Shown piece by piece: positions 1 through 24,661 of a stretch of 24,661 bases of DNA. The position numbers and the translations under genes are program-made. Source of the stretch: an uncultured Candidatus Saccharibacteria bacterium (lineage in GTDB: Bacteria > Patescibacteriota > Minisyncoccia > Phycocordibacterales > SBAW01); the NCBI GenBank assembly GCA_964559665.1, contig CAZLHN010000001.1, positions 1 to 24,661 on the forward strand. The letters are read 5' to 3'. The notes beneath the pieces are model-generated. The model was not told where the DNA came from. It did no database searches and saw nothing but the letters and a program-made list of their open reading frames with translations. The first letter of the stretch is position 1; each line of letters begins with the position of its first letter.

Positions 1-515
1 TAATCTCGTTCAGTCGTTAACTCGGGCGTTTCAAGACCAAAACTATCTTTAAGAAAGGGAGCTACACGATTTCTTACTCTAGTAACCTTATCTCTCCCTT
101 CTTCCCTGTTAATAGCAGTGAGGGTTAAGTAAAGATCGTTCGTAATGAAGATCTTTCTGTCTTCAATTTTATTTTCTGTACCGCCAATGCTTATCGAATC
201 TATTTTAGGCTCTGCGTGACGGATCATATCGATGACCTTACTTGCTCCTCGTGGGGGGTTTTGTATTTGGCCGGAGAGAATGTTGAGCGTTTGGTGGTCA
301 AGAAGTATATCTACCGTGAAATCTTCTTCGACAATATCTTCTTTCATCGAAGGGAAATATCGGGTCCTTGTGTATGAAATATTCTTAGGCGAATACTTAA
401 AAAGAAGCTTGTTTCCTATTTTGACCTGTTTTGCTGTAACTGTAAGGCCATCCTCTTTGAGTTTTGAGAGTTTGGTCTGCAGTTTTTGGACTACTGTTTT
501 GGTCGGTTTAGCCAC
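1..515 (-). CDS. AT-rich accessory protein, 3'-truncated by window edge (>=171 aa); possibly the N-terminal region of a Shedu/DUF4263-type defence nuclease
   Basis: Hand translation gives an uninterrupted frame from GTG at 515 to base 1 (VAKPTKTVVQKLQTKLSKLKEDGL...FLKDSFGLETPELTTERD). It is missing from the ORF track because no stop lies in the window. The family guess rests on remembered resemblance only. Confidence 0.7.
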   Translation of the reverse strand, partial: MAKPTKTVVQKLQTKLSKLKEDGLTVTAKQVKIGNKLLFKYSPKNISYTRTRYFPSMKEDIVEEDFTVDILLDHQTLNILSGQIQNPPRGASKVIDMIRHAEPKIDSISIGGTENKIEDRKIFITNDLYLTLTAINREEGRDKVTRVRNRVAPFLKDSFGLETPELTTERD

Positions 516-603
516 GACCGGAGTATACCAATATAGGGCTAATTGAGCGACTAAAGAAAATCATCCTCCGACTTGCTCTTCGGAGTCCGAACCTATCTCA
601 AAT

Positions 604-677
604 TGGCTGCCCGACAGGGATTCGAACCCCAATTAAAGGCTTCAAAGGCCTCTGTCCTACCATTAGACGATCGGGCA
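604..677 (-). tRNA. tRNA-Gln(UUG), CCA encoded
   Basis: Reverse complement folds as a cloverleaf: TGCCCGA/TCGGGCA acceptor, GAGGC-CTTTGAA-GCCTT anticodon arm, TTCGAAT T-loop, 3' GCCA. Confidence 0.97.
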
Positions 678-825
678 ATACAAGCTGAGGATAGCAAATC
701 GCGGCCTTTCTAGCCATCCTGCAGTCAACGTGCGGCCTACCCTTTTCTTCATGAATGCATCATACTGAGTGTGGCTTACTACAGGGGCATTATTAATAAG
801 TGTTATTCATTAAGCATCTATATAT

Positions 826-1362
826 ATGACAAATAGAAATATCATCATTGGGGTGATCGTCGTTTTGATAGTCGCAGCGGGCGCGTGGTACTGGATGTCT
901 TCGACAAACACCGCGGGGGCTCCGTCGACTACCGCCAGCAGCACCGACACGAGTACCAGCGCCGCCACCGGCGGGCAGGGCACGACTATCGCGGGCACCG
1001 GCACGCTGCGCACGCTTGTGACGCAGGGCGGCAACTACACCTGTACGCTTACCGCCACCACGGCAGGCGGCGGACAGACGATGGGCACTATCTACAGCGC
1101 AGGTGGCAAGACCCGGCTCGACTTCCAGAGCACGGTCAACGGTCAGACGGTTACTATCCACACGCTCCGCAGCGGCACAACCGCTTACACGTGGGTGGAT
1201 GGCCAGTCGGTAGGCACCAAGGCAACCATAACCGCGTCGAGCGCCATCGTGCCGCAGCCGACAGGCGGAACGATATCGGACGACTCGCAGGTATCATCGG
1301 AGTGCCACCCGTGGTCTCCGGTCGCATCCGACCTGGTAGTGCCGGCGGGTATTACGTTCTAG
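826..1362 (+). CDS. membrane-anchored Thr/Gly-rich extracytoplasmic protein, unknown function
   Basis: N-terminal hydrophobic helix (IIIGVIVVLIVAAGAWYW), Ser/Thr linker, beta-rich domain with two Cys (YTC...ECHPW). Confidence 0.8.
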   Translation: MTNRNIIIGVIVVLIVAAGAWYWMSSTNTAGAPSTTASSTDTSTSAATGGQGTTIAGTGTLRTLVTQGGNYTCTLTATTAGGGQTMGTIYSAGGKTRLDFQSTVNGQTVTIHTLRSGTTAYTWVDGQSVGTKATITASSAIVPQPTGGTISDDSQVSSECHPWSPVASDLVVPAGITF

Positions 1363-2417
1363 GTCGCTGAAAGCCTATACAAGGCAAGCTCCATAGGGAG
1401 TGCAGGCAGGGGGGCTCGCGGAGTCTCGATGAGCGCGGATAAAAGTTCCGCCAACATCTGAGAGTTTATTGCGAGCCCCTCTTTGCCTGCCAACTGCTCG
1501 ATCACCTTGAGGTCATCGGCCCCAAATTGCTCGCCCAATTCCCCTTTTAGCTTTGGCGCAAAGCGCAACAGCAGCACCCCGCGCACGCGGCTGACCGCAA
1601 GCAGCACAAAGAGCTGCGGCTCCGAGCCGTTCTCGATCGCTTTGTGGAAGACGGCGAGCGCGTCGCCGGTATTATTGCGCGCCAGCGCGAGCAGGAAGTC
1701 GTTGACCAGTCCGGCGGAAGGAGCCCCGATTACTTTTGCGATTTCCTCCTCGGAGAGCTTCTTGTCCTGCGATATGGTGAGCGCTTTCTGCAGCGTGCCG
1801 AGCGTGTCGCGGAAGGAGCCCTCACCCACAAGCGCTATGAGCTCGGCCCCCGCGGGCTCGAGGCTGTAGCCCTCCTTCTTGGCTACGTCGAGCACCAGTT
1901 TTTTAAGCGTCTCGTGGCTGGGCTTTTTAAAGCGGAATACCTGACAGCGCGACTGGATGGTCTCCGGCACGCGGTCGAGCTCGGTCGTCGCAAGGACGAA
2001 TATCGCGTGCGCGGGCGGCTCCTCCAGGGTCTTCAAAAATGCGCCCCATGCGTCCTTGGTCAAAGCGTGCGCCTCGTCGATTATGTAAAACTTGTACTTG
2101 GAGTCGAACGGTAATGTCGATACGCCTTCGCGTAGCTCACGGATCTCGTCGATGCCGCGGTTGCTCGCCGCATCCATCTCGTAGATATCCTGCTCATTCG
2201 TGCCAAGCGCGCGCGCCAAAATGCGCGCCATTGAGGTCTTGCCTGTGCCGCGCCCGCCGGCAAAGAGGTAGGCATGCGCGACCTCGCCTTTTTTAACCGC
2301 AGCCTCAAGCACTGAAACGACCTCCTCCTGCCCGCGTACCTGGGCGAAAGAGGAAGGCCGGTACTTCCGATACAACGCCAAAGGCGCATGCAGTGCCTCG
2401 TCAGAGCCTTTTGCCAT
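1359..2417 (-). CDS. dnaX: DNA polymerase III subunit gamma/tau (short form)
   Basis: LYRKYRP, HAYLF-GGRGTGKTS Walker A, DAASNRGIDEIR, IIDEAH Walker B, LKTLEEPP, SRCQ motifs. Confidence 0.96.
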   Translation of the reverse strand: MAKGSDEALHAPLALYRKYRPSSFAQVRGQEEVVSVLEAAVKKGEVAHAYLFAGGRGTGKTSMARILARALGTNEQDIYEMDAASNRGIDEIRELREGVSTLPFDSKYKFYIIDEAHALTKDAWGAFLKTLEEPPAHAIFVLATTELDRVPETIQSRCQVFRFKKPSHETLKKLVLDVAKKEGYSLEPAGAELIALVGEGSFRDTLGTLQKALTISQDKKLSEEEIAKVIGAPSAGLVNDFLLALARNNTGDALAVFHKAIENGSEPQLFVLLAVSRVRGVLLLRFAPKLKGELGEQFGADDLKVIEQLAGKEGLAINSQMLAELLSALIETPRAPLPALPMELALYRLSAT

Positions 2418-2440
2418 GCGCCTAGTATACCCTTTTTATG

Positions 2441-2857
2441 CTATCTCTTCGAAACGGCCTTGCGCGCCTTCTTTACCGCCTTTTTGCCCATGCGCTTTGC
2501 GCCCTTTGCCCCCTTGCTGCCGCTCTTCTGCGCGGCCTGCATGTGGCTCCATGCGTTCTTGAAGTCCTGCATCATCGCATTCATCTGCGCGGTCGAGGCG
2601 CCAGCCTTGCCGCCGTATTGCGTGAGGACCTTCTGCGCGAGCGCCAGGTACTGCGCCTTGTCGATATCGTTTATCTTCTCGACAGCGTCGAGCATCTCCG
2701 CACGCGCCTTGAGCATCCAGCTCTTAGCTATCTTGCGGTGCTGTGCCGAGTGCTTGGCGCCGTAGAGCCAATACGCCGCCGCGCCTGCCGTGGCCGCTGC
2801 TGCGAGCCCTGCTCCCATTCCGACCGACATCTTCATTCCTGAGTTTTTCTTTGCCAT
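2441..2857 (-). CDS. Ala/Lys-rich hypothetical protein, YtxH-like architecture
   Basis: Gly/Ala-rich hydrophobic N-terminal segment (GAGLAAAATAGAAAYWLY), helical body, basic tail. Confidence 0.7.
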   Translation of the reverse strand: MAKKNSGMKMSVGMGAGLAAAATAGAAAYWLYGAKHSAQHRKIAKSWMLKARAEMLDAVEKINDIDKAQYLALAQKVLTQYGGKAGASTAQMNAMMQDFKNAWSHMQAAQKSGSKGAKGAKRMGKKAVKKARKAVSKR

Positions 2858-2916
2858 TTTATTTTGCTAAGTAATTAATGAATCAGTATCCGAACATTAG
2901 TAATACGCTACTCAAA

Positions 2917-3237
2917 CTATGGTTTTGGTGAAGGCGGCGGGGCTTTCTTAGCCTTGGCGCGCGGCTTGTGCGGCACCTCGACCATTCGGGTGAGAAAACC
3001 AAATGCCATGTTAAGCAGCGTCTTGCCCTTTGTCCCTTCCTCGCGCAGCGTCGCGCGCAGGTCCTCAAAGTCCTTTTCAACCTCGTCGCTCGCCTTGCGC
3101 ACCTTTGCAGTCATGGCACGCAAGTCCCGCGCGATAGGTATCGCATAGTACAAGACCATCAGCAGGCCCAGGGTGATGGAGATCACTGCCAGCGAGGCGA
3201 TAAAAAAGAAGATGTCCGCATGCACGACTTCGTTCAT
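2917..3237 (-). CDS. single-pass membrane protein, DUF948/YtxG-like architecture
   Basis: N-terminal TM helix followed by a coiled-coil-like segment (ARDLRAMTAKVRKASDEVEKDFEDLR); TAGTCT -10-like box 6 nt upstream. Confidence 0.7.
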   Translation of the reverse strand: MNEVVHADIFFFIASLAVISITLGLLMVLYYAIPIARDLRAMTAKVRKASDEVEKDFEDLRATLREEGTKGKTLLNMAFGFLTRMVEVPHKPRAKAKKAPPPSPKP

Positions 3238-3246
3238 ACCTAGAGA

Positions 3247-4224
3247 CTACCTTGCCGCAAGGAAATTTTCAATCAGGCTCTCTACTTCGTCGGCATTTTT
3301 TGCATCCATCAGCTGCACGCGCAGATCCTTGGCGCCGTCGAACCCTTCCACATACGCCTTAAAATGCTTCTTCATGATCGCGAAGTTTTTGATATCTCCC
3401 AAAAGCTCTTCAAAAAGCTTGGTATGCTCGATTGCGATACGGAGGCGAACCTCGAGCGAAGGAGAATTCTCTGGCGCTGTGGCAAATAACCAGGGCCTAC
3501 CAAAAATCGCGCGGCCCAACATCACACCATCGGCTCCCGATTCAGCTGCCTTCTTTTTTGCATCATCCATATCCAGCGCGTCGCCGTTACCGATGATCAA
3601 TGTCTTACTCCCCAACTCATTGCGGATCTCGACTGCACGCTTTACCCTGTCCCAATGCGCGGCGACTTTGGACATCTCCTTGCGCGTGCGCGCATGGAGC
3701 GTCAGCGCCGCAGGCTCGGCAGCGAGCAGCTTCGGCAGCCATTCTTCTAAAATATCTTTGTTGTATCCGAGGCGCGTCTTGACCGAGACGGGCAAGTTCG
3801 GCGCGCCGCGCTTTGCCGCCGCAATAAGCTCGACCGCAAGCTCGGGATTTAAAATGAGCTTTGCCCCGGCGCCCTGCTTTTCGATCGTTTTGTCCGGGCA
3901 GCCCATGTTTATGTCGACGCCGTCAAAGCCCAGCTCTTGCGCGAGGGCCGCAGCCTTTTCCATATGCTCCGGGGTCGCGGTAAAAAATTGCGCGACGATG
4001 GGCCGCTCAGCCTCGCTGTATAAGAGATCGCACATGAGCTTGCGCTTGCCTTCCTCGTTCGCGAGAGCCAAGCCATCGGCCGATACGAACTCGGTCCACA
4101 TCACCTGCGGCCCGCCGGGCTTGGAGTACTTGGCGATAAGCCGCCGGAAAGCCGCGTCGGTAACATTGGCCAAAGGCGCCAGCACAAAAAAAGGCTTCGG
4201 CAGAGAGTCCCAGAAACTATCCAT
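3247..4224 (-). CDS. dus: tRNA-dihydrouridine synthase
   Basis: LAPLANVTDAAFR, TEFVS, DINMGCP (catalytic Cys), VSVKTRLG, LHART, GNGD, GVMLGRA motifs. Confidence 0.95.
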   Translation of the reverse strand: MDSFWDSLPKPFFVLAPLANVTDAAFRRLIAKYSKPGGPQVMWTEFVSADGLALANEEGKRKLMCDLLYSEAERPIVAQFFTATPEHMEKAAALAQELGFDGVDINMGCPDKTIEKQGAGAKLILNPELAVELIAAAKRGAPNLPVSVKTRLGYNKDILEEWLPKLLAAEPAALTLHARTRKEMSKVAAHWDRVKRAVEIRNELGSKTLIIGNGDALDMDDAKKKAAESGADGVMLGRAIFGRPWLFATAPENSPSLEVRLRIAIEHTKLFEELLGDIKNFAIMKKHFKAYVEGFDGAKDLRVQLMDAKNADEVESLIENFLAAR

Positions 4225-4260
4225 CCACTTACAGTAGTGCGAGTCGGCACACTTGTCTAG

Positions 4261-4307
4261 AAAACATAAAGGGCAGATCTTCTATATTTATATAGAAAAT
4301 CTGCCCT
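4261..4307 (-). terminator. intrinsic terminator
   Basis: Inverted repeat AGGGCAGAT-c-TTCTATAT / ATATAGAA-a-ATCTGCCCT followed on the minus strand by TTTATGTTTT. Confidence 0.75.
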
Positions 4308-4646
4308 GGTAGTGGCCTCTCGAATCACTGCGCTCTCCTCCAAGCAGTGAAGAGATCTCTCGGGATCATCCGCCCTAGCGGCTAACGACACGAAAGGCTT
4401 TGCCGTGAAAGTCCACGCTCGGGAGCCTCCGCAGGATCACGCGGTCCTGCGAACACTTTCTCCCCTTGCGCCATAACACCTCCAAACATCGGATGCACGA
4501 TTGTCCGGAGCAGAACCAGCGGAATCTGCATACGCTCAGCACCATTTTCCTCAGTAGGTTCTGTGCAAAAGAACGGTGCCTGTCATGACTAGCCCGCTCC
4601 TCAGACTTGGATGGAAGTTCTTTACTGTCTATCTTCCAAAGACTCT

Positions 4647-4674
4647 ATTATAAAGAACGAGACGAAGTCTTGAA
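4647..4674 (-). promoter_or_regulatory. putative sigma70 promoter (perfect -10, weak -35)
   Basis: TATAAT at 4652-4647; TTCAAG 16 nt upstream. Confidence 0.45.
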
Positions 4675-4739
4675 GTGGCTGTGAAATCCGTGTACAGAAA
4701 GTCGCTCCAAGTGCGGCGAGTCTCTATACCACGAACTCT

Positions 4740-4975
4740 CTAAGGGTTCTTGTATCGCGGGAGCCCTTAGCTCACCATCCGCGAATGTAGCCCGGCGGAA
4801 TCATGGACTCTCCTCCAGCTTCGGCCAACAACTGTTGCGGGCCGAAGAAGAGGAGCGAGCAGGATCAAAAACCCTGACTCGCCCCACGCTGTACGCACGC
4901 GAACAAAGAACCCATGAGCAGGGGGAGCCCGAAGGTCTGCCCCTGCTTGCTGTTGCTGGTCGGACGTCTGCCGAC
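4740..4975 (-). ncRNA. candidate structured RNA / 3' trailer of the ubiquitin-like operon
   Basis: At least five hairpins including a cUUCGg tetraloop (4928-4935), plus long-range helices 4744-4759/4898-4913 and 4802-4813/4905-4916; no credible ORF. Found by eye, not by folding software. Confidence 0.5.
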
Positions 4976-5268
4976 TAGTTGCCCTTGATCTTGCCGACCA
5001 GGAGCACGGTGTGGCCGGCCTTGAGCTCGGTTGCCAAGGTAGCCGCCTTGCCCTGGACGCGGATCTCCTTGCCGTCGGCCGAGAGTCCCGCGCCCTCAAG
5101 CGCGTCCTTGACCGTGCGGCCGCCGTTGAGGGCGATCGACTCGATCCGGCCGGGCAGGCGCCCGACGCGGACTTCGATGAAGCCCGGATCCTTGGCCGAC
5201 TTGGCCTTGGGAGCCGGAGCGCTGCGGGCGGCGGTGGAACGCGAACGGGTAGCAGTTGCGGTGGCCAT
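4975..5268 (-). CDS. ubiquitin-like (beta-grasp, ThiS/MoaD-fold) modifier with basic N-terminal tail, ends -KIKGN
   Basis: EVRVGRLPG...GRTVKDALEGAGL...EIRVQG...TELKAGHTVLLVGKIKGN matches the beta-grasp pattern. Start moved from 5328 to 5268 because of a GGAGG SD; 97 aa. Confidence 0.85.
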   Translation of the reverse strand: MATATATRSRSTAARSAPAPKAKSAKDPGFIEVRVGRLPGRIESIALNGGRTVKDALEGAGLSADGKEIRVQGKAATLATELKAGHTVLLVGKIKGN

Positions 5269-5338
5269 GGTTTTTCCTCCACATGGCGTTGCTCGGTTTA
5301 ACGACTTGTACAGTCCGTCGTGATCCATAAAGCCAGGA

Positions 5339-5695
5339 TCAGAGTTGTTGCAGTTGCAGTCTTTTTTCAGAACTGGGCAGTGCGGGATCCGCGAGGCAGA
5401 CGTAGTCTCCCTCGCGGATCACATAGTCCATCGGAACATCGTCTGCGTTGGCGAGCCGGAGCCTTTCCGGCAGCCAAGGCCTTTCCTTACCGTAGCTATG
5501 TCCGGATCTCATCGAGCAGTTCTCTTGGAGCCAGACCAGCAGTTCGGAAAGCGTCATGCCGACAACGAAGTCGGCCGCAAAGGCGATATCCCTTCCGCAA
5601 TCGACGTATGCAACCGGTCCTGCCGGCCGCCGTACGGCGATACTTGTCGCGGGCCGCTTGTAGAGCGACCCGAACCACTGAATGAGGCTCCGCAT
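5339..5695 (-). CDS. probable second beta-grasp/ubiquitin-like protein lacking a C-terminal Gly
   Basis: GMTLSELL...LRLANADDVPMDYVIREGDYVCL resembles the ThiS/MoaD signature; sits in the operon 9 nt after the E1 stop. Confidence 0.6.
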   Translation of the reverse strand: MRSLIQWFGSLYKRPATSIAVRRPAGPVAYVDCGRDIAFAADFVVGMTLSELLVWLQENCSMRSGHSYGKERPWLPERLRLANADDVPMDYVIREGDYVCLADPALPSSEKRLQLQQL

Positions 5696-5704
5696 GCAGA
5701 GCCC

Positions 5705-6403
5705 CTAGAACTGACGGTTGATGATTGCCATCGACGGGCGGAGCGAAAAGATGATCTCGTTGTCGAGGTCGTCCTGCTCCCCCCGTTCTACAGCGAACCA
5801 CCGTACCATCTGCCAGACGGCGAGTCCAGCGATGACCTCGGCCGTGGGGCCGACGGAGATGGAGGCCCCGCAAGCGGATACCTCTGCCTCCTGGTCGGTG
5901 TAGAGCGTCTGCTCCCATTCCCGGATATGACCGAGCTTGCTGGGATTGAACGCGTACACGCGGCCGTTGTCGGCGCCCATGCGGGTCTCGACCAGCAACT
6001 TGGTGCGGAGCTTGAACTTAAGCGCCCCGTCCCAGATCGCCTTTCTGGAGCCGTCTCCGTCGGTCATGGTGTCGACGAGCAGGAATACGATCTCCCCGAG
6101 CTCGCTTGAGGCCGTGACCTTTTCGGCGTGCGTTTGGACCGACACGCCGGTTGCTTCGTGTATGAGGCGCGCGAGCGCCTCGGTCTTGAGTGCGCCGACG
6201 TCGCCGAGCCCGAAGGCCTGATTGGCGACGTTGTGATCCTCGATCGTATCGAAGTCGTGGATGTGGATGTTCTCCACGCCCAGCTTCGCGAGCGAAAGAG
6301 CGACGCGTGATCCGGTGGCTCCGCACCCGATGACATCGACGCGACGCGCGCCGAATGCATAGGGCGGAAACACCGTTATGTGGCGCAGGGGGTCAACCGA
6401 CAC
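5705..6403 (-). CDS. ThiF/MoeB/E1-like adenylating enzyme
   Basis: RHITVF Arg, VIGCGATGS nucleotide-binding loop, DFDTIEDHNVANQ, LLVDT, ETRMG, crossover-loop Cys (SACG, 5870-5872). GTG start with GGGGAG SD preferred over ATG 6421. Confidence 0.92.
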   Translation of the reverse strand: MSVDPLRHITVFPPYAFGARRVDVIGCGATGSRVALSLAKLGVENIHIHDFDTIEDHNVANQAFGLGDVGALKTEALARLIHEATGVSVQTHAEKVTASSELGEIVFLLVDTMTDGDGSRKAIWDGALKFKLRTKLLVETRMGADNGRVYAFNPSKLGHIREWEQTLYTDQEAEVSACGASISVGPTAEVIAGLAVWQMVRWFAVERGEQDDLDNEIIFSLRPSMAIINRQF

Positions 6404-7178
6404 TGGATGTCTCCCCTGCATGCGTCATCGTCGGATCGAGGACGACGATCCTGCCGGTACGGTTGCCCGAGATCTCCCCGGTATACCCAGGATGGGCTGG
6501 CTGTGGGCCTCCCTTCCAGGATGAAACAACCGTATGGGTCGGATAGACCTTCCTCGAGACCTTGTCGTTAAACTCGGTCTCGAGCTCGGCCCGCATGCTG
6601 TCGTCGATCTGGTCCCAGATGGACCACGCGGCGTCGATCACCTTCACTCCGGAATCCCAGAAGAAGATGTCGAACCGCATGACCCCCTGCTTGTTGAGGA
6701 TGCCCCGGATAAACCATGGGCATCCGCTGTCCCGGAGCTCGTCCATCTGCCGATTGTCCTGGTAAGACGGATCGGTCGACATATTGACGTGGCTGTGGCC
6801 CCAGAACCGGAGCCGGTTAGCCACGTCCATGCCGTCGGAGCGAGTTTCGATGAGGTGCTGGACAAGCTTTGCCTGTCCTTCCGTGGAAAGCTCAGTTTGA
6901 GCCGACGTAACCTCCTGTTCAAGGAGGAACACCTCCTCGATGACGAAGTTGCCAAGCCTCGTCATCTTGACCGTGCCGAGCCAGCCGACTTCTTCATGGG
7001 CGATGTCCACCAAGTGATACATCCGGGAGTATGCGTCCCGGCTGACATACACATGAGGGACCGGCCTATCGATGAATTCGATCCGACCCGGCGTACGCTG
7101 TTGCACGAACGGCAGCGCGGGCTTGGGGACGGACTTTGTCTTTTTTGCCTGGCGCGGCCGTTTCGCTGTAAGCTTCAT
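6393..7178 (-). CDS. JAB/MPN+ (JAMM) metalloprotease, prokaryotic deubiquitinase/Ubl-maturase type
   Basis: EVGW Glu, then WGHSHVNMSTDPSYQD = H-x-H-x7-S-x2-D JAMM motif (HSH at 6789-6797). Start at 7178 with AGGAG SD, 261 aa; the ORF-track extension to 7388 overlaps the upstream gene. Confidence 0.92.
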   Translation of the reverse strand: MKLTAKRPRQAKKTKSVPKPALPFVQQRTPGRIEFIDRPVPHVYVSRDAYSRMYHLVDIAHEEVGWLGTVKMTRLGNFVIEEVFLLEQEVTSAQTELSTEGQAKLVQHLIETRSDGMDVANRLRFWGHSHVNMSTDPSYQDNRQMDELRDSGCPWFIRGILNKQGVMRFDIFFWDSGVKVIDAAWSIWDQIDDSMRAELETEFNDKVSRKVYPTHTVVSSWKGGPQPAHPGYTGEISGNRTGRIVVLDPTMTHAGETSSVG

Positions 7179-7194
7179 GCGACTTCTCCTCTTG

Positions 7195-9537
7195 TTAGGC
7201 CGCGACTGGCCAATCGCTGATGTGCTTTCCGGCTGAGTCATCGGTGTTGACCGACTCGATGAACTGGATAGCCACCATCGCAAGCGCCGCGAACTCGTAA
7301 TTAGCGACGAGCTCGGGCAGTATTTCATGCATGTTACCGAGACAGGCCGAACCGTCTCCGGAAAAGACGTGCGGTGCATCATGACCATTTATCTTCCGCG
7401 TGAGGTTGAACCAACGGACCTGACCGTTGAGCCCGACCTCGATGCGGAAGGCGCCTATCTCATGTTTCTTCTTCGAGCGCGGATCGACGCAATAGAGGAT
7501 GTCGGTAAACACCTCGATCGCGCCTTCCTCGATGCGCACGTCACGGACCTTGTCGACCTCGAGCAGATTGTCGAACTCCTTGCCGTAGCCTTCTTCGACT
7601 CCGGCGTTGGATGCCTCCAACTGCTCGAGCTTGCGCCGAGCTCCGTTTCCCTCGCGAATGCACTTCACGAGTTCTTCTTGGAGCTGATTGACGCGGGTCT
7701 CGTTGTCCTTGATCGCACGCTTCGTGCCTTCGATAGTCTTTTCAATCCGGCGGGCACACGCCTTCATGTACGCTTCGCGCGAAGCGGCGCGGCGCTTTTG
7801 GCGCCGGTCCTCCTCGCGTGCCGCCTTTTCCTCGGGGGTCGCGGTCATGATGGTGATCGTTTCCTCGAGGATCTTGCGGAAGAGCACAGATACGGACTTG
7901 CCGTCCCAAGAGAGACGAAGGTCCGCAGAAGCAGAAAGTGGGTAGTGGATGTAGAGACTGTCACCGATGAGCTCGCCGACCTGATTGCCGGCGTCGTCCT
8001 CGATAAGCAGCCCTTCACCCGAGGGGCGCACGATTTTGCAATCGCGCCCCCACGCAAGCCTCGCCCCGAACAGGGTCTGGCTCATGCTGCGATGCGTCCG
8101 GTAGTTGGGCGACGAAAAGATGCACACGTGCACCCTGCCGTCGTTTTCCGGCGCATGGCTTTTCTCCCTGCGATAGTCGTCGTGGATAATGACCTGCTTG
8201 CCGCCGAACGCCGGTGCAAGTTCGGTCGCTACCGCGACAAACTCCACCTTCAATGCCGATGCCCCGCTCCAGTTAGAAGCGCGCACCGGCGTCTGCCGTG
8301 CCTGCTGTCGGGAACGCGCCGCCTTTTCCTCATCGGTCGCGGTCATCATGAATGCCGCTTCCTCGAGAATACGACGGAAGAGCGCCGATGCGGGTTTGCC
8401 GTCCCAGGCGATACCAAGTTCTTCCCTGACGAGCGCATAGTGGATGTAAATGGTTTCGCCGACGACTTCGCCGACTTGGTTTCCATCCTCATCCTTGATG
8501 GTAACCCCGTCCCCCGAAGGGGCCAGGATCTCCGCGTTGCTAACGAACCGCAGCGACGCCCCGAAGAGTTCGGAGCGCATATGACCGTCCCCATTGAGGT
8601 GCGGCGACGCATTAATGCACACGTGCATCTTGCCGTCGGCGTACGGCGCTTTGTCGTGATACGAGTTCCACGCATGCAGGACCATCTGCTTGCCGAATGC
8701 CGGCGCAAGCTCGGTCGCTACTGCAAGAAACTCGGCACGCATGGCGCTTGAGGCATTCCATTCCATGACCCGAACGAGTACCTGTTCGCGCCGCCGGGCA
8801 CGCGCTGCCTTTTGCTCGTCGGTTGCGGTCCTAAGAAAGACCGCTTCCTCGAGGATCTTGCGGAAGATGCTCGCGGAGTTCCGGAAGTCCGAGTTGGTGA
8901 TGGGATAGAAGATGTAGAGGTTATTCTGCACCAGCTCCCCAATCTGCACACCGGCATCGTCCTCGACTCTGATGCCTTGGCCGGACGGAGTGCGGATATT
9001 CCACGCTCTCTCTGAGAGTGTTTCCCCCCAAAGTATAAATGGACCTCCGACCGTCCGAACCTCGCCTACGAGAGACGACCACAGCTGGATATGGAACTTG
9101 CCGTCTAAGACCGCGGGAGTGCCCCTGTAAGCCTCCCGATTGTCATGGATGACGATCTCGGGCGTGCGCAAAAGCGAGACGAAGTCGCGTGCGATGGCGA
9201 CATACTGCTCGCGAATGCGTTCGCTTGCTTCCCGCGACCACTGCGCGACAGTGACGACGCGGGAGGCCGAAGGCGGCGGCGCAGCCGGTGTCGCGGCACG
9301 ATTAGCCGTAGCGCGGTTGGCCGGGGCGCGCTGGAGTGTGATAGCCGTGATCCCCTCGTATTGCGTGGGTCTGCGGCTTTCAACTTCCGAATGCAGCGCC
9401 TCAAGCACGCGAGGCAAATGAGCCTCGTTGAACACCAGCCCGTCCTGCCTTCCGATGCGGAAGTCTTCGACGGGGATGTTGGCGGTCCGGAATGCGCTTA
9501 CGCGCGCATCCGTCCGAATAAGGAAGTAAGTATTCAA
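7195..9537 (-). CDS. multidomain E2/UBC-fold protein: small N-domain, 3 tandem ~160-aa repeats, coiled coil, C-terminal E2-like domain
   Basis: C-terminal APHVFSGDGSACLGN matches the E2 HPN...G.ICL motif (Cys codon 7342-7344). TTG start at 9537 chosen for its AGGAG SD (780 aa); the ORF is open to 9783, but that TTG is the -35 box. Confidence 0.75.
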   Translation of the reverse strand: MNTYFLIRTDARVSAFRTANIPVEDFRIGRQDGLVFNEAHLPRVLEALHSEVESRRPTQYEGITAITLQRAPANRATANRAATPAAPPPSASRVVTVAQWSREASERIREQYVAIARDFVSLLRTPEIVIHDNREAYRGTPAVLDGKFHIQLWSSLVGEVRTVGGPFILWGETLSERAWNIRTPSGQGIRVEDDAGVQIGELVQNNLYIFYPITNSDFRNSASIFRKILEEAVFLRTATDEQKAARARRREQVLVRVMEWNASSAMRAEFLAVATELAPAFGKQMVLHAWNSYHDKAPYADGKMHVCINASPHLNGDGHMRSELFGASLRFVSNAEILAPSGDGVTIKDEDGNQVGEVVGETIYIHYALVREELGIAWDGKPASALFRRILEEAAFMMTATDEEKAARSRQQARQTPVRASNWSGASALKVEFVAVATELAPAFGGKQVIIHDDYRREKSHAPENDGRVHVCIFSSPNYRTHRSMSQTLFGARLAWGRDCKIVRPSGEGLLIEDDAGNQVGELIGDSLYIHYPLSASADLRLSWDGKSVSVLFRKILEETITIMTATPEEKAAREEDRRQKRRAASREAYMKACARRIEKTIEGTKRAIKDNETRVNQLQEELVKCIREGNGARRKLEQLEASNAGVEEGYGKEFDNLLEVDKVRDVRIEEGAIEVFTDILYCVDPRSKKKHEIGAFRIEVGLNGQVRWFNLTRKINGHDAPHVFSGDGSACLGNMHEILPELVANYEFAALAMVAIQFIESVNTDDSAGKHISDWPVAA
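7804..9255 (-). repeat. three tandem intragenic repeats (~490 nt / ~162-166 aa period)
   Basis: Recurring PSG.G..I.D..G.Q.GE...LYI.Y and FR(K/R)ILEE...TAT.E.KAAR; identical 23-mer TTCCTCGAGGATCTTGCGGAAGA at 7861 and 8845, with a variant at 8359. Confidence 0.9.
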
Positions 9538-9748
9538 TGTACTTCTCCTTTGCTGGGCCGGCACGAGGATCATTCGCCCCATGCCGGACTGTGAGAACAG
9601 GCCACCCTTAACCGCCCTAAAGCGGAGAATGGCCTTGTATATAGCACGTATGAAGCCGGGGATTTCTCTCCCGGTGTTTTCAACGTACGAAGTGCTTGTC
9701 GGGCCTATACTCTGCGGCTTGCGCCGGGTTTCGGGCCCTTCCAAGGCT
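9538..9748 (-). promoter_or_regulatory. structured 5' leader of the ubiquitin-like operon (candidate cis-regulatory RNA)
   Basis: Four consecutive hairpins: 9715-9726 (GCAA tetraloop), 9643-9696, 9599-9635, and 9558-9587 just before the SD. Confidence 0.5.
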
Positions 9749-9754
9749 GCCGGG

Positions 9755-9783
9755 AGTTTAGCATGATTGATTACATTTGTCAA
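9755..9783 (-). promoter_or_regulatory. sigma70 promoter of the ubiquitin-like operon
   Basis: TTGACA (9783-9778), 17-nt spacer, TGc-TAAACT extended -10 (9760-9755). Confidence 0.8.
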
Positions 9784-9824
9784 GTCGTTACAAAGTATAA
9801 AACCTATGGCATTTGATGGGCCGC

Positions 9825-9853
9825 TTGACAGTATGTAAAAGAGGGTTTATATT
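9825..9853 (+). promoter_or_regulatory. divergent sigma70 promoter
   Basis: TTGACA (9825-9830), 17-nt spacer, TATATT (9848-9853). Confidence 0.75.
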
Positions 9854-9859
9854 GCCTGT

Positions 9860-9958
9860 CAGACATAGGAGGAATGCCGCGCGGTGTCTCCCGGATGATG
9901 GAGCCCGAGCACGGAATACCCCAGCCCGCTATCTATAGATAGCGGGCTTTCTTATTTT
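9860..9958 (+). ncRNA. candidate ~100-nt small RNA (or 22-aa peptide)
   Basis: Bounded by a consensus promoter and a strong terminator; the only ORF (9874-9942) has its SD 1 nt from the ATG and runs into the terminator. Confidence 0.4.
9923..9958 (+). terminator. intrinsic terminator
   Basis: AGCCCGCTATC-TATA-GATAGCGGGCT followed by TTCTTATTTT. Confidence 0.8.
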
Positions 9959-10000
9959 ACTGAGTTGGAAACATCCAATAAAGCCGTCTGATAAATTCAT

Positions 10001-10029
10001 TTGACTTCAGTATCCACTCGCGGTCTAAT
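10001..10029 (+). promoter_or_regulatory. sigma70 promoter of the 72-aa gene
   Basis: TTGACT, 17-nt spacer, TCTAAT. Confidence 0.6.
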
Positions 10030-10062
10030 AGTCAACTGGACTGCAGACACGAGGAGTCAGTA

Positions 10063-10281
10063 ATGCAGTGCGAAGCAGGCGGAGCAAAGCTCCGTACTAA
10101 CTATCATTCCAAAGGAGAGGAATTTGTCGCCCATCTCCCAGTGGTCAAAAAGGATGCGCCGCTGATGAAATTGAGTCCTGAGACGGATGCCATCTTGGGA
10201 CCGATAATGGCAGAAGATGGTGAAAATCCACCAGCCCAGAAAGAGTCTTGGTTCACGCGAGTCAAGGCCTTCTTCTGGTAG
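10063..10281 (+). CDS. small hypothetical protein with C-terminal amphipathic helix
   Basis: Own promoter, GAGGAG SD at 10051-10056 and downstream terminator; ends SWFTRVKAFFW. Confidence 0.7.
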   Translation: MQCEAGGAKLRTNYHSKGEEFVAHLPVVKKDAPLMKLSPETDAILGPIMAEDGENPPAQKESWFTRVKAFFW

Positions 10282-10300
10282 AGGTTGGCAGACTATATCG

Positions 10301-10332
10301 GCGCGCAGCGATCATTCGCTGCGCGCTTTTTT
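10301..10332 (+). terminator. intrinsic terminator
   Basis: GCGCGCAGCGA-TCAT-TCGCTGCGCGC + TTTTTT. Confidence 0.85.
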
Positions 10333-11140
10333 ATTTCAGCTTGTAGTAGAGTTTATCCCCGAATCGCAGATCAAGGTATTGAAAATCCGCAAGCGCGTGC
10401 GTAGTAAACGGGTCGGCCGTGAGCGCGAGGCGGAAGCGCTCCAGCACGTCCGCGGTATTGTCCGCGGTCGAGAACATGAGCGCAAAGCCGCTTGCAAAAT
10501 GCAATGTTGCAAACGTGTCCCCTACTTCCAGACTTGTGACCTGATCCTTTGCCTGCTGCCCTGCTGCGGCGGCGAAGGCGGAGAGTGCGCCGAATTCATC
10601 CGCGTTGAGAAATTGCTTGGGTTGCGCGTCGGATGCGTGGCCGTAATATTTGATATACACCTCGCCGGAGAAATCTGCCGCAGGCGCGTACACCACGCCG
10701 CCTGCGTCGAGCAGAAAGCACGGCGATGACGATGCGACGGACTCTCCGCACCACAGCGCGTGCGGCCCGCGCTCGAGCACGTCCACGCGCAGGTTCGTAA
10801 AGCCCTCCACGCGCAGCGCGATGCTCTCAAATACCGGAAATTGCTGCTGAAGCCCTGCGCGCACTTGCGCCTCGGGGTAAAACAAAGCATTGTCGCGCGG
10901 GAATACGTACCAATAGGTGCCGGCAATCTCGCTGCGCACCGCGCTTTCGACGCTGCTGGTGCTCACCGAGGACGCGCCGATCACCTCGATAGTTTGTATG
11001 CGCACAAACGGCGCCCAAGCGAGTGCCACTGCGCCGCCCGCGAGCACGAGGAGCAGAAAAAGTACGATGCCCGCGAGCACGAGGCGCCTCCGGCGGCGGC
11101 GCGCTTTGAGCTTTGACTGCGGCAGTACGACCCTGGCCAT
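10331..11140 (-). CDS. ftsQ: cell division protein FtsQ/DivIB-like
   Basis: Basic N-tail, single TM helix, POTRA-like segment (IQTIEVIG...LRVDVLER), C-terminal YLDLRFGDKLYYK. Confidence 0.8.
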   Translation of the reverse strand: MARVVLPQSKLKARRRRRRLVLAGIVLFLLLVLAGGAVALAWAPFVRIQTIEVIGASSVSTSSVESAVRSEIAGTYWYVFPRDNALFYPEAQVRAGLQQQFPVFESIALRVEGFTNLRVDVLERGPHALWCGESVASSSPCFLLDAGGVVYAPAADFSGEVYIKYYGHASDAQPKQFLNADEFGALSAFAAAAGQQAKDQVTSLEVGDTFATLHFASGFALMFSTADNTADVLERFRLALTADPFTTHALADFQYLDLRFGDKLYYKLK

Positions 11141-11141
11141 A

Positions 11142-12428
11142 TTAATGAGACGCCTTCTCTATTTTGTCTTTGCCCATGTATGAGCGCAGTACTTCCGGAA
11201 TCGTGACCGAGCCGTCTTCGTTCTGATAGTTTTCCAGAATCGCGATCAGCGGGCGCTGTGAGAGCGCGGTGGCGTCGTTCATATGTATGGGTTCCTTCTC
11301 CCCGTTCTCGCGCTTGAGGCGGGTGTTAAGCCTGCGCGCCTGGAAGCCGCCGATGTAGTCCGAGGTGTGCGTCTCGCGATAGGTGTTCTGGCCCGGCATC
11401 CAGGTCTCGATGTCGATCTGTCGCTGGTCAGGGAATCCCATGTCACCGGTGCACACGGCAACCACCTGGTATGGGAGCCTCAGCTGCTGCATTAAGTATT
11501 CCTGTATCGCGACCATGAGGTCCTGCTCGGCCAATCCGTCTTCGGGCTTTGCAAACGATTCCATCTCCATCTTGTTGAACTGATGCAGGCGCAAAATACC
11601 GCGTGTATCTTTGCCCGCCGCGCCCGCCTCGCGGCGGAATGCCGGCGTGACTGCAAAATATCGCAGCGGCAGCTGCCCCTCCTCTATAATCTCGTCCATG
11701 TGGAGCGGCCCGAGCGTATGCTCTGCGCTGCCGATCAGCACCAAGTCGTCTTTATCAAGATAGAAGCGATCGTCGATCGGGTCGAGCCGCGCCATGCGGT
11801 TCATCACCTGCGAGCGCATCATGAGCGGCGGGATCACCGGGATAAACGGCTTGCTCGAGAGGGAGAGGCCCGCTGCCTCGATTATTTTTTGGAGCGTCTC
11901 CTGCGAGGTAAGGACTTTGGTGGCAAACGTCATGAGCGCCCATTCGAGCATCGCCAAGTCGCCCTTGAGGTACACAAAGCGTGGACCTGACACCTCGGCC
12001 GCTTTTTCGCTGTCGATAATGCCGAGATCTTTCCCGATATCCCAGTGCGCTTTTGGCGCAAACGCGAAGTTCGGCTTCTCTCCCCACTGGCGGATAACCT
12101 TGTTGCCGCTCTCGTCCCGCCCAATAGGCGTGTCGGCAGACGGGATGTTCGGAAGCTTGATCAAAAGCCCCACCAGCTCCTTCTCGATCGCCTGATATTT
12201 TTCCTCGGCGGCTTTTAACTCGTCCTTGAGCTTTTTCCCAGCCTCGCCGTCGCGCGCGGCTTGCGCCTCATTGCGCTTTTGGTTGATGCCGCTGACTGCG
12301 CCCGATGCCTGCTTGCGCTCCTCGGCGAGTGCCAAGATGCGGTCGAGGTCTATTCCCTCGCGATTCTTGTTCTTGAGCGCGGCACGGACAATGTCTGGAT
12401 TTTCCCGGATGAACGTGATGTCGAGCAT
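11142..12428 (-). CDS. serS: seryl-tRNA synthetase
   Basis: MLDITFIREN N-terminus, coiled-coil arm, GSAEH, FRREAG...RGILRLHQFNKMEM motif 2, DIETWMPG, H-MN-TA motif 3. Start set at MLDI (12428). Confidence 0.97.
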   Translation of the reverse strand: MLDITFIRENPDIVRAALKNKNREGIDLDRILALAEERKQASGAVSGINQKRNEAQAARDGEAGKKLKDELKAAEEKYQAIEKELVGLLIKLPNIPSADTPIGRDESGNKVIRQWGEKPNFAFAPKAHWDIGKDLGIIDSEKAAEVSGPRFVYLKGDLAMLEWALMTFATKVLTSQETLQKIIEAAGLSLSSKPFIPVIPPLMMRSQVMNRMARLDPIDDRFYLDKDDLVLIGSAEHTLGPLHMDEIIEEGQLPLRYFAVTPAFRREAGAAGKDTRGILRLHQFNKMEMESFAKPEDGLAEQDLMVAIQEYLMQQLRLPYQVVAVCTGDMGFPDQRQIDIETWMPGQNTYRETHTSDYIGGFQARRLNTRLKRENGEKEPIHMNDATALSQRPLIAILENYQNEDGSVTIPEVLRSYMGKDKIEKASH

Positions 12429-12512
12429 GACAAAAGCATACAACACAAATGATAGTCAGAAAAGCGGCTCTATGCTAAGGTACTCCCCAGGAAAGTTCAT
12501 CGGAGGAGACGC

Positions 12513-13259
12513 TTGATGTGGAATTTCAGCTCTGCAACCCGCAAGGGTGATAAGAGATCGGTCAATCAGGACCGATCCAATATCGTCGATCTCGCCAACG
12601 GGCATGTGGCCATTGTTTGCGATGGTCATGGTTTTGGCAATTATGCCGTCGATTTTTGTGTCAAAGCCTTGTCGCAAAAGCTGTTCCATATCCGGCCCGA
12701 GACGGCCCAGGAACAGCTCATGGCGATATTCAAGGAGGTGGGCGAGGAAGCCTCGACCTTTGATAGCGGCACGACGGCAAGCGTCGCGTGCCTCTGGAAC
12801 AACGGCAAGGTGCATACCGCCGTGCTCGGCGACTCGATGATTGTCGCGGGGAACCCCAAGCGAGCCCACAGGCAATTGAGTTCCCACCATAACGTCCGCA
12901 CAAACCTCTCGGAGCGCAGTGCGGCGGAAGCTCGCGGCGGCAAGTACCAACAGATGTACTTGTACAATCCTAAAATCAGAAACAGCGGCGGTCTGCAGCT
13001 CGGCCGCGCATTCGGCGACTACGACTTGCTCGGCGTCCTTTCGACCCAGCCGGACCTCATGCGGTTTACCGCAGAGTCGGGAACCTGGGTGGTGGTCATG
13101 AGCGACGGTATCTACGATCCTTCGGTGCCTTCGCGGGGGAAAGACATGGAGGAGCTGGGCCTCATGATGGATAAAGGGGCGACTGCCGAAGACCTCGTGG
13201 CGCATTTCCAGCCGAACAAAGGCGACGACGCCACGGCAGTGGTGGCCCGATTTACCTAA
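12513..13259 (+). CDS. PP2C/PPM-family protein phosphatase
   Basis: NQD, VCDGHG, GTTAS, LGDS, LGRAFGD, MSDGIYD, DDATAVV motifs; GGAGG SD (start TTG 12513 or ATG 12516). Confidence 0.88.
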   Translation: MMWNFSSATRKGDKRSVNQDRSNIVDLANGHVAIVCDGHGFGNYAVDFCVKALSQKLFHIRPETAQEQLMAIFKEVGEEASTFDSGTTASVACLWNNGKVHTAVLGDSMIVAGNPKRAHRQLSSHHNVRTNLSERSAAEARGGKYQQMYLYNPKIRNSGGLQLGRAFGDYDLLGVLSTQPDLMRFTAESGTWVVVMSDGIYDPSVPSRGKDMEELGLMMDKGATAEDLVAHFQPNKGDDATAVVARFT

Positions 13260-13276
13260 TGGGCCGAATTACAGAG

Positions 13277-13314
13277 GGCCGCGCGATAGAATGTTGCGCG
13301 GCCTTTTCTTTTTT
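13277..13314 (+). terminator. intrinsic terminator after PP2C
   Basis: GGCCGCGC / GCGCGGCC stem followed by a T tract. Confidence 0.75.
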
Positions 13315-13340
13315 ATATATCTAAGTAGGATGGGAGCGTT

Positions 13341-14201
13341 ATGACTTTCCCTCTGCGAGAACTGGAGTTCGACGATTTCCCTGCATTGCTCAAGGAGATC
13401 CCCGATGCGCCCAGGCGGCTTTATTATCGTGGTGAGATGCCACCCATCGAGTATAAAATGCTGTGCGTAGTCGGCTCGCGCGCGACAACACAGTACGGCA
13501 AGCGCATGTGCCAGAAGCTCATCGCTGGGCTCGCCGGCCAGCCCGTTGCAATAATCTCCGGCATGGCGCTCGGCATCGACAGCGAGGCGCATAACGCGGC
13601 CCTCGATGTGGGATTGCCTACAGTTGCAGTACTTCCCTCTTCTTGTGACGACAAAAGTTTGTATCCTTCTACTAACAAAGCATTGGCGCAGCGTATACTC
13701 ACGCGCGGCGGAGCGCTCGTGAGCGAAACAAAAGGTCCCTATAAAGCGATGCTGCATGACTTTGCCAAGCGCAACCGCATCGGCGCTGGCATGTCGCTTG
13801 TTACATTAATAATAGAAGCTGGAGAAAAGTCCGGCACGCTCATTACTGCGCGGCTCGCGCTCGACTATAACCGCGAGGTGCTCGCGATCCCCCACGAGCT
13901 CGGCCGCGAGACAGGAATCGGCGTCAACAAGCTTATCCGCGAAGGCGCAACCCTGATACAGAGCTCGGATGATATTTTGCAGGCGCTTGGCCTCAAGGCT
14001 GCGGAGCCCGAGCAAGGCATGCTCCCCACAGACCTGACTGAAGTTGAAGTAAAGATACTCACCGCACTGACAGAAGCCCTGGTTAAGGACGAGGTCATCG
14101 AATACGCCGAGGTTTCGGCCCAGGACGCGAACGTTGCGCTCTCCTCGCTCTTGATACGCGGTCTCATCACCGAAAGGCTTGGCAAGATCGAGCGCGTGTA
14201 G
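13341..14201 (+). CDS. dprA: DNA-processing protein DprA/Smf
   Basis: VVGSR, IISGMALGIDSEAH, RNRI, IIEAGEKSGTLITA motifs; C-terminal winged-helix-like tail; adjacent to topA. Confidence 0.95.
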   Translation: MTFPLRELEFDDFPALLKEIPDAPRRLYYRGEMPPIEYKMLCVVGSRATTQYGKRMCQKLIAGLAGQPVAIISGMALGIDSEAHNAALDVGLPTVAVLPSSCDDKSLYPSTNKALAQRILTRGGALVSETKGPYKAMLHDFAKRNRIGAGMSLVTLIIEAGEKSGTLITARLALDYNREVLAIPHELGRETGIGVNKLIREGATLIQSSDDILQALGLKAAEPEQGMLPTDLTEVEVKILTALTEALVKDEVIEYAEVSAQDANVALSSLLIRGLITERLGKIERV

Positions 14202-14298
14202 TATCTCTGATACACTATAAACTAGCGGAGTGAGAAATTAAATTCGATTTAATTGCGAACGAAGCGACGTTTATATAGTGTCCTACACTCTATAATAT

Positions 14299-16515
14299 AT
14301 GAAGTTAGTGATCGTGGAGTCGCCCGCCAAGGCGAAGACTATTGAGAAGTACCTTTCCGACATAGACAAGAAAGGCGACTTTGTCGTGCGCGCATCGGTG
14401 GGCCACGTGCGCGACCTCCCAAAGTCCAACAAAAAAGCGATCGACATCCCGGCGGGCTTTGTCCCCCATTACGAAGTCGTGCCCGGCAAGATGAAGGTCA
14501 TCGACGAACTCCAAGCGCTCGCTAAAAAAGCCGACGAGGTGATATTGGCCACCGACCCGGACCGCGAGGGCGAGGCTATCGCATGGCACATCGGCCAGGA
14601 ACTCAAGCTTAAAAAGCCGGAGCGCATCGTATTCCATGAGATTACAAAAGAGGCCATCGCCGAGGCGCTGGCAAACCCGCGCCAGATCGATCAAAACCTG
14701 CGCTACGCACAAGAGGCGCGCCGCGTGCTCGACCGCCTCGTGGGCTATGACCTCTCGGGGCTCATCTGGAAGAAGGTCCGATACGGGCTCTCCGCCGGGC
14801 GCGTACAGTCGCCCGCTCTACGCATCATTATGGAGCGCGAGCGCGAGATACGCGCGTTTATACCGGAGACCTACTGGGTTATTACCGCCCAGACGCAGAC
14901 GGCGCACAAAGACGCTCTACTGCTGACGTGCGTCGAGGAGCCGCGCAAAAAGGACGATGTCGAAAAGATAATCAATGCGGTCAAAAAAGACGGGCTTACA
15001 GTCGCCGACGTGACCGAAAGCGAAATGAAGCGCGCTCCTCGTGCACCGTTTACCACCTCGACACTGCAGCAGGCGGCATCGACCCGTCTTGGCTTTTCGC
15101 CGTCCAACACGATGCGTATCGCGCAGAAGCTCTACGAGGCGGGGCATATCACTTACATGCGCACCGACTCCACTAACCTCGGCGCTCCCGCGCGCGCGGC
15201 GCTGCTGGCGCACGTGGAAAAAAAGTACGGAAAGGAGTACGTACAGCCGCATACCTTTACCGTCAAGTCCAAAAATGCCCAGGAGGCCCATGAGGCAGTG
15301 CGCCCAACGCATATAGAAAAGGAGAGCATCGGCACTACGCCGGAGCAAAAAAAGTTATACGAACTGATCTGGGCGCGCACGCTGGCATCGCAGATGGCTG
15401 ACGCGAAGCTGCTCAAGACAAAAATTGTCGCAGAAACAAAAGATAAAGCTGTTCCGCAATTCGCGGCCAACGGCTCGCGTGTCGTATTTGACGGCTGGCT
15501 CAAGGCCGACCCGAAGGCAGCCGGCGAGGATGTCGAACTCCCGAAGGTCTCGGCAAAAGAAGAGCTCGATGTGAAGGATGTCTCGGCTGAGGAAAAGCAG
15601 ACCACGCCGCCGCAGCGATACAGTGAGGCTGGTTTGATTAAAGAATTAGAGAAGCGCGGCATCGGGCGCCCTTCGACCTATGCGAGCATCATGAAGACGC
15701 TCCAGGACCGCGGCTACGTGCTCAAGGAGGGCCGCTCGCTTATCCCGACCGACACGGGCGACGTTGTCTCGACCTTCCTCGAGGACAACTTCCCCACCTA
15801 CATATCGGATACGTTCACGGCAGAGATGGAGGACGAGCTTGACGACATCGCGCAGGGCAAGCGCGAGTATACAAAGACGCTCGGCGACTTTTACACGCCG
15901 TTTCTCAAGGATGTAAAAACGCGCGATAAAGAGGCCGGCAAGATAACCGATCTGGGCCCTGCCCCCGCAGAATTTAAGTGCCCTATCTGCGGCTCGCCGA
16001 TGGTGTTTAAGCTATCGCGCCAAGGCAAGTTCATGAGCTGCGCACGCTTCCCGGAGTGCCTTGGCGCGCGCACGGAAGCCGGCGAAGTGATATCCAACGA
16101 GCCGCCCAAGCCGATCGGCACCTATCCGGAGAGCGGTGAGCCCATTTATGTTTTGACCGGGCGCTTCGGCCCGTATGTGCAAGTCGGCGAGACACCGACC
16201 GGCAAGGGCTCAAAATCCAAGAACAAGCCGCATCGCGCGAGTGTGCCGAAGGAAAAGCTGCCCGAGGATGTAACAATAGAAGATGCGCTCAAATATTTGA
16301 GCCTCCCGCGCACGCTGGGTGTGCATCCCGAAACGGGAGAGAATATAGTCGCTAATGTCGGCCGCTTTGGCCCCTATATCGCGCACAATACTAAGCCGAA
16401 GCCCGACTTCCGCTCCCTTAAAACAGACGACGTATATCAGATAGACTTGCCGAGAGCGATGGAGATTTTGAAAGAAGAAAAGAAGCGTCGGGGATTTACC
16501 AGGAAGGCGAAATAA
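14299..16515 (+). CDS. topA: DNA topoisomerase I (type IA)
   Basis: LVIVESPAKAKTI, LATDPDREGEAI (TOPRIM), SAGRVQS, ITYMRTDS catalytic Tyr, AQEAHEAVRP, GIGRPSTYA; one C4 zinc ribbon plus GRFGPY repeats. Confidence 0.98.
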   Translation: MKLVIVESPAKAKTIEKYLSDIDKKGDFVVRASVGHVRDLPKSNKKAIDIPAGFVPHYEVVPGKMKVIDELQALAKKADEVILATDPDREGEAIAWHIGQELKLKKPERIVFHEITKEAIAEALANPRQIDQNLRYAQEARRVLDRLVGYDLSGLIWKKVRYGLSAGRVQSPALRIIMEREREIRAFIPETYWVITAQTQTAHKDALLLTCVEEPRKKDDVEKIINAVKKDGLTVADVTESEMKRAPRAPFTTSTLQQAASTRLGFSPSNTMRIAQKLYEAGHITYMRTDSTNLGAPARAALLAHVEKKYGKEYVQPHTFTVKSKNAQEAHEAVRPTHIEKESIGTTPEQKKLYELIWARTLASQMADAKLLKTKIVAETKDKAVPQFAANGSRVVFDGWLKADPKAAGEDVELPKVSAKEELDVKDVSAEEKQTTPPQRYSEAGLIKELEKRGIGRPSTYASIMKTLQDRGYVLKEGRSLIPTDTGDVVSTFLEDNFPTYISDTFTAEMEDELDDIAQGKREYTKTLGDFYTPFLKDVKTRDKEAGKITDLGPAPAEFKCPICGSPMVFKLSRQGKFMSCARFPECLGARTEAGEVISNEPPKPIGTYPESGEPIYVLTGRFGPYVQVGETPTGKGSKSKNKPHRASVPKEKLPEDVTIEDALKYLSLPRTLGVHPETGENIVANVGRFGPYIAHNTKPKPDFRSLKTDDVYQIDLPRAMEILKEEKKRRGFTRKAK

Positions 16516-16521
16516 AAAGAG

Positions 16522-16550
16522 GAAGCGCGGGGATATTGTCCCCGCGCTTC
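16522..16550 (-). terminator. terminator between convergent topA and the 119-aa gene
   Basis: GAAGCGCGGGGA-TATTG-TCCCCGCGCTTC; T-rich run follows on the minus strand. Confidence 0.75.
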
Positions 16551-16563
16551 GCATACTCGGCTG

Positions 16564-16923
16564 CTACATGTTCCTGCCGCGCTGGAGGCGGCGATGAATC
16601 GTAACCGGACGCCGCGCCTGATGCGGCCGCGGCACCCCGCCCGTAAAGTTATGCGGACGGAGTTCCTGGAAATGAAACGGGCGTTCCTTGTGGAATGGCA
16701 ACGGCCGCAAAAAGTCCAGCATCAGATCGTCGAACTCGAGCCGTTTGACGATATCGATCCTGACCTGCTCCGGAGTGGGCTCAAAAAGCAGATCGATCAA
16801 ATCGATCACCCTGATCTCGCCGCTCTTTGGCAGAGCCGCTTCTTCCAATGCCATGCCGGCTGCCAGAGCCTTCAGAGCGTCCTCGGGCACTCCCAATAGC
16901 ACGAGTATTTCGTCTTCGCGCAT
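16564..16923 (-). CDS. hypothetical protein (119 aa)
   Basis: GGGAG SD before ATG 16923. The ORF-track start at 16989 coincides with a TTGACG-17-TATGAT promoter. Downstream terminator present. Confidence 0.6.
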   Translation of the reverse strand: MREDEILVLLGVPEDALKALAAGMALEEAALPKSGEIRVIDLIDLLFEPTPEQVRIDIVKRLEFDDLMLDFLRPLPFHKERPFHFQELRPHNFTGGVPRPHQARRPVTIHRRLQRGRNM

Positions 16924-17019
16924 GCGCACTCCCGTGGTTGCATGAACTTTGCCGAAAAACATCATAGCACGGTTTATAAAATACGTCAAAATCGAAAAGA
17001 AGTACTATACTAAGGGTAT

Positions 17020-18591
17020 ATGCCCGATGCTAAGGAAATCGTTGGCAAGATGAGCTCTCCTACTGCGGAGGATACCGCCCTGGTCGAAAAGGCCTACGCT
17101 TTTGCCGCCGAGGCGCATAAGGACCATAAGCGATTCTCCGGCGAGCCTTTTTTGACGCATCTAGCCGCCACGGCCGAGTCGCTGGCCGAACTCGGCATGG
17201 GCTCGAAAACCATCGCCGCAGGGCTGCTGCATGACACGATCGAGGACATGCACGTTGATCCTGCGGTCATTGAGCGTGAGTTCGGCAAAGACGTGCTTTT
17301 TTTGATAGACGGCGTGACCAAGCTCGGACATCTCAAATATCGCGGTACCGAGCGGCACCGCGAAAGCTTGCGCAAACTGCTGGTCGCAACCGGCAAGGAC
17401 GTGCGGGTGCTCATCATCAAGCTGATGGACCGGCTGCACAATATGCGCACGCTTGAATACGTGCCGGAGGCAAAGCGCCGCCGCATTGCGCTTGAGACGC
17501 TCGAGATCTATGCGGCAATCGCGCACCGCCTCGGCATGGGAGTGGTGCGTAAAGAGCTCGAGGACCTCGCCTTCCGTTGGGCGTACCCGGAGGAATACGC
17601 CGAGGCGCAGAAATTGTTGACCGAAAAGGCAAAAGAGACGCAGGAACGCCTCGAGGAGATGACGCGCACGCTCAAAAAAGAGCTCGCCAAGAACGAGATC
17701 ACGCAGTTTGAGACCGACTACCGGGTAAAAGGCCTCTGGAGCCTATGGCAAAAGCTCAAGCGCAAGGAGGGCGACGTCGCCAAAGTCTACGATATCGCCG
17801 CGCTGCGCGTGGTGGTCGAGAATATTGCGGATTGCTACCGAGTGCTCGGCATCGTCAACAACCTCTGGCAGCCGCTCCCCTACAAGATCAAGGATTACAT
17901 CGCCTTCCCGAAGCCCAACGGGTATCAGTCGCTCCATACCACCGTGTTTGCCGGCGACGGCGGCATAGTCGAGGTACAGATCCGCACGCGCGAGATGCAT
18001 CGCGACGCGCAGTTCGGCATCACGGCGCACGTGATATATAAAGAGCGCGGCAAGGGCGCTACCGCCGGGCCCGCTCGAGGGCGCGGCTCGAGCTTTGACT
18101 GGATACGTTCGCTCTTGCCGGGCTTCAGGCGGCCTGCGGAGCAGAAGCCCGACGAGAAGTCCGCTCCGGCGGCGGCAAAACCCGCACGCACGCGTTACGG
18201 GTCGGCGCCGGTGCCCGAATGGCTCTCGGGGATCGAGGAAAACGAGCTCGAGGACCCCGACTTCGACACCGCAGTGCGCGGCGACATATTCTCGCACCGG
18301 GTGTTCGTATTCACCCCGCGCGGCGACGTGGTGGACTTGCCGACGCAGGCAACCCCGATAGACTTTGCATACGCGATACACTCCGACCTCGGCAACCGAG
18401 TGGCTGGGGCAAAAGTCAATGGAAAGTTAGTCCCGCTCGATACGCAGCTCCACAACGGCGACATCGTCGAGATACAGACAAAAAAGAACGCGCGGCCAAA
18501 AACAAAATGGCTCGACTTCACCAAAACAACCATGGCGCGCAGGCATATCAGGAACGCCTTGGAAGCAGAAAAGAAAAACTCCGCACTCTAG
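17020..18591 (+). CDS. rel: RelA/SpoT homologue: (p)ppGpp hydrolase + synthetase + TGS, no ACT domain
   Basis: AGLLHDTIED, IKLMDRLHNMRTL, YDIAALRVV, KDYIAFPKPNGYQSLHT, EVQIRT, TPIDFAYAIHS (TGS). Confidence 0.93.
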   Translation: MPDAKEIVGKMSSPTAEDTALVEKAYAFAAEAHKDHKRFSGEPFLTHLAATAESLAELGMGSKTIAAGLLHDTIEDMHVDPAVIEREFGKDVLFLIDGVTKLGHLKYRGTERHRESLRKLLVATGKDVRVLIIKLMDRLHNMRTLEYVPEAKRRRIALETLEIYAAIAHRLGMGVVRKELEDLAFRWAYPEEYAEAQKLLTEKAKETQERLEEMTRTLKKELAKNEITQFETDYRVKGLWSLWQKLKRKEGDVAKVYDIAALRVVVENIADCYRVLGIVNNLWQPLPYKIKDYIAFPKPNGYQSLHTTVFAGDGGIVEVQIRTREMHRDAQFGITAHVIYKERGKGATAGPARGRGSSFDWIRSLLPGFRRPAEQKPDEKSAPAAAKPARTRYGSAPVPEWLSGIEENELEDPDFDTAVRGDIFSHRVFVFTPRGDVVDLPTQATPIDFAYAIHSDLGNRVAGAKVNGKLVPLDTQLHNGDIVEIQTKKNARPKTKWLDFTKTTMARRHIRNALEAEKKNSAL

Positions 18592-19229
18592 CCAAGATGC
18601 GCGTGGTCGTTTACGACCGAAAGATACCACGGCCATGCCGTGTCTTTTTCGTTATCGTATCCGATGATCGAAAGGCCCGTATTTTCCATATGAATGCCGT
18701 TTACAAAAACGCCACACTCGCGCGATAGAATGTCCTTTCCAAATAACGTGCAGGCTAGCAGAACCTTTAAGAACCATCCATGAGTCACTACCAAAATGTG
18801 CTCTTGCGGAAGATCCTCTAGGTATTTGAGTGCAGCCGCGACTCGCACAGTTACCTCTGCAAAATTCTCTTCGTCCGAGTAGCGCGGCCCATTAGTATAA
18901 AAATTGTTGTCGATTATCTTTTGTATCCGCGCCATCTCGGGATCAAGCTCGGAGTTACCGATAAGCTCAGAAGCATTGCGCCCTTCCACAAATAGAGCGG
19001 AATTCATAATCACTCGGCCCGTCTTGTCGGCGATATGCTTGGCGGTTTCCTGGGCGCGCGTCATAGTGCTTGCAATAATGACACCGATCGGCAGCTTCAT
19101 CGCACGCTCGGCCATAAACTCTGCTTGTGCGTGGCCCCTTTCGGTCAGAGGCGACGTATCGGATGCATGCATATTGGCCGCGTTCGCAACGCTTTCGCCA
19201 TGCCTGACAAAATAGATCTTCTTTTTCAT
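18588..19229 (-). CDS. histidine phosphatase (phosphoglycerate mutase family), paralog 2
   Basis: VRHGES, STMTRA, VVTHG motifs; ends NDHAHLG. Confidence 0.9.
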   Translation of the reverse strand: MKKKIYFVRHGESVANAANMHASDTSPLTERGHAQAEFMAERAMKLPIGVIIASTMTRAQETAKHIADKTGRVIMNSALFVEGRNASELIGNSELDPEMARIQKIIDNNFYTNGPRYSDEENFAEVTVRVAAALKYLEDLPQEHILVVTHGWFLKVLLACTLFGKDILSRECGVFVNGIHMENTGLSIIGYDNEKDTAWPWYLSVVNDHAHLG

Positions 19230-19238
19230 ATATGGGAT

Positions 19239-19871
19239 TCAGCCTAGGTGCGCGTGGTCGTTCCAGACCCATACAAGCCAAGGATTTCTCCTTCGAGCCT
19301 CATCCCATCGCAACACGCTTAAGCCTGTATTTTCTAGCTCAAACGAAGACATAAAAGCATTGCATTCGCGAGCGGTAAGAGAAGCGCCAAAAACCGCATA
19401 TGATATCAATACGCGCGAGAAAAGCCCGTGGGTTGCAACTACAATATGATCCTCTTTTCTTTGTGTAAGATATGTTAATGCTTTTTCCGCACGCTCCTTT
19501 CTATCATCGAAGTTTTCTTCGTCCGCAAAACGATATCCCGGCCCAAAGTTTTCCCAGATTATTTGCCATGCGGCCGACCCTTCCGGATCATTATACGGTT
19601 TGGACTCAAACTTACTTAATCCACGACATTCAACAAAAAGATCAGAAAATTCCGCCCGTACGTCTATCCTTTCGGCGATTATCGCGGCAGTATCGTGTGC
19701 GCGAGTCATGGTACTTCCTAAAACTAAATCAATAGGAAGCTTTGCGCAACGCTCCGCAATAAAAGCGGCCTGCTCGCGACCGCGCGCAGTAAGCGGTGTA
19801 CTTGCGCTTCCGTGCACGAGAGCCACATTCGCCTCGCTCTCACCGTGCCGGACAAGATATATCGTCTTCAT
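19239..19871 (-). CDS. histidine phosphatase (phosphoglycerate mutase family), paralog 1
   Basis: VRHGES, STMTRA, VATHG motifs; ends NDHAHLG; ATG abuts the parB stop. Confidence 0.9.
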   Translation of the reverse strand: MKTIYLVRHGESEANVALVHGSASTPLTARGREQAAFIAERCAKLPIDLVLGSTMTRAHDTAAIIAERIDVRAEFSDLFVECRGLSKFESKPYNDPEGSAAWQIIWENFGPGYRFADEENFDDRKERAEKALTYLTQRKEDHIVVATHGLFSRVLISYAVFGASLTARECNAFMSSFELENTGLSVLRWDEARRRNPWLVWVWNDHAHLG

Positions 19872-20828
19872 CTAGATAGAGAAATTGCTCGGGTCGAAGG
19901 TGTTTTCGTCTTTTGTGATCTCTTCTTTGCTGCGATCATCCAGGTTTTGAGACTCCGGAGTCGGAACCTCTACCTTTTTTTCCTGAGCAGGCTTCGAAGC
20001 TATCCTGGCTGCAAGCGACGCAAACAATACGCGTAGATCGTCCTCGCTCATAAAATCTATCGAGAGCTTGCCGCCGTTTTCCTTGGGCTCTATCGCCACG
20101 CGCGTGCCGAGCGCAGCCGTCAGCTCGCGCTCCATTTCCAAGATCTCGGGCGCGTACAGATATTCCTTTTTGCGCACGCGGTCGTATGCGATGCGGCGCG
20201 CGATTGACTCCGAGTCCCGCACGGTGAGCCTCTTCAGCATGATCTCCTTAAAGAGCGTCGTCTGCTCCTCGGGCCTGTCGACCAGCATCATGAGCGGCCG
20301 CGTGTGGCCCTCGGATATCTTGCCGTCGGCAAGCGCCTGCTGCATTTCCTCGGGCATGCTGAGGAGTCGGATCGTGTTGGATACATACTCGCGGCTCTTG
20401 CCGATCTTTGCAGCCACCTCCGTGTGCTTGAAGCCGAACTCTGACACAAGCCGCGAGAAAGCCTTGGCGCGGTCGATCGGGTTGAGGTCCTCGCGCTGGA
20501 GGTTCTCGATTATCGCGAGCTCGAGCTTGGTCTTGTCGTCGTCAAACGAATCGCGGATCAAGACCGGCACCTGGGATATACCCGCGAGCTTTGCCGCGCG
20601 CAGGCGGCGCTCTCCCGCTATCAGTTCGTATTCCGCCGCTAAGCCGCCATCTTCCTTCTCTACCTCGCGGCGCGAAACTGTGAGCGGCTGGATGACGCCG
20701 TACTGCCTGACCGAGTTGGCCAGGTCGCGCAATTTTGCCTCGTCGAACTCGCGCCGCGGCTGGAAGGGGTTGGGCTTTATCTTGTCGACCTCGACCCAAA
20801 AAATAGCGTTGTTGTAAAAGCCTGCCAT
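19872..20828 (-). CDS. parB: ParB/Spo0J partition protein
   Basis: PNPFQPRREFD, GVIQP, LIAGERRLRAA, IENLQREDLNPID, HTH. Start reset to ATG 20828 because the longer ORF overlaps tRNA-Leu. Confidence 0.94.
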   Translation of the reverse strand: MAGFYNNAIFWVEVDKIKPNPFQPRREFDEAKLRDLANSVRQYGVIQPLTVSRREVEKEDGGLAAEYELIAGERRLRAAKLAGISQVPVLIRDSFDDDKTKLELAIIENLQREDLNPIDRAKAFSRLVSEFGFKHTEVAAKIGKSREYVSNTIRLLSMPEEMQQALADGKISEGHTRPLMMLVDRPEEQTTLFKEIMLKRLTVRDSESIARRIAYDRVRKKEYLYAPEILEMERELTAALGTRVAIEPKENGGKLSIDFMSEDDLRVLFASLAARIASKPAQEKKVEVPTPESQNLDDRSKEEITKDENTFDPSNFSI

Positions 20829-20858
20829 AAAAGATATTCTAACACAGCAGAGTAGTTT

Positions 20859-20940
20859 GCCGGAGTGGCGGAATTGGTATACGCGCACGACTCAAAATCG
20901 TGTCTCGCAAGGGATGAGGGTTCGACTCCCTCCTCCGGCA
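20859..20940 (+). tRNA. tRNA-Leu(CAA), CCA not encoded
   Basis: GCCGGAG/CTCCGGC acceptor, CACGA-CTCAAAA-TCGTG anticodon arm, long variable arm, TTCGACT T-loop. Confidence 0.96.
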
Positions 20941-21008
20941 CATAGTTTATTTTTTATAGATCTGTGGTAGTGTGCGTAGCAGTTTTGGACCTTACAAGGG
21001 AGGGGCAG

Positions 21009-21749
21009 ATGCCCAAACGCATTAGAATAATCTTTGCCCATGACAAGAGCGTCTTCGGCAAAGAAGAGCAAGGTCTGTTCAGACGCATCGACCCCTACGT
21101 CGACATGTACAAGATCGGCCTGGAGGCGATATACGCCGAGGACATCGCAACCGGCAAATCCATCGCACGGCTGAAACGCGAGTTCGTCCAAGAAGTGCTC
21201 GAGAAGGATGTCTTTCTCGACGCAAAGCTCACCGATATCGGTACGACGGTGCACGGCGCTGCGCGCAATATCGTTACGCTCGGCGTGAAGATGTTCACTG
21301 TCCATGCATCTATAAGCGATAATGGTCTCTCGCTTGTTGCAGAGGTATGCGCCGGTAGCGACACCATGCCGCTTGCGGTGACGGTGCTGAGCGATTTGGA
21401 CGACATAGAGTGCAAATCGCGTTTCGGCGAGGTGCCCGGCCCCACCGCGTTGCGTTTTGCGGAAAACGCAAAGACGCTCGGCTTCCGCGGGCTCGTGTCC
21501 GCACCGAAGGAACTCCCGTTCCTGAAGAGCGAGGGCATTCTCGAGGGCATGACTACTGTTGCCGCCGGGGTGCGCTCAAAAGGCATCGGCAGCGACGACC
21601 AAAAGCGGCCTATGACCCCTGCCGAAGCGGCTCTGGCGGGCGCCGACTACGTCGTCGTCGGCCGTGAGATCGTGCTGGCAAAGGATCCCGTCCGGGAAGC
21701 CGCGCGGATCCGCGCCGAACTCGATGCGGCCGTTCACGCTGTCGCATAA
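21009..21749 (+). CDS. pyrF: orotidine-5'-phosphate decarboxylase (divergent)
   Basis: YKIGLE, FLDAKLTDIGTTV (DxKxxD), FTVHAS, AVTVLS, GADYVVVGR; GGAGG SD before ATG 21009. Confidence 0.88.
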   Translation: MPKRIRIIFAHDKSVFGKEEQGLFRRIDPYVDMYKIGLEAIYAEDIATGKSIARLKREFVQEVLEKDVFLDAKLTDIGTTVHGAARNIVTLGVKMFTVHASISDNGLSLVAEVCAGSDTMPLAVTVLSDLDDIECKSRFGEVPGPTALRFAENAKTLGFRGLVSAPKELPFLKSEGILEGMTTVAAGVRSKGIGSDDQKRPMTPAEAALAGADYVVVGREIVLAKDPVREAARIRAELDAAVHAVA

Positions 21750-21764
21750 TATTCTCGCACTACT

Positions 21765-21797
21765 GCGCCTCTCCTCCGGGAGAGGTGCTTTTCTTTT
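21765..21797 (+). terminator. intrinsic terminator between pyrF and pyrE
   Basis: GCGCCTCTCC-TCCG-GGAGAGGTGC + TTTTCTTTT. Confidence 0.7.
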
Positions 21798-21850
21798 CAC
21801 CACACAATGCTATGCTCTTGTCAGTTTGTTCCAACGAGAGGGCATGACCC

Positions 21851-22573
21851 ATGGATATTCCAAGCACTAGTGATGCATATTGGGACGCCAAGTTCCGCGA
21901 GGCCAAGGCCTTCTGGAAGCATGATGGCAACCCCAAGCGGCCCTACGCGCTGCTGTCGACTCGTAGTTCCACGGGGACGCGGAGGATCAGCAACGCCTTC
22001 TTCAAGGGCAGCAAGATCTCCCAGCGCCCTGCGCTTCTGGAAGAGGCGACGCGGGAGCTGGTGCGACGGGCGAACGTGTACCTGCGCTCGGCATGCAACC
22101 TCCAACTGCACGCCGACGTGGTCGTGGCTCCTGCCAAGGGCGCCGTCATGCTCGGCTACGAGATGACGCGGCGTTTCCCTAAAGCGCTCGCCTGGTTCAC
22201 TGAGCCCGAAGGCGAAGGCGCAGCCCGGCATATGGCTCTGCAGCGCTTTGACGAGGATCTCTCGGAGAAATCATGGGTCTTGGGGGTCGAAGATGTCGTA
22301 ACGACGGGCGCCAGCGGAGACTCGGCTATCGACGCCGTACTGGCCCGCCATCGGGTCAACGTGTACGACTGTCTGCTGTGCCTCGCCAACCGCTCGGGGT
22401 TCGATACCACTCCGGGAGGAAAACATATCATCTCGCTCGTAACCATGACCGATGTCCGGGTCTGGAACGAAGGGAGCAATCCCTATACGCCCGGGGCCGG
22501 AGCGGGAAACGAGCTTGTTGAGCCGGTAGATCCGGACCATGAGTGGTACGCGCTCACGCGCGAATACGACTAG
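21851..22573 (+). CDS. pyrE: type I phosphoribosyltransferase, probably orotate PRTase (divergent)
   Basis: VLGVEDVVTTGAS PRPP-binding loop, VVVAPAKGAVMLG, LANRSG; adjacent to pyrF; upstream TGc-TATGCT extended -10. Confidence 0.72.
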   Translation: MDIPSTSDAYWDAKFREAKAFWKHDGNPKRPYALLSTRSSTGTRRISNAFFKGSKISQRPALLEEATRELVRRANVYLRSACNLQLHADVVVAPAKGAVMLGYEMTRRFPKALAWFTEPEGEGAARHMALQRFDEDLSEKSWVLGVEDVVTTGASGDSAIDAVLARHRVNVYDCLLCLANRSGFDTTPGGKHIISLVTMTDVRVWNEGSNPYTPGAGAGNELVEPVDPDHEWYALTREYD

Positions 22574-22580
22574 GCATCAA

Positions 22581-22617
22581 TGCACCCCGGCGCTTGCGCC
22601 GGGGTACTTTCTTTTTT
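22581..22617 (+). terminator. intrinsic terminator after pyrE
   Basis: CCCCGGCGC / GCGCCGGGG stem + TTTCTTTTTT. Confidence 0.85.
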
Positions 22618-22641
22618 ATACCGGTTATGTACATTGAAACC

Positions 22642-23529
22642 GTGCAGAGGCCAAAGGTTATCGCAGTGGTCGGCCCTACCGCGTCGGGGAAATCCTCGCT
22701 CGGCATTTTTCTTGCGCAAAAGCTTGGCGGCGAGATTATCTCCGCCGACTCGCGGCAAGTGTACCGCGGCCTCGACATCGGCACTGGCAAAGTGACCAAA
22801 AAAGAAATGGCGGGCATCCCCCACCATCTGCTAAGTGTTGCCTCGCCCAAAAAAGTATTTACTGTCGACGACTTCGTAAAGCTAGGCGAAATAGCTTGCT
22901 CTCAAATTCTCAAGAATGAAAAGACGCCGATTATCGTGGGCGGCACCGGACTTTACGTAGATGCCCTACTGGGGCGCATGAGTATCCCGAGTGTGCCGCC
23001 AAAGCAAAAATTGCGCGCGCAATTGGAGAAAAAGACTCCCGCGCAGCTTTTGCGCATGCTCCAAAAGCTCGACCCGACTCGAGCCGAAACTATCGAGCAA
23101 AAGAACCCGCGCCGGCTCGTACGCGCGATAGAGATAGCAAAAGCGATCGGCAAGACGCCTCCCAAAAAGGCGGAAGAAAAATATGAGGTGCTGTGGATCG
23201 GCATCAATCCGCCGGAAAAGAAGCTCAGAAAGAATATTCATGCTCGCCTGCTCGCACGAATGAGGGCAGGCATGGTTCGCGAGGCAAAGCAGCTACACAA
23301 ACAAGGACTTTCTTACAAACGTATGGAAGCGTTCGGGCTCGAGTATCGCTCGCTCGCCCAACTTTTGCAGAAAAAGCAGGCGGAAAAAGAAATGATATCG
23401 GAACTCGAGCGCGCGATACAAAAATACGCCAAACGGCAGATGCGCTGGTTCAAGCGCAACCCGGATACCCATTGGATAAGAAATAAGACGGAGGCCCTGC
23501 GGCTGGCAAAAGAGTTTTGCGGGCGCTGA
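22642..23529 (+). CDS. miaA: tRNA dimethylallyltransferase
   Basis: VVGPTASGKS, IISADSRQVYRGLDIGTGK, IPHHL, IVGGTGLY, RRLVRAIE, YAKRQMRWF. Start GTG 22642 or ATG 22627; the longer ORF crosses a terminator. Confidence 0.96.
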   Translation: MQRPKVIAVVGPTASGKSSLGIFLAQKLGGEIISADSRQVYRGLDIGTGKVTKKEMAGIPHHLLSVASPKKVFTVDDFVKLGEIACSQILKNEKTPIIVGGTGLYVDALLGRMSIPSVPPKQKLRAQLEKKTPAQLLRMLQKLDPTRAETIEQKNPRRLVRAIEIAKAIGKTPPKKAEEKYEVLWIGINPPEKKLRKNIHARLLARMRAGMVREAKQLHKQGLSYKRMEAFGLEYRSLAQLLQKKQAEKEMISELERAIQKYAKRQMRWFKRNPDTHWIRNKTEALRLAKEFCGR

Positions 23530-23590
23530 GGGAATCGAACCCCCAATAGCGGTTTTGGAGACCGCTGTTATACCATTTAACTAAGCGCCC
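23520..23590 (-). tRNA. tRNA-Trp(CCA), CCA not encoded
   Basis: GGGCGCT/AGCGCCC acceptor, GCGGT-CTCCAAA-ACCGC anticodon arm, TTCGATT T-loop. Confidence 0.96.
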
Positions 23591-23605
23591 GTAGGGCTTA
23601 GGATA

Positions 23606-23764
23606 CTACTTTTTTGCCTCTTTGTGCACGGTTTGAGCCCGGCACCACTTGCACCACTTCTTAAGCTCTATCTTGCGCTCGACAAGCTTCTTGTTCTTGG
23701 AGCTCCAATAGTTAATCCGCTTGCACTTGGTGCAGGCGAGTCGTATGAGTCGGTCTTGTGACAT
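23606..23764 (-). CDS. rpmG: 50S ribosomal protein L33 (zinc-binding C4 form)
   Basis: Hand translation: MSQDRLIRLACTKCKRINYWSSKNKKLVERKIELKKWCKWCRAQTVHKEAKK (52 aa, not in the ORF track); directly upstream of tRNA-Trp. Confidence 0.95.
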   Translation of the reverse strand: MSQDRLIRLACTKCKRINYWSSKNKKLVERKIELKKWCKWCRAQTVHKEAKK

Positions 23765-23805
23765 AAGCCCAGAGAATATACCCTATAAACCCAAAACGCG
23801 CAACT

Positions 23806-24522
23806 TTATTGCGTCGGAGTAAAGGTGCTCCCGTTCCAGATCGCCATCGTCTCCTTAAACTGGTAGGTAGAACCGTTCCATGTATAGCGGTCTACGGTAT
23901 CGCCCTGCCCCACCGTAAGATATAGATCGAGATGACCGTTTGTAAGCGTATTCGATAGACCTACCACGCCTCCTCCAGAAGTGCTGAATACCTTTGCCCA
24001 GGTGCTGCCCGTTTTTTTGTAGATATCGAGCGTGCAGCCGCCCGTGCCGCAGAAGCTCGGCAAATTTTCGTACACAATGGCCTCGGGCGTGCCGTCGTCG
24101 GTCAGGTCAACCAGGGCGACCTCTATCGGGAATGGCGGATTTTGCGGGTACGCCTTTTTGTCGGCGGCCACGTCGGCCGCGTAAAGCGCATAGAGCTTCC
24201 CCAGATCGCCGGTCGAAGTCGCCGTAGCATCGACAAACTGCGCCTCGGTGCCCAAAATCTGCGGAAAGAGTGCTGCATAGGCGGCATTGATGTCCGCAGG
24301 CGGCTGTTGCGCCGTGCTTGAGGGCTGGGCCGTAGTGTCATTGGGCACCGTGACGGTGCTTGAGTTATCTATCCCTCCGTTATTATTTTGCGTCGTCTGC
24401 CCGGGCTGGGATGGGCTCGAGGCCTTTGGCATGAACACAAAGAACCAGATCGCCAATCCCCCGGCAATGACGAGCAGTCCGAGTATCAGGGCGATGAGTA
24501 TTTTAGATATCGTTGATTGCAT
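23806..24522 (-). CDS. membrane-anchored extracytoplasmic protein with CGTGGC motif
   Basis: N-terminal TM helix, Q/T/P linker, DLTDDGTPEAIV and FCGTGGCTLDIY; TACACT 6 nt before ATG 24522. Confidence 0.8.
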   Translation of the reverse strand: MQSTISKILIALILGLLVIAGGLAIWFFVFMPKASSPSQPGQTTQNNNGGIDNSSTVTVPNDTTAQPSSTAQQPPADINAAYAALFPQILGTEAQFVDATATSTGDLGKLYALYAADVAADKKAYPQNPPFPIEVALVDLTDDGTPEAIVYENLPSFCGTGGCTLDIYKKTGSTWAKVFSTSGGGVVGLSNTLTNGHLDLYLTVGQGDTVDRYTWNGSTYQFKETMAIWNGSTFTPTQ

Positions 24523-24536
24523 ACGTGTAGTGTACC

Positions 24537-24661
24537 TCAATTGCCGCAGGCTTTGGCGACATATGTAGTGGCGGCAGCCGGGACGCCGTGGTCTTTTTGC
24601 ACATTGCCTGCCCCTTGGTAGTACGCGGCGGCGGTAAGCTCACACGAGCCGTTAAACTCTT
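24537..24661 (-). CDS. C-terminal 40 aa of a probable lytic transglycosylase (SLT-like) protein, 5'-truncated by window edge
   Basis: Hand translation EFNGSCELTAAAYYQGAGNVQKDHGVPAAATTYVAKACGN* resembles the SLT 'AAYNAGxGxV...P...T..YV' motif. Confidence 0.6.
   Translation of the reverse strand, partial: EFNGSCELTAAAYYQGAGNVQKDHGVPAAATTYVAKACGN

Follow-up and report, generated by a model that had tools for sequence, protein, structure and literature searches.

The stretch of DNA analysed here (24,661 nucleotides, hereafter the window) carries, among other genes, dnaX, serS, topA, relA and miaA, and the Dus proteins nearest to the product of its dus gene are named Paceibacterota or Parcubacteria. 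Beside dus lies an operon whose genes, on the minus strand like all other features described below, encode in this order a 780-aa repeat protein, a JAB-like protein, a ThiF/E1 protein, a 118-aa protein and a ubiquitin-like protein (Ubl).

Homology of the genomic backbone with close Paceibacterota relatives ends at position 10334 (9990 for L046) and restarts at 4232, and in the island-free relatives L047 and L049 a gap of only 5-10 nt separates the ftsQ-like gene from dus. Because the homology is broken there and the two genes are adjacent in these relatives, I regard about 4233-9989 (~5.8 kb, with the operon and its trailer) as an inserted segment; judged from this comparison, it is a Ubl-E1-JAB island horizontally inserted between the ftsQ-like gene and dus of a Paceibacterota (candidate phyla radiation) genome. 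In related loci the operon is found in unrelated contexts, often beside tRNA genes, and on this distribution it is clearly mobile. No regulator gene is present within the island, and neither the ORF list nor Pfam revealed a recombinase or Rep gene in or adjoining it. A blastn comparison of the trailer with phage and plasmid collections gave no matches; viral contigs contained just one distant locus with a relative of the Ubl, and none with a relative of the first gene. The only orthologous island from other species is that of L004/L005, which occupies the same place beside dus and encodes a Ubl 71% identical to that of the window. L001-L003 and L016 are the same strain as the window, and no trailer variants were found in the reads of four metagenome runs or in the near-identical contig L016.

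A sigma-70-like promoter for the operon (TTGACA-17-TAAACT, with a TG ahead of the -10, 10/12 matches) is located at 9755-9783; the TTG "start" of a listed 862-aa ORF is the -35 hexamer of this promoter itself. The first gene (7195-9537) encodes the 780-aa protein. It has three internal repeats and a long coiled coil, and H723...C732 is invariant in its C-terminal domain. This protein has no matches to Pfam or PDB sequences and a fold search gave no significant match, and the predicted structure of its C-terminal domain is of low pLDDT, with no fold match. From the invariant H...C, it is possible that this domain is an E2. The second gene (6393-7178) is a JAB/JAMM-like peptidase gene, a weak assignment made from the PADLOC JAB models only (E = 3.4e-4 and 2.4e-3). 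It is followed by the gene for an E1-like, ThiF-family adenylyltransferase of 238 aa (5705-6421), with a single ThiF domain spanning residues 27-210 (Pfam PF00899, E = 1.7e-19), also matched by the PADLOC E1-E2 models and by NCBIfam ThiF. The 118-aa protein (5339-5695) is present only in the window and the L004 lineage, and is missing from L006 and L014, both of which bear the hairpin motif described below.

The Ubl gene (4975-5268) encodes a 97-aa protein ending in ...KIKGN, identified as a beta-grasp protein with AlphaFold2 and Foldseek. The model has a core pLDDT of about 80 and the topology beta-beta-alpha-beta-beta, and its Foldseek matches are Mth1743, ubiquitin, SUMO, TtuB and SAMP1. 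The Ubl family is small (10 clusters in a protein search, 5 loci in genomes, 30 loci in metagenomes), and its alignment terminates in G-N. The Ubl also resembles the sulfur carriers ThiS and TtuB. Domain, profile and fold searches recognised no RNA-binding domain in any of the operon proteins.

Extent and folding of the trailer

Past the Ubl gene, the island ends in a non-coding trailer of ~740 nt (4233-4974), and the region 4740-4975 makes up its proximal part. Five small ORFs of the trailer have no matches in Pfam, and a tblastx comparison with the 1.5 kb after the Ubl gene in 28 related loci returned no similarity; on these null results I rejected a pseudogene or small gene. Furthermore, the indels in the conserved block described below (two 2-nt indels relative to L004) are not multiples of three, and a 10-codon ORF behind GGAGGAG at 4803 is lacking in L004.

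An intrinsic terminator, with a 17-bp stem followed by the U-tract UUUAUGUUUUC, closes the trailer at 4270-4307, and L004 possesses a structurally equivalent terminator at the matching position. The original prediction, which concerned 4740-4975, had noted the absence of a U-tract terminator; this is correct inside that region, where none of the hairpins is a GC-rich stem-loop followed by a U-tract, and the canonical one is that at 4307-4270, further down. On the operon strand, the first intrinsic terminator past the Ubl stop codon is the one that closes the trailer; co-transcription with the operon is thus the simplest reading, and I infer that the trailer forms an extended 3' UTR. From the terminator to the dus start codon, a short segment (4225-4269) is conserved with L004 (66% identity over 83 nt), and where relatives lack the island, dus directly adjoins the gene upstream; this segment probably represents a promoter and leader that the island supplies to dus.

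With Rfam 15, just three tRNAs were found in the whole window at the gathering threshold, and nothing credible at E <= 10 in 4200-5350 and 9400-10060, in agreement with the original prediction, which had recognised no known family.

Five hairpins had been described on the minus strand of 4740-4975, and all of them are present. An inverted-repeat search recovered those at 4819-4847, 4917-4947 and 4740-4770, and the folds show those at 4959-4975 and 4852-4885. The first along the transcript (4959-4975) is a lineage-specific 5-bp hairpin overlapping the Ubl stop codon, with a pair probability of 0.34, in sequence that is unalignable with L004. The next (4917-4947) is GC-rich, with a cUUCGg loop and pair probabilities of 0.8-1.0; its sequence is lineage-specific and not conserved, and L004 bears an unrelated hairpin at a similar position. 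The hairpin at 4740-4770, which overlaps one partner of a long-range helix (4744-4759 / 4898-4913), is not conserved either and has no counterpart in L004.

The folding energy of 4740-4975 is better than that of shuffled sequences, as had been anticipated (-109.8 kcal/mol on the minus strand, against a mean of -88.6, sd 5.1; z = -4.16, 0/200 as good). The plus strand however folds equally well (z = -4.53), and the energy alone therefore does not identify the strand. In a sliding fold scan of the whole window (mean z -0.93, sd 1.5; 5th percentile -3.65; 1st percentile -5.09), the region is low, at -4.6 / -4.4, and six coding windows of the same island are lower; the coding window 6580-6860 has z = -4.59 (200 shuffles). 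The folding signal of 4740-4975 is thus unspecific, with regard to strand, to coding windows and to its single dominant conformer; in a GC-rich island, a low z-score for folding does not by itself point to function.

The original prediction further proposed that the RNA toggles between two helices, 4898-4916 / 4802-4813 and 4898-4913 / 4744-4759, in the manner of a riboswitch or of a protein-triggered switch. Both pairings do exist as sequence complementarities, one as a 16-nt match between 4744-4759 and 4898-4913 in the inverted-repeat search, the other as a 12-bp helix, 4905-4916 / 4802-4813, with four G-U pairs, which forms in a shorter fold. Each of the two helices would compete with the other as well as with the 4740-4770 hairpin, and the partner at 4802-4813, being transcribed first, could pair co-transcriptionally before 4744-4759 exists. 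However, in the partition function of 4700-4990, an equilibrium model, the long-range helix 4898-4913 / 4744-4759 dominates, with pair probabilities mostly of 0.7-0.98, and the 4802-4813 helix and the 4740-4770 hairpin have a probability of about 0. In addition, 4898-4916, 4802-4813 and 4744-4759 are all without counterpart in L004/L005, Rfam gives no matches, and the site is downstream of the last gene with no conserved ORF behind it, which leaves such a switch nothing to control. The helices exclude each other on paper, but bistability is not predicted. With one conformer dominating the ensemble and no conservation of the alternative helices, the switch is unsupported, and I consider it very improbable.

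The two-hairpin block at 4806-4888

Comparison with the orthologous island isolates a block of 83 nt, at 4806-4888, comprising hairpin A (4854-4883) and hairpin B (4812-4853, with the base CUCCU / GGAGG). Folded alone, the window sequence yields these same two hairpins, with pair probabilities of 0.5-1.0. Hairpin A in the window retains GGG-N4-UGAU-CCU. The block matches positions 2480-2562 of L004 with an identity of 82.7% by BLAST (4808-4886) and of 89% in a trimmed alignment, the latter above the 74.6% identity of the Ubl coding sequence to that of L004. Apart from the block and the ~80 nt proximal to the terminator and dus, the trailer is unalignable with that of L004.

The pattern of differences follows the predicted structure. 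All 26 predicted pairs are kept in both the window and L004, and 12 of the 13 differing hairpin columns are unpaired, in loops or bulges that include the two 2-nt indels (hypergeometric P = 3e-7); the remaining column is a G-U to G-C change. The block, known from two lineages only, contains no compensatory double change. It was not found by BLAST in 30+ homologous Ubl loci, and its exact core is absent from viral contigs. A covariance model of the block (R1), run on 43 sources, finds just the window and L004, besides weak hairpin-like matches, and the block is therefore lineage-specific.

The whole trailer could instead be non-functional, a decaying GC-rich spacer left by the insertion, in which case the 83-nt identity to L004 would be a remnant or a gene-conversion patch. 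Most of the trailer is indeed unalignable between the two lineages, and the plus strand and the coding windows of the island fold as well as it does. Neutral decay would however not be expected to leave perfect matches of 26 nt and 14 nt amid 400-600 nt of otherwise unalignable sequence, with the changes falling in loops, and the motif at 4348-4387, described below, recurs in distant lineages with covarying stems. I consider decay unlikely. On the comparison with L004, the best explanation is that within 4740-4975 the block alone is under selection, and the remaining hairpins and alternative helices would be unselected GC-rich palindromes.

Of the proposed functional RNA, what stands is thus a conserved non-coding element without a known family, and what falls is the conformational switch. 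Likewise, the expectation that homologous trailers would share the structure holds for the 83-nt core kept in L004/L005, and fails for the other hairpins and both helices. Conservation singled out 83 of the 236 nt, and led to a different element 430 nt off.

The CRNWUGAW hairpin motif

A shared GGGCGAWUGAUCC, located inside hairpins, was first seen on reading the trailers of other Ubl operons. I collected this motif by fuzzy search and then with a covariance model (R2), which gave 17 instances in 11 loci. In the consensus, an outer stem that varies (4-9 bp) is joined through short asymmetric spacers to an inner stem GGG/CCY, which closes an 8-nt loop C-R-N-W-U-G-A-W.

The window possesses a 5' copy at 9552-9591 (R2 34.4 bits, E = 8.5e-6), with the core GGGCGAAUGAUCC at 9579-9567, an 11-bp stem and the loop CGAAUGAU. 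The RBS AGGAG follows at 17 nt past the core, and the TTG start of the first gene at 29 nt. The protein encoded begins with MNTYF, and its motif-preceded homologues with MRNYF (L014), MNSYF (L006), MKNYF (L012) and MNYLL (L022). Across the five 5' copies the RBS is 12-18 nt and the start codon 22-30 nt past the core, and the N-termini are homologous (M-x-N-Y-F). The 5' copy would be transcribed, as a good sigma-70-like promoter precedes it by ~170 nt in the window and by ~240 nt in L012.

Part of the core (AATGAT / TATGAT) resembles a promoter -10 region, and the motif could be read as such, with no RNA hairpin involved. A promoter-like match in L006 uses TATGAT within the core, and the distance of 22-30 nt to the start codon would suit a short leader. 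However, the invariant core positions, C4, U8, G9 and A10, are not those defining a -10, and the positions that do define it (A at 2, T at 6) vary. The flanking arms covary, which a promoter does not need, L014 has no -35, and strong promoters are already present upstream in the window and L012. This makes the -10 reading extremely improbable.

The 3' copy of the window is at 4348-4387, with the core GGGCGGAUGAUCC at 4375-4363 (R2 27.4 bits, E = 5e-4), and is followed by GGAGGAG at 4341-4335. With filters off it is the sole R2 match in the trailer (27.3 bits). It lies 56 nt ahead of the terminator, and L004 has an orthologous copy at 2806-2845. Its local closing stem is the weakest in the set, and for this reason it may be decaying.

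In every lineage the 3' copies are followed by a strong terminator hairpin within 25-60 nt, an arrangement that would also be expected if the trailer past the block were an independent sRNA gene, made of motif and terminator under a promoter of its own, that acts as a CsrB-like decoy titrating the factor bound to the 5' leader, with the block as the 3' end of the operon mRNA. The GC content indeed falls from 65% to 53% immediately past the block 4806-4888, and a TATAAT hexamer is found at about 4652-4647 on the minus strand. A promoter scan of 4100-5400 however returned no sigma-70-like site, and the Ubl stop codon and the motif are just 50-70 nt apart in L006, L017 and L014, which leaves scant room for a promoter. 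I regard such a gene as quite unlikely.

Four loci, namely the window, L006, L012 and L014, keep the usual gene order and extend far enough upstream, and all four possess a 5' and a 3' copy. L022 has its two copies between the Ubl gene and the first gene, and the upstream sequence of the remaining motif loci is too short to judge the 5' copy. The motif is missing from the related operons L007-L010, L160-L165 and L166 (the last a distant one), some of which have other hairpins there. Rfam has no match at the motif in six related loci.

The outer stems pair despite their differing sequences: matched flanks form a mean of 5.4 bp, versus 3.9 for mismatched ones (permutation p = 5e-5), and a closing helix of at least 5 bp is found in 14 of the 17 instances, versus 20% of 79 chance core matches from viral contigs. 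In the inner stem, pairing reaches 93% and two of the three pairs show compensatory changes; 2/500 shuffles attained its covariation score. Viral contigs contain 106 matches to the motif core; these are without closing stems, chance-like and in coding sequence, and served as negative control. I also considered the block as a diverged motif copy, and rejected this (pairwise alignment z < 2, R2 about 0 bits). Taken together, these alignments and searches indicate that the motif is an undescribed, covarying hairpin that brackets a family of Ubl operons.

The strand and type of molecule in which the hairpins act have to be considered separately, as folding energy settles neither, and the wobble pairs of the motif stems (7 G-U versus 4 A-C) are indecisive for the strand. 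The conserved hairpins could be DNA-level signals of a mobile cassette, single-strand hairpins comparable to IS200/IS605 ends or integron attC sites and served by a trans-acting recombinase or HUH transposase, with the motif copies marking the cassette ends. The mobility of the operon, its place between adjacent housekeeping genes here and its unrelated contexts elsewhere would fit this, as would the motif copies, which flank the genes as direct repeats and combine variable stems with a conserved loop in the manner of attC sites or rolling-circle origins. However, the copies are about 115 nt (3') and about 400 nt (5') inside the island ends, with the promoter and terminators outside them, the 5' copy keeps its distance from the RBS and start codon, the sequence lacks the attC R''/R' consensus, and the island lacks the recombinase or Rep gene such a cassette would use. 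The location of the copies behind promoter and terminators and the fixed distance to the RBS disfavour a DNA-level role, which I find decidedly unlikely. I rather take these elements to act as RNA, co-transcribed with the operon, and the 3' ends given here are predictions.

Proposed roles and comparison with known systems

The reading that I favour, with a probability of about 0.5, is that the untranslated trailer combines a lineage-specific stabilising or processing element with a family-wide, putative protein-binding operator hairpin. Minus-strand transcription of the operon would begin at the promoter (9783-9755) and run as far as the intrinsic terminator (4307-4270). In the 3' UTR of this lineage, the 4806-4888 block would form a stable double stem-loop, and may act as a barrier to 3'-exonucleases, or as a site of processing or factor-dependent termination, ending the coding part of the mRNA. 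A protein would recognise the CRNWUGAW hairpin as its RNA operator and, when bound to the 5' copy, govern translation initiation on the first gene; the 3' copy may draw off this same factor by competition, or shield the 3' end. Features of an operator hairpin are indeed observed, namely a conserved loop on a covarying stem and, in the 5' copies only, a fixed position near the RBS and start codon.

A further idea is that the motif hairpins are recognised or modified by the proteins of the system itself (the 780-aa protein, JAB or E1-Ubl), so that the Ubl system would be RNA-gated or RNA-directed. Its mRNA would then be subject to feedback from the state of the pathway, or the trigger would be similar hairpins carried by invading nucleic acid. 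I consider this improbable.

Bacterial Ubl operons (Bil, Bub and type II CBASS) are actively studied as antiviral and signalling systems, and the regulators so far described for them are, to my knowledge, DNA-binding proteins encoded nearby. The present island is without a regulator gene, and has a conserved hairpin before the RBS of the first gene and again before the terminator. If this hairpin is an operator, it would represent RNA-level control peculiar to one family of Ubl operons, found in bacteria of the candidate phyla radiation and in a few further phyla, and would provide a handle for finding which protein senses what.

Neighbourhoods of Ubl, JAB, E1 and E2 genes have been classified previously, with class 6d now known as Bil (Iyer et al. 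2006; PMC1779556) and 6E/DUF6527 as Bub (PMC11601596), and neither of these two papers (PMC1779556, PMC11601596) reports an RNA element for Bil or Bub. The island operon shares with both a beta-grasp Ubl, an E1-like adenylyltransferase, a candidate JAB-like peptidase, a sporadic distribution and its location in an inserted island. It is closer to Bil than to Bub, but lacks defining features of both. Its E1 is a single ThiF domain of 238 aa, whereas BilD is a tandem IAD-AAD-CYS protein; its E2 is only suspected, from the invariant H...C of the 780-aa protein, and its Ubl ends in G-N, also unlike Bil. Unlike in Bub, no island protein has a Pfam match to DUF6527 (the BubE serine protease).

At the RNA level, the block consists of two strong GC-rich stem-loops soon past the last stop codon, with no coding potential. 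In this it is similar to the stabilising 3'-UTR stem-loops and U-less terminator-like hairpins that occur at operon ends. It differs from them in that its sequence is conserved too (26 consecutive identical nt), in having no U-tract and in being followed by a canonical terminator about 500 nt further on.

For the motif, one possible parallel is the guanidine-II (mini-ykkC) riboswitch, made of two small hairpins with conserved ACGR loops, 7-40 nt apart. In the Ubl operons too, the functional unit would be a pair of small, nearly identical hairpins recognisable by their loops, with one member near an RBS. However, the motif loop is of 8 nt and has no ACGR, the copies are about 5 kb apart, and Rfam gives no match.

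The other parallel is with the protein-bound hairpins that act as translational operators, such as the MS2/PP7 coat-protein operators, ribosomal-protein leaders and CsrA sites. The CRNWUGAW loop resembles none of these, and I do not claim membership in any of them; one copy of the motif is moreover in the 3' UTR, about 5 kb away. Like translational operators, however, the motif is a small hairpin that keeps its loop sequence while its stem varies freely, and it stands 12-18 nt ahead of the RBS; a further copy on the same RNA could compete for the factor.

A hairpin motif at both ends of the operon

Ubl-E1-JAB operons carry a hairpin motif in the 5' leader and a second copy in the 3' trailer, located in the window at 9552-9591 and 4348-4387 (minus strand). 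Its consensus consists of a CRNWUGAW loop and GGG/CCY closing pairs, and the stems covary across 17 instances, drawn from the window and the related loci L006, L012, L014, L017, L021, L022, L023, L044, L011 and L004. No Rfam family matches this motif, which is undescribed. A variant in the trailer of another related locus, L160 (∼3435-3475), has the loop expanded to a longer stem (GGGCGGUGG-AUGAA-CCACCGUUC) and is not detected by R2, the covariance model of the motif; AAAGGAG and a terminator come next, as in other trailers.

The trailer also contains ribosome-binding-like sequences. The 3' strand of hairpin B (4812-4853, minus strand) is a strong GGAGGAG site, and a 10-codon ORF (MIPPGYIRGW) starts 5 nt past it (site and ORF within 4803-4772, minus strand). 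Since this ORF has no counterpart in L004, the orthologous island of another species, it is probably fortuitous. GGAGGAG recurs 3' of the 3' motif copy (4341-4335), and likewise in L006 and L017. On the minus strand, several of the island's coding windows, located within 5300-6960 and 9320-9680, have folding energies far below those of shuffled controls (z = -5 to -9 over 30 shuffles; z = -4.6 over 200 shuffles for 6580-6860), which may be an effect of composition or codon periodicity.

Operon start and encoded proteins

The listed TTG start of the 862-aa ORF (9783) belongs to a promoter-like site, TTGACA-17-TAAACT (within 9537-9783, minus strand), where it coincides with the -35 hexamer. The first gene likely starts at the TTG at 9537, with AAGGAG upstream, so that its protein would have 780 aa and its leader ∼200 nt. 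This product (7195-9537, minus strand) has three internal repeats of ∼170 amino acids each, a predicted single helix of ∼75 residues (568-643), and a C-terminal domain with APHV...G..CLG invariant across homologues; Pfam, PDB and fold searches returned no match. Between 9825 and 9958, the plus strand has a strong promoter-like sequence (TTGACA-17-TATATT, 11/12 matches), and an intrinsic terminator with a U-tract (9923-9948) follows after ∼70 nt; both point away from the operon. This region could be a ∼100-nt small RNA or a 22-codon ORF (MPRGVSRMMEPEHGIPQPAIYR).

In the Ubl family alignment (A2) and the related loci, the Ubl C-terminus is G-N, or else G-N or G-G extended by 1-3 residues (4975-4983 in the window), rather than a free G-G. 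Adenylation would require prior trimming of the C-terminus, presumably by the JAB protein.

Genomic setting of the island

Comparison with L046, L047, L049 and L051 reveals that the entire Ubl operon (4233-9989) has been inserted at the junction of an ftsQ-like gene and dus; these two genes adjoin each other in close relatives. The part that L046 has in common with the window is limited to the small divergent ORF and its promoter region (9990-10281). tRNA genes are located near related islands in L014 (5412-5498, immediately after the trailer's terminator), L017 (2514-2595) and L006 (1172-1245 and 1826-1897), which suggests integration close to tRNA genes in other lineages.

Follow-up and report, generated by a model that had tools for sequence, protein, structure and literature searches.

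The locus described here raises the question of what tandem copies of an unrecognised domain are doing on a protein that ends in an E2-like domain, and whether they may act as built-in receptors in place of an E3. The window, that is, the whole 24,661-nt stretch of an uncultured Candidatus Saccharibacteria bacterium that was analysed, encodes this protein in a cassette together with a JAB/JAMM metallopeptidase, a ThiF/MoeB-type E1 and a ThiS-like ubiquitin-like protein (Ubl), as listed in Table 1. The enclosing ORF spans 7195..9783 (-); however, the homologues start at a MxSYF motif, which in the window corresponds to the TTG at 9537 and is preceded by an AGGAG Shine-Dalgarno sequence, so the start given in the first-pass annotation is right and the protein has 780 aa. 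From the N- to the C-terminus it includes a 70-aa N-terminal domain, an Ala/Pro-rich linker, three repeats, a helical stalk and a C-terminal domain of ~117 aa. The N-terminal domain and the linker had been overlooked earlier; this domain, with weak Foldseek matches of the ACT/PII-like type only, is kept in many family members (HMM match in 66 of the 167 proteins scanned). Neither the whole protein nor 10 diverse family members had a relevant match in Pfam, NCBIfam, PADLOC or PHROGs, with coiled-coil noise only, and the PDB sequence search with the whole protein gave no relevant match.

Table 1. Features of the cassette and of its E2-like protein, in window coordinates (SD, Shine-Dalgarno).
Feature	Position	Strand	Basis or remark
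Promoter-like site upstream of the cassette	9755..9783	(-)	Consensus match only
Gene for 780-aa multidomain E2-like protein	7195..9537	(-)	Stop codon 7195-7197; ORF, homologue start and SD
N-terminal ~70-aa domain, beta-alpha-beta-beta-alpha-beta-beta (ACT/ferredoxin-like)	9328..9537	(-)	AlphaFold pLDDT >95
Ala/Pro-rich low-complexity linker	9256..9327	(-)	pLDDT 52-67; variable in homologue alignment
Repeat R1 (proximal type)	8782-9255	(-)	Motifs, AlphaFold model, pairwise blastp
Repeat R2, lineage-specific duplicate of the distal type	8293-8772	(-)	Missing from the three nearest homologues
Repeat R3 (distal type)	7807-8283	(-)	Last helix (TATPEEKAAR) continues into the stalk
Charged, heptad-periodic helix of ~90 residues (coiled-coil stalk)	7549..7821	(-)	AlphaFold single helix 2-93; 3.5-residue periodicity
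C-terminal E2-like domain; four strands and then helices, joined by a loop with APHV...GSACLGN	7198..7548	(-)	
Invariant His of the APHV motif	7369..7371	(-)	Aligns with Asn of the E2 HPN motif
Candidate catalytic Cys	7342..7344	(-)	>=90% conserved; aligns with the E2 catalytic Cys
JAB/JAMM metallopeptidase	6393..7178	(-)	Intact E...HSH-x7-S-xx-D; PADLOC JAB E=3e-4; SD and ATG
Single-domain ThiF/MoeB-type E1	5705..6421	(-)	Start ATG 6421 or, more likely, GTG 6403
orfX, 118-aa ORF between E1 and Ubl	5339..5695	(-)	Window-specific; doubtful gene
ThiS-like Ubl, 97 aa	4975..5268	(-)	Ala/Lys/Pro-rich N-terminal tail; C-terminus ...GKIKGN
Terminator-like hairpin downstream of the Ubl gene	4270..4307	(-)	Consensus match only

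In the AlphaFold model of the C-terminal region (pLDDT 86), a helix leads into four strands, which are followed by the loop with His and Cys and by further helices, in the E2-type order. Across 63 diverse members the His is invariant and the Cys at least 90% conserved, within the motif APHV-x3/4-G-x-a-C-L-G, the His lying 8-9 residues N-terminal to the Cys and no conserved His following it. Compared by hhalign with four canonical E2s (sequences entered by hand), the family scored 31.1 (P=1.7e-4) in an alignment of 126 collinear columns, in which APHV falls on HPNI (PHV on PN(I)), G.aCL on G.iCL and the family Cys on the catalytic Cys; the controls reached 13.7 (reversed) and at most 20.5 (30 column shuffles). 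No curated E2 profile (Pfam UQ_con, Prok-E2_A-E, PADLOC E2, NCBIfam) matched the window protein or the 10 diverse members even at E<=1, the PDB sequence search with 4-sequence and 63-sequence C-terminal profiles gave no relevant match, and Foldseek of the C-terminal model against PDB placed UbcH7 at rank 4 (E=0.8, TM 0.21-0.28) with no significant E2. The earlier E2 label thus keeps moderate support: the operon with ThiF-type E1, JAB and ThiS-like Ubl, the modelled topology and the hhalign alignment speak for it, whereas the Foldseek, Pfam, NCBIfam, PADLOC and PDB profile searches do not recognise the domain. Judging by alignment and model, it is probably a divergent E2, and its genomic coupling with E1 and Ubl is present across the related loci.

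The order E2-like gene, JAB, E1 and Ubl is kept in 11 of 13 related loci, found on metagenome contigs and in MAGs (CPR, one of Thermoanaerobaculia and one labelled Flavobacteriaceae). The Ubl ORF of L012 lies before JAB, and the contig of L006 breaks off within the JAB gene; there was no Ubl match in L003 and L006 (both of which reach the contig end), in L011 or among the small ORFs of L013. The JAMM motif was kept in 12 JAB homologues. The E1 has 227-238 aa and a single ThiF domain (Pfam ThiF 1.7e-19); it also matches the PADLOC E1-E2 models (best E=1.2e-15) and the NCBIfam 6A-MBL cap2_3 model (3.9e-13, below cut-off), and it is extremely conserved across loci (phmmer E~1e-110). As this minimal, ThiF-like E1 lacks a dedicated Cys domain, it may or may not support a thioester relay. 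The Ubl profile aligns with E. coli ThiS up to the C-terminus (hhalign P=1.6e-4), and the C-terminal KGN is invariant. The additional orfX had no counterpart in the 13 related loci and no family match, and a role as second Ubl was ruled out, as it has no similarity to the Ubl. No E3-like gene was found in the cassette with Pfam, NCBIfam or PADLOC, or by comparison with the related loci.

These components also recall the ThiS/MoaD-ThiF/MoeB sulfur-carrier pathways with JAB (CysO-Mec+, QbsE-QbsD), which likewise pair a beta-grasp protein of the ThiS type with a minimal adenylating E1 and have its C-terminus trimmed by a JAMM peptidase. The cassette could accordingly be read as a biosynthetic pathway of this kind, with the large protein as a Cys-dependent accessory factor and not an E2. 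The Ubl being closest to ThiS, the best NCBIfam matches of the E1 being ThiF (every one below cut-off) and the lack of database support for the E2 assignment agree with this reading, as do the tRNA-modification genes dusB and miaA among the window neighbours; however, the dusB/miaA neighbourhood is not kept in other loci. Furthermore, none of the loci was found to have a rhodanese domain, a cysteine desulfurase, a partner of the ThiG/MoaE/CysM type or any other biosynthetic gene, the Ubl ends in GN and not GG, there is the extra E2-like protein, and its collinear E2 alignment with the matched Cys motif outscores the controls. A sulfur-carrier pathway is, on balance, unlikely.

Among the described conjugation systems, the BilABCD operons (bacterial ISG15-like, 6C-6D) encode a Ubl, an E2, a JAB peptidase and an E1, with a Ubl that has an extra residue past the reactive Gly (Ala98 after Gly97), removed by JAB, a multidomain E1 (IAD+AAD+CYS, that is, inactive and active adenylation domains with a CYS insertion) and a BilB whose conserved His is C-terminal to the Cys, CEHH in Type II (Chambers et al., PMC10557695). 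The cassette has the same four genes, a residue beyond the Ubl Gly (...G-N) and a putative minimal UBC-like E2 domain without the C-terminal helices. It differs in its single-domain E1, in the His N-terminal to the Cys, in having no defence-system HMM (PADLOC) that matches the E2-like protein and in the coiled coil and N-terminal repeats, which are not described for Bil E2s; moreover, Bil operons are found in defence islands, whereas the window cassette lies among housekeeping genes. With type II CBASS Cap2/Cap3 (E1-E2 fusion and JAB) it shares a ThiF-type adenylation domain, a JAB partner and a putative minimal E2; however, here E1 and E2 are separate genes, there is a dedicated ThiS-like Ubl, and neither the window nor the related loci yielded a CD-NTase or effector. 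The Bub (6E) operons use oxyester (Ser) intermediates and the serine protease BubE (Ye et al., PMC11601596). Like them, the cassette is a diverged bacterial E1/E2/Ubl operon, but it has a conserved Cys and a JAMM peptidase instead of the Bub Ser chemistry and BubE. The literature search found no description of this cassette, which would be a further, compact and undescribed variant of the bacterial Ubl-conjugation systems.

The three repeats have ~155-160 aa each, and all carry the motifs previously listed for them, that is, W, DG(K/R)xH(I/V), L(W/F)G, PSGxG and DxxGxQ(I/V)GE, as well as (L/I)YIxY, FR(K/R)ILEE and TATxE(E/Q)KAAR, at boundaries that agree with the earlier ones within a few bases. 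By pairwise blastp, R2-R3 (E=1e-53, 50% aa identity), R1-R3 (6e-29) and R1-R2 (1e-23) are related far beyond chance. The intragenic duplication seen earlier at the DNA level is real but modest: the DNA repeat search found R2 against R3 with a period of 486-498 nt and 76-86% identity across stretches of 42-107 nt, and when aligned by codons R2 and R3 are 62% identical, R1 about 50% to either of them. Tandem Repeats Finder reported no array in the window, since the copies are too diverged, and together with the modest DNA identity this indicates that the duplication is old and not recent.

Despite a confident AlphaFold model (pLDDT 92), the repeat had no significant match in Pfam, NCBIfam, PADLOC, PHROGs, PDB sequences, PDB structures or BFVD structures, so its description as unrecognised stands. 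The PDB sequences were searched with 9-sequence and 40-sequence repeat profiles; the best matches over all PDB sequence searches, those with the whole protein and the C-terminal profiles included, were KdpB (E=0.16) and gp120 (E=2), both due to chance. A relationship of the repeat with the N-terminal domain, and its origin as an inactive E2/UEV/RWD copy, were both ruled out by hhalign. The repeat would be a new domain family, possibly with a new fold.

The best Foldseek matches of the repeat in PDB, all non-significant, were GATase domains (8hx9 with E=0.02 and prob 0.85, 1kxj and 7d97), and His (DGxFHI) and Ser (WSS, PSGxG) recur in the repeats, which could point to an enzyme domain (for instance, a degenerate fold of the hydrolase or class-I glutamine-amidotransferase-like type) that adds another catalytic activity to conjugation. 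However, for these matches the query-normalised TM values are 0.24-0.29 (up to 0.33 when normalised to the target) and the rmsd 7.5-10 A, with none at E<=1e-3. Conservation falls mainly on W, G, P and hydrophobic residues and leaves no triad-like Cys/His/Ser set or other catalytic-type signature, no Cys is conserved, and the His is less than 70% conserved across the family. Tandem copies (1-5) that all keep the same motifs would be typical of binding modules and not of enzymes. On the whole, a catalytic repeat is very unlikely.

At least 432 representative proteins carry the repeat (E<=1e-3), with 1-5 copies each, and none of these sequence clusters is annotated; among the 167 proteins scanned, the E2-like domain was also present in 149 of the 153 repeat-bearing proteins, and all top matches of the repeat that had their architecture checked contained it. 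The first-pass annotation had suggested that copy number may vary between strains. Variation was found between lineages, the nearest homologues having two repeats and the window protein three, but not between strains: besides fragments, the only other full-length sequence in the cluster at >=90% identity is again this three-repeat protein. The repeats are 31-45% identical to those of the nearest homologues, the E2-like domain 68-71%; by this measure the repeats evolve faster than the catalytic domain. Outside the window protein, they are old positional types and not copies with rapid turnover.

Some members have very short or undetectable N-terminal modules (P0015, L013 and L017-L019), which indicates that the catalytic core can stand without recognisable repeats. 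P0015 is the only convincing stand-alone C-terminal-domain protein: several short proteins of the C-terminal-only type may be fragments, as their contigs are under 3 kb, and P0017 is a full-length gene with a frameshift. The N-terminal modules of L019 (P=0.013) and L013 (P=0.026) resemble the repeat in a collinear though marginal way, which softens the reading that the N-terminal modules of the viral homologues are unrelated.

Between the repeats and the C-terminal domain, the charged helical stalk noted earlier was recovered both in the AlphaFold model, as one helix of 92 residues (45% charged), and in its heptad periodicity, with a hydrophobic power at 3.5 residues of 73.5 versus 10 in shuffles, a value reached by 0.1% of them. 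A straight parallel coiled coil would keep the repeats ~13 nm from the active site, which makes simple substrate presentation geometrically awkward; in an antiparallel arrangement, the repeats of each chain would lie next to its partner's E2 head. The separation fits a cassette with a true E2 whose repeats would instead have a structural or assembly role, by holding enzyme oligomers together, by non-covalent docking of E1, JAB or Ubl, or as sites of auto-modification. The largely structural character of the conserved positions, the members with reduced N-terminal modules and the old positional types fit such a role as well. However, the repeats diverge faster than the would-be docking partners, as seen from the E1, they range from one to five copies while E1, JAB and Ubl are single-copy, and they have no invariant Lys for auto-modification. 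Purely structural repeats are consequently considered possible but rather doubtful.

Here it is proposed, with moderate confidence, that the protein is the conjugating enzyme of a four-gene Ubl-tagging cassette in which the repeats are target- or partner-docking modules. In this pathway, the JAB peptidase would trim the Ubl at its conserved ...K-G-N end, the E1 would adenylate the carboxylate exposed by trimming, and the E2-like domain at the C-terminus would then accept the Ubl on its near-invariant Cys (APHV..G.aCLGN), from which the target would receive it. The E2-like domain would cap the ~13-nm coiled coil, which probably dimerises the protein, and the opposite end of the stalk would carry the small ACT-like domain and the 1-5 (here three) novel, putatively non-catalytic repeats of ~155 aa. 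As binding modules, these may dock the enzyme on a target or partner, so that the E2 would carry its own E3-like adaptor, and their copy number may set avidity or reach. A target- or partner-binding role is plausible. The earlier idea of built-in receptors replacing an E3 is consistent with repeats that evolve fast, vary in copy number and lack a catalytic signature, and with a cassette in which no E3 gene was found; a scaffold or partner-docking role would suit the same evidence equally well.

The eukaryotic E2/E3 hybrids UBE2O and BIRC6 combine a UBC-type domain and large substrate-binding regions in one polypeptide, and their oligomerisation matters. They may be the closest analogy for how the protein works; however, they have a canonical UBC core and binding regions unrelated to the repeat, without sequence or domain relationship to the proteins described here.

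The cassette is found mainly in CPR bacteria and also on three large contigs of IMG/VR, which was scanned with a degenerate DNA pattern written by hand for the APHV..C motif. Housekeeping genes surround it in the window and at two further well-sampled loci, so the context does not point to a role in defence or regulation. A more far-reaching reading, offered tentatively and with limited confidence, is that of an undescribed family of E2/E3 hybrids, in which coiled-coil dimers with tandem new-fold repeats would recognise a (possibly periodic) target and the stalk would set the site of Ubl attachment, as part of a compact Ubl/E1/E2/JAB pathway chromosomally fixed among CPR housekeeping genes and also taken up by very large phages.

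That bacterial Ubl conjugation (type II CBASS, Bil, Bub) is real chemistry has been established only lately, and target choice in these systems, in the absence of an E3, is largely an open question. The cassette would add an operon family with an E2 too divergent for current HMMs and an E1 of the minimal ThiF type, and the variable array of a new domain on a conjugating enzyme lends itself to tests of how specificity is encoded. Given its setting among core genes in CPR/Patescibacteria and its presence on large viral contigs, the cassette could serve housekeeping regulation, defence or counter-defence. If the E2/E3-hybrid reading is true, some of the smallest bacterial genomes known would encode a regulatory or defence system of the ubiquitin-like kind.

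The open reading frame of the E2-like protein runs 82 codons upstream of its real start, over a stretch (9538-9783) that is unconserved in homologues and is partly included in some database gene calls (849 aa). P0002-P0004, the closest homologues in the database (43-47% identity to the window protein), all open with MxSYF, which aligns with a TTG at 9537 preceded by an AGGAG Shine-Dalgarno site. These place the start at that TTG, giving a product of 780 aa and agreeing with the gene span of 7195-9537 proposed in the first-pass annotation. Because the upstream stretch is unconserved and a promoter-like site lies at its far end, the gene probably has a 5' leader of about 220 nt.

Features of the cassette (E2-like, JAB, E1 and Ubl genes) and of the E2-like protein
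Feature	Position	Strand	Remark
Promoter-like site	9783-9755	-	Upstream bracket of cassette; consensus match only
ORF of E2-like protein	7195..9783	-	ORF call
N-terminal conserved 70-aa domain	9328-9537	-	Not mentioned in first-pass annotation
Ala/Pro-rich linker	between N-terminal domain and R1	-
Repeat R1	8782-9255	-
Repeat R2	8293-8772	-
Repeat R3	7807-8283	-
Long helix (stalk)	about 7549-7821	-
C-terminal ~117-aa domain, E2-like	7198-7548	-
JAB/JAMM peptidase	6393-7178	-	PADLOC JAB E=3e-4
Single-domain ThiF-type E1	5705-6421	-	Pfam ThiF 1.7e-19
orfX, 118-aa ORF between E1 and Ubl genes	5339-5695	-	Window-specific, weak SD site
Ubl, 97 aa	4975-5268	-	Profile alignment to E. coli ThiS
Terminator-like hairpin	4307-4270	-	Downstream bracket of cassette; consensus match only

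Each repeat motif listed in the first-pass annotation was found in R1, R2 and R3, and the repeats match one another in pairwise blastp (R2-R3 1e-53, R1-R3 6e-29, R1-R2 1e-23). The DNA contains direct repeats with a period of 486-498 nt, R2 and R3 being 76-86% identical over stretches of 42-107 nt; codon-aligned identity between R1 and either of the others is about 50%, and Tandem Repeats Finder detected no array in the repeat region. Judged from these comparisons, the intragenic duplication already noticed in the DNA is genuine but old, with a codon-aligned identity of only 62% for R2-R3.

A profile of nine repeat units, three of them taken from the window and the other six from three homologues (two apiece), was searched against 1.84 billion representative proteins; it gave 432 matches at E<=1e-3, of which 134 passed E<=1e-10. 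When local HMMs for the three parts (N-terminal domain, repeat, C-terminal domain) were run over 167 retrieved proteins, the family architecture came out as (N-domain)-repeat(n)-C-terminal domain, the last being present in 149 of the 153 repeat-matching proteins. The repeat occurs once in 93 proteins, twice in 50, three times in seven, four times in P0025 and five times in P0021; 14 of the 167 have the C-terminal domain alone. In six (P0099, P0078 and four others) a single repeat is followed by two C-terminal "coiled coil + E2-like" modules in tandem. Each of the three homologues nearest to the window protein has two repeats, R2 being the additional copy of the window. Among 56 units from multi-repeat proteins, only R2 and R3 of the window are mutual best matches, which marks R2 as a lineage-specific duplicate of the distal repeat type; by the same comparison the repeats of other multi-repeat proteins are old positional types. 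The sole other full-length sequence in the cluster at >=90% identity is the same three-repeat protein. The suggestion that copy number may vary is thus upheld between lineages (1 to 5 copies), but no variation between strains was seen in this cluster.

From an alignment of 40 sequences, AlphaFold modelled the N-terminal domain together with R1 at a mean pLDDT of 92. The repeat is modelled as beta-alpha-beta-beta, about seven short strands and then two helices; the second of these (TATPEEKAAR) forms the start of the stalk in the last repeat, and also opens P0013, a short family member without repeats. Foldseek of this confident model against PDB and BFVD gave no match at E<=1e-3, the best PDB matches being class-I glutamine-amidotransferase domains (E=0.02-0.3, query-normalised TM 0.24-0.29, rmsd 7.5-10 Å). 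Profile and sequence searches of PDB sequences, Pfam, NCBIfam, PADLOC and PHROGs also returned no matches, in keeping with its earlier description as unrecognised. Kinship of the repeat with the C-terminal domain, canonical E2s or the N-terminal domain was rejected, as profile comparison showed no relationship. Across 40 units no Cys or His reaches 70% conservation; the positions that do are chiefly W, G, P and hydrophobic residues, along with D, E, Y and R. Given these conserved positions, the repeat seems to serve for binding or structure rather than catalysis, an enzymatic domain being the less likely reading.

The N-terminal domain is modelled as beta-alpha-beta-beta-alpha-beta-beta (pLDDT >95), with weak local Foldseek matches to ACT and PII-like ligand-binding domains (prob 0.8-0.9, about 40 residues, E 0.3-0.6). 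It could be a small-molecule sensor which, if true, would touch the idea of a trigger raised in the first-pass annotation. The charged helical stalk described there was recovered as a helix with 45% charged residues and a heptad-type hydrophobic periodicity of 3.5 residues (power 73.5 vs 10 in shuffles, reached by 0.1% of shuffles), with Ile, Leu, Val, Met and Ala at the a/d positions. The natural reading of this sequence pattern is a dimer, or a higher oligomer, formed through a coiled coil of about 13 nm; were the pairing antiparallel rather than parallel, each chain's repeats would come to lie next to its partner's E2 head.

The E2 label of the C-terminal domain stood in part. Curated E2 models matched neither the window protein nor 10 diverse family members, PDB searches with 4-sequence and 63-sequence C-terminal profiles found nothing, and Foldseek of the AlphaFold model (pLDDT 86) gave no significant match, UbcH7 appearing only at rank 4 (E=0.8). 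However, the order of elements in the model is that of a minimal UBC fold (long helix, four strands, loop, short helices, longer helix), and a set of 63 diverse members shows an invariant His in APHV and a Cys in G-x-a-C-L-G conserved at >=90%. Aligned by hhalign with four canonical human E2s (sequences entered by hand, a caveat on the score), the 63-member profile scored 31.1 (P=1.7e-4, 126 collinear columns) vs 13.7 for the reversed profile and <=20.5 for 30 column-shuffled profiles, pairing A-P-H-V with H-P-N-I, G.aCL with G.iCL, and the candidate Cys with the E2 catalytic Cys. The gene also consistently adjoins the E1, JAB and Ubl genes, in a cassette that holds no other E2 candidate. The domain is quite probably a divergent E2-like conjugating domain, a resemblance backed by context rather than a demonstrated membership.

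Among the partner genes, the JAB peptidase keeps the motif E...HSH-x7-S-xx-D in 12 homologues, and the E1 probably starts at GTG 6403. orfX has no counterpart in 13 related loci, no family match and no Ubl similarity; it may be an accessory gene peculiar to this lineage, or no true gene. The Ubl profile aligns with E. coli ThiS up to the very C-terminus (P=1.6e-4), with G-N placed onto the G-G of ThiS by hhalign. The Ubl has a basic, Ala/Lys/Pro-rich N-terminal tail (window; L001, L004, L007-L009, L012, L013) and an invariant end, K-(I/V/T)-(K/R)-G-N, followed by nothing, one or two residues, or a long extension (Doudnabacteria locus); in L013 a C-terminal extension of about 250 aa is fused. 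Residues beyond G-N in some loci imply proteolytic maturation, as has been shown for BilA and BilC (PMC10557695). Given the hhalign placement of G-N, such maturation could expose either the Gly or the Asn. In the roughly 670 nt from the Ubl stop to the hairpin (4308-4974), neither a convincing ORF nor a tRNA nor an Rfam match was seen.

The order E2-like, JAB, E1, Ubl is held in 11 of 13 related loci; in L012 the Ubl ORF comes after the E2-like gene and ahead of JAB, and the L006 sequence stops inside the JAB gene. The Ubl was not matched in four of the 13: L003 and L006 (contig end), L011, and L013 (among its small ORFs). The loci come from Paceibacterota, Saccharibacteria and Doudnabacteria MAGs, a Thermoanaerobaculia MAG, a MAG labelled Flavobacteriaceae and several metagenome contigs. 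In L016 (5100-7900), the apparently short protein P0017 is a piece of a full-length cassette with frameshifts, whose N-domain, repeat, E2-like and JAB segments lie in different frames, probably an assembly error or a pseudogene. The remaining genes of the window are housekeeping (dnaX, dusB, serS, topA, relA/spoT, two histidine phosphatases, parB, miaA), and the cassette neighbours in L001, L004 and L008 are likewise ordinary. The two phosphatases are adjacent paralogous His_Phos_1 genes (18588-19871, -) adjoining relA/spoT. The longest parB ORF (19872-20888, -) is overlapped at its 5' end by tRNA-Leu(CAA) (20859-20941, +), so its true start is probably further downstream. A large serine recombinase (L012 40-1116) about 4 kb upstream of the Thermoanaerobaculia cassette hints at horizontal transfer outside CPR.

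A degenerate DNA pattern for APH(V/I)-x3-G-xx-C-(L/F)-G-N matched exactly three IMG/VR contigs (L017, L018, L019; 152-213 kb), for whose viral nature there is thin evidence, the IMG/VR label plus a single weak portal match. Each has E2-like, JAB and E1 genes, L019 additionally a Ubl ending KVKGAC, and L018 a neighbouring pair of E2-like genes (636 and 385 aa). Repeat HMMs did not match the N-terminal regions of these E2-like proteins, which by hhalign are only marginally similar to the repeat (P=0.013 for L019). P0015 (L014 8001-8687) is a 228-aa stand-alone "stalk + E2-like" protein without repeats, set in a phage-like stretch of short, same-direction ORFs that includes NADAR, ATP-dependent ligase and CheR-like methyltransferase genes; no E1, JAB or Ubl was found nearby. 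Its contig and the two-repeat homologue L001 come from the same sample, and P0015 could serve a mobile element as a decoy or to hijack the host's pathway.

A Ubl-conjugation system is the best-supported reading of the cassette, a sulfur-carrier pathway, with the ThiS-like Ubl and ThiF-type E1 as its parts, being less likely. In the conjugation reading, the JAB would mature and perhaps also remove the Ubl, the E1 would adenylate it, the E2-like Cys would carry it to the target, and the repeat array would be a built-in adaptor, close to the receptors replacing an E3 proposed in the first-pass annotation. The array is 31-45% identical to its nearest homologues vs 68-71% for the catalytic domain; this fast evolution, the variable copy number, and the absence of a catalytic signature and of an E3 gene support a putative adaptor role, whose main rival is a scaffold or partner-docking module. 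The nearest functional analogy is with the eukaryotic E2/E3 hybrids UBE2O and BIRC6, and in the searched libraries and literature there was no described bacterial counterpart in which an E2 is joined to a coiled coil and to a new domain in variable copy number. By gene content the cassette comes nearest to BilABCD; its E1 most resembles the ThiF-like adenylation domains found in Cap2-type enzymes. It lacks the features that define Bil (multidomain E1, BilB-type His after Cys), type II CBASS (E1-E2 fusion, CD-NTase) and Bub (Ser chemistry, BubE).
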